Source: an uncultured Bacilli bacterium (GTDB lineage: Bacteria > Bacillota_I > Bacilli_A > RF39 > UBA660). From it: a stretch of DNA of 33,781 bases. The stretch covers positions 1-33,781 of the forward strand of contig CAKPJE010000002.1 in NCBI GenBank assembly GCA_934162555.1. The letters are read 5' to 3'. Under the pieces are notes generated by a model. That model was not told where the DNA came from. It saw only the letters and a list, made by a program, of their open reading frames with translations, and ran no database searches. This document shows positions 1-33,781 of this stretch, piece after piece. A program made the position numbers and the translations under genes. Within the stretch, counting starts at the first letter, position 1; every line of letters starts with the position of its first letter.

Positions 1-537
1 CCCAAAACATATGAACAAGCAATTGGTTTCTTAAGAGTAAACGGTGAAAACATTTTAGATAGCACTTCAATCCATCCAGAAAGTTATTCTGTAGTATTAC
101 AACTATTAAATAAACTAAACATAAAATTAGAAGACATAGGAACAAAAGAAGTTGTAGAAAAATTAGAAAATATAAAAATAGAAGAATTGGACCTAAAAAC
201 CGATAAATTTACTTTAGAAGACATCATAAAAGCTTTAAAAATGCCTAAAAGAGATCCAAGAGATGAAATGAAAAAACCAATTTTAAAACACAATATACTA
301 GAAATAAAAGATTTAAAAATAGGCGATAGCATTGAAGGAACAGTAAGAAATGTAACCCCATTTGGAGCATTCGTTGATATAGGACTACATGACGATGGCT
401 TAATCCATATATCAAAAATGTCAAACAAATACATAAAAGATCCAAACGACATATTAAAAGTAGGGGATATTATAGAAGTATATGTAGATAATATAGATTT
501 AAATAAAAAAAGAGTTAATTTGTCATTAATAAAATGA
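1..537 (+). CDS. tex: Tex-like transcription accessory protein, C-terminal part (5' end outside window)
   Basis: Frame 1 is open from base 1 (PKTYEQAIGFLRVNGENILDSTSIHPESY...). It ends in a typical S1 RNA-binding domain (GDSIEGTVRNVTPFGAFVDIGLHDDGLIHISKM...VGDIIEVYVDNIDLNKKRVNLSL), the C-terminal layout of Tex proteins. Confidence 0.8.
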   Translation, partial: PKTYEQAIGFLRVNGENILDSTSIHPESYSVVLQLLNKLNIKLEDIGTKEVVEKLENIKIEELDLKTDKFTLEDIIKALKMPKRDPRDEMKKPILKHNILEIKDLKIGDSIEGTVRNVTPFGAFVDIGLHDDGLIHISKMSNKYIKDPNDILKVGDIIEVYVDNIDLNKKRVNLSLIK

Positions 538-1154
538 AATACGAAATAGAGAATACCTTATATAATGTAATAATAAAAAGAAAAAACAACAAAAATACAT
601 ATATAAGAGTAGATGAAAATAAAAACATTATAGTTACAACAAACTATCTTGTAACAACAAACAAAATAAAACAAATATTAGATAACAACATTAACTTTTT
701 AAAAAAAAATCTAGCCAAAGAAAAAAAAGAAGGATTTTACCTAATGGGTAAAAAATATGATATAATAATAGATGAAAAAATAAAAAATATCGAAATAGAT
801 GAAATTACAATAAAAGTAAATGATGAAAAAAAATTAAATAATTGGTATAAAAAAGAAATATCAAGAATATTTAAAGAACATTTAGATTTTTATTACAATA
901 AATTTGAAGAAAACATCCCATATCCAACATTAAAAATAAGAGCCATGAAAACAAGATGGGGAGTATGTAATCGTAAAATAAAATCAGTTACACTAAATCT
1001 AAATCTTGTCAAATATGATAGTACATGCTTAGATTATGTCATAGTTCATGAACTATCACATTTTGTTCACTTTAACCATTCAAAAGCATTTTGGAATATC
1101 GTAGAAAAATATTATCCCAATTATAAAGAAATTGAAAAAAAACTAAAAAACTGA
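534..1154 (+). CDS. DUF45/YgjP-type (M48-like) metal-dependent hydrolase
   Basis: 206-aa ORF whose ATG overlaps the tex stop (ATGA). C-terminal signature WGVCNRKIKSVTLNLNLVKYDSTCLDYVIVHELSHFVHFNHSKAFWNIVEKYYPNYKE contains the HExxH zinc motif, and the surrounding pattern is typical of this family. Confidence 0.8.
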   Translation: MKYEIENTLYNVIIKRKNNKNTYIRVDENKNIIVTTNYLVTTNKIKQILDNNINFLKKNLAKEKKEGFYLMGKKYDIIIDEKIKNIEIDEITIKVNDEKKLNNWYKKEISRIFKEHLDFYYNKFEENIPYPTLKIRAMKTRWGVCNRKIKSVTLNLNLVKYDSTCLDYVIVHELSHFVHFNHSKAFWNIVEKYYPNYKEIEKKLKN

Positions 1155-1199
1155 CAAAATATTTATTAATTTTAAATTATAATATAATTGGTGAAAAAA

Positions 1200-1367
1200 A
1201 TGAAAGTTAAAGTATTTGATGAAGAAAATGAAAGTGATTTAGAAAATAAAATAAACAGTTTTATTGAAAATGTCGATGAAATATATGATATAAAATATAA
1301 CGTAGCAGTAGGTATAAGTGGTGAAGATCAAATTTATTGCTTTTCAGCTTTAATAATGTATGAATGA
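1200..1367 (+). CDS. Small sporulation protein Cse60-like (55 aa), not in the supplied ORF track
   Basis: Hand translation gives MKVKVFDEENESDLENKINSFIENVDEIYDIKYNVAVGISGEDQIYCFSALIMYE. The pattern VKxFDEExExDLExxINxF...IYCFSAL..Y matches my memory of the Cse60 (DUF2758) family. GGTGA lies upstream of the ATG. Confidence 0.5.
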   Translation: MKVKVFDEENESDLENKINSFIENVDEIYDIKYNVAVGISGEDQIYCFSALIMYE

Positions 1368-1375
1368 GGTAAAAT

Positions 1376-3013
1376 ATGAAAAAAACAAATTTTATGAGTG
1401 GCGCTATAATAGCAACCCTCGGAATCATTGCATGTAAAATACTAGGTTTAGTATATGTAATACCATTCTATTCAATAATTGGAACAATGGGAAGAAGTTT
1501 ATATAGCTATGCCTATAGTATTTATTCAATGTTTGTAAACGTAAGTACAAGTGGAGTACCACTTGCTATATCAAAATCAGTAAGTGAATATGATACACTT
1601 GGTAATTATGAAGCCAAAGAAAGAATCTACAAACTAGGAAAAATAATAATGACAGTTATAGGATTTATATGTTTCCTATTAATGATAATATTTGCCGAAA
1701 GCTTAGCAAAATATATAATGGGTGATGCAACTGGAGGTAATAGTATAGAAGATATTGCCTATGTTATAAGGGTTGTGTCAACAGCTTTACTATTCGTGCC
1801 TTTCTTAAGTGTTGCACGAGGTTATGTTCAAGGATCAAAATATATCCAAATAAGTAGTGTAGCAAATATTATAGAACAATTAGTTAGAGTATTAGTAGTT
1901 GTTTTGGGAAGTTACTTAACAATCAAAGTATTTAATTTGGGTGTTACAAATGGTGTAGCAGTAAGTGTGTTTGGAGCAACAGTTGGTGCCATTGCAGCAA
2001 GTGTATATATACTTATAAAAATAAATAAAAATAAAAGTAAATTTAAAACAAAATCTGAAAATAGTGTTAAAGTATCTGATAAGGAATTAATTAAAAAAAT
2101 AATTGCTTATGCTGTACCATTTATTATAATAGCAATCATGAAATCTGCCTATAGTTTAGTTGATACATTCACAATTGTAAAAGGTTTAACTAAGGTGGGG
2201 TTTGATACAATCACAGCTGAAACAGCATCAAGTGTAATTGTTACATGGGGAAATAAATTTAATACTATAATTGCATCAATTTGTTTAGGTGTAGCAGTAA
2301 GTCTAATACCATCAATAAGTAGTAGTATGGTAGTAAATGATATGAAAAGTGTTAATGATAAAGTAAATCAAGCCTTTCAAATGATTATTTATTTAACACT
2401 TCCTATGGCAATTGGTATTTCCTTTCTATCAAAACCAATATGGACAGTTTTTTATGGTGTTGATGCTATAAAACTTGGAAGTGCAATGTTATCAGTTACG
2501 ATATTTACATCAATTAGTTATTCAATGTATTCAATATTGTTAGATGCAAACCAAACTATGAATAATACTCGTTTAACGTTTATAATACTTGGAGCAAGTG
2601 TATTATTAAAAATGATATTAAATACACCATTAATGTATTTGTTTGATTTAATTAATATTAAAGCATATTATGCACCAGCATTTGCAGATATATTTATTCA
2701 ATTACTAATATTTTTAATTGTTTTAATTTATTTTAGAAAAAAATATAAGTTTGCTTATAAAAAAACATTTGTTAATTCTATAAAGACAATTATATGTTCT
2801 CTAGTAATGTTAGTATGTTTATTTGGTGTTAAACTAGTAATAAATCAATATTTAATAGGTGGTAGAATGATTAGCATGATAAGCCTAATTATTTATGCAA
2901 TTATTGGTATGATTATTTACTTTGCTTTATCTTATAAAATTGGTTTAATAAATTCTATATTTGGTAAAGAATTTATAAATAGATTTTTAAAAAAATTACA
3001 TTTAAAAAAATAA
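1376..3013 (+). CDS. MOP-superfamily flippase (polysaccharide biosynthesis protein; SpoVB/YtgP/MurJ-like)
   Basis: 545-aa ORF that is hydrophobic along its whole length (about 14 helices), with GAGGT upstream. Size and topology are typical of SpoVB/MurJ-like lipid-linked oligosaccharide flippases. Confidence 0.75.
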   Translation: MKKTNFMSGAIIATLGIIACKILGLVYVIPFYSIIGTMGRSLYSYAYSIYSMFVNVSTSGVPLAISKSVSEYDTLGNYEAKERIYKLGKIIMTVIGFICFLLMIIFAESLAKYIMGDATGGNSIEDIAYVIRVVSTALLFVPFLSVARGYVQGSKYIQISSVANIIEQLVRVLVVVLGSYLTIKVFNLGVTNGVAVSVFGATVGAIAASVYILIKINKNKSKFKTKSENSVKVSDKELIKKIIAYAVPFIIIAIMKSAYSLVDTFTIVKGLTKVGFDTITAETASSVIVTWGNKFNTIIASICLGVAVSLIPSISSSMVVNDMKSVNDKVNQAFQMIIYLTLPMAIGISFLSKPIWTVFYGVDAIKLGSAMLSVTIFTSISYSMYSILLDANQTMNNTRLTFIILGASVLLKMILNTPLMYLFDLINIKAYYAPAFADIFIQLLIFLIVLIYFRKKYKFAYKKTFVNSIKTIICSLVMLVCLFGVKLVINQYLIGGRMISMISLIIYAIIGMIIYFALSYKIGLINSIFGKEFINRFLKKLHLKK

Positions 3014-3022
3014 TTATTAACT

Positions 3023-3050
3023 CATTTCAAATTTGAAATGGGTTTTATTT
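3023..3050 (+). terminator. Candidate intrinsic terminator after the flippase gene
   Basis: Perfect 18-nt palindrome CATTTCAAATTTGAAATG (3023-3040; 7-bp stem, 4-nt loop) followed by GGTTTTATTT. Confidence 0.45.
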
Positions 3051-3055
3051 AAGTC

Positions 3056-3084
3056 TTGTATTTTTGTCTTTAATATTGTAAGAT
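3056..3084 (+). promoter_or_regulatory. Candidate sigma-A promoter of LRR gene 1 (TTGTAT-17-TAAGAT)
   Basis: TTGTAT at 3056-3061, 17-nt spacer, TAAGAT at 3079-3084. The leader to the GAGG RBS (3097-3100) would be short. The element is duplicated at 5202-5230. Confidence 0.35.
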
Positions 3085-3106
3085 ATATATAGAATAGAGG
3101 TAGGTT

Positions 3107-5176
3107 ATGAATAAATGGAAGTTATTTGTGCTTTTAGGTCTAATACTATTAATAATAGGGGTAATGGGTTTATTTTTTAGACAAGATGAAGTAGTAGAAA
3201 ATATAGAGAGTATAGAATTTAAACTTGATAATTCTAATAGGAAACAAACCAATTTTATACTTATAGATAAAGATGCAGGAAAATTTAATGTAGTTATAGA
3301 TACAACGGGGTTAAACTTTGATATGGATTGTACAATTACAGTTGACTCATCTAATAAAAATTTAAAGTTTTATACTGATAAAAACTATTCTAATGAACTT
3401 TCAAAATATAATTATATTCAAAATAATGAGAAAAAAACAATAACAATATACTACCATGGGAATAATATAACAGATGAACAAGTAAGTATAAGTGTTGAAA
3501 ATGAGGTTAAGCATAAAAAGATTCAAACAGAAATAGAGAGTATAGAATTTGAACTTGATGATGACGATAAGATACAAACAAAGTCTATGGTTATAGATAA
3601 AAATAGGGGTAAATTTAATGTTGTTATTAAAAGAACGGATTTAACCTTTGATACAGATTGTACAATTACAATTGATTCATCTGATAAAAATTTAAAGTTT
3701 TATACTGATAAAAACTACAAGAGTAAACTTTCAGAATATAATTTTACTCAAAATAATGATGAACAAACAATAACAATATACTATCGAGGAGATAATAAAA
3801 CAAGTAATGTTCAAGTAAATATAAATGTTGAAAATAAAAATAAAAACGAAATTATAAGAGATGCTAAAATGATGGAGCAAAAAGAAAATTTTGCCTTTTG
3901 GACTAAAGAATATAGAAAAAATATAAAACATATAATTTTTGAAAAGGGTATTAGTAATGTACCTAAAGATTGTACTGAAAAAAATAAATGTTTTGATATT
4001 AGTTCAAGAGCATCAAAGAATAAAGTATATGCCTATATAATTGATAATGATTTGCACATAGCAAGTGAGTATGAAATTCATGCTCCATCCAATAGTTCAT
4101 ATATGTTTAAAGATTTTGAAAAAGTAGAAAGTATTGATTTTTCTAACTTTAATACAATGGATGTAAAAAATATGAAGGGAATGTTTGAAAATTGTTCATC
4201 CTTAATAAGCTTGGATTTGAAAAGTTTTGATACCTCAAACGTAACTAATATGGGTAGTATGTTTAGTTGGTGTTGGCAATTAACGAGTATAGATTTAAGT
4301 AACTTTAATACCTCAAAAGTAACAAGAATGTATATGATGTTTTTTAAGTGTTCATCATTAACAAACCTAGATTTAAGCAGTTTTAATACATCAAATGTAA
4401 CAGATATGGGTGTTATGTTTTTTGACTGCAGATCTTTGACGAGCTTGAATTTGAACAGTTTTAACACCTCAAACGTAACTGACATGAGCTACATGTTTGA
4501 GAGTTGCGAAAAACTATTAAATTTAAACTTAAGTAGTTTTGATACAACGAACGTAACAACTATGTACTGCATGTTTATTCGGTGTTCATCTTTAACAAAC
4601 CTAGATTTAAGTAGTTTTAATACATCAAAAGTAACAAATATGGATGGTATGTTTAGGGATTGTTCATCTCTAACAAGTTTGAATATCAGTAATTTTAATA
4701 CCTCAAATGTAACAAATATGGATGGCATGTTTGATGATTGTTCATCTTTAACAACCTTAAATTTAAGTAGTTTTGATACAACAAATGTAATAGATATGGG
4801 AGCAATGTTTGCTGGCTGCTCATCCTTAACAAGTTTGGATTTAAGTAATTTTGATACATCAAATGTAACAGATATGGGATACATGTTTTATAACTGTGAA
4901 AATCTAATCAATTTAAAGATAAATTTTGATGCTTCGAAAGTAACAGATATGCGTAGTATGTTTTCTGGATGTGAAAGAATAATTACTCAAATTAACATAA
5001 CAAATGATAGTAACCTAGAATATAATGGTATATTTGAAAATACTGCCACTTATGAAGGATCAAGTATAATATTAGGCTATACTGATGAAACATATGAAAC
5101 AGTAATTAAAATGAAAGGAAACAATGAAAGAATAATACTCAAAAAAATAGAGACTGTTGAAAAAACAAATTATTAA
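3107..5176 (+). CDS. BspA-family / DUF285-type leucine-rich-repeat surface protein, paralogue 1
   Basis: 689 aa. The N-terminus is a hydrophobic signal/anchor (LFVLLGLILLIIGVMGLFF). Two copies of a roughly 100-aa module follow (IESIEF.LD...GKFNVVI...DCTIT.DS..KNLKFYTDKNY...TITIYY). The C-terminal half has 11 repeats of 26 aa (consensus LDLSNFNTSNVTxMxxMFxxCSSLTS), the repeat known from Pfam DUF285 proteins. Confidence 0.9.
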   Translation: MNKWKLFVLLGLILLIIGVMGLFFRQDEVVENIESIEFKLDNSNRKQTNFILIDKDAGKFNVVIDTTGLNFDMDCTITVDSSNKNLKFYTDKNYSNELSKYNYIQNNEKKTITIYYHGNNITDEQVSISVENEVKHKKIQTEIESIEFELDDDDKIQTKSMVIDKNRGKFNVVIKRTDLTFDTDCTITIDSSDKNLKFYTDKNYKSKLSEYNFTQNNDEQTITIYYRGDNKTSNVQVNINVENKNKNEIIRDAKMMEQKENFAFWTKEYRKNIKHIIFEKGISNVPKDCTEKNKCFDISSRASKNKVYAYIIDNDLHIASEYEIHAPSNSSYMFKDFEKVESIDFSNFNTMDVKNMKGMFENCSSLISLDLKSFDTSNVTNMGSMFSWCWQLTSIDLSNFNTSKVTRMYMMFFKCSSLTNLDLSSFNTSNVTDMGVMFFDCRSLTSLNLNSFNTSNVTDMSYMFESCEKLLNLNLSSFDTTNVTTMYCMFIRCSSLTNLDLSSFNTSKVTNMDGMFRDCSSLTSLNISNFNTSNVTNMDGMFDDCSSLTTLNLSSFDTTNVIDMGAMFAGCSSLTSLDLSNFDTSNVTDMGYMFYNCENLINLKINFDASKVTDMRSMFSGCERIITQINITNDSNLEYNGIFENTATYEGSSIILGYTDETYETVIKMKGNNERIILKKIETVEKTNY
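4130..4984 (+). repeat. Coding array of 11 x 78-bp (26-codon) DUF285-type LRR units
   Basis: The motif TACCTCAAA recurs at 4231 and 4309 (78-bp period). Protein repeats run from SIDFSNFNTMDVKNMKGMFENCSSLI to NLKINFDASKVTDMRSMFSGCERII. Confidence 0.9.
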
Positions 5177-5196
5177 TTTATCAACAGCCTCTTTTT
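5150..5196 (+). terminator. Candidate terminator overlapping the 3' end of LRR gene 1
   Basis: GAGACTGTTGA (5150-5160) pairs with TCAACAGCCTC (5181-5191) with one mismatch and a 20-nt loop, followed by TTTTT (5192-5196). Confidence 0.5.
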
Positions 5197-5201
5197 AAGT
5201 C

Positions 5202-5230
5202 TTGTATTTTTGCCTTTAATATTGTAAGAT
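5202..5230 (+). promoter_or_regulatory. Candidate sigma-A promoter of LRR gene 2 (duplicate of 3056-3084)
   Basis: TTGTAT at 5202-5207, 17 nt, TAAGAT at 5225-5230. One spacer base differs from copy 1. Confidence 0.35.
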
Positions 5231-5252
5231 ATATATAGAATAGAGGTAGGTT

Positions 5253-7280
5253 ATGAATAAATGGAAGTTATTTGTGCTTTTAGGTCTAATACTATTAATA
5301 ATAGGGGTAATGGGTTTATTTTTTAGACAAGATGAAGTAGTAGAAAATATAGAGAGTATAGAATTTAAACTTGATAATTCTAATAGGAAACAAACCAATT
5401 TTATACTTATAGATAAAGATGCAGGAAAATTTAATGTAGTTATAGATACAACGGGGTTAAACTTTGATATGGATTGTACAATTACAGTTGACTCATCTAA
5501 TAAAAATTTAAAGTTTTATACTGATAAAAACTATTCTAATGAACTTTCAAAATATAATTATATTCAAAATAATGAGAAAAAAACAATAACAATATACTAC
5601 CATGGGAATAATATAACAGATGAACAAGTAAGTATAAATGTCGAAAATGAAGTTAAGCATAAAAATGAGATTCAAATAGAAATAGAGAGTATAGAGTTTG
5701 AACTTGATGATTCTGATAGAAGACAAACAAAGTCTATAGTTATAGATAGAGATATAGGTGAATTTAATGTTGTTATAGATACAACAGGATTGAACTTCGA
5801 TATGGATTGTACAATTACAATTGATTCACCTGATTATAAATTAGAGTTTTATACTGATGAAAACTATAAGAATGAATTTTCAGGATATAATTATATTCAA
5901 AATAATGAGAAAAAAACAATAACAATATACTACATATATAGATACTACTATAGTGATGATAATAAACTAAATAATATTCAAGTAGATATAAATGTTGAAA
6001 ATAAAAATAAAAACGAAATTATAAGAGATGCTAAAATGATGGAGCAAAAAGAAAATTTTGCCTTTTGGACTAAAGAATATAGAAAAAATATAAAACATAT
6101 AATTTTTGAAAAGGGTATAAGTAATATACCTAAAGATTGTACTGAAAAAAATAAATGTTTTGATATTAGTTCAAGTGCGTCAAAAAATAAAGTATATGCC
6201 TATATAATCAATAATGATTTGCACATAGCAAGTGAGTATGAAATCTATGCCCCATCTAATAGTTCATATATGTTTAAAGATTTTGAAAAAGTAGAAAGTA
6301 TTGATTTTTCTAACTTTAATACAATGGATGTAACATCTATGAGTGCTATGTTTCAAAGTTGTTCATCTTTAACAAACTTAGATTTAAGTAATTTCAATAC
6401 TTCAAAAGTAACAGATATGGGTGCAATGTTTAAAGATTGTTCATCATTAATAAGCTTAGACTTAAGTAATTTTGACACATCAAATGTTATATATTTTGGA
6501 TATAATTTACCATTTAGAGCAGGAATGCATGGTATGTTTTCTGGGTGCTTATCATTAAAAAGTTTAAATGTAAGTAGTTTTAATACCGCGAATGCAGTTA
6601 ATATGCAAGGCATGTTTTCTGATTGTTCATCCCTTACGAGTTTAAACTTGAGTAGTTTTGATACTTTAAAAGTAACAGCTATAGATTTTATGTTCGCAGA
6701 TTGTTCATCTTTAACAAAATTAGACTTAAGTAATTTTAATACTTCAAAAGTAACAACTATGTACGGCGTGTTTAGTAATTGTTCATCATTGACAAGTTTA
6801 AATGTAAGTAATTTTAACACCTCAAAAGTAACACATATGTATATGATGTTTTTTGGTTGTTCATCTTTAACAAGTTTAGATTTAAGTAGTTTTGATACGT
6901 CAAATGCACACAATATGTCATATATGTTTTCTAATTGCTCTTCATTAACCAGCTTGGATTTAAGTAATTTTAATACTTCAAAAGTAATAGATATGGAAAA
7001 CATGTTTCAAAATTGTGAAAACCTAACCAATTTAAAAATAAACTTCGATACCTCAAAAGTAGAAGTATCAGATATGAAAGGTATGTTTTCTGGATGTAAA
7101 AAAATAATTACTCAAATTAATATAATAAATTATGCTTATTGGGCTGATGATAGTGCATTCAAAAATGCTGCTATTTATGAAGGATCAAGTATAATATTAG
7201 GCTATACTGATGAAACATATGAAACAGTAATTAAAATGAAAGGTAACAATGAAAGAATAATACTCAAAAAAATAAACTAG
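5253..7280 (+). CDS. BspA-family / DUF285-type leucine-rich-repeat surface protein, paralogue 2
   Basis: 675 aa. The first 128 residues are identical to paralogue 1 and the architecture is the same. There are 10 LRR units, one of which has a roughly 10-aa insertion (IYFGYNLPFRAGMH). The C-terminal YEGSSIILGYTDETYETVIKMKGNNERIILKKI is shared with paralogue 1. Confidence 0.9.
   Translation: MNKWKLFVLLGLILLIIGVMGLFFRQDEVVENIESIEFKLDNSNRKQTNFILIDKDAGKFNVVIDTTGLNFDMDCTITVDSSNKNLKFYTDKNYSNELSKYNYIQNNEKKTITIYYHGNNITDEQVSINVENEVKHKNEIQIEIESIEFELDDSDRRQTKSIVIDRDIGEFNVVIDTTGLNFDMDCTITIDSPDYKLEFYTDENYKNEFSGYNYIQNNEKKTITIYYIYRYYYSDDNKLNNIQVDINVENKNKNEIIRDAKMMEQKENFAFWTKEYRKNIKHIIFEKGISNIPKDCTEKNKCFDISSSASKNKVYAYIINNDLHIASEYEIYAPSNSSYMFKDFEKVESIDFSNFNTMDVTSMSAMFQSCSSLTNLDLSNFNTSKVTDMGAMFKDCSSLISLDLSNFDTSNVIYFGYNLPFRAGMHGMFSGCLSLKSLNVSSFNTANAVNMQGMFSDCSSLTSLNLSSFDTLKVTAIDFMFADCSSLTKLDLSNFNTSKVTTMYGVFSNCSSLTSLNVSNFNTSKVTHMYMMFFGCSSLTSLDLSSFDTSNAHNMSYMFSNCSSLTSLDLSNFNTSKVIDMENMFQNCENLTNLKINFDTSKVEVSDMKGMFSGCKKIITQINIINYAYWADDSAFKNAAIYEGSSIILGYTDETYETVIKMKGNNERIILKKIN
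6297..7110 (+). repeat. Coding array of 10 DUF285-type LRR units (78-bp period)
   Basis: Protein repeats run from SIDFSNFNTMDVTSMSAMFQSCSSLT to NLKINFDTSKVEVSDMKGMFSGCKKII. Confidence 0.9.
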
Positions 7281-8326
7281 TTTTTACTAGTTTTTATTTT
7301 ACCCAAAACAAACATAATCAAAACATAAACAAGAAACAAAACACCAATATATGGATATATATTATACATAAATTCATTAAAAATAGTTAAAGATCTAAAA
7401 CAAGAAAAAGAAATAATTAATACTAATACACCAATAATAACATAATTAAATTTAAATTTTAACTTTTCCTTAACAACAAACGTACTAAAACTCATTAAAG
7501 TAAACAAACCAAAAATCCACTGAATAAACAAAATATTTTCAATTCTAGTTAAAAAATTAAGAAAATTAATCCTTCGCAAAACAATATATTCAGGATATTG
7601 ATATAGCTTAGCTAAGTCTATCCCAAGAGAACCAATCGTAAAAATAATCATTGTAAGAGATAAGACAAGATAAATAAAATAAGAAATAAAAGTACTCCTA
7701 TTCTTAAAATTAATAACCTTATTCTTAGGAATCAATAGAAGCAAAAATAAAGAACAAACATTAATAAAAAATATTCTAACAGCGCCTAATATAGGCTTAT
7801 TTAAACCATACTCTAAAAAAGGAAGTAAATTATCAAACTTGAATTCCGTTAATAAGCCAAAAGCAGAAACAAAAAACAAAAAGAAATTAATAAATAAAAA
7901 TATAGTTGCAGTCTTTGCAAGAACCGAAAGATCCTTTGAACCAACATAAATAATAAGTAAACAAAAAATTAAACCAATAAAAATAGGGTGGGTTTCCGAA
8001 AGAAACTGTGAAACAATAAAATTAGTTAAATTAAAAAACTGAACAGAAGAAACAAGCAAAGCAAATAAAACAACTAACAAATTAGGAATAAAAGGATATT
8101 TAAATAATTTTTTATTCTTCTCAAAAATATTCAAATCAGGCTCATAATTAAACAAAAAATTAAAAACAAAAATAAATAAACAAGAAAATATTGAACTAAT
8201 AATAATACTTAAATAAGAATCAACACCAGCTTCCTTGATAACAACATAAATACCCTCACCATAAGTTGTTGTAAATAACAAAATAATCATTAAACTAATC
8301 AAATTAAAATTACTTATTTTTTTCAT
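7277..8326 (-). CDS. Spore germination receptor B subunit (GerAB/GerKB-type permease-like membrane protein)
   Basis: 349-aa polytopic membrane protein (about 10 helices). It is the last gene of a three-gene unit with GerA- and GerC-type proteins and overlaps the upstream gene by 17 nt. Confidence 0.75.
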   Translation of the reverse strand: MKKISNFNLISLMIILLFTTTYGEGIYVVIKEAGVDSYLSIIISSIFSCLFIFVFNFLFNYEPDLNIFEKNKKLFKYPFIPNLLVVLFALLVSSVQFFNLTNFIVSQFLSETHPIFIGLIFCLLIIYVGSKDLSVLAKTATIFLFINFFLFFVSAFGLLTEFKFDNLLPFLEYGLNKPILGAVRIFFINVCSLFLLLLIPKNKVINFKNRSTFISYFIYLVLSLTMIIFTIGSLGIDLAKLYQYPEYIVLRRINFLNFLTRIENILFIQWIFGLFTLMSFSTFVVKEKLKFKFNYVIIGVLVLIISFSCFRSLTIFNEFMYNIYPYIGVLFLVYVLIMFVLGKIKTSKN

Positions 8327-9473
8327 CCTTAATTACCTGTAAACTATTACCTTTCTCAAAAATATCCAAATAAACATCAACATTAATTTTCAAATTATTA
8401 TAAAAACTATCATAATCAGTTATTTTCTTATAATAACCATTATTTTTTTTATAATAAAGATTTCTAAAATAAAATATATCAGAATTATATTCCTTTGATA
8501 GCCCAATAAGATTAACAATATTCCTCTTAATTTCCTCACTACCTTGTTTCTCAATCTGCTTTATACCCGTATCCTTAGAAATATCATAATCACACATAAC
8601 CGAAGTTAAATTACCCTTTGTCTTAATCTTTAAATCAATCTCCGGCTTATTCTTTTTAATCTTAACATCAGCACTACTATCAATAATCTCAAAAGTAACA
8701 TATTTATTCTTAGAACACTCAAAACTTATAATAGTAGACTTAAGCTGATTCTTAATCAAATTATAATAAATAGTTTCCTTCTTATCCAAATAAGATATAA
8801 GCTTATTATCCTTAAAAATAGCAGTTTCCTCAATAGAAAGTAAAGACTCTGGATTAGAAGACTCTAAATTATCCTTCTTATCACCACTACCACCCAAAAC
8901 AGTAATAGCAGGCAAAAGAATTTCCTTTGTCTTACTAACATACTCATCAGCTAAATCATCAAAAGTAGTAAGAACACTACCACTCAAAAACTGATTATTA
9001 TTCTCAATCAAATTCCTAATCCCAACTGAATTAATAGGATAAACCTGTGTCAAAACACCCAAAACATCAGCAGGAGTATTATTCTTACTTACAAAAACAT
9101 AAAAATCATTCCTAAGTTCAACCTCTCTAAACCAAAAATCAATAATATCCTCAATCCCATCTCTAGCGATATTTTCATCAATAACCAAAATTTGCATATG
9201 ATTTGTATAAGCCTTCTTAGGAAGCTTAGTAAGTATACCCCTAGCAGCTTCATGAATAGTCTTATCAGTATAAGAATAGTTTTTAAACCTAACTGGACTA
9301 GAAGAATTATTTGAATCACCCTGTTTTTGAGTATCAGCAATTTGAACAGTAACCTTATATTCATCATTAACCTTTTCAAGCCCACAACCAACAGTAATAG
9401 CAACCTTATCAAGTTCTTTATAATTGCACCCACATAAACATAAAATAAGAACAAACAAAATAATTTTTTTCAT
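8310..9473 (-). CDS. Spore germination receptor C subunit (Ger(x)C-family lipoprotein)
   Basis: The N-terminus MKKIILFVLILCLCGCNYKELDKVAITVGCGLEK has a lipobox Cys followed by the motif typical of GerAC/GerKC. Length is 387 aa, and the start overlaps the stop of the A subunit (TAATG). Confidence 0.8.
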   Translation of the reverse strand: MKKIILFVLILCLCGCNYKELDKVAITVGCGLEKVNDEYKVTVQIADTQKQGDSNNSSSPVRFKNYSYTDKTIHEAARGILTKLPKKAYTNHMQILVIDENIARDGIEDIIDFWFREVELRNDFYVFVSKNNTPADVLGVLTQVYPINSVGIRNLIENNNQFLSGSVLTTFDDLADEYVSKTKEILLPAITVLGGSGDKKDNLESSNPESLLSIEETAIFKDNKLISYLDKKETIYYNLIKNQLKSTIISFECSKNKYVTFEIIDSSADVKIKKNKPEIDLKIKTKGNLTSVMCDYDISKDTGIKQIEKQGSEEIKRNIVNLIGLSKEYNSDIFYFRNLYYKKNNGYYKKITDYDSFYNNLKINVDVYLDIFEKGNSLQVIKDEKNK

Positions 9474-10876
9474 TATTCACCTCGATATCTATTATTTGAT
9501 AAAACCTTCATTCGCTTGTTATTTTTTGGCAATTTAACAAAAGCATTCTTAAAACCATTCTTATCAAAAGGCTCAATAGGAGAAAGAAAAGAAATACCAA
9601 AAGTCTCAATACTATTTGCACGTATCATAAAAAATATAAAAATAACAACAATCCCAATTATTCCCATACAAGAACCACCAACCATAAAAATAAGACGATA
9701 AGTTCTAATAGAAGTTGTAAACTCAGGCTCAGAAAAAGGAAGAGAAGAAATAGCTGTAACAGCAACGACAATAATCATAATAGGGGAAACAATCCCTGCC
9801 GCAACCGCTGCATCTCCTAAAATCAAAGCCCCAACAATTGATAAAGCAGAACCACTAGAATTAGGAACCCTATATTCACTTTCCTTAATAATCTCAAAAG
9901 CTAAAATCATCATAAAAGCTTCAATAAAAGCCGGAAAAGGAACTCCGTTTCGCTGAACAGCAAAACTAATAAGTAAATCAGTAGGTATTATCTCCTGATT
10001 ATAAGTTATCATCGCAACATAAATAGCTGGCGTTAAAATAGAAATAAAGAAAGCCAAATATTTTATTATTCTTGTAATTGAAACATTAATTGAATTACCA
10101 TACCAATCCTCAGGAGCCTTAAAAAAATCAACAAACAATCCAGGAACAATTAAAGCAAACTCGCTATTATCAACAACAATAACAACCTTTCCTCTAAGCA
10201 AAGCTTTTGCAATTCTATCAGGCCTTTCGGTAGTAGTAATCGTAGGTAAAATAGACTTAATACCCTTTTCTAAATGCTTCTTTAAATCATCAGAAGTAAT
10301 AATCCCATCAATATCAATCGAATTAATCTTATCCTCAATTTTTTTTATTAAATCATCCTTAACAATCCCATTAACATAACAAATACCAATCTTTGTTTTC
10401 GTATATCTACCTTTTTCTAACTCCTTAATCCACAAATCATTAGACTTAATCCTTTTCTTTATCAAACCAATATTAGTCTGGTAATCCTCAATCAAAGCAT
10501 CCTTCGCACCCCTAATAGCATTTTCTGTAGTAGGAGAGGAAACAGACCTATTTAAGTTGCCCTTTGTCTCAAAAGCAAGACCAGTATTTGCAAATAAAAT
10601 AACCGTAAAACCATTGTTTATAAAAGTACAAAAATCATCATAATTTTTGACTTCCTTATATTTACAACTATCCAAATTATTTTTAATATTTTTAATATCC
10701 TTAATATTATCTAAACTCCTAATAATAAAATCACTAACCTTATCATTAGAAATTAAACTATCATTAAATATAATATATATAGTATTTTTTTTTAATTTCT
10801 TTTCCCTATAAACAATAAAAGAATTATTATTAGTATCTTTTTTAAACCTCTCAATAATTAATAAAGGATCAAACAT
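9473..10876 (-). CDS. Spore germination receptor A subunit (GerAA/GerKA family)
   Basis: 467 aa with a soluble N-terminal domain and a C-terminal membrane block (FPAFIEAFMMILAFEIIKESEYRVPNSSGSALSIVGALILGDAAVAAGIVSP), as in the GerA/SpoVAF family. AGGTGA RBS at 10881-10886. Confidence 0.85.
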   Translation of the reverse strand: MFDPLLIIERFKKDTNNNSFIVYREKKLKKNTIYIIFNDSLISNDKVSDFIIRSLDNIKDIKNIKNNLDSCKYKEVKNYDDFCTFINNGFTVILFANTGLAFETKGNLNRSVSSPTTENAIRGAKDALIEDYQTNIGLIKKRIKSNDLWIKELEKGRYTKTKIGICYVNGIVKDDLIKKIEDKINSIDIDGIITSDDLKKHLEKGIKSILPTITTTERPDRIAKALLRGKVVIVVDNSEFALIVPGLFVDFFKAPEDWYGNSINVSITRIIKYLAFFISILTPAIYVAMITYNQEIIPTDLLISFAVQRNGVPFPAFIEAFMMILAFEIIKESEYRVPNSSGSALSIVGALILGDAAVAAGIVSPIMIIVVAVTAISSLPFSEPEFTTSIRTYRLIFMVGGSCMGIIGIVVIFIFFMIRANSIETFGISFLSPIEPFDKNGFKNAFVKLPKNNKRMKVLSNNRYRGE

Positions 10877-11112
10877 ATAATCACCTAAATTTATTTTGTA
10901 AAAAAATAAATAAATTATACAAAATAATAAATATGATAGTATAATTAATGTGAGGCAAAAAATGAATTACAAATTTAAAAACAATCTAATCATCAGTATA
11001 AATGTATTTGATTTACTTAACTATATGTACTAATTAAATATAACCGTTTTAAACTAATAAACAAAAAAGAATATCTAAACCAAAAAAACTTAAAAAAAAC
11101 ACTAAAAATAAG

Positions 11113-11142
11113 TTGACAAAAACACCTAAAAAATGTTATATT
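11113..11142 (+). promoter_or_regulatory. str-operon promoter, TTGACA plus extended -10 (TGtTATATT)
   Basis: TTGACA at 11113-11118, 18-nt spacer containing TG at 11134-11135, TATATT at 11137-11142. The leader to rpsL is about 85 nt and contains an 8-bp hairpin GGGTTTAT/ATAAGCCC. Confidence 0.6.
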
Positions 11143-11230
11143 ATTCTTGCTTTTTAATTGGGTTTATTCTATATAAGCCCTAAATTAATAAGGAATATGA
11201 AACACCTGGATGTGTGGAAAGGAGGAGAAT

Positions 11231-11650
11231 ATGCCTACAATCAATCAATTAATACGTAAAAATCGTACTGATAAAACTAGAAAAAGAAAATGTCCAGTTT
11301 TAGGAATTGGATACAACAGTAAAGATAAAAAACAAACTAAGTTAGATTCACCACAAAAACGTGGAGTATGTACTCGTGTAGGAACACTTACACCAAAAAA
11401 ACCAAACTCTGCACTTCGTAAATATGCTCGTGTTAGATTAAGTAATGCAATGGAAGTAACAGCTTACATACCTGGAGAAGGACATAACTTACAAGAACAC
11501 AGTGTTGTATTAATAAGAGGCGGACGTGTTAAAGACTTAATCGGTGTTAGATATCACATTATTCGTGGAACAATGGATACAGCCGGAGTTGAAAAAAGAA
11601 TGCAAGGTCGTAGTAAATACGGCGCTAAAAAACCAAAAGCAAAAAAATAA
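11231..11650 (+). CDS. rpsL: 30S ribosomal protein S12
   Basis: [10 protein letters not shown]...[31 protein letters not shown]...[36 protein letters not shown] lies 4 nt upstream of this ATG. The longer ORF-track start at 11210 is unlikely. Confidence 0.97.
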
Positions 11651-11661
11651 GGAGGTAAAGT

Positions 11662-12129
11662 ATGAGAAAAAGACGTGCTGTTAAAAGAGACGTTTTAGCT
11701 GATCCTATATATAATTCTAAATTGGTTACAAAATTAATAAACACTATCATGATAGATGGTAAAAAAGGTGTTGCCCAAACAATCCTTTATGATGCCTTCG
11801 AAATGGTAAAAGAAAAAACTAATAAAGAACCAATGGAAGTATTTGAAAAAGCATTAGCAAACATCAAACCTGCTCTTGAAGTAAAATCAAGAAGAGTTGG
11901 TGGTGCTAATTATCAAGTACCAGTAGAAGTTAAAGCTGATAGAAGCCAAGCTTTAGGATTAAGATGGTTAGTAAATTATGCTAGATTAAGAAACGGTCAT
12001 ACAATGGCTGAAAATTTAGCAAACGAAATAATCGATGCATCAAACGGAGTTGGAGCTGCTGTTAAAAAGCGTGAAGACATGCATCGTATGGCCGAAGCAA
12101 ATAAAGCATTCGCTCATTACCGTTGGTAA
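11662..12129 (+). CDS. rpsG: 30S ribosomal protein S7
   Basis: [38 protein letters not shown]...[10 protein letters not shown]; canonical S7 in the expected position after rpsL. Confidence 0.97.
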
Positions 12130-12147
12130 AATATAGGAGGATAAATT

Positions 12148-14220
12148 ATGGCTCGTGAGTATAGTTTGGAAAAAACTAGAAATATCGGAATAATGGCTCA
12201 CATAGATGCAGGTAAAACTACTTGTACAGAAAGAATATTATTCCATACAAAAAAAATCCATAAAATTGGTGAAACACATGATGGTGCTTCACAAATGGAC
12301 TGGATGGAACAAGAACAAGAACGTGGGATTACAATTACATCTGCTGCCACAACTGCCTTCTGGAAAGGATATCGTTTTAATATAATTGATACCCCAGGAC
12401 ACGTAGATTTTACAGTAGAGGTTGAAAGAAGCCTTCGTGTACTTGATGGTGCTGTTGCACTACTAGATGCCCAAGCTGGTGTAGAACCACAAACAGAAAC
12501 AGTTTGGCGTCAAGCAACTGAATTTAAAGTACCACGTATGATATTCGCTAATAAGATGGATAAAATGGGTGCTGACTTTGTATTCAGTTTAAATTCAATA
12601 AAAGAACGTTTAGGCGTTAATTATGCTCCAATTGAATGGCCAATTGGTGCTGAAAATGAATTCAACGGAGTTATTGATTTAGTAACAATGAAAGCTTACC
12701 ATTACGATGGACAGCAAGCAGAAGATGCTAAAGAAATAGAAATCCCAGAAGATTTAAAAGAAATCGCACATACAAAGAGAAACGAATTAATCGAAGCAGT
12801 TTCTGTATATGATGATGAATTAATGGAAACATACCTTGAAACAGGCGATGCTCCAGTTGAATTAATCAAAAGAGCTATCAGAAAAGGTACTCTAGAAGTA
12901 GATTTCTTCCCAGTATTATGTGGTACTGCACTTGGTAACATGGGAATTAAACTATTACTAGATGCTGTAATAGATTATTTACCAGCTCCAACAGATGTTG
13001 AAGCAATGAGAGGAACTGATATGGATGGTAATGAAATTATTGTTCATGCAGATGATAATGCACCATTTAAAGCATTAGCATTCAAAATTATGACAGATCC
13101 ATTCGTAGGTAAATTAACATTCTTTAGAGTATACAGTGGACATCTATCTGCTGGATCATATATTCTAAACTCATCAAAAGGTGTAAAAGAAAGAGTTGGC
13201 CGTTTACTACAAATGCATGCTAACAACAGGACTGAAATAACAGATGTTTATGCAGGCGATATAGTAGCAGCAGTCGGTTTAAAAAACACAACAACTGGTA
13301 ATACACTATGTGATGAAAAGAACCCAGTAATTCTAGAATCAATGAACTTCCCAGAACCAGTTATTGAACTAGCTGTTGAACCAAAATCAAAAGCAGATCA
13401 AGACAAAATGGGATTAGCTTTACAAAAATTAGCCGAAGAAGATCCAACATTCAGAGCAAGAACTGATGTTGAAACAGGACAAACAATTATAGCAGGTATG
13501 GGTGAACTTCACCTTGACATAATTGTTGACCGTATGAGAAGAGAATTTAATGTAGAAGCAAACATTGGTAAACCACAAGTATCTTACCGTGAAACAATTA
13601 CACAAATGGGTGAATGTGAAGGTAAGTATATTAAACAATCTGGTGGACGTGGACAATATGGTCATGTTTGGGTTCGCTTTGAACCAAACCCAGATAAAGG
13701 TTATGAATTCGTTGATGCAGTAGTAGGCGGTGTAGTTCCTCGTGAATACATACCAGTTACTGATAAAGGCTTACAAGAAGCATTAAAAGGTGGCGTTTTA
13801 GCTGGTTATCCAATGGTAGACGTTAAAGCAACATTATTTGATGGATCTTACCATGAAGTTGACTCTAGTGAAGCTGCATTTAAAGTTGCTGCAAGCTTAG
13901 CTGTAAAAGAAATTAAAAACAAATGTAAACCAGTTATCCTAGAACCAATCATGAAAGTACAAGTTGTTGTACCAGATGAATACCTAGGAAACGTTATGGG
14001 TGACATTACAAGTCGTCGCGGAAGACCACTTGGTCAAGAATCAAGAGGCAATGCTCTTGCAATTGATGCAATGGTCCCATTATCAGAGATGTTTGGATAT
14101 GCAACAAGCTTAAGATCTAACACTCAAGGAAGAGGTAATTTCTCAATGGTATTTGACCATTATGAAGAAGTACCTAGAAATATTGCTGAAGATATTATTA
14201 AGAAAAATAGTGGAAATTAA
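12148..14220 (+). CDS. fusA: Elongation factor G
   Basis: 690 aa with G-domain motifs [21 protein letters not shown]. Full-length EF-G in str-operon order. Confidence 0.97.
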
Positions 14221-14230
14221 TTAAAAAGGG

Positions 14231-14259
14231 TTGCTATTTTTAACTTATTAATATAAAAT
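14231..14259 (+). promoter_or_regulatory. Candidate internal promoter for tuf (TTGCTA-17-TAAAAT)
   Basis: TTGCTA at 14231-14236, 17-nt spacer, TAAAAT at 14254-14259, lying in the 72-nt fusA-tuf spacer upstream of AAAGGAGG. Confidence 0.35.
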
Positions 14260-14292
14260 AATATTGTATATTTAAAAGGAGGAAAAAATATT

Positions 14293-15477
14293 ATGGCAAA
14301 ACAAAAATTTGATCGTTCAAAACCACATGTTAATATTGGTACAATTGGACACGTAGACCATGGTAAAACTACTTTAACAGCTGCTATTTCTGCTCATTTA
14401 GCTGGTAAATATGGTAATGAAAAAGTAGATTTTGCCAATATCGATAAAGCACCAGAAGAAAGGGAACGTGGTATTACAATTAATACTGCACACATTGAAT
14501 ATAGTACTGCAAATCGTCACTATGCTCACGTTGACTGCCCAGGACATGCTGACTATGTTAAAAACATGATCACAGGTGCTGCTCAAATGGATGGCGCTAT
14601 TCTAGTTATTGCTGCAACTGATGGACCTATGGCTCAAACTCGTGAACACATCTTACTTGCTCGTCAAGTTGGTGTACCTCGTATGGTAGTATTCATGAAT
14701 AAATGTGATATGGTTGATGATGCTGAATTATTAGATTTAGTTGAAATGGAAATCCGTGAATTATTAACTGAATATGGATATGATGGAGATAACACACCTA
14801 TAATTCGTGGTTCTGCTCTTAAAGCTCTTGAAGGAGACGAAGAATGGGGCAAGAAAATTGACGAACTTATGGATGCTGTTGATACATGGATTGAAACTCC
14901 AGTTCGTGACACTGATAAACCATTCTTAATGCCAATTGAAGACGTATTTACAATCACTGGTCGTGGAACAGTTGTTACTGGCCGTGTGGAAAGAGGCCAA
15001 TTAAAATTAAATGACGAAGTTGAAATCGTTGGTATTAAACCAACTAAGAAAACTGTTGTTACAGGAATCGAAATGTTCCGTAAACAACTAGACTATGCAG
15101 AAGCAGGAGATAATGCTGGTGTTCTATTACGTGGTATTTCTCGTGAAGAAGTTGAAAGAGGACAAGTACTTGCTAAACCAGGTTCAGTTACTCCACATAC
15201 TAAATTCAAAGCTACTGTATACGTTTTATCAAAAGAAGAAGGCGGACGTCATACTCCATTCTTCACAAACTATCGTCCACAATTCTACTTCAGAACTACA
15301 GATGTTACTGGTGTAATTGAATTACCACAAGGTACTGAAATGGTTATGCCTGGTGATAACGTAGAATTTACAGTAGAATTAATCGCACCAATCGCTATCG
15401 AAAATGGTACAAAATTCTCTATCCGTGAAGGTGGAAGAACTGTTGGTGCTGGTAACGTATCAGAAATCATTAAATAA
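14293..15477 (+). CDS. tuf: Elongation factor Tu
   Basis: 394 aa: [32 protein letters not shown]..., [12 protein letters not shown]. Confidence 0.98.
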
Positions 15478-15498
15478 GGAAGGAAACTTCCTTTTTTT
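15477..15498 (+). terminator. Intrinsic terminator of the str operon
   Basis: AGGAAG (15477-15482), GAAA loop, CTTCCT (15487-15492), followed by TTTTTT. Confidence 0.75.
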
Positions 15499-15509
15499 GT
15501 CAAAAGTTA

Positions 15510-15538
15510 TTGAAAAAAGTTTGAATATATAGTAAAAT
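15510..15538 (+). promoter_or_regulatory. Candidate sigma-A promoter (TTGAAA-17-TAAAAT) for the TasA-like/hlyIII/plsC unit
   Basis: TTGAAA at 15510-15515, 17-nt spacer, TAAAAT at 15533-15538. GGAGG RBS at 15557-15561 precedes the ATG at 15571. Confidence 0.45.
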
Positions 15539-15570
15539 TAATATGTATTAAGATATGGAGGAAATCTAAT

Positions 15571-16056
15571 ATGAATAGCAAAACTAAAAAAATAATTATG
15601 TACTGTTCAATAATAGGCCTTGTAATGATAGCAACAGGTACATTTGCATATTTTAAAAGTGGTGATGCATATAATGTTAAAGGACAAGTTATAAGCTGGT
15701 CATTTAAAGCAGAAAGTAAAGGAGATACAGAATCATTTACAAAAGCATTAGGAGACATTGCCCCTGGTTCAACGGGCTCATTTGTAGTTAATTTAGATCC
15801 AACTGGTTCAACAACCAATGTTGAATGTTCAATAACACCAAATATTGCCAGTTCATTAGCAGGCATGAAATTATATAGTGATTCTGCTAAAACTACAGAA
15901 ATTACTGCTGATAATCCACTTAAAGTTAATTTAACAGCTAGAAGTTCAGCCCAAAATGTAACAGTTTATTGGTTATGGGAATATGATACCGGATTACTAA
16001 CAAATCAAAGTATTTCATTTTCTATAAATGTCGTTGGAAAGCAAGTTGCATCATAG
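15571..16056 (+). CDS. Small secreted protein with a SipW-cognate (TasA/CalY-type) signal peptide
   Basis: The N-terminus MNSKTKKIIMYCSIIGLVMIATGTFAYFKSGD matches the GGGTFAYFSD-type SipW-dependent signal of TasA/CalY/camelysin. The mature part contains GDIAPGSTGSFVVNLDPTGST, resembling the TasA-family PGD...F...N.GS pattern. Confidence 0.8.
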   Translation: MNSKTKKIIMYCSIIGLVMIATGTFAYFKSGDAYNVKGQVISWSFKAESKGDTESFTKALGDIAPGSTGSFVVNLDPTGSTTNVECSITPNIASSLAGMKLYSDSAKTTEITADNPLKVNLTARSSAQNVTVYWLWEYDTGLLTNQSISFSINVVGKQVAS

Positions 16057-16071
16057 AAAACAGGAGGTTTT

Positions 16072-16716
16072 ATGGAAAAAGTAAACATACCTAAATACAG
16101 TTTAAGTGAAGAACTAATAAGCTCAATTTCTCATGGAATAGGAGCTTTACTTGGAATAGCAGCGTTAGTATTATCTGTTGTTTTTTCTCATAAACCAATT
16201 TCTATAGTAAGTTCAGCGATATATGGATGTTCACTTATAATTTTATATACAATATCCTGTTTATACCATAGCTTTTCCCCTAGAATAGGCGCGAAAAAAG
16301 TATTTAGAATATTAGATCACGACAGTATATATGTACTCATCTTTGGTACATATATGCCATATCTATTAGTTGCACTAGGTGGAGCAAAAGGATGGACATT
16401 ATGGGGAATACTACTAGGACTTACAATAATTGGAATCGTTTTGAATTCTATTAATTTAGAAAAATTTAAAAATATATCTTTAATCTCTTATATTTTAATG
16501 GGGTGGATAATTGTTTTTTCTTTTAAAGATATAAATATTGCCTTAGGATATAGAGGAACATTATATCTCCTAATAGGGGGAATTTTATATACAGTAGGCG
16601 CCATTTTTTATAGCATTGGTAAAAAAGTAAAATATATGCACAGTCTATTTCATTTATTTGTCTTAGCAGGAAGTATATTTCACTTCTTTAGTATATTTTT
16701 ATATGTAATAAGGTGA
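16072..16716 (+). CDS. Hemolysin-III / PAQR family membrane protein
   Basis: 214 aa with 7 helices. Conserved His-containing motifs are SSISHGIGALLG, LYHS, ILDHDSIYVLIFGTYMPY and HLFVLAGSIFHFF. Confidence 0.85.
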   Translation: MEKVNIPKYSLSEELISSISHGIGALLGIAALVLSVVFSHKPISIVSSAIYGCSLIILYTISCLYHSFSPRIGAKKVFRILDHDSIYVLIFGTYMPYLLVALGGAKGWTLWGILLGLTIIGIVLNSINLEKFKNISLISYILMGWIIVFSFKDINIALGYRGTLYLLIGGILYTVGAIFYSIGKKVKYMHSLFHLFVLAGSIFHFFSIFLYVIR

Positions 16717-16720
16717 GAAA

Positions 16721-17296
16721 ATGAATTTAATACTATATTGGATTGTAAAAATATTTGGTACACCAATATTTTATATATTGTTTAGACCAAAATATATAAA
16801 TAAAAATAATATTCCTAAAAATGGACCCGTTGTTTTAGCAGGTAATCATAAATCAAATTTTGATTGCGCTTCTCTAGTTTGTTCAACCAATAGAGTGGTC
16901 CATTTTCTTGCAAAAAAAGAATTATTAGATACAAAATTAAAATTCTTTTTTAAAGGAATGGGAATAATACCAGTCGATAGAAAAAATAAGAATCCAGAAG
17001 CCTTAAAAGAAGCTATTAGAAATTTAAATAATAAAAAAGTTATTGGAATCTTTCCTGAGGGAACAACCAATAAAACAAATAATATAATTATGCCATTTAA
17101 ATATGGGGCAGTTAAAATGGCAAGTGAAGCAAATGCATATATTGTCCCATTTAGTATTACTGGAGAATATAAATTCTTTGGAAAATTAAAAATTACATTT
17201 GGAGAAGCTTATAAAGTCAGTAAAGATTTAGAAAAAGAAAATGCTATTCTAATGAATAAAGTAACAAGTTTGATAAAAGGAGACAAGAATGAGTGA
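16721..17296 (+). CDS. plsC: 1-acyl-sn-glycerol-3-phosphate acyltransferase family protein (paralogue 1)
   Basis: HX4D motif NHKSNFD, the FPEGT motif (IGIFPEGTTNKTN), and PFKYGAVKMA...IVPFSITG. Confidence 0.8.
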   Translation: MNLILYWIVKIFGTPIFYILFRPKYINKNNIPKNGPVVLAGNHKSNFDCASLVCSTNRVVHFLAKKELLDTKLKFFFKGMGIIPVDRKNKNPEALKEAIRNLNNKKVIGIFPEGTTNKTNNIIMPFKYGAVKMASEANAYIVPFSITGEYKFFGKLKITFGEAYKVSKDLEKENAILMNKVTSLIKGDKNE

Positions 17297-17894
17297 TTTT
17301 GGTTATAAGTTAGCAAAAAAAATATTAAAACCTATTTTTTATAAAAAATGTGATCCCACAGTTATTAATGCAAATATAGTCCCAAAAGAAGGACCAATAA
17401 TATTGTGTGGTAATCATATGCATGTTTTAGATCAATGTGGACCTTTATTTGAAATTCCTAGAGTAGTCCATTATATGGCCAAAAAGGAATACTTTGATAG
17501 TTTTAAAACAAGATGGTTTTTTAAAATGGTTGGTTGTATTAGTGTAGATAGAGAAAATCATGATGAAGCTAAAAAAGCAAAAGAGAAAGCAATTGAAATA
17601 CTAAAACAAGGTGGTGCGATTGGAATATTCCCTGAAGGAACAAGAAATAAAACCGATGCTTTCTTATTACCATTTAAGTATGGTGCTGTATCAATGGCTC
17701 AAAAAGCTGATGCAACAATTGTCCCATTTGCAGTTACTGGGAAATATGAAAAAGGTGGCAATTTAATGGTTAGATTTGGTGAACCATTTAAAGTAACTGA
17801 TATGACAAAAGAGGAAGCTAATGAAAAATTATTTAATGTAATAAAAACACTAAAAGAAGAAAATTTAAAACAAACAAAAAGCGATCAAATTTGA
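17289..17894 (+). CDS. plsC: 1-acyl-sn-glycerol-3-phosphate acyltransferase family protein (paralogue 2)
   Basis: HX4D motif HMHVLD, IGIFPEGTRNKTD, PFKYGAVSMA...IVPFAVTG. It overlaps paralogue 1 by 8 nt. Confidence 0.8.
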   Translation: MSDFGYKLAKKILKPIFYKKCDPTVINANIVPKEGPIILCGNHMHVLDQCGPLFEIPRVVHYMAKKEYFDSFKTRWFFKMVGCISVDRENHDEAKKAKEKAIEILKQGGAIGIFPEGTRNKTDAFLLPFKYGAVSMAQKADATIVPFAVTGKYEKGGNLMVRFGEPFKVTDMTKEEANEKLFNVIKTLKEENLKQTKSDQI

Positions 17895-17903
17895 TCGTTT
17901 TTT
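17876..17903. terminator. Palindrome / possible bidirectional terminator embedded in two convergent gene ends
   Basis: Perfect 16-nt palindrome CGATCAAATTTGATCG (17882-17897) flanked by AAAAA on the left and TTTTT on the right. Confidence 0.4.
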
Positions 17904-19117
17904 AATTCAAGAGCTAAAGCTTTGGCAATTCCTTTAACATAACCATCTTTGTTATTAATAAGATTGTTTAAATCATTTTTACATGTAATATAACCAAGTT
18001 CTAGTAAATATCCCTCAATTCCCATATTGAAATTATAATAATTATTAGCAGGATAATCTTTATTTCTACCATCCATATAAGCACCAGTCATATAGCCACC
18101 AGTTTCTCGATTATAAAAGTACCAAGGTGTATTTGCTGTAACATTTTCATAGTAATTATAGCCATTTTTTTTAGCGCTTACCTTAGCTTCTTCTATTTCT
18201 GCACTTGTCAAAGTTTTAACATACACACCATCTTTAACTTTATATAATTGCATAGGTGAATAAGTAGTATTAGAATATTCTTTTATTTCAGTTGCAATAC
18301 TATAAGCAAAATCATAATTCATGTTAGGGGATGCATAAACTTCTATTCCTCCAGTAATAATAGAGTGAGGAGTACTATTAATGTGGACAGAAAGGAAAAG
18401 CTTGGCTTTTACTTCATACGGCATCGTAGCCCGTCCATTTTTACCATAAGGACTAGGGTTAGTATTATCTTCTCTTGTTAATTTAACTTTAAAACCTAAA
18501 TCTTCTAATTCCTTTTTTAATCTTAAAGAAATATCTAAATCAATATTTGATTCATAAATATCTCCCTTAACAGCACCCACATCTGCACCACCATGGCCTG
18601 GATCTACAACAATATCATATATATTATCAGTCATTATGATTTTTTGGTTTTTAACTTTGAAAAAACTTTTATTTTTAAATTCAGAAAATATAAATTCTAA
18701 ATGATTAGTTTGGTTATTTGAACTTATTGTATAATATTCAGCACCTTCATAATTTGAATTATTTTTTAAAGGATAATATTTATCATTTAAAGAAATTAAA
18801 ATTATATAATTATCATAATTAATTTTTTCTAAATTAATCCCTCCATTTATTTTATCATTTAAATAAAAATAATTATCATTAATTGTAAGATCATATTTAG
18901 TTTCTTCAAATAATGAATTTAAAAAAATTAAACTTGCATTTTCAAGTGAAAAATCAGCATGGCCTTTAATATTTAAATAGCGCCCATATATATATAATTC
19001 ATCAACATATATATGGTCATCTTCTAGTTTTTCATATATTTTATTATCAAAATTATTGATATCTATTACAAACAAAACAATAACTAAAACTACAATTAAT
19101 AAAAATATTTTCTTCAC
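17885..19117 (-). CDS. N-acetylmuramoyl-L-alanine amidase (Amidase_3 family) with an N-terminal anchor and an extra N-terminal domain
   Basis: The C-terminal half has VVDPGHGGADVGAV...LTREDN...FLSVHINS...GIEVY, the Amidase_3 zinc-ligand pattern. GTG start at 19115-19117 follows GAGGTGA. The N-terminal signal/anchor is KKIFLLIVVLVIVLFVI. Confidence 0.85.
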   Translation of the reverse strand: MKKIFLLIVVLVIVLFVIDINNFDNKIYEKLEDDHIYVDELYIYGRYLNIKGHADFSLENASLIFLNSLFEETKYDLTINDNYFYLNDKINGGINLEKINYDNYIILISLNDKYYPLKNNSNYEGAEYYTISSNNQTNHLEFIFSEFKNKSFFKVKNQKIIMTDNIYDIVVDPGHGGADVGAVKGDIYESNIDLDISLRLKKELEDLGFKVKLTREDNTNPSPYGKNGRATMPYEVKAKLFLSVHINSTPHSIITGGIEVYASPNMNYDFAYSIATEIKEYSNTTYSPMQLYKVKDGVYVKTLTSAEIEEAKVSAKKNGYNYYENVTANTPWYFYNRETGGYMTGAYMDGRNKDYPANNYYNFNMGIEGYLLELGYITCKNDLNNLINNKDGYVKGIAKALALELKNDQI

Positions 19118-19162
19118 CTTTTCACCTCTATAATAAATAATTATACACGGAAAAAATAAAAA

Positions 19163-19191
19163 TTGATATAGTTTTTGTCGAAAGGAATAAT
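19163..19191 (+). promoter_or_regulatory. Candidate promoter (TTGATA-17-AATAAT)
   Basis: TTGATA at 19163-19168, AATAAT at 19186-19191. The leader to the GGGGG RBS is short. Confidence 0.3.
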
Positions 19192-19210
19192 ATTTAATGA
19201 AGGGGGAAAT

Positions 19211-20059
19211 ATGAAAAAGATTTATTTGTTTGTTCTAAGCTTTTTATTACTAATTAATGTAAATGCATCTGATGTAATGAATGAAATAAAAATTGAGTAT
19301 GAGAATAATGTACTTACGACTTCAACTAGAAGTTATACTAATGAAAGATATATTTTTAAAATAGATTATATAGGAGATGTAACAAGTTTAACTGCTGATC
19401 AATTAGCATTCGCACTTAATCAAAGCTCTAATGATTACCTAAAAGTTTTTGGGAATATTAAAGTAACAATAGTACCCGATCCAAATGGTAAATTTAAAAA
19501 TATTGAAAACAAAATTTATGTGGGGTATACAGGAGGTATGTTTGGTAATTCTTTAACAGAAACTGTAATGCCAAATAATACAGCAACAAAAGAAAATTTG
19601 AGTTTTACTATTAAAAATCCTATTTTAGAAGTGTATTATAGGGTAGATGAGAATAGTGCTTGGAAAAATGATAAAGCTAGTCTTTCAGGTGATATGAAAC
19701 TAGAAAATCAACTTGCTAAGTTACTTAATATTGATTTAAGCACGAATCCAAATGGGGTAAAAGAAAAATATAAAACATTATATTATTTTAAACCATATGA
19801 AGATAAAGTATATAGTAATAGATTCGATTTATATGAAGCAACACCAACTACACCTGCTGGAGCTGAAGGCGAGAATTATGAAACATCTACATTAAAAAAA
19901 ATAAGTACTGAATATGCCATACTAAAATTTGATTATCCAAGTACAGGAGCATTTTTTGAAGTTGAAGCTAAAACAAATAAGTTACCATATATAATAGTTA
20001 CAACAATACTGCTTGGAATAGGGTTATTCTACTGCTTAAAATGTAAAAAAATCATATAA
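19211..20059 (+). CDS. Hypothetical surface protein with signal peptide and C-terminal membrane anchor
   Basis: I prefer the ATG at 19211 (AAGGGGGAAAT upstream) over the ORF-track start at 19175. The signal is MKKIYLFVLSFLLLINVNAS. The C-terminus is YPSTGAFFEVEAKTNKLPYIIVTTILLGIGLFYCLKCKKII (TM plus basic tail). I recognise no family. Confidence 0.65.
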   Translation: MKKIYLFVLSFLLLINVNASDVMNEIKIEYENNVLTTSTRSYTNERYIFKIDYIGDVTSLTADQLAFALNQSSNDYLKVFGNIKVTIVPDPNGKFKNIENKIYVGYTGGMFGNSLTETVMPNNTATKENLSFTIKNPILEVYYRVDENSAWKNDKASLSGDMKLENQLAKLLNIDLSTNPNGVKEKYKTLYYFKPYEDKVYSNRFDLYEATPTTPAGAEGENYETSTLKKISTEYAILKFDYPSTGAFFEVEAKTNKLPYIIVTTILLGIGLFYCLKCKKII

Positions 20060-20106
20060 GGTCTATAATGAAACTAAATAGATTGTTTCTTATAGTCCTT
20101 TTTTTG
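20059..20106 (+). terminator. Candidate terminator
   Basis: AGGTCTATAA (20059-20068) pairs with TTATAGTCCT (20090-20099) with one mismatch and a 21-nt loop, followed by TTTTTTT. Confidence 0.4.
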
Positions 20107-20176
20107 TATAAAAATTTAATAAATAATGCTATAAAAGCATATTTTTAAAATTACAACAAATGTCTTTCCATATGTA

Positions 20177-20206
20177 TTGATTAATAAAAAAATGTAATGA
20201 TATAAT
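20177..20206 (+). promoter_or_regulatory. Candidate promoter TTGATT-18-(TGa)TATAAT for the GNAT gene
   Basis: TTGATT at 20177-20182, TG at 20198-20199, TATAAT at 20201-20206. GGAAGGA RBS precedes the ATG at 20239. Confidence 0.5.
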
Positions 20207-20238
20207 ATAATTGCATTAAATGGAAGGAATTTTAGTTC

Positions 20239-20745
20239 ATGATAAAATTTATAAATAATGAGGAATATATTAAAAACAAATTGGAAATTCAAAAATTAAT
20301 TGCTGGCATATTTAAAAACGATAATGACAAAATAGCAAATTTAGAAGAAACAATGGAACACCTAGATTTTATTTTTGCACAAAAAAATAATAAAGCTTTT
20401 TTACTTCTCAATATTGAAAATGATGAGTTAATATGTATGGTAAATTTTCTGGAATATAATAATATTTTTAAAGATTGGAGTTTATTTTCTGCTTTTACCA
20501 AAAAAGATAAAAGAAGAAATGGATATGCAAGTGAAATTATAAAAGAGGGAATAAAAATAATAAAACAACTTAATGGTAACAAAATTGTTTCAGGAATAGA
20601 AGACGACAATATTAGTTCTAAAAAACTCCATGAAGAATTAGGTTTTGTTTATGAAGGAAAAAATTGGAATGAGATAGCAGAAGGATTCCCCAAAAATCAT
20701 TTAGGATATGTTTATTATATTGAAAAAGATGGTCATGGAAAATAG
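20239..20745 (+). CDS. GNAT-family N-acetyltransferase
   Basis: 168 aa. The acetyl-CoA-binding-like core is FTKKDKRRNGYASEIIKEGIKIIKQ...NISSKKLHEELGFVYEG. Confidence 0.7.
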   Translation: MIKFINNEEYIKNKLEIQKLIAGIFKNDNDKIANLEETMEHLDFIFAQKNNKAFLLLNIENDELICMVNFLEYNNIFKDWSLFSAFTKKDKRRNGYASEIIKEGIKIIKQLNGNKIVSGIEDDNISSKKLHEELGFVYEGKNWNEIAEGFPKNHLGYVYYIEKDGHGK

Positions 20746-20809
20746 TAAAATCAAAATAACTTGAATAAAATATGTAAATCATTTTAACTACAAATAGTCG
20801 TAAATAACT

Positions 20810-20855
20810 AAAAGAATAGTTTTAATAAAATTTTAAAACATTGTCTATTCTTTTT
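20810..20855 (+). terminator. Candidate terminator after the GNAT gene
   Basis: AAAAGAATAG (20810-20819) pairs with CTATTCTTTT (20845-20854). The loop contains a nested GTTTTAA/TTAAAAC stem. Confidence 0.5.
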
Positions 20856-20978
20856 AATTGCAGTTCATTCAGGAAGATATTAAAACTTAATAATATTAAA
20901 AATAATTATTACAAAAGACATTATAAATGTATAAGTATAAAAAACTTCCACATTTATTTTTTTAGTTAAAATGAAACC

Positions 20979-21007
20979 TTGTTTTTTTCTTTAAGATATG
21001 GTATATT
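20979..21007 (+). promoter_or_regulatory. Candidate promoter TTGTTT-17-(TGg)TATATT
   Basis: TTGTTT at 20979-20984, TG at 20999-21000, TATATT at 21002-21007. The leader to the ATG at 21028 is short. Confidence 0.3.
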
Positions 21008-21027
21008 AATAATAGGATAGTGATGAT

Positions 21028-21942
21028 ATGGAAGTAGTAAATTTTGATGAAGATATATTAAGAAATCAAAGCATTAAAAGAAACGTTAATCAAATTTATG
21101 GCATTTTCTATTCAGATAATGTAAATAGAAGTTATCAAATAGTAACAATAGCCGAATACTATGAAGCAAATAAAACCATACTCGGATCTTATAACTCAAC
21201 TAATTTAAGAGATAGAATTGAAATAGTACCCCAAATATATAAAACATGTTTGCTCCCATCAGAAGAAGACTATAAAACATTTAGATCAGACTACTTTAAA
21301 CAAATAATATTATCATTTTTACTAAGTCAAAGATTACCACTAAGTTCATATAAAATAGACAAAAATGAAAAAAAGCTATTAAATCCAACCGCTAATTCTA
21401 ATTATGATGAAATGGCCGATAGTAAAATTGTTTTCAACGACATTACAATACCAAGAGAAGAACTAATAAAATTTTTATTTCAGTATTATCTAAAAGATAT
21501 AATACCTACAGTAAAAAGTTTGAATGATGAACAACCAAAATATTTTGCCGATATCAAAGCAATAACATATAGTAACATTCAACCAAGTAATATAACACTA
21601 TTTATGAATCTTATAATCGCGAACTATAAAAGATTAATAACATTATATAAAATATATGCCAGTGAAGACATCAGAAAAAAAGCAGCAATAGAAGAATTAT
21701 TAAAAGAAAGAGCCAAAATAATTGACAGTTTAAATAATATAAACAAAAAAATTGAAGACGAAGGTGGCAGGGGAAAAAGTTTAACCTTTAAATCTGGTAA
21801 AGCATCAAGTAAACTATTCATGTATGATAATGAAAATGGATTCATGCAAAACTTACTATTCATTTTCCTAGTAGGCTTAACATCAGGATTATCATTTTTC
21901 TTTATTTCATCAATAATCAAATTTATATTAAATAGAATCTAA
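21028..21942 (+). CDS. Hypothetical tail-anchored membrane protein
   Basis: 304 aa. It has a soluble N-terminal part, a charged coiled-coil-like stretch (EDIRKKAAIEELLKERAKIIDSLNNINKKIEDEGG), and a single C-terminal TM (LLFIFLVGLTSGLSFFFISSII). I recognise no family. Confidence 0.6.
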   Translation: MEVVNFDEDILRNQSIKRNVNQIYGIFYSDNVNRSYQIVTIAEYYEANKTILGSYNSTNLRDRIEIVPQIYKTCLLPSEEDYKTFRSDYFKQIILSFLLSQRLPLSSYKIDKNEKKLLNPTANSNYDEMADSKIVFNDITIPREELIKFLFQYYLKDIIPTVKSLNDEQPKYFADIKAITYSNIQPSNITLFMNLIIANYKRLITLYKIYASEDIRKKAAIEELLKERAKIIDSLNNINKKIEDEGGRGKSLTFKSGKASSKLFMYDNENGFMQNLLFIFLVGLTSGLSFFFISSIIKFILNRI

Positions 21943-21970
21943 AAGAAAGTACAAAATGCTTTCTTTTTTT
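21942..21970 (+). terminator. Intrinsic terminator
   Basis: AAAGAAAG (21942-21949) pairs with CTTTCTTT (21959-21966) around a 9-nt loop, followed by a T-run to 21970. Confidence 0.55.
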
Positions 21971-22024
21971 GACATTATTTTTAAAACAATAATTATATAA
22001 TAATTTTGAAAGGAATTAATTAAA

Positions 22025-22465
22025 ATGAAAAAAATTTTACCAATTATACTAGGACTAGTAGTAGGCCTGATTTTTACAAAATTATTTTATACATCATATA
22101 ATGCTAAAGCAGCTTTTAATGAAAATGTTAATGTTTATGTATTTCAACAAGGTGTATATTCAAGTGTTGAATCAATCAAAGAAAATGTCAATTTAAACTA
22201 TTACATATATGAAAAAAATAATGATATGTACCATGTATATGCAGCATTTACAACAAATTCAAACAATGTTAATAAATTAAAAGGATTTTTTGAAAATTTA
22301 GGGTATAGTATATATGTAAAGGAAATTAACATACCAGCCAATAATTTTACAGAAACACTAAAACAATATGATTTATTACTTGAAAGAACCGAAGATGAAA
22401 AAACTATCGAAGCAATAAATGCAAATGTTCTTAGTGTATATGAGGAGGTATATAGTGAAAATTAA
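22025..22465 (+). CDS. Membrane-anchored SPOR-like domain protein
   Basis: N-terminal TM (ILPIILGLVVGLIFTKLF). This is followed by VYVFQQGVYSSVESIKENVN...MYHVYAAFTTNSNNVNKLKGFFENLGYSIYVKEI, which resembles the SPOR pattern (vQvGaf.s...A...........y.V.vG.f.....A......L...G....v). Confidence 0.5.
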   Translation: MKKILPIILGLVVGLIFTKLFYTSYNAKAAFNENVNVYVFQQGVYSSVESIKENVNLNYYIYEKNNDMYHVYAAFTTNSNNVNKLKGFFENLGYSIYVKEINIPANNFTETLKQYDLLLERTEDEKTIEAINANVLSVYEEVYSEN

Positions 22466-23132
22466 AAATATCCCGATAAATGATAGACCAAGAGAAAGAT
22501 TATTAGAAAAAGGTCCATCAAGCTTAAGCAATGAAGAATTATTAACAATAATTTTAGGAAGTGGGAATAAAAATAAAAGTGTTAAAGAAATATCAAATTC
22601 TTTACTTACTAGTATTAAAAATATTAGTGAATTAAAAAACAAAAATTATCAAGAATTAACTAAAATTGAAGGAATAGGTAATGCTAAAGCATGTATATTA
22701 CTAGCTTTAATTGAAATATCAAAAAGAATGAATCAAAATATAAACAGTTTAAATAATGTAATATTTAAAACACCAGATCTAATATATGATTTTTTTAAAG
22801 AACCATTAGCTGATGAAATGCAAGAAAACTTTTATTGCATATATTTAAACAAACACAAAAGGATAATTTCCTATAAACTATTATTTAAAGGTACTCTTGA
22901 TCGAAGCTTAGTTCATCCAAGAGAAATATTTAAAGAAGCATATTTATTAAGTGCATCAAGTATAATATGCGTTCATAATCATCCAAGTGGAATTTTAAAT
23001 CCAAGTAATGAAGATCTATATTTAACAAAGTCATTAATAAATATAGGAAATATAATGGGAATTGAAATTAATGACCACATAATAATTGGTAAAAACGGAT
23101 ATTATAGTTTTTTTGAAAATGGTGATTTATGA
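22455..23132 (+). CDS. radC: RadC-family JAMM-motif protein
   Basis: GTG start at 22455 lies 7 nt after GAGGAGG and gives VKIKNIPINDRPRERLLEKGPSSLSNEELLTIILGSG. The JAMM motif HNHPSG and the ELTKIEGIGNAKA HhH are present. The ORF-track start at 22419 is less likely. Confidence 0.85.
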   Translation: MKIKNIPINDRPRERLLEKGPSSLSNEELLTIILGSGNKNKSVKEISNSLLTSIKNISELKNKNYQELTKIEGIGNAKACILLALIEISKRMNQNINSLNNVIFKTPDLIYDFFKEPLADEMQENFYCIYLNKHKRIISYKLLFKGTLDRSLVHPREIFKEAYLLSASSIICVHNHPSGILNPSNEDLYLTKSLINIGNIMGIEINDHIIIGKNGYYSFFENGDL

Positions 23133-23857
23133 AAAAAATAATTGTTATATTACTTAGTATAGTTACTCTATGTACAATAATTTGGAAATTTAATTTTTTT
23201 GATGAAACAAAAGCTTTTTTTCTAAATAAAATTAATTATGTAGTAAAAAAAATAAATTATAAAAAAAAGCTTGATAGCACTAAATCATATTTGTTATCAG
23301 TTATAGATGATTATGAAGAAAAAATAAGTTCTTATGAATCATTACTTGTAAGTTATGAAATGTTAAAAAAAGAAAATAGTGAATTAAGAAATCAATTAGA
23401 TATTCCTAAAAACAATCATTCTATTGTATATGCCGATGTTTTAGAAAAGTCTGCCATTTATGATTATTTGATTATAAATAAAGGTGCAAATAAAAATATA
23501 AAAGTAGGTAATGCTGTTATTACAAGTGGATCATTTATAGGAATTGTAAACGAAGTAAATGAAAATTCAAGTAAAGTAAAGTTAATCGCGAATATGAAAT
23601 ATCCTGTAATGATAAGCTCTAGTAATTCATATGGTCAAATAGATTCATATAAAGATGGCTACTATTACATAAGTGGAATAAGTGGTGATGTAAAAGTTGA
23701 TGATCATGTAGTAACAGGGAAATTTTCGCTTGATATACCAAGTGGATTATTAATTGGAACAGTTGAAGAAGTTTCTTATGATAATTTTGAACTTTCAAAA
23801 ATTTTAAAAGTAAAATGTAATAATGATTATGATATAGTAGGAGTTATTATAAAGTGA
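23129..23857 (+). CDS. mreC: Rod shape-determining protein MreC
   Basis: N-terminal TM, a coiled-coil (YESLLVSYEMLKKENSELRNQL), and the beta-rich domains INKGANKNIKVGNAVITSGSFIGIVNEVNENSSKVKLI and SGLLIGTVEEV. The start overlaps the radC stop. Confidence 0.85.
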   Translation: MKKIIVILLSIVTLCTIIWKFNFFDETKAFFLNKINYVVKKINYKKKLDSTKSYLLSVIDDYEEKISSYESLLVSYEMLKKENSELRNQLDIPKNNHSIVYADVLEKSAIYDYLIINKGANKNIKVGNAVITSGSFIGIVNEVNENSSKVKLIANMKYPVMISSSNSYGQIDSYKDGYYYISGISGDVKVDDHVVTGKFSLDIPSGLLIGTVEEVSYDNFELSKILKVKCNNDYDIVGVIIK

Positions 23858-24285
23858 TAGGAATATTTTTAGATATTCTTTTAGGATACTTTGGAATTAA
23901 TAGCTTAATTGGTTTTAGTTATCTTTTTATTTATAAAAAAAATTATCTAGATATAATAATTATTGGTTTAATAATGGATTTATTTTATGTTAAGTATTAC
24001 TGCACTTATCTAATTATATGGTATTTTATTATTAAATTAATTTATAAATATGTCAAAAAAAATATCTTTACAGATTTATTAATTCTTTATTTTGTGGTAC
24101 TTATATATTACTTAATTACTATTAATATTATGAATTATAAAATAATTATTTTATATTCTTTTATTCCTTGTATATTTTATTTATTAGTTCATATAATTAA
24201 GTATGAGAAAGATAAGCAAAATATTAGTAGTAATAATAATTACACTAGGTATTCTTATAGGTATAAAAACAAATCGCCAATTTAA
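23854..24285 (+). CDS. mreD: Rod shape-determining protein MreD (putative)
   Basis: 143-aa, very hydrophobic protein directly after mreC (GTGA overlap). The assignment rests on position and topology. The last roughly 27 codons overlap the next gene. Confidence 0.6.
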   Translation: MIGIFLDILLGYFGINSLIGFSYLFIYKKNYLDIIIIGLIMDLFYVKYYCTYLIIWYFIIKLIYKYVKKNIFTDLLILYFVVLIYYLITINIMNYKIIILYSFIPCIFYLLVHIIKYEKDKQNISSNNNYTRYSYRYKNKSPI

Positions 24286-24718
24286 TAAATTTTTTTATAA
24301 GAATATTTATGAAACAAGTGTACCATTTATGAAGATAAATAATTGGTATGAAAAACATTTTGGTTCGTTTTTGATTTTTAAGAATAATGATGTACCAGTT
24401 TTTAAAGAAAAATTATCATATAATTCAGCAGAAGCTTATTTGGACGGTGTTAAGTTAAATGTAGAAAATAATTATTTGATTCCTTCAATGGGTACTGGAT
24501 TAGTATTATTCATTGGGGAAAAAGAAAATTATGGTGATACGGTTATAGTATCACTTAATACTGGTATTGATGTTTGGTATGCTAATATTAATTCAAGTGT
24601 GAAATTGTATGATTATGTTAAAGAGGGAGAACTTATAGGAACCTCTAAAGATAACACCATTTATCTAGTTTTTAAAAAAGATGGGAATATACTTAATTAT
24701 GAAGAATATATACATTAA
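24203..24718 (+). CDS. spoIVFA: SpoIVFA-like protein (membrane anchor plus degenerate M23/LytM domain)
   Basis: N-terminal anchor RKISKILVVIIITLGILIG. The C-terminal LytM-like domain is GTGLVLFIGEKENYGDTVIVSLNTGIDVWYANINSSVKLYDYVKEGELIGT, with no obvious HxxxD/HxH zinc ligands. It sits immediately upstream of an S2P protease, as in B. subtilis spoIVF. Confidence 0.65.
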   Translation: MRKISKILVVIIITLGILIGIKTNRQFNKFFYKNIYETSVPFMKINNWYEKHFGSFLIFKNNDVPVFKEKLSYNSAEAYLDGVKLNVENNYLIPSMGTGLVLFIGEKENYGDTVIVSLNTGIDVWYANINSSVKLYDYVKEGELIGTSKDNTIYLVFKKDGNILNYEEYIH

Positions 24719-25406
24719 TCCTTTGTTTTATATTTTCTCGTTTATTTTACTAGTTACAGGCTTTTTTAAGCCTTTTTTATTTATGATGATTTATTTGATA
24801 ATTCATGAATTAGGTCATATAATTGTGTCATTTTGCTTTGGTTATAAAATTATAAAAATTAATGTTTATCCTTGTGGTTTATTAACTGTATTTGATATGA
24901 AATTAAATGATTCGAGTTTTAAAAATTTATTGATCGCTCTTAGTGGTCCGATTTTTCAGATTGTGTGCTATTTGGTTTTAAAGAAATATTATGAGATTCA
25001 TATGTTTTTACTTATTTTAAATTTACTTCCTATACATCCACTGGATGGTTCAAAGATATTTAGTACTTTTTTATATTTTTTATTTCCTTATAAAACGAGT
25101 AATAATATATTATTTTTTGTTAGTTATATTTTATCTTTATTTATTTTGATGTATTTTATTTTTAATTTTAATTTACTTTATTTGCTCATTTTTATTATTT
25201 TATTTATTAGAACAATTGATCTTTATAAGAATAGGGATTATTTATTTAATTTGTTTGTATTGGAGAGAGTATTATATAATTTTAAATATATGTTTTTCAA
25301 AAAAATTAATAGTATAAATGATATGTATAAGGGGAAATATCATTATATAAGGTTTAAGAATAATTATATAGATGAGAAGAAGTACTTGAAATATTTTTAT
25401 AAATAG
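24681..25406 (+). CDS. spoIVFB: Site-2 metalloprotease (M50B), SpoIVFB-like
   Basis: HELGH motif (LIIHELGHIIVS) in TM2 and LNLLPIHPLDGSKI (NxxPxxxLDG) in a later TM. An alternative start at 24699 (MKNIYINP...) is possible. Confidence 0.8.
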   Translation: MGIYLIMKNIYINPLFYIFSFILLVTGFFKPFLFMMIYLIIHELGHIIVSFCFGYKIIKINVYPCGLLTVFDMKLNDSSFKNLLIALSGPIFQIVCYLVLKKYYEIHMFLLILNLLPIHPLDGSKIFSTFLYFLFPYKTSNNILFFVSYILSLFILMYFIFNFNLLYLLIFIILFIRTIDLYKNRDYLFNLFVLERVLYNFKYMFFKKINSINDMYKGKYHYIRFKNNYIDEKKYLKYFYK

Positions 25407-25587
25407 TGTATAATTCAAGTAAGATATGAAAGGTTTGTTGATAACATGAAACCACTAATACATACATACATGTATTACTAAATAAAAAAATAAAAATAAT
25501 TTTTGTTGATAACTATATTGGGAACAGGGAATATATAGATACTGGTCCTCTTTTTGGTGGTTTAAAAAATATAGAAGGAGGAAGTAT

Positions 25588-27366
25588 ATGAAGAATAGTA
25601 AAAAAATAATTTTAGTTATGGTATCTATAATATGTATAGTAATTTTATTGGTTGGATCAATTGCTTATTATAGGATAGTGGTAAATGGAAGTATAAAGGG
25701 AAGTACTGGTAATGCAGTATTTGTTTTAAGAGATAGCGATAATAGTGTATGGGATAATAAGGTAATAGATTTAGGTAAAATAAATCCTGGAGATAGTGGA
25801 GAGTTTACTGTTACGATGGATGCTAGTGGATCTAGTGTAGATATGTATGCAACATTAGAGATAGAAAGGACAAATTTACCAACTAACTTGAAATTTTATA
25901 CAACATCAGATCATAAGAGTGAATTACACAAGTACTATAGTTTCTTAGAAAATAATGTAACGAATAGTGAAACATTAACTATATATTGGTATTGGAATCC
26001 ATATATAAGTGATGAAGAAGATAATAAATTTATAAATGTATCTAATTTAGAAGCAAATGTTAGGGTAAGTGCAGTACAAATAAGTGAATATGCAATGATG
26101 AAGAATGGTAATGGTGTTACAAGTGATAGTAGATTATATTTTTGGAAAGATACTTATAGACCATATATAAGAACAATAACATTTGGTAATGATTTGAGTA
26201 ATTTACCAAGTAGTTGTACAGAAGAAAACTTATGTTTTGATGTATCAGAAAGTAATAGTAAAAAGAAAGTATATGCTTATTTAATAGATAGTGGATTAAA
26301 AATGAATAATCAATTTACTTTATACAATTTGTATATAGTAAGTGAAGCACCAATATTTGCACCATCTGACTGTTCATTATTCTTTGCGGGATTTAATAGT
26401 TTAGTTAGTATAAATTATAATGATAATTTTAATACATCAAAAGTAACAAATATGAGTTATATGTTTTTACCAATCATATCTGTAGATTGGAGTAATGTTG
26501 TTACTTTAACATCAAGTATTAAAAATGTTAAACCATCATTTTTAAATAATAAAAGGAATGATATTAAAACAGAATTGCTTGCACTACCTCCAAGCGGTGA
26601 TATGATAATCTTTGGAAATTACTACTCCTCACTGACTGAACTAAACCTTAGCTCATTTAATACAAAAAATGTAGTAAATATGAAATATATGTTTACAAAA
26701 AATGATACTCTAATCAGTTTGAATTTAAGTAATTTTAATACAATTAATGTTGAGAATTTAGAGGGGTTATTTTATGAGTGCATAGGTATTAGCAAATTGA
26801 ATTTAAAAAGTTTTAATACATCAAAAACAATGAATATGCAAATGATGTTTTCTGGTTGTCAATCATTAACGAATTTAGGCATAAGTAGTTTTAATACATC
26901 AAATGTAACAAATATGCGTAGGATGTTTGATGGTTGCGAATCCTTAACAAAATTAGATTTAAGTAGTTTTAATACTTTAAAAGTAACAGATATGAGTAGT
27001 ATGTTTTCTGATTGTTCATCCTTAACAAGTCTAGATTTAGGTAATTTTAATACATCGAATGTAACAAATATGAATATGATGTTTGTGGGTTGCGAATCCT
27101 TGACAAATATAGATTTAAGTAATTTTAATACATCGAAAGTAACAGATATGGGTTATATGTTTTCTGACTGTACTAAAATTCAATTAAAAATTACAGTTAT
27201 GAATCCAAATATGACATCTTATGATAGTATATTGGATGGAGAAGCACTTAACGATACAAATGCTTATGCTATAATAAGTTATACAGAGAGTACACAATCT
27301 ATTGCTACAGCTATGAAAAATACTTGTAATAATTCATCTAAAATAACATTGAAACAAATTTCATAA
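25588..27366 (+). CDS. BspA-family / DUF285-type LRR surface protein, paralogue 3, with a TasA-like N-terminal module
   Basis: GGAGGA RBS upstream. Signal/anchor is KKIILVMVSIICIVILLVGSIAYY. One N-terminal module (LGKINPGDSGEFTVTMDASGSS...NLKFYTTSDHKS...TLTIYWYWNPY) aligns with the protein encoded at 15571-16056. The linker YFWKDTYRPYIRTITFGNDLSNLPSSCTEENLCFDVSESNSKKKVYAYLID resembles paralogues 1 and 2. About 9 LRR units of 26 aa follow. Confidence 0.9.
   Translation: MKNSKKIILVMVSIICIVILLVGSIAYYRIVVNGSIKGSTGNAVFVLRDSDNSVWDNKVIDLGKINPGDSGEFTVTMDASGSSVDMYATLEIERTNLPTNLKFYTTSDHKSELHKYYSFLENNVTNSETLTIYWYWNPYISDEEDNKFINVSNLEANVRVSAVQISEYAMMKNGNGVTSDSRLYFWKDTYRPYIRTITFGNDLSNLPSSCTEENLCFDVSESNSKKKVYAYLIDSGLKMNNQFTLYNLYIVSEAPIFAPSDCSLFFAGFNSLVSINYNDNFNTSKVTNMSYMFLPIISVDWSNVVTLTSSIKNVKPSFLNNKRNDIKTELLALPPSGDMIIFGNYYSSLTELNLSSFNTKNVVNMKYMFTKNDTLISLNLSNFNTINVENLEGLFYECIGISKLNLKSFNTSKTMNMQMMFSGCQSLTNLGISSFNTSNVTNMRRMFDGCESLTKLDLSSFNTLKVTDMSSMFSDCSSLTSLDLGNFNTSNVTNMNMMFVGCESLTNIDLSNFNTSKVTDMGYMFSDCTKIQLKITVMNPNMTSYDSILDGEALNDTNAYAIISYTESTQSIATAMKNTCNNSSKITLKQIS
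26408..27185 (+). repeat. Coding DUF285-type LRR array (78-bp period) interrupted by a roughly 50-codon non-repeat insertion
   Basis: Units include LNLSSFNTKNVVNMKYMFTKNDTLIS, LGISSFNTSNVTNMRRMFDGCESLTK and LDLSSFNTLKVTDMSSMFSDCSSLTS. The insertion LPIISVDWSNVVTLTSSIKNVKPSFLNNKRNDIKTELLALPPSGDMIIFGNYY lies at about 26467-26630. Confidence 0.85.
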
Positions 27367-27393
27367 AAAAGAGTTCAGATTTGAACTCTTTTA
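27365..27393. terminator. Bidirectional intrinsic terminator between convergent genes
   Basis: AAAAAA, GAGTTCA (27371-27377), loop GATT, TGAACTC (27382-27388), TTTT. The flanking A and T runs allow it to work on both strands. Confidence 0.7.
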
Positions 27394-29079
27394 ACTTGTT
27401 ATAGTAACAACATAAGTTTTTCCCTGTGTTACCTTAGTACCATTTTTAACACTTGAATTTTCATGAATAAAACCAGCATTATTGTAAGTGTTGCTTGCTT
27501 TGGTAACAAAAGTAAATATAACTCCAGGATATTTTTTATTAAACAAACTCTTTAAATTTTCAATAGTTTTAGAAGCATTATTAATAACTAAATCAGTTTC
27601 ATTTATTTCAATAGTAAACGTTTTAGCAATACCACTACTTAATGAAATCTTAACATAAGTTCCCTCAGCAACCTGTCTTGAAGCATTAATTGTTTGCGTA
27701 ACGCCAATATCTTTATCAGTATTAATAGTATAACCATAATAATTAAATGAACAATTTAAGTTTAATGATCTACATTTACTCTCAATATCAGACTTCTTCA
27801 TTCCTTTAAAATTAGGCATTGTAACAGCTTTACCATTTGATATAGTTAAAGTTATAACATCAGAATCAGAAATAACATCATCTTCATTATGTGAAGACTT
27901 AATTAAACCATTTTTCGGAACAGTATTACTGAAACTATAATTTATATCATATTTAATACCATTATTTGAAGCCCATATTTTAAAATCAGATAAATTAGTA
28001 AATTTGATCATTTTTAAAGAACCCTTACTGGTAGTAATAATAATAGTAGTTCCTTGTTCTATAACATCATTTTCTTTATAGTTAGTATCTATTATTTTAC
28101 CAATCTCATATTCCTTATTATAATCTTCTTTATATTCAACATTCAAATTATTATCAGTTAGCCATTTTGTAATTTCTTCCTTTGACATTCCTTTTAAGTT
28201 AGGAACTATAATACTTTTCCCCTTAGAAACATATATAGTAACACTATCATTTTCATTTAGCTTAGTATTTTCATCAATACTTTGTTTAAAAATTAAATTT
28301 TTATCTATATCATTGTAATTATATTCTATAGTATATTTAATGCCATTCATGTCTAACCATAATTTAGCTTCGAATAATGATTTATTTACTAAATTAGCCA
28401 TTTCTATCTCTTTAAAAGGTGACTTTACAACCTCAACAATTAATTTATCATTTCTCTTAATATTACCGGTTAAAGATTGACTTATTATTTTATTTGGTTC
28501 ATTATCATTAGTAACAAATTTTATTTCAACATTATTAAAATAGTTATTATTTATAAATTTTACTAATTCTTCAATATCTTCACCAACAAAAGAAGGAAGT
28601 GTAATACTTAAATCATAGTTAGGGCCATTAGAAATAATTAATTCTATTTCTTTAATGTTATCTAATGATTCATTTATTAGATTTTGATTTATAACATAAT
28701 ATTTTGGTATATAATCACTATAATCATATTTTTCAATAATATTAATATTATTTTCTTTTGCATAACTTAAAGCTTCAGTTAAAGATTTATTTTGTAAATT
28801 TTGAATATATTTTGTTTCTTTTTTAGTATTACCTGTAGGACGGGCAAATGTATAAGCATTAAAACCAGTTAAACAAATAATAAGCAGTGCAATAAAGTTG
28901 TACATTTTTATTTTTTTACTAGGCATTAGTAGTAAGATTGACATTAAACTAACTAATAAAGCTGTAATAAGTAAATTTAAATTTCCCTTTTGCATATTTA
29001 TTATGATAAATACTAGGAAACTTAAAGTTACAATGATTGCTAAAATTATTAAAATTTTTGATTGTTTTTTATTTTCCAT
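27391..29079 (-). CDS. Membrane protein with multiple extracellular PASTA-like domains and no kinase or transpeptidase domain
   Basis: 562 aa. About 3 N-terminal TM helices are followed by repeated roughly 65-70-aa units that start with a V/MPN(L/F)KGM motif (IVPNLKGMSKEEITKWLTDNNLNVEY...; TMPNFKGMKKSDIESKCRSLNLNCSF...; LPSFVGEDIEELVKFI...; MANLVNKSLFEAKLWLDMNGIKYTIEY...). This pattern is typical of PASTA repeats. There are no Hanks-kinase motifs. Confidence 0.75.
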   Translation of the reverse strand: MENKKQSKILIILAIIVTLSFLVFIIINMQKGNLNLLITALLVSLMSILLLMPSKKIKMYNFIALLIICLTGFNAYTFARPTGNTKKETKYIQNLQNKSLTEALSYAKENNINIIEKYDYSDYIPKYYVINQNLINESLDNIKEIELIISNGPNYDLSITLPSFVGEDIEELVKFINNNYFNNVEIKFVTNDNEPNKIISQSLTGNIKRNDKLIVEVVKSPFKEIEMANLVNKSLFEAKLWLDMNGIKYTIEYNYNDIDKNLIFKQSIDENTKLNENDSVTIYVSKGKSIIVPNLKGMSKEEITKWLTDNNLNVEYKEDYNKEYEIGKIIDTNYKENDVIEQGTTIIITTSKGSLKMIKFTNLSDFKIWASNNGIKYDINYSFSNTVPKNGLIKSSHNEDDVISDSDVITLTISNGKAVTMPNFKGMKKSDIESKCRSLNLNCSFNYYGYTINTDKDIGVTQTINASRQVAEGTYVKISLSSGIAKTFTIEINETDLVINNASKTIENLKSLFNKKYPGVIFTFVTKASNTYNNAGFIHENSSVKNGTKVTQGKTYVVTITS

Positions 29080-29138
29080 AAGATCACCATAACCATTATA
29101 TCATGACTTTGATAAAATAAAAAAATTTTTACTTCAAT

Positions 29139-29167
29139 TTGACATATTTTTATAAATAAAGTATTAT
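29139..29167 (+). promoter_or_regulatory. Candidate promoter TTGACA-17-TATTAT
   Basis: TTGACA at 29139-29144, TATTAT at 29162-29167. GAGGTGA RBS precedes the ATG at 29192. Confidence 0.5.
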
Positions 29168-29191
29168 TTATATAGTGATGAGGTGATAGTT

Positions 29192-30100
29192 ATGTTATAT
29201 GGACCAGGAGGACCAGAACCACATGGTGGTTATGGTCATGAACCACATGGACCACACGGATGTTGTCATGGACCACACGGACCAGGTGGATGGTATGGTA
29301 GACCTTGGGGTCCACCACCAGGACCATGGGGTCCACCACCAGGACCATGGGGTCCACCACCAGGACCATGGGGTCCACCACCAAGATTTTTCTACGGTGC
29401 TGTCAGCAAAAGTAATAAAATTGATTATATGAAGACTATAGATTATGATGGTGAAGGTAAAAAATATTATAGTGCTTGTGCTTGTAAAAATTGTACAGAA
29501 CCATTTGCTGTAGATTATCGTTTAATTAAAAATCTTACATTTATTTGCACTAGTGATTTAGGGTTTAAAAATGGTACATTTTATAGTGATAATAAAATAG
29601 ATGGATACTTTAAATTTGAAATTGTATGTCCATCGTGTGATAAAGCAACACCATTCTTTATAAAAGTACGTAAGTTACCAAAATTTGTTTTAGATTATTA
29701 TTTAAAAGAAACTAAAAGTGTCGAATATACTATTAAATATTCATATGATAACTTCTATGCACCATTTAATGTAACATATGATACATGTGGTACAACAATA
29801 AAAGGATTATATGAAAAAATTAATTCATTACATTTTGATGCAATTGATCATGATGATAAAAAAATACCAACTTCTTTAGAAAAAATGAATGATGCAGTTA
29901 CGAAAGAATATACTAAGAAAAGTGGTAAAAATGTTACTATAAATATGGACTCTGTTCATGAAAATTTAAAAAAAGAAATAGAAGTAAATAAATTAAAATT
30001 GTTAAAATATTTAATTAAAAGTAATGGTTTATTAGGATTTAAGGAATATGTAGGCGCAAGTAATCAAACCAAAAATGAACTTAAATTGCTTTCGAGATAG
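29192..30100 (+). CDS. Hypothetical protein: Gly/Pro/His/Trp-rich low-complexity N-terminus plus a C-terminal domain with two CxxC pairs
   Basis: The ATG at 29192 follows GAGGTGA; the ORF-track GTG at 29183 is less likely. The N-terminus is MLYGPGGPEPHGGYGHEPHGPHGCCHGPHGPGGWYGRPWGPPPGPWGPPPGPWGPPPGPWGPPPRFF. CACKNC and CPSC motifs follow, suggesting a zinc ribbon. I recognise no family. Confidence 0.7.
   Translation: MLYGPGGPEPHGGYGHEPHGPHGCCHGPHGPGGWYGRPWGPPPGPWGPPPGPWGPPPGPWGPPPRFFYGAVSKSNKIDYMKTIDYDGEGKKYYSACACKNCTEPFAVDYRLIKNLTFICTSDLGFKNGTFYSDNKIDGYFKFEIVCPSCDKATPFFIKVRKLPKFVLDYYLKETKSVEYTIKYSYDNFYAPFNVTYDTCGTTIKGLYEKINSLHFDAIDHDDKKIPTSLEKMNDAVTKEYTKKSGKNVTINMDSVHENLKKEIEVNKLKLLKYLIKSNGLLGFKEYVGASNQTKNELKLLSR
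29306..29383 (+). repeat. Perfect 21-bp tandem repeat, 3.7 copies (TGGGGTCCACCACCAGGACCA), in frame (WGPPPGP)
   Basis: Units at 29306-29326, 29327-29347 and 29348-29368 are identical, and a partial fourth unit runs to 29383. Confidence 0.95.
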
Positions 30101-30124
30101 GAATACATTTGTATTCCTATTTTA
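30097..30124 (+). terminator. Intrinsic terminator
   Basis: ATAGGAATAC (30097-30106), loop ATTT, GTATTCCTAT (30111-30120), then TTTTA. Confidence 0.7.
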
Positions 30125-30162
30125 ACTATTAGTTGAAAGTGACATTAATAAATTTACTATGA

Positions 30163-30171
30163 TGTTATAAT
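30163..30171 (+). promoter_or_regulatory. Candidate extended -10 promoter (TGtTATAAT) for the XRE gene
   Basis: TG at 30163-30164, TATAAT at 30166-30171. There is no good -35. AGGAG RBS precedes the ATG at 30210. Confidence 0.4.
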
Positions 30172-30209
30172 CAAATGTGTCGGTATTTATTATGTAGGAG
30201 ATGTAATCA

Positions 30210-30971
30210 ATGAACGATTTTACTAAAAGTGGAGAATTTATAGCCGATTTGCGCAAATCAAAAGGGATGACACAATCTGAACTTGGTGAATTGGTTGGAG
30301 CAGGAGATAAAACAATTTCCAAATGGGAAAGAGGCATAAATGTTCCAGATGTAATTATGTTAAGTAATTTAGCCAAGATTTTTGATGTTAGCATACATGA
30401 AATATTAAACGGAAAAAGAGATGAAAAATTAAATCCTAAAATTGTTAAATTATACGAGAATAAGAAAATAAGATATTCGGTACTTGCTGTATCAATTGTT
30501 TTTCTAATCTCTTTTATAATTTTAGTAATGTATTTTTGTAATAACTTTGATAAATTTAAGATATATAGGTTTGATAGCAAATCTGATGAATATGAATTAA
30601 CAGGTAATATTTTCCAAGTTGGTAGACACTATGTATTAATAATTGATGACTTTGATGTCTATGATAAAGAAAAATATAAAGATTTTGAAATATATGATTA
30701 TAAGGTTAGTGTCGTTTTGGGCAATACTGAAATAATATCATTATCAAGAATTAATCTAAATAACTCTTCAGAAGCAAAAATAACTTTTAAAGAGCTAGCA
30801 GAAAGAATAAATAAAACTAAAATTTTTGTTTCAAAATTTAGTTTAAAAAAGACAGAATTTAAAGGTGCATTAAAAATTGAACTTATTAATGATAAAGAAA
30901 ATGCGATTGAAGAATATAATTTTAATTGTTTTCTAGAATATCGTAACAATCGAATATACTATATAAAATAA
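30210..30971 (+). CDS. Membrane-anchored XRE-family helix-turn-helix protein
   Basis: The N-terminal HTH_3 pattern is FIADLRKSKGMTQSELGELVGAGDKTISKWERGINVPDVIMLSNLAKIFDVSIHEILNG. One TM (YSVLAVSIVFLISFIILVMYF) and a roughly 140-aa extracytoplasmic domain follow. Confidence 0.8.
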   Translation: MNDFTKSGEFIADLRKSKGMTQSELGELVGAGDKTISKWERGINVPDVIMLSNLAKIFDVSIHEILNGKRDEKLNPKIVKLYENKKIRYSVLAVSIVFLISFIILVMYFCNNFDKFKIYRFDSKSDEYELTGNIFQVGRHYVLIIDDFDVYDKEKYKDFEIYDYKVSVVLGNTEIISLSRINLNNSSEAKITFKELAERINKTKIFVSKFSLKKTEFKGALKIELINDKENAIEEYNFNCFLEYRNNRIYYIK

Positions 30972-30972
30972 G

Positions 30973-31004
30973 GGAAGGAGCTTGTCGCTCCTTCCTTTCG
31001 CTTT
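30973..31004 (+). terminator. Intrinsic terminator
   Basis: GGAAGGAGC (30973-30981), loop TTGTC, GCTCCTTCC (30987-30995), then TTTCGCTTTT. Confidence 0.7.
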
Positions 31005-31033
31005 TAAATCTACCTCATTCGCTTCAAAAGAGG

Positions 31034-31063
31034 TGGACTATTTTAGACAAAAATTGCTATAAT
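31034..31063 (+). promoter_or_regulatory. Candidate promoter TGGACT-18-(TGc)TATAAT
   Basis: TG at 31055-31056, TATAAT at 31058-31063. AAGGAGG RBS precedes the ATG at 31091. Confidence 0.4.
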
Positions 31064-31090
31064 GGCATCGTAAAAGTAAAGGAGGTATGG

Positions 31091-31921
31091 ATGAAAGAAT
31101 TTAAATTATTTTTACTTATAGCTTTACCACTATTTCTTCTTCCTATAATAGTTCATGCAGATGAAACTTATTATATAGAACATGGTAAAGTTGAAATCAC
31201 AGCAGATGAATATAACAAACTTCTAGGCTTAGGCTTTGAAGAACATGAAATTTATGGCATGAGTGAGCGAGTTTTTAATGAAAACAGAAACTTGACTGGC
31301 GAAGTTATAAATAAGAAAACGCTTGACATGTCAGAATTTCCACAATTGAGTTTAAATCCAGATGAAACAATTGGTGGAGGGGAACTTGTTAATCCAAACA
31401 ACTATGGTTACTGTCAAACAGAATACAAAAAAATGACAGTATATATAATCAGTGTTAATAACGGAGGCTTTTATCGTTATAAGATGACTCTTGAATGGCG
31501 TAAAATGCCATCAACTAGAAGCTGGGACATAATCGCATTAGGCCATGAAACTAATGTTGTACCAGGTATTTCAGCAACATTTGAACAAGAATGGTGCAAG
31601 AGTAGTGGATGCAACAATACATATGAAGGAACTTACTATTCTTATGATAATGCAGAAGTTGTAACATTTAAACTTCCTACTGGTTCACTAACATCAATGA
31701 CTTCATTTTTATACTATCCAGTATTAAGAGTTAATAATAACGAGGTAATAGAAAAAATTACAACTATCGGCGACTATGCACATGCAATAAGTACAGTATC
31801 TACACCACTTAGTCGCAGTGATATAGACTTTTGGGGCGAGATTAGAATACCAGGACATGCAACTAAGTATGACGACATATTGGCTACTGATATCACCCAA
31901 ACAGTGAATTGGGGAGCGTGA
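31091..31921 (+). CDS. Hypothetical secreted protein
   Basis: Strong RBS AAGGAGG. Signal peptide MKEFKLFLLIALPLFLLPIIVHA/DE. 276 aa; I recognise no family. Composition looks less AT-rich than the neighbours. Confidence 0.7.
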   Translation: MKEFKLFLLIALPLFLLPIIVHADETYYIEHGKVEITADEYNKLLGLGFEEHEIYGMSERVFNENRNLTGEVINKKTLDMSEFPQLSLNPDETIGGGELVNPNNYGYCQTEYKKMTVYIISVNNGGFYRYKMTLEWRKMPSTRSWDIIALGHETNVVPGISATFEQEWCKSSGCNNTYEGTYYSYDNAEVVTFKLPTGSLTSMTSFLYYPVLRVNNNEVIEKITTIGDYAHAISTVSTPLSRSDIDFWGEIRIPGHATKYDDILATDITQTVNWGA

Positions 31922-32194
31922 TAACAGAAAAATAGAATTGTGGCAGACTCCACATAAAAATGTCAATGTTTCAGATATTCATATAAAAATATCTACTGTG
32001 ATAGGGGTGTCACAAAAAATATATTTTAATACTAATGACTACATAGTAAACTATGCTTTGTCGAAATTTGTCATGTTTTATCGCAAGATAACACAAACAT
32101 TCACTATAAACAAAAGAACGAAAAAAAATACATAATAAAATACATTACTGTAGGAGGGTATTTCCCTCCTACAAAAATTAGAAAGAGGTTAAAT

Positions 32195-32647
32195 ATGGAC
32201 AATATAATGCCAGACTCATTAATAGGAATACTAGGACTATTAATATGGCTATCATCAAAAATCATATACATATTTTTAGAAATTATAATAATAGAAAACG
32301 TTTTATACAAAAGAAATGAAATAAGAGGATTAAAATTTTGGGAACTATTAAAGAAATCATACCAATTAGATGGTCCAGAAATGAATGCAACAATATTTCA
32401 TACATTCTTAAATGCATTTACATTTTTTGCAACAATCCTAATATGCACAAACTATATAACACCAGAAGCATGTGATTATATATGCAGTCATGTAGGATTT
32501 ATATTATCATTTGATTTAATAATAACAATAACTATATTATTAGTATTAAATTATCTATTGAAGTATAAAATAGTATATAAACTAGAATGTGAGTCATTAA
32601 TGCCAGATGATATTACCTTAGAAAAACTAAAAGAATTTTTAAACTAA
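32195..32647 (+). CDS. Hypothetical membrane protein (about 4 TM)
   Basis: 150 aa with AGAGG RBS. Hydrophobic segments include LIGILGLLIWLSSKIIYIFLEIIII and FILSFDLIITITILLVLNYLL. Confidence 0.55.
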   Translation: MDNIMPDSLIGILGLLIWLSSKIIYIFLEIIIIENVLYKRNEIRGLKFWELLKKSYQLDGPEMNATIFHTFLNAFTFFATILICTNYITPEACDYICSHVGFILSFDLIITITILLVLNYLLKYKIVYKLECESLMPDDITLEKLKEFLN

Positions 32648-32672
32648 GAATTTTAAAATATTCTTTTTTTTT
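32646..32672 (+). terminator. Weak AT-rich candidate terminator
   Basis: AAGAAT (32646-32651) pairs with ATTCTT (32660-32665), followed by a T-run of about 7 nt (32666-32672). Confidence 0.35.
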
Positions 32673-32710
32673 CTCTTTATATAGTGTATAATTAAAAAGA
32701 GGTGAATTAA

Positions 32711-33781
32711 ATGGACAAAATATTATTAAAAGCATTAAATGATGAAAGGAAAAGACAAAAACACAACATTGAACTAATAGCATCTGAAAATTTTGTATCA
32801 AAAGATGTCTTAAAATTACAAGGAAGCATATTAACCAATAAATACGCTGAAGGATACCCAGGAAAAAGGTACTACGGAGGATGTGAATATATTGATGTAT
32901 TTGAAACAAAAGCTATCGAATACGCAACAAAATTATTTAACTGCCAATATGCAAATGTACAACCACACAGCGGATCATCCGCTAATATGGCTGTATATAA
33001 AGCATTATTAAAACCAGGCGATAAAGTCATGGGAATGGCCCTAAGTGAAGGAGGGCATTTAACACACGGTTATAAAATTAACTTTAGTGGAATCGAATAC
33101 GAAAGTATCTCATACGGACTAAATCCAAAAACAGAAATGCTTGACTATGATGCCATAATAGAACAAGCCAAAAAAGAAAAACCAAAAATGATAATCGCTG
33201 GCGCCAGCGCTTACTCAAGAACAATTGACTTCGAAAAATTCAGAGAAGCAGCAGACACTTGTGGAGCATACCTAATGGTAGACATGGCCCATATAGCAGG
33301 ATTAGTAGCAGCAGGTTTGCACCCATCACCATTCCCTTATGCTGATGTAGTTACAACAACAACCCATAAAACCCTAAGAGGACCACGTGGAGGAATGATA
33401 TTAACAAACGACGAAGAATTAGCAAAAAAAATAGACAAAATAATATTCCCAGGAATTCAAGGTGGACCATTAATGCATGTAATTGGTGCCAAAGCAGAAT
33501 GTTTTTATGAAGCATTGCAACCAGAATTTAAAGAATATCAAAAAAGAGTCATAAAAAATATAAAAGCTCTTGCCAAAAAACTTGAACAAGAAGGATTTAG
33601 AATAGTAAGTGGTGGAACAGATAACCATTTAATATTAGTTGATATAAAATCTAGCATAGGAATAACAGGAAAAGAAGCCGAAAAAATACTAGATTCAATC
33701 AATATAACATGTAATAAAAATACTATCCCAAATGATACCGAATCACCATTTAAAACAAGTGGTATAAGACTAGGAAGTCCA
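32711..33781 (+). CDS. glyA: Serine hydroxymethyltransferase, N-terminal 357 codons (3' end outside window; not in the ORF track because it has no stop)
   Basis: Hand translation gives [65 protein letters not shown]...[15 protein letters not shown] (PLP-lysine motif)...[20 protein letters not shown] upstream. Confidence 0.95.

What the first reader, a model, noticed from the sequence alone, without database searches (positions are those of the whole stretch)
3048..7280. 2.15-kb head-to-tail duplication of an LRR surface-protein gene with block-wise (mosaic) identity
Two complete units, each with promoter, RBS and gene, sit in tandem.
- Block A (3048-3491 versus 5194-5637) differs at one base. 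It covers the promoter, the leader and the first 128 codons.
- Block B (about 3811-4166 versus 5978-6333) is roughly 95 % identical.
- Block C (5051-5149 versus 7176-7274) has one mismatch.
- Between these blocks, the second N-terminal module and the whole LRR array are strongly diverged, and the LRR count differs (11 versus 10 units).

Constant ends with variable exposed repeats are the footprint expected from gene conversion or recombination between paralogues of a surface antigen or adhesin. The 440 bp of identity is also a ready substrate for RecA-mediated gain or loss of a unit, or for formation of chimeric genes. Only unit 1 has its own terminator (5150-5196). Unit 2 runs straight into the convergent ger operon.
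Basis: seen in the sequence. Interest (0 to 1): 0.7.

Follow-up and report, generated by a model that had tools for sequence, protein, structure and literature searches.

The report
Tandem mosaic LRR surface-protein genes
Two neighbouring copies of a repeat-rich surface-protein gene in an uncultured gut bacterium keep their ends alike by swapping DNA while their binding repeats diverge, a familiar way for bacteria to vary their surface, so the locus is real and tidy but not a new kind of system.

Summary
Genes 3107-5176 (689 aa) and 5253-7280 (675 aa) are tandem paralogues. Both are PARCEL/DUF285 ("BspA-like") LRR surface proteins with 11 and 10 units.

- **Blocks.** Block A has 1 mismatch in 444 nt, block B is 96.6 % identical, and block C has 1 mismatch in 99 nt.
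- **Synonymous divergence.** It runs from 0 (block A) to 0.77 (LRR array), so the mosaic is not just protein-level constraint.
- **Other assemblies of the species.** There are two-unit alleles, one-unit alleles and a chimeric one-unit allele. One short u2-to-u1 conversion tract was recovered identically by two assemblers. Module 2 and the LRR arrays behave as old orthologous lineages.

Caveat: the 424-nt perfect identity in this window, and the patch differences among near-clonal assemblies, always involve a whole SNP cluster matching the partner copy. Recent gene conversion would do that, and so would bubble collapse in low-coverage short-read assembly. Only long reads can decide.

No cassette, invertase or reverse-transcriptase machinery was seen. 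Adjacent PARCEL in-paralogues are already described in Mollicutes, and Listeria inlC2/inlD/inlH is a close analogue. Verdict: new member of a known kind, moderate interest.

The parts
1376..3013 (+). Upstream flank: MurJ/Polysacc_synt-type flippase gene, the conserved left anchor of the locus
   Evidence: ORF. Pfam families in the gene tables of related contigs. dS is 0.023 between strains whose PARCEL and ger genes differ deeply.
3019..3044 (+). Terminator-like hairpin of the upstream gene. Unit 1 begins in its T-tail.
   Evidence: Terminator scan. Fold -11.1 kcal/mol, z = -4.4.
3048..3491 (+). Block A, copy 1: 59-nt upstream region with RBS (AGAGGT 3096-3101), TM anchor and module 1 up to codon 128
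   Evidence: 1 mismatch in 444 nt against 5194-5637. dS = 0 over 72.7 synonymous sites. Sub-segment 3129-3307 carries 13 SNPs in six other near-clonal assemblies.
3107..5176 (+). Gene 1 (unit 1), 689 aa. TM helix aa 3-22, beta-sandwich modules aa 35-134 and 145-244, N-cap, 11 PARCEL/LRR units (aa 347-631), C-cap.
   Evidence: ORF. TIGR02167 348 bits and PF03382 230 bits. LRR count. AlphaFold2 model, mean pLDDT 82.
3492..3826 (+). Module 2 of gene 1, the diverged segment (75 of 356 differences from gene 2, with indels)
   Evidence: Orthology signal 47:0 in the quartet test. In L001 this segment equals the unit-2 version exactly.
3811..4166 (+). Block B, copy 1: end of module 2 plus the N-terminal cap of the LRR solenoid
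   Evidence: 96.6 % identical to 5978-6333. dS 0.14. The single-unit allele L004 is an A/B mosaic with a breakpoint between 4043 and 4078.
4145..4999 (+). LRR array of gene 1, 11 units of 26 aa (the last has 25)
   Evidence: dS 0.77 against gene 2. Positions 9, 11, 12, 15 and 16 of the unit have pN about equal to pS, while scaffold positions have pN far below pS.
5051..5149 (+). Block C, copy 1: C-terminal cap
   Evidence: 1 mismatch in 99 nt against 7176-7274. 0 of 99 in the L060 and L070 pairs.
5150..5197 (+). Unit-1-specific tail (ETVEKTNY, then stop) inside a hairpin followed by a T-run: intrinsic-terminator candidate and the junction between the units
   Evidence: Fold -12.2 kcal/mol, z = -4.2. 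No homology to the sequence after gene 2.
5194..5637 (+). Block A, copy 2
5253..7280 (+). Gene 2 (unit 2), 675 aa, same architecture, 10 LRR units with a 10-aa insertion in unit 3
   Evidence: ORF. TIGR02167 311 bits and PF03382 178 bits.. The identical protein occurs on Hadza and Nepal gut-metagenome contigs.
5978..6333 (+). Block B, copy 2
7176..7274 (+). Block C, copy 2. Homology ends where the convergent ger gene begins.
7277..8326 (-). Right flank: convergent GerAB-type spore permease. Its stop overlaps the stop of gene 2. First gene of a ger operon that is itself deeply polymorphic.
   Evidence: ORF. Pfam Spore_permease. 73 % aa identity and dS 0.61 between strain classes.
25588..27366 (+). 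Third, distant PARCEL paralogue in the same window (592 aa, 6 clear LRR units)
   Evidence: ORF. PF03382 159 bits..

Best explanation
**What it is.** The locus holds two co-oriented paralogous genes for membrane-anchored PARCEL/DUF285 ("BspA-like") leucine-rich-repeat surface proteins. The host is an uncultured, low-GC, spore-forming gut bacterium. Its EF-G is 98 % identical to that of 'Firmicutes bacterium CAG:884'.

**Protein layout.** Each protein has an N-terminal transmembrane helix, two beta-sandwich modules, and a capped solenoid of 10-11 repeats of 26 residues.

**History.** The duplication is older than the radiation of the sampled strains. Module 2 and the LRR arrays of unit 1 and unit 2 form separate orthologous lineages.

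**Exchange.** The two direct repeats recombine through their shared blocks.
- Short non-reciprocal patches (gene conversion) homogenise the 5' 0.44 kb, which covers the upstream region, the anchor and module 1.
- Unequal or allelic crossovers in the shared blocks give one-unit, two-unit and chimeric alleles.
- These crossovers also re-assort PARCEL alleles against the neighbouring ger-operon alleles.

**Variation.** Within the repeats, five positions per unit (9, 11, 12, 15, 16) vary about as fast as silent sites, on an otherwise conserved scaffold.

**Shown versus inferred.** The sequence patterns, the conversion tract and the allele series are shown. Three things are inferred: dependence on general RecA-type homologous recombination, surface exposure, and a ligand- or host-facing role for the variable positions.
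For: **Family.**
- TIGR02167 scores 348 and 311 bits (cut-off 30). PF03382 scores 230 and 178 bits (cut-off 25).
- The AlphaFold2 model shows helix 3-22, two beta modules, and a solenoid with pLDDT above 90.

**Mosaic at silent sites, window pair.** dS is 0 for the anchor plus module 1, 0.26 for module 2, 0.14 for the N-cap, 0.78 for the LRR array and 0.05 for the C-cap.

**The same pattern in pairs that cannot be collapse artefacts.**
- L070 (SPAdes, coverage 12) and L071 (MEGAHIT) are identical. Their dS values are 0.17, 0.28, 0.06, 0.81 and 0, with chi-square p = 2e-11.
- L060 gives the same pattern.

**Concerted-evolution test.** In 3308-3491, 6 sites group paralogues of the same genome and 0 group orthologues. 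Elsewhere orthology wins 47:0, 6:0, 88:0 and 96:0.

**Conversion tract.** L070 unit 1 carries unit-2-type bases at 3404 and at 3454-3460. The tract is bounded by unit-1-type bases at 3367 and 3471.

**Allele series at the same site between murJ and ger.**
- Two units: window, L001, L003, L060, L069, L070/71, L072.
- One unit: L004-L007 (at least four samples), L073, L074.
- One-unit chimera: L075, with the unit-1 5' end and a unit-2 body.
- The single-unit allele L004 has a mosaic block B with an internal breakpoint.

**Repeat variability.**

**Precedent.** Adjacent PARCEL in-paralogues, and tandem paralogues at sites that are empty in a sister genome, are described in PMC2996958.
Against: - All comparison sequences are short-read metagenome assemblies. 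No isolate or long-read genome was found.
- The most striking patches are whole SNP clusters that equal the partner copy: window 3129-3307, L001 3492-3826, and L003 and L069 3952-4090. Assembler bubble collapse would produce exactly this.
- One-unit alleles, and the L072 pair (identical over about 2.1 kb), depend on how an assembler treated a loop.
- Positive selection on the variable positions is not demonstrated. pN is about equal to pS, not clearly above it.
- Expression, localisation and function are untested.
Confidence: 0.75

Rival explanations
1. Partial assembly artefact. The two genes are real, but the 424-nt perfect identity of block A in this contig was created when a short-read metagenome assembler merged paralogous bubbles at low coverage. 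The same would apply to the strain-to-strain patch differences among near-clonal assemblies. On this view the true pair in this clone is unit 1 = [B, A, A] and unit 2 = [A, B, B] for segments 3129-3307, 3492-3826 and 3952-4090.
For: - The window, L001, L003 and L069 have flanks that are 99.97-100 % identical. They differ only inside the gene pair.
- All six patches replace an entire SNP cluster with the exact sequence of the partner copy in the same assembly. None is partial and none spans two clusters.
- L003 and L069 have the two low-divergence clusters merged but not the 21 %-diverged module 2 between them.
- Coverages are about 4-12x, as given in the contig names.
- Four MEGAHIT assemblies of this background keep 13 SNPs in unit 1. 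Three of them (L063, L065, L066) break 141 nt into the shared 3308-3491 block, and L060 runs through the locus.
- L002, the same strain as the window, breaks at 3415.
- Assembler bubble-removal limits are quoted from my own knowledge of SPAdes and were not tested here.
Against: - Unit 1 with the A-type 3129-3307 segment was recovered in three assemblies: the window, L068 and L069. L068 and L069 come from different samples and give the same protein P0002.
- Real conversion between tandem repeats with several hundred nt of identity is expected to be as fast as, or faster than, point mutation over 10 kb (general knowledge).
- A genuine short conversion tract and genuine mosaics exist in robustly assembled alleles.
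- Even on this rival reading, block A would still be 97 % identical with a 184-nt perfect core, and the dS mosaic remains (pair L003_u1 / L001_u2).
Confidence: 0.4
2. No exchange at all. A single duplication was followed by purifying selection on the ends and caps, and by fast or adaptive divergence of module 2 and the LRR arrays.
For: Blocks B and C encode the solenoid caps. These are conserved at protein level across the family (consensus). dN/dS is low in block B of the window pair, at 0.10.
Against: - Selection on protein sequence does not explain a greater than 10-fold range in synonymous divergence, with zero silent changes in 72.7 sites.
- It does not explain the identity of the non-coding 59 nt upstream.
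- It does not explain the 6:0 paralogue-sharing sites.
- It does not explain the bounded unit-2 patch in L070 unit 1.
Confidence: 0.08
3. A programmed antigenic-variation system. Candidates are an expression site plus a silent cassette as in pilE/pilS or vlsE, an invertase shufflon, or a diversity-generating retroelement.
For: Several different patchworks sit on near-identical flanks. The gene product is a repeat-rich surface protein.
Against: - Both units are complete. Each has the same upstream region, RBS, start codon and anchor, so neither is a silent cassette.
- The ORFs of the 33.8-kb window show no recombinase, invertase or reverse transcriptase. The Pfam-annotated neighbours on related contigs show none either.
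- Inverted repeats in the region are weak, at 70-73 %.
- LRR arrays are identical among the near-clonal assemblies.
Confidence: 0.03
4. The whole second copy is an assembly artefact, for example a duplicated contig end or a strain mixture stitched in tandem.
For: Short-read contigs often break in this repeat.
Against: - The unit-1-specific tail and terminator joined to the shared upstream region (5150-5252) is assembled identically in many samples by three pipelines.
- The two bodies differ by dS 0.77.
- Each unit has its own orthologues in other strains.
Confidence: 0.02

Closest known systems
PARCEL repeat proteins (TIGR02167 'Liste_lipo_26', Pfam DUF285; named 'BspA family leucine-rich repeat surface protein' by NCBI). 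Described by Roske et al. 2010, BMC Genomics 11:430 (PMC2996958).
   Same: - The same 25-26-residue repeat, far above both curated cut-offs.
- Membrane targeting.
- Sequence variation concentrated at hydrophilic positions on a hydrophobic scaffold.
- Stop-free antisense frames through the arrays.
- The paper already reports adjacent in-paralogues (MCAP_0720/0721). It also reports single or tandem PARCEL ORFs among housekeeping genes at sites that are empty in a sister genome.
   Different: - The host is a spore-forming gut Bacillota lineage, not a Mollicute or Listeria.
- The anchor is an uncleaved-looking TM helix with no lipobox cysteine, not a lipoprotein signal.
- Two beta-sandwich modules without a Pfam family precede the array.
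- The block-wise concerted evolution and the population allele series are documented here, not in that paper.
- My whole-unit dyad-symmetry test was not significant.
Listeria monocytogenes internalin cluster inlC2-inlD-inlE versus inlG-inlH-inlE
   Same: Tandem LRR surface-protein paralogues whose shared sequence allows recombination. That recombination removes a unit and leaves a chimera: inlH is the 5' end of inlC2 fused to the 3' end of inlD (PMC3977354). L075 here is the 5' end of unit 1 fused to a unit-2 body, as a single unit.
   Different: - Different LRR class: the internalin repeat (22 residues, from my own knowledge) against the 26-residue PARCEL unit.
- Different anchoring: neither protein sequence here contains an LPXTG motif or GW modules.
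- No role in invasion is known for the proteins here.
TLR1/TLR6 tandem paralogues in mammals (gene conversion limits divergence; PMC2077338) and plant NLR clusters such as RPP8 (PMC6771003)
   Same: Tandem LRR-receptor paralogues in which conversion homogenises part of the gene while the ligand-binding LRR part diverges. This comparison rests on titles and abstracts seen.
   Different: Eukaryotic immune receptors. The resemblance is one of evolutionary process only.

Membership tests
PARCEL / TIGR02167 repeat surface protein (DUF285, 'BspA-like') | Tandem 25-26-residue repeats matching the TIGR02167 HMM above its curated cut-off | tested here: met
   348 bits with 11 stretches and 311 bits with 9 stretches, against a cut-off of 30. 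Manual count gives 11 and 10 units.
PARCEL / TIGR02167 repeat surface protein (DUF285, 'BspA-like') | Pfam DUF285 (PF03382) above the gathering score | tested here: met
   230 and 178 bits against a cut-off of 25.
PARCEL / TIGR02167 repeat surface protein (DUF285, 'BspA-like') | Membrane-targeting sequence (lipoprotein signal in the characterised Mollicute and Listeria members) | tested here: inconclusive
   An N-terminal hydrophobic helix, aa 3-22, is predicted. There is no Cys, so no lipobox, in the first 70 residues (sequence). Targeting is therefore likely, but by a TM anchor or an uncharacterised signal. No signal-peptide predictor was available.
PARCEL / TIGR02167 repeat surface protein (DUF285, 'BspA-like') | Dyad symmetry of the repeat-coding DNA | tested here: inconclusive
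   The consensus 78-nt unit matched its reverse complement at 40 of 78 positions. The codon-shuffle null is 38.8 +/- 2.4, so the result is not significant. However, antisense frames stay open for 131-216 codons in a 25 % GC genome. The paper's motif-based method was not reproduced.
Concerted evolution (gene conversion) between tandem paralogues | Synonymous divergence is heterogeneous along the pair | tested here: met
   dS ranges from 0 to 0.78 in the window pair (p = 8e-14) and from 0 to 0.81 in the robust L070 pair (p = 2e-11).
Concerted evolution (gene conversion) between tandem paralogues | Paralogues in one genome share variants that separate them from their orthologues in another genome | tested here: met
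   6:0 in 3308-3491. This holds only for that block. The rest of the gene gives orthology signal.
Concerted evolution (gene conversion) between tandem paralogues | A bounded non-reciprocal tract in a reliably assembled genome | tested here: met
   L070/L071 unit 1 carries unit-2-type bases at 3404 and 3454-3460, flanked by unit-1-type bases at 3367 and 3471. The sequence is identical in a SPAdes and a MEGAHIT assembly.
Concerted evolution (gene conversion) between tandem paralogues | The recent conversion claimed for this window (block A identity) is verified at read level | not testable with these tools
   No reads or long-read assemblies were available. The JGI metagenome scans found nothing, and the GTDB species representatives hold no close relative.
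Programmed antigenic variation (silent cassettes, invertase shufflon, DGR) | Promoterless or truncated donor cassettes, or a dedicated recombinase or reverse transcriptase with its target repeats | tested here: not met
   Both units are full length with identical upstream regions. The window ORFs and the Pfam tables of related contigs show no recombinase or reverse transcriptase. No strong inverted repeats were found.
Listeria internalins | Internalin-type LRR with cap and inter-repeat domain, and LPXTG, GW or secreted C-terminus | tested here: not met
   No internalin family appeared in the Pfam or NCBIfam hits. The repeat period is 26 residues. The C-terminus is a short cap with no LPXTG. 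The comparison is an analogy of process only.

The most novel reading that the evidence does not exclude
The patch differences among near-clonal assemblies are real. There are at least five exchange events between the two units, on backgrounds that differ by at most 1 SNP in 6-17 kb of flank. Ordinary homologous recombination between the tandem copies would then outrun point mutation. The pair would act as a machinery-free contingency locus that individualises the surface of a gut commensal from host to host. It sits directly next to a germinant-receptor operon that is also swapped between deep allele classes, and the two together would form one small 'strain-identity island'.
Probability: 0.2. 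Interest if true: 0.55.

Novelty: new member of a known kind. Interest (0 to 1): 0.35.

Why it matters
The locus is a clean, well-delimited example of how an uncultured gut bacterium varies a surface LRR protein. The anchor and solenoid caps are held constant, the ligand-facing repeats drift, and shared blocks serve as crossover points for gain, loss and chimeras.

It extends PARCEL tandem-paralogue behaviour from Mollicutes to a spore-forming gut lineage. It also offers a marker locus for strain tracking.

It is a practical warning as well. Perfect identity blocks between paralogues in short-read metagenome contigs cannot be taken at face value.

It does not reveal a new mechanism.

Tried and rejected
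- **GTDB species representatives**, searched with gene 1. Only distant LRR-region relatives were found (at most 57 % identity). There was no genome of this species, so no isolate or long-read check.
- **JGI metagenome contigs**, two exact-pattern scans with the conserved 5' 61-mer and a block C 44-mer. Both gave zero hits.
- **Exact look-up of gene 1's protein**. It is not on record elsewhere, so this allele is unique to the window contig.
- **Whole-unit dyad-symmetry test**. Not significant.
- **Foldseek of the full model against the PDB**. Only weak multi-domain hits came back (ColG tandem collagen-binding domains, TLR3, botulinum HA70; TM 0.1-0.3). These are leads on the beta-sandwich modules, not identifications.
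- **Pfam and NCBIfam on the N-terminal modules**. Nothing reached a cut-off.
- **Taxonomy look-up of 'Firmicutes bacterium CAG:884'**. It failed on name format.
- **Exchange between module 1 and module 2 within a gene**. Two short stretches of gene-2 module 2 look module-1-like. That is too little to claim.
- **Simple recent derivation of the one-unit alleles from the two-unit alleles.** Rejected for L004 and L074, because their ger flanks belong to a different deep allele class or sub-allele.
Full report
**1. Observation**

The window holds two co-oriented ORFs, 3107-5176 (689 aa) and 5253-7280 (675 aa).
- Block A has 1 mismatch in 444 nt (3067 T/C), with a 424-nt exact run.
- Block B is 96.6 % identical.
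- Block C has 1 mismatch in 99 nt.
- Homology ends abruptly on both sides, at 38 % and 34 % identity just outside.
- Module 2 differs at 75 of 356 positions and has two indels.
- The LRR arrays are about 73 % identical and have 11 and 10 units.

Unit 1 ends in a hairpin plus T-run (5150-5197; -12.2 kcal/mol, z = -4.2). Gene 2's stop overlaps the stop of a convergent Spore_permease gene, and only a weak A/U hairpin lies there. The shared 59-nt upstream region has a good RBS. No sigma-70 consensus site was found in it, so separate promoters are inferred, not shown.

**2. What the genes are**

Both proteins score far above the curated cut-offs of TIGR02167 (PARCEL repeat surface protein; 348 and 311 bits) and Pfam DUF285 (230 and 178 bits). 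NCBI names relatives 'BspA family leucine-rich repeat surface protein'.

An AlphaFold2 model (mean pLDDT 82) has three parts:
- an N-terminal helix, aa 3-22;
- two beta-sandwich modules, aa 35-134 and 145-244, with pLDDT about 70-79 and no Pfam family;
- a capped solenoid with pLDDT above 90.

Blocks B and C are the N- and C-caps of the solenoid. A third, distant paralogue lies at 25588-27366.

The flanks are a MurJ-type flippase gene on one side. On the other side lie a GerAB/GerAC/GerAA operon and then rpsL-rpsG-fusA-tuf. GC content is about 25 %. EF-G is 98 % identical to that of 'Firmicutes bacterium CAG:884'. The window is a whole 33,781-nt metagenome contig (P0001).

**3. Is the mosaic more than constraint?**

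Nei-Gojobori estimates for the window pair give the following dS values:

| Segment | dS |
|---|---|
| Anchor + module 1 (72.7 silent sites) | 0 |
| Module 2 | 0.26 |
| N-cap | 0.14 |
| LRR array | 0.78 |
| Pre-cap | 0.5 |
| C-cap | 0.05 |

The heterogeneity is significant (p = 8e-14). Silent-site heterogeneity and an identical non-coding leader cannot come from protein-level selection alone.

**4. Related loci**

Exact-protein look-ups, some anchored on the MurJ protein, recovered the same site from many human gut metagenomes assembled by three pipelines.

Alleles found:
- **Two units:** window, L001, L003, L060, L069, L070 (identical to L071), and L072.
- **One unit:** L004-L007 (at least four samples), L073, and L074.
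- **One-unit chimera:** L075. Its 3129-3307 segment equals L070 unit 1 (0 of 179 differences). Its block B equals L070 unit 2 (0 of 340), and module 2 is close to it (4 of 353).
- **Three units:** none seen.

Pairs that cannot be collapse artefacts show the same silent-site mosaic. These are L070/L071 (identical from SPAdes at 12x and from MEGAHIT) and L060. Their dS is 0.13-0.17, 0.28-0.33, 0.06-0.10, 0.76-0.81 and 0.

A quartet test (window or L003/L001 pair against the L070 pair) gives 6:0 sites for 'paralogues of one genome together' in 3308-3491. Everywhere else orthology wins: 47:0 in module 2, 6:0 in block B, and 184:0 in the LRR arrays. The duplication therefore predates the strain radiation, and demonstrable exchange is confined to the 5' 0.44 kb.

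L070 unit 1 carries unit-2-type bases at 3404 and 3454-3460, between unit-1-type bases at 3367 and 3471. This is a conversion tract of 57-103 nt.

The single-copy allele L004 has a block B that switches from unit-2-type to unit-1-type between 4043 and 4078.

**5. The caveat**

The window, L001, L003 and L069 have essentially identical flanks: at most 1 SNP in 7.7 kb, and 0 in 5.8 kb. They differ in which of three SNP clusters has been made identical to the partner copy. The clusters are 3129-3307, 3492-3826 and 3952-4090.

| Assembly | Unit 1 | Unit 2 |
|---|---|---|
| Window | [A, A, A] | [A, B, B] |
| L069 | [A, A, B] | [A, B, B] |
| L001 | [B, B, A] | [A, B, B] |
| L003 | [B, A, A] | [B, B, A] |

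Every patch is a whole cluster. None is partial, and none joins adjacent clusters. Recent conversion would look like this. So would bubble merging by a short-read metagenome assembler at 4-12x coverage.

Points favouring collapse:
- Four MEGAHIT assemblies of this background keep the 13 SNPs in unit 1 (L060, L063, L065, L066).
- Three of them (L063, L065, L066) break 141 nt into the shared 3308-3491 block.
- L002, the same strain as the window, breaks at 3415.

Points favouring real conversion:
- The A-type unit 1 appears in three assemblies, two of them from different samples with the identical protein P0002.
- Recombination between tandem repeats is intrinsically fast.

I put the odds that the window's 424-nt identity is real at roughly even. 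If it is not real, block A is still 97 % identical with a 184-nt perfect core, and the conclusions of sections 3 and 4 stand (last pair).

**6. Mechanism**

The best reading is ordinary homologous recombination between two direct repeats.
- Short non-reciprocal patches homogenise the 5' block.
- Crossovers in shared blocks delete or add a unit and build chimeras.
- The same blocks serve as breakpoints for allelic exchange between strains.

L074 illustrates the last point. It has upstream DNA and a unit identical to L070 unit 1 (apart from one base in block C and the gene's end), but a different ger allele.

Within the solenoid, positions 9, 11, 12, 15 and 16 of each 26-residue unit have pN about equal to pS. 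Scaffold positions have pN far below pS. This fits an exposed, freely varying face, but it does not prove positive selection.

Nothing suggests programmed variation. Both units are complete, no recombinase or reverse transcriptase lies nearby, and inverted repeats are weak.

**7. Comparison with what is known**

- Roske et al. 2010 (PMC2996958) defined PARCELs. They already describe adjacent in-paralogues, and tandem PARCEL ORFs among housekeeping genes at sites that are empty in a sister genome.
- Listeria inlH is a recombinant of the tandem LRR genes inlC2 and inlD (PMC3977354). It parallels L075.
- TLR1/TLR6 show the same process in animals.

The membership tests for PARCEL are met on the repeat and domain models. 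They are inconclusive for lipoprotein-type targeting, because there is a TM helix and no lipobox. They are also inconclusive for dyad symmetry, although long antisense ORFs are present.

**8. Verdict**

Exchange is demonstrated only for the 5' block, and the perfect identity in this particular contig may be assembly-made. This is a new member of a known kind, with interest 0.35.

Noticed in passing
window 7277-10400 (minus strand: 7277-8326, 8310-9473, 9473-10876): The germinant-receptor operon directly after gene 2 exists in two deep allele classes within otherwise near-identical genomes. Between the window type and the L004/L070/L008 type, GerAB is 73 % and GerAC 72 % aa-identical (dS 0.6-0.9). 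The murJ-like gene has dS 0.023, and rpsL onward is about identical. The break lies exactly at the end of gene 2. Divergence decays inside gerAA.
   Followed up: partly
window 25588-27366 (+) and 15571-16056 (+): A third PARCEL paralogue (592 aa). By eye, its N-terminal module resembles the modules of genes 1 and 2, and also a small 161-aa ORF. That small ORF has a sub-threshold SipW-cognate signal hit (TIGR04088, E = 0.026, 14.7 bits against a cut-off of 19).
   Followed up: partly
L060 2019-3752; L001 2162-2268; window 25502-25611: One strain (L060) has an extra 577-aa PARCEL gene between the epimerase gene and the 209-aa gene, upstream of the window's left end. L001 lacks it but keeps about 110 nt that are 88 % identical to the region upstream of the window's third paralogue. 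This is a second PARCEL presence/absence polymorphism.
   Followed up: no
window 4078-4485, 4489-4884, 6353-7003 (minus strand): Stop-free antisense frames of 135, 131 and 216 codons run through both LRR arrays in a 25 % GC genome. They encode their own 26-residue repeat (VTFEVLKLLKSKLVKDEQ...). This is the overlapping-ORF property discussed for PARCELs. There is no evidence that they are genes.
   Followed up: partly
L072 2759-7145 versus L073 5001-7145: One assembly (coverage 3.9) shows two units identical over about 2.1 kb that differ only in the 3' tail. Another sample has the same gene as a single unit. This is either a very recent duplication or loss, or a difference in how the assembler handled a loop.
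   Followed up: partly
window 3415 and 3448 (contig ends of L002 and of L063/L065/L066): Several independent short-read contigs end inside the shared 3308-3491 block, 77 or 141 nt into it. This marks the block as an unresolved repeat in those assemblies.
   Followed up: yes
window 29183-30100 (+): An ORF with a Pro/Gly/His-rich N-terminus containing GPWGPPP repeats. It has no Pfam hit.
   Followed up: no
window 5668-5932 versus 3189-3453: Module 2 of gene 2 contains two short stretches (about 35 and 45 nt) that match module 1 better than they match module 2 of gene 1. This hints at exchange between the two modules inside a gene. The evidence is too little to claim it.
   Followed up: partly

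What the first reader, a model, noticed from the sequence alone, without database searches (positions are those of the whole stretch)
25588..27366. Fusion of a TasA-like module to DUF285/BspA leucine-rich repeats: an architecture I do not know as characterised
The third paralogue joins three parts:
- a SipW-like signal/anchor and one TasA-like module;
- a conserved Cys-containing linker (SSCTEENLCFDVSESNSKKKVYAYLID) shared with the tandem genes;
- about 9 DUF285-type LRR units.

DUF285 repeats were described mainly from Mollicutes surface lipoproteins, while TasA-type signals come from spore-forming Bacilli. This gene lies immediately after the sporulation genes spoIVFA and spoIVFB, and the tandem pair lies next to a germinant-receptor operon. 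A spore-surface or biofilm-matrix location is therefore conceivable, but this is only inference. The LRR array is also broken by a roughly 50-aa non-repeat insertion at about 26467-26630, between MSYMF and SSLT of one unit. That insertion would form a loop or extra subdomain on the solenoid.
Basis: partly seen in the sequence, partly recalled or inferred. Interest (0 to 1): 0.6.

Follow-up and report, generated by a model that had tools for sequence, protein, structure and literature searches.

The report
TasA-like handle fused to LRR adhesin
This gene of an uncultured small-genome gut bacterium joins a distant relative of the TasA biofilm-fibre subunit, with its special export signal, to a leucine-rich-repeat binding domain. 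Each genome of the genus carries 21-36 matches to this N-terminal part. The design recurs but I found no paper describing it, and mounting on a fibre is inferred, not shown.

Summary
ORF 25588-27366 encodes a 592-aa protein with these parts:
- a signal peptide;
- a ~120-aa beta-sandwich module;
- a folded Cys-containing LRR cap;
- eight 26-aa PARCEL/DUF285 units;
- a real, variable ~50-aa insertion in the first unit.

The module matches no Pfam or NCBIfam model. Profile-profile comparison links it to small SipW-operon proteins (98%, E 1.8e-13; 91.6% without the signal peptide). Those proteins in turn hit AbpX and TasA, so it is a divergent TasA-superfamily member, not a Peptidase_M73 member.

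Its family has 3232 clusters, and the module is N-terminal in all 150 listed. The family keeps a small -3/-1 cleavage motif with an aromatic P2' residue in 101 of 102 members. Stand-alone members lie beside SipW-type peptidase genes in at least 11 genomes.

The fusion is not rare. This genome holds 41 family ORFs (4.6% of its bases), and all six genomes of the genus carry 21-36 matches.

The sporulation neighbourhood is incidental, because three sister species lack any gene at this site.

Best reading: a SipW-processed, variable LRR adhesin held by its TasA-like handle, probably by donor-strand docking (untested). This scan has already met the same design on other DNA.

The parts
25386..25414 (+). 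Sigma-70-like promoter, TTGAAA-17-TATAAT, 11 of 12 matches
   Evidence: This is a consensus match only.
25428..25587 (+). Conserved upstream cassette, probably the 5' leader. It holds direct repeats TTTGTTGATAAC at 25434-25445 and 25502-25513, the palindrome TAATACAT-N6-ATGTATTA at 25456-25477, and the RBS GGAGG at 25577-25581.
   Evidence: The repeat occurs 34 times in the genome against 0.6 expected. The palindrome core occurs 25 times. The cassette lies upstream of 14 or more family genes and at contig ends.
25588..25665 (+). Signal peptide, residues 1-26. Predicted SipW-type cleavage lies after S24-I25-A26, before Y27-Y28.
   Evidence: P1 is A or S in 102 of 102 members, and P2' is Y or F in 101 of 102. 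The cleavage site is set by analogy with TasA (PMC10269814, PMC9674648) and was not measured.
25666..25722 (+). Conserved mature N-terminal stretch, residues 27-45 (YYRIVVNGSIKGSTGNAVF). Candidate donor strand.
   Evidence: A26, Y27, Y28, G34 and F45 are invariant in 44 homologues. pLDDT is low in the monomer models. The role is inferred from TasA residues 28-38.
25723..26091 (+). TasA-superfamily beta-sandwich module, residues 46-168
26092..26154 (+). Hinge between module and LRR domain, residues 169-189. Partly low confidence.
   Evidence: pLDDT is below 50 at residues 176-183.
26155..26403 (+). Folded N-terminal cap of the LRR solenoid, residues 190-272.
   Evidence: Matches to residues 164-260 alone occur in other ORFs of the genus.
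26404..27177 (+). Eight 26-aa PARCEL/DUF285 LRR units, residues 273-530
26467..26631 (+). Variable 55-aa stretch (about 50 extra residues) inserted in the first LRR unit, residues 294-348. Predicted to be a flexible loop.
27178..27366 (+). C-terminal cap of the solenoid, residues 531-592, plus the stop codon. No LPXTG, no lipobox, no wall-binding domain.
   Evidence: pLDDT is mostly above 90 (blocks 88-97).
27367..27392 (+). Intrinsic-terminator-like hairpin with T-run
15571..16056 (+). Stand-alone 161-aa member of the module family, with a GTFAYF signal end. Candidate fibre subunit.
   Evidence: BLASTP 1e-12 from residue 1. TIGR04088 scores 14.7-17.4 bits, below the cut-off of 19.
3107..5176 (+). 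Tandem paralogue, 689 aa: TM or signal, two modules in tandem, cap, PARCEL repeats
5253..7280 (+). Tandem paralogue, 675 aa. Its first ~130 residues are identical to those of 3107-5176.

Best explanation
The gene encodes a secreted, variable surface adhesin. It is exported through Sec. A SipW-type (archaeal-type) signal peptidase removes its signal peptide after Ala26. The new N-terminus and the following beta-sandwich form a divergent TasA-superfamily unit that acts as the handle. Most probably this handle docks by donor-strand complementation, either onto fibres built from the stand-alone 160-195-aa family members encoded beside SipW genes or onto other fusion proteins.

The handle holds out a C-terminal PARCEL/DUF285 leucine-rich-repeat solenoid as the ligand-binding head. 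Repeat number and a variable loop in the first unit diversify that head.

Shown here: the architecture, the remote homology, the conserved cleavage motif, the SipW linkage of stand-alone relatives, the gene-family expansion, and the absence of any other anchor.

Inferred: cleavage by SipW, donor-strand docking, and adhesion.
For: Architecture and repeats.

Homology of the handle:
- BLASTP to the stand-alone 161-aa protein from residue 1 gives 1e-12.
- The family profile finds 3232 clusters at E<=1e-3. In all 150 listed hits the module is N-terminal, about half are stand-alone, and passengers vary.
- hhalign to PF12389-positive SipW-operon proteins gives 98%, E 1.8e-13 over 163 columns. Without the signal peptide it gives 91.6%, E 8e-7.
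- That comparison set hits AbpX 9sj2 at 9.7e-7 and TasA 5of1 at 1.4e-3.
- ESM-Atlas fold neighbours include clusters in which 70% and 27% of members carry PF12389.

Signal: P1 is A or S in 102 of 102, P3 is small, and P2' is Y or F in 101 of 102. An aromatic P2' is the feature that makes TasA a SipW substrate (PMC10269814, abstract seen).

SipW linkage:
- SipW-type genes are present in this genome.
- One lies beside a 194-aa family member.
- Adjacency within about 1.5 kb occurs in at least 11 other genomes.

Candidate donor strand: residues 27-45 are conserved but poorly placed in the monomer models. They sit where TasA has its donor strand, residues 28-38.

No other anchor: there is no LPXTG although sortases exist, no lipobox, and no wall-binding domain.

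Adhesin head: the nearest solved folds are cell-surface LRR proteins of gut bacteria, 4fs7 and 4fd0.
Against: - No Pfam or NCBIfam TasA/SipW model reaches threshold on this protein.
- The family profile hits no solved structure by sequence.
- Fold matches are middling: Z 5.8 to the TasA fibre and 7.6 to CsuA/B, all below 8. That is the range of a common Ig-like arrangement.
- This gene is not next to a SipW gene.
- The tandem paralogues carry two modules in series and lack the G-[ST]-x-A-Y-Y motif. That fits a spacer role better than a polymerising one.
- Nothing here tests cleavage, assembly or binding.
Confidence: 0.55

Rival explanations
1. Membrane-anchored adhesin. The N-terminal hydrophobic segment is an uncleaved signal anchor. 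The beta-sandwich is a passive Ig-like stalk that lifts the LRR head off the membrane, with no fibre involved.
For: - AF2 models residues 4-30 as one long helix.
- The tandem paralogues have two modules in series, like stalk domains, and a different N-terminus.
- Fold matches are generic Ig-like.
- There is no SipW gene beside this gene.
Against: - The -3/-1 small residues and the aromatic P2' are kept in 101-102 of 102 family members. The 20 residues after them are also conserved, which a plain anchor would not need.
- Stand-alone members of about 165 aa would then be anchors with nothing to display.
- Family members are repeatedly adjacent to SipW-type peptidase genes.
Confidence: 0.25
2. 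Released soluble LRR protein. The signal peptide is cleaved and the whole protein diffuses away to bind host or microbial ligands. The module is only a folding or solubility domain.
For: No recognisable wall or membrane anchor. LRR domains often act as soluble binders.
Against: - A module conserved at the N-terminus across 3232 clusters and fused to many adhesin-type passengers (DUF285, Flg_new, Big_2, LRR_5) points to a shared surface or display role.
- It is homologous to fibre subunits.
Confidence: 0.1
3. Spore-surface or sporulation-linked protein. It would be expressed with spoIVFA/FB and deposited on the spore, as TasA was first described.
For: - The gene follows SpoIVFA-like (Peptidase_M23) and SpoIVFB-like (Peptidase_M50) genes.
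- A GerA operon lies next to the tandem pair.
- TasA was first described as spore-coat-associated (PMC9674648).
- CATACA motifs occur in the upstream cassette, though the genome is only about 25% G+C.
Against: - In three sister species spoIVFB directly abuts the PASTA gene (86% identical orthologue), so the position is a recent insertion.
- The gene has its own promoter-like site and terminator.
- The 41 family ORFs are scattered over many contigs.
Confidence: 0.07

Closest known systems
TasA / CalY fibre subunits of Bacillus (tapA-sipW-tasA; Pfam Peptidase_M73; PDB 5OF1, 8AUR)
   Same: - Signal peptide with small -3/-1 residues and an aromatic P2' residue.
- A beta-sandwich directly after a conserved mature N-terminus.
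- Relatives encoded beside archaeal-type signal peptidase genes.
- Remote homology through an intermediate profile.
   Different: - No PF12389 or TIGR04088 match.
- The module is about 120 aa, against about 210 aa for mature TasA, and lacks TasA's helical inserts.
- It carries a 400-aa LRR passenger.
- No TapA-like partner was identified.
- Fibre formation is untested.
AbpX/AbpA-type fibres of the TasA superfamily, whose loci hold minor subunits, predicted tip proteins and anchors (bioRxiv 10.64898/2026.01.04.697558; PMC9245690)
   Same: - A small jelly-roll subunit with a dedicated TIGR02228-type peptidase.
- That preprint already predicts accessory proteins that join the fibre by donor-strand complementation.
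- The intermediate profile used here hits AbpX best, 9.7e-7.
   Different: - Here the subunit-like domain and the binding domain are one polypeptide.
- It is multiplied to 21-36 matches per genome and scattered outside the peptidase loci.
- There is no direct sequence hit of this family to AbpX.
PARCEL/DUF285 surface proteins of mycoplasmas and Listeria (PF03382, TIGR02167) and BspA-type LRR surface proteins of gut bacteria (PDB 4FS7, 4FD0)
   Same: The same 26-aa repeat, scoring E 4.9e-64. Multigene families of variable surface proteins. The closest solved folds.
   Different: The NCBIfam models name those proteins surface lipoproteins. This one has no lipobox and uses a TasA-like N-terminal module.
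Two-domain adhesins of chaperone-usher pili (FimH, PapG, CsuE)
   Same: The working logic is the same: one pilin-like beta-sandwich that plugs into a fibre plus one binding domain. Pilin domains of PapG, FimG and CsuA/B are among the best fold matches, Z 6.3-7.6.
   Different: - This is an analogy, not homology.
- The domain order is reversed.
- The host is not an outer-membrane bacterium of the kind that builds these pili; no chaperone or usher gene was looked for here.
- The Z scores lie in the range of chance-level Ig-like similarity.

Membership tests
Pfam Peptidase_M73 (PF12389, TasA/camelysin) | HMM match at or above the gathering score (22.5 bits) | tested here: not met
   - No hit on P0001 at E<=10.
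- None of 142 family representatives matches at E<=0.001.
- The six-frame search of the genome finds only one 15.8-bit hit, elsewhere.
TasA superfamily (TasA, AbpA, AbpX, CanA, Tafi; sensu 10.64898/2026.01.04.697558) | Detectable remote homology of the beta-sandwich to accepted members | tested here: met
   - hhalign of A2 against A5 gives 98%, E 1.8e-13. Mature parts only give 91.6%, E 8e-7.
- A5 hits AbpX at 9.7e-7 and TasA at 1.4e-3.
- The link is transitive, not direct.
TasA superfamily | Jelly-roll or beta-sandwich fold like TasA, AbpA or CanA | tested here: inconclusive
   - TasA fibre 8aur: Z 5.8, 124 residues aligned, rmsd 3.5.
- CanA 9dlo: Z 6.5.
- AbpA 7ueg: Foldseek E 2.6e-3.
- All sit among many Ig-like matches.
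- Atlas clusters with 70% PF12389 members: TM 0.51.
SipW-dependent substrates (NCBIfam TIGR04088 cognate_SipW) | Signal peptide recognised by the model (cut-off 19 bits) | tested here: not met
   No hit on P0001:1-60. The stand-alone paralogue scores 14.7-17.4 bits.
SipW-dependent substrates | Small residues at -3/-1 with an aromatic residue at P2' | tested here: met
   S24, A26 and Y28 in P0001. Across the family: P1 A or S in 102 of 102, and P2' Y or F in 101 of 102.
SipW-dependent substrates | Gene linkage to an archaeal-type signal peptidase I (TIGR02228) | tested here: inconclusive
   Met for stand-alone family members: the C46 locus, at least 11 genomes of the family, and L075. Not met for this gene itself. 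The peptidase is present in the genome.
TasA-type fibres | Polymerisation by N-terminal donor-strand exchange | not testable with these tools
Only positional analogy and conservation of residues 27-45 speak to it.
DUF285 / PARCEL repeat proteins (PF03382, TIGR02167) | Tandem 26-aa repeats matching the models | tested here: met
   159.1 bits and 211.3 bits; 8 stretches.
PARCEL surface lipoproteins (for example NF045896) | Lipoprotein signal with lipobox Cys; full-length model match (500 bits) | tested here: not met
   NF045896 scores 66.7 bits against a cut-off of 500. There is no conserved Cys at the signal end.
BspA-type LRR (PF13306 LRR_5) | HMM match | tested here: not met
   Not among the Pfam hits of P0001 at E<=1. 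Some close homologues carry precomputed PF13306 hits.
Sortase-anchored internalin-like LRR proteins | C-terminal LPXTG sorting signal | tested here: not met
   The C-terminus ends ...KITLKQIS without motif or hydrophobic tail. Sortases do exist in the genome.

The most novel reading that the evidence does not exclude
TasA-type fibres serve this small-genome gut lineage as a sortase-independent display rack. Dozens of LRR adhesins share one fibre-docking handle and one promoter/leader cassette. They would be plugged into fibres made of the small stand-alone subunits, and could be expressed in changing subsets. That would be a Gram-positive counterpart of tip-adhesin pili, combined with mycoplasma-style surface variation.
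Probability: 0.3. Interest if true: 0.75.

Novelty: new variant of a known kind. Interest (0 to 1): 0.5.

Why it matters
TasA-superfamily fibres are known as matrix scaffolds. Adhesins built onto a subunit-like domain have only been predicted as accessory or tip proteins in a recent preprint. This lineage devotes 4.6% of a roughly 1-Mb assembly to such fusions. If the handle really docks into fibres, it would show how wall-poor, small-genome gut Bacilli display a large and variable adhesin repertoire without sortase signals or lipid anchors.

The finding also gives testable parts: a predicted cleavage site, a 19-residue candidate donor strand, stand-alone partner subunits, and a shared upstream cassette. 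In addition it defines a large N-terminal domain family (3232 clusters) that has no Pfam or NCBIfam model.

Tried and rejected
- **Direct sequence search of the family profiles against solved structures.** No meaningful hit.
- **Locus search with the 19-row alignment.** It had no conserved stretch usable for the search.
- **Canonical TasA for a direct profile comparison.** None was found among 401 genomes of the phylum sample at E<=1e-15. Only partial PF12389 matches turned up in the class sample. I used those as the intermediate set.
- **The insertion as two degenerate repeat units.** This was my first idea, taken from the alignment with the tandem genes. I rejected it. Closest paralogues lack the stretch entirely, and its length varies from 42 to 54 aa, which is not a multiple of 26.
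- **Prepilin-type (class III) signal, as in some LRR fusions noted earlier in this scan.** Rejected: there is no G-F-x-x-x-E motif.
- **Lipoprotein.** Rejected: no lipobox.
- **Upstream cassette as a structured RNA.** No Rfam match and a folding z-score of -1.45.
- **Names for homologues.** None was given by any source.
Full report
**Observation**

The ORF at 25588-27366 (+) is intact and encodes 592 residues. It looks like an independent transcription unit. A TTGAAA-17-TATAAT site lies at 25386-25414, a GGAGG six bases before the ATG, and a hairpin with T-run at 27367-27392 directly after the stop.

The C-terminal two thirds are unambiguous. Pfam DUF285 scores E 4.6e-47. The NCBIfam PARCEL repeat TIGR02167 scores E 4.9e-64 with eight stretches. 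Eight F-N-T-anchored units of exactly 26 residues lie between residues 273 and 530.

The first 260 residues match no Pfam or NCBIfam model, even at E<=10.

The full-length AlphaFold2 model has mean pLDDT 78.4 and pTM 0.78. It shows, in order:
- an N-terminal helix;
- a beta-sandwich up to residue 165;
- a short uncertain hinge at 176-183;
- a well-modelled region at 190-272, which contains the conserved C210-x5-C216 stretch;
- the solenoid;
- a confident C-terminal cap.

The 'Cys linker' is therefore better described as the N-terminal cap of the LRR domain. Consistent with that, matches to residues 164-260 alone occur in other ORFs of the genus.

**The insertion**

I first suspected two degenerate repeat units, because the tandem genes align canonical repeats there. 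A 44-sequence alignment says otherwise. P0001-type orthologues have 42-54 extra residues between MSYMF and the next L-x-L-D-L-S, with a loose G-[DN]-W...V-x-L-T...K-P motif and sometimes a poly-Gly run. Paralogues have the canonical 21 residues over the same span. AlphaFold2 gives pLDDT below 50 for residues 298-345.

**What the N-terminal module is**

Within the window, a stand-alone 161-aa protein (15571-16056) aligns with P0001 from residue 1 to 136 (BLASTP 1e-12). That protein ends its signal peptide with A-T-G-T-F-A-Y-F, and TIGR04088 (SipW-dependent signal) scores it just below threshold.

An iterated search of the whole assembly finds 41 ORFs with the module:
- about 23 fused to PARCEL repeats;
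- 3 fused to passengers without a Pfam match;
- 7 complete stand-alone proteins of 161-194 aa;
- several N-terminal fragments at contig ends.

A 19-sequence profile finds 3232 cluster representatives at E<=1e-3 among 1.84 billion proteins. In all 150 listed hits the module is N-terminal, and roughly half of them are stand-alone. Of 142 representatives, 21 carry DUF285, 8 carry Flg_new, and others carry LRR_5, Big_2, DUF6273, Laminin_G_3 or CBM_4_9. None carries Peptidase_M73.

The link to TasA comes from a profile-profile comparison. Twelve small proteins from SipW operons of the same class pass the PF12389 gathering score over their N-terminal part. They align with the module profile at 98% probability, E 1.8e-13, over 163 columns. 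With signal peptide and first strand removed from both sides, the figures are 91.6% and E 8e-7. The profile of those twelve proteins hits AbpX (9sj2, 9.7e-7; 9rhp, 1.3e-4) and TasA (5of1, 1.4e-3; 8aur, 2.7e-3) among solved structures. The module profile itself hits nothing there.

The fold evidence is compatible but not diagnostic. The best matches are donor-strand pilins and relatives:
- CsuA/B, Z 7.6;
- FimG and the PapG pilin domain, about Z 6.5;
- CanA, Z 6.5;
- TasA fibre, Z 5.8, with the longest aligned stretch at 124 residues.

All are below Z 8. ESM-Atlas neighbours include clusters in which 70% and 27% of members carry PF12389, at TM 0.51 and 0.49. I conclude that the module is a divergent TasA-superfamily domain and not a member of Pfam Peptidase_M73.

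**Signal peptide**

In a 102-sequence family alignment, the position of A26 is Ala or Ser in all sequences. Position 24 is Thr, Ala, Ser or Val in 101 of 102. The position of Y28 is Tyr or Phe in 101 of 102. An aromatic P2' residue is the feature reported to make TasA a poor substrate for ordinary signal peptidase and a substrate of SipW (PMC10269814, abstract seen).

The next ~20 residues are also conserved: A26, Y27, Y28, G34 and F45 are invariant in 44 homologues. Yet both monomer models place them poorly. In TasA, the residues right after the cleavage site (28-38) form the donor strand that builds the fibre (PMC9674648).

**SipW linkage**

The assembly encodes archaeal-type signal peptidases; two are above the TIGR02228 cut-off. 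On contig C46 one of them is followed by a 191-aa protein with an F-A-W-F signal end and faces a 194-aa member of the module family. On C24 a weaker peptidase hit is followed by another family member.

In a sample of 119 genomes of the same taxonomic family, 113 have such peptidases and 47 have the module, nearly always as 1-7 stand-alone genes of 190-225 aa. The two lie within about 1.5 kb of each other in at least 11 of these genomes. That is a lower bound, because 167 peptidase matches were not listed. A distant representative from another assembly shows the same arrangement.

**Expansion**

The fusion to PARCEL repeats is a trait of this genus. All six species genomes carry 21-36 matches to residues 1-260 in 1.0-1.3 Mb. 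The other genera sampled mostly have only the stand-alone form. In this 69.5%-complete assembly the family covers 49.7 kb, or 4.6%, and many copies sit at contig ends, so the true number is probably higher.

Close homologues occur in 'uncultured Bacilli' MAGs from human gut and in Firmicutes bacterium CAG:884. In the large protein collection, 952 proteins match the N-terminal part.

**Context**

- Peptidase_M23 and Peptidase_M50 proteins (SpoIVFA/FB-like) upstream;
- a GerA-GerC-GerB operon next to the tandem pair.

But in three sister species spoIVFB is followed directly by the convergent PASTA-domain gene, whose product is 86% identical to the window's. The gene, with its upstream cassette and terminator, was therefore inserted here recently. 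The sporulation neighbourhood says nothing about its function.

**Upstream cassette**

The 160 bases before the ATG are nearly identical in several paralogues. They contain two copies of TTTGTTGATAAC, which occurs 34 times in the genome against 0.6 expected, flanking the palindrome TAATACAT-N6-ATGTATTA, whose core occurs 25 times. The cassette precedes at least 14 family genes of different subfamilies and marks many contig ends. One paralogue has exactly the segment between the two repeats missing. It has no Rfam match, and its RNA folding is not unusual. Its role, whether a common operator, a leader or a recombination site, is open.

**Mechanism**

The protein has no LPXTG although sortases exist, no lipobox, and no wall-binding domain. 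The N-terminal part is therefore the only candidate for retention. I consider most likely (0.55) that it is cleaved by a SipW-type peptidase and held by its TasA-like handle, probably through donor-strand docking with stand-alone subunits or other family members, displaying the LRR head.

The main rival (0.25) is an uncleaved signal anchor with the sandwich acting as a stalk. The tandem paralogues, with two modules in series, favour that reading for at least part of the family. Release as a soluble protein (0.1) and a spore-surface role (0.07) are less likely. Cleavage, assembly and binding are all inferred.

**Comparison and novelty**

The searchable literature holds no paper that combines DUF285 or PARCEL with TasA or SipW. 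A 2026 preprint on AbpX defines the TasA superfamily and already predicts minor subunits, tip proteins and anchors that join such fibres by donor-strand complementation.

Earlier notes of this scan describe the same design, a TasA-like N-module with a SipW-type signal fused to DUF285 or other passengers, in several other uncultured gut and rumen genomes. Those are unchecked AI notes and not independent evidence, but they show that the scan has met this before on other DNA.

I therefore rate this a new variant of a known kind. It recurs, and I found no paper describing it. What sets this window apart is the genus-wide expansion and the shared cassette.

Noticed in passing
window 25428-25587; also G000 contigs C1, C3, C4, C10, C15, C18, C44, C46, C59, C62-C64, C79, C87, C91, C102: A conserved ~160-nt cassette sits upstream of many family genes. 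It has two TTTGTTGATAAC direct repeats (34 genome copies, 0.6 expected) around the palindrome TAATACAT-N6-ATGTATTA. One paralogue (C1:16212-18008) lacks exactly the segment between the repeats. The cassette may be a shared operator, a leader or a recombination site.
   Followed up: partly
window 25407-27392 compared with L076, L077, L078: The whole gene unit is an insertion between spoIVFB and the PASTA-domain gene. Three sister species have these two genes back to back, with a gap of about 10-30 nt. The family therefore seems to spread as promoter-gene-terminator cassettes.
   Followed up: yes
window 3107-5176 and 5253-7280: The tandem paralogues share an identical first ~130 codons, which suggests recent gene conversion or duplication. 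Each carries two modules in series behind an N-terminus that lacks the G-[ST]-x-A-Y-Y motif.
   Followed up: partly
L001 (G000:C46:2864-6334): A SipW-type peptidase gene is followed by a 191-aa protein with an F-A-W-F signal end, which the module profile does not detect. It faces a 194-aa module-family protein. A DUF2357 protein lies upstream. So two different TasA-like classes sit at one peptidase locus.
   Followed up: partly
search of 120 related genomes: Many TIGR02228 matches lie in open frames of 370-420 aa and cover only model positions ~5-135. These may be signal peptidases fused to another domain, perhaps like the SPase I-DUF5305 fusions mentioned in the AbpX preprint.
   Followed up: no
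L029 (G000:C87:2110-4677), L030 (C4:22052-23650), L031 (C6:24350-26005): Three family members carry passengers of 350-680 aa with no Pfam match at E<=0.001.
   Followed up: no
window 27391-29079 (-): A 562-aa protein has five PASTA stretches and no kinase or transpeptidase domain detected at E<=0.01.
   Followed up: no
L074 (G161:C16:6848-10099): In a genome of the same family, a 438-aa protein has a canonical G-G-T-Y-A-W-F signal and a PF12389-positive N-terminus, plus an unknown Cys-rich C-terminal part. It lies next to a prepilin-like gene.
   Followed up: no
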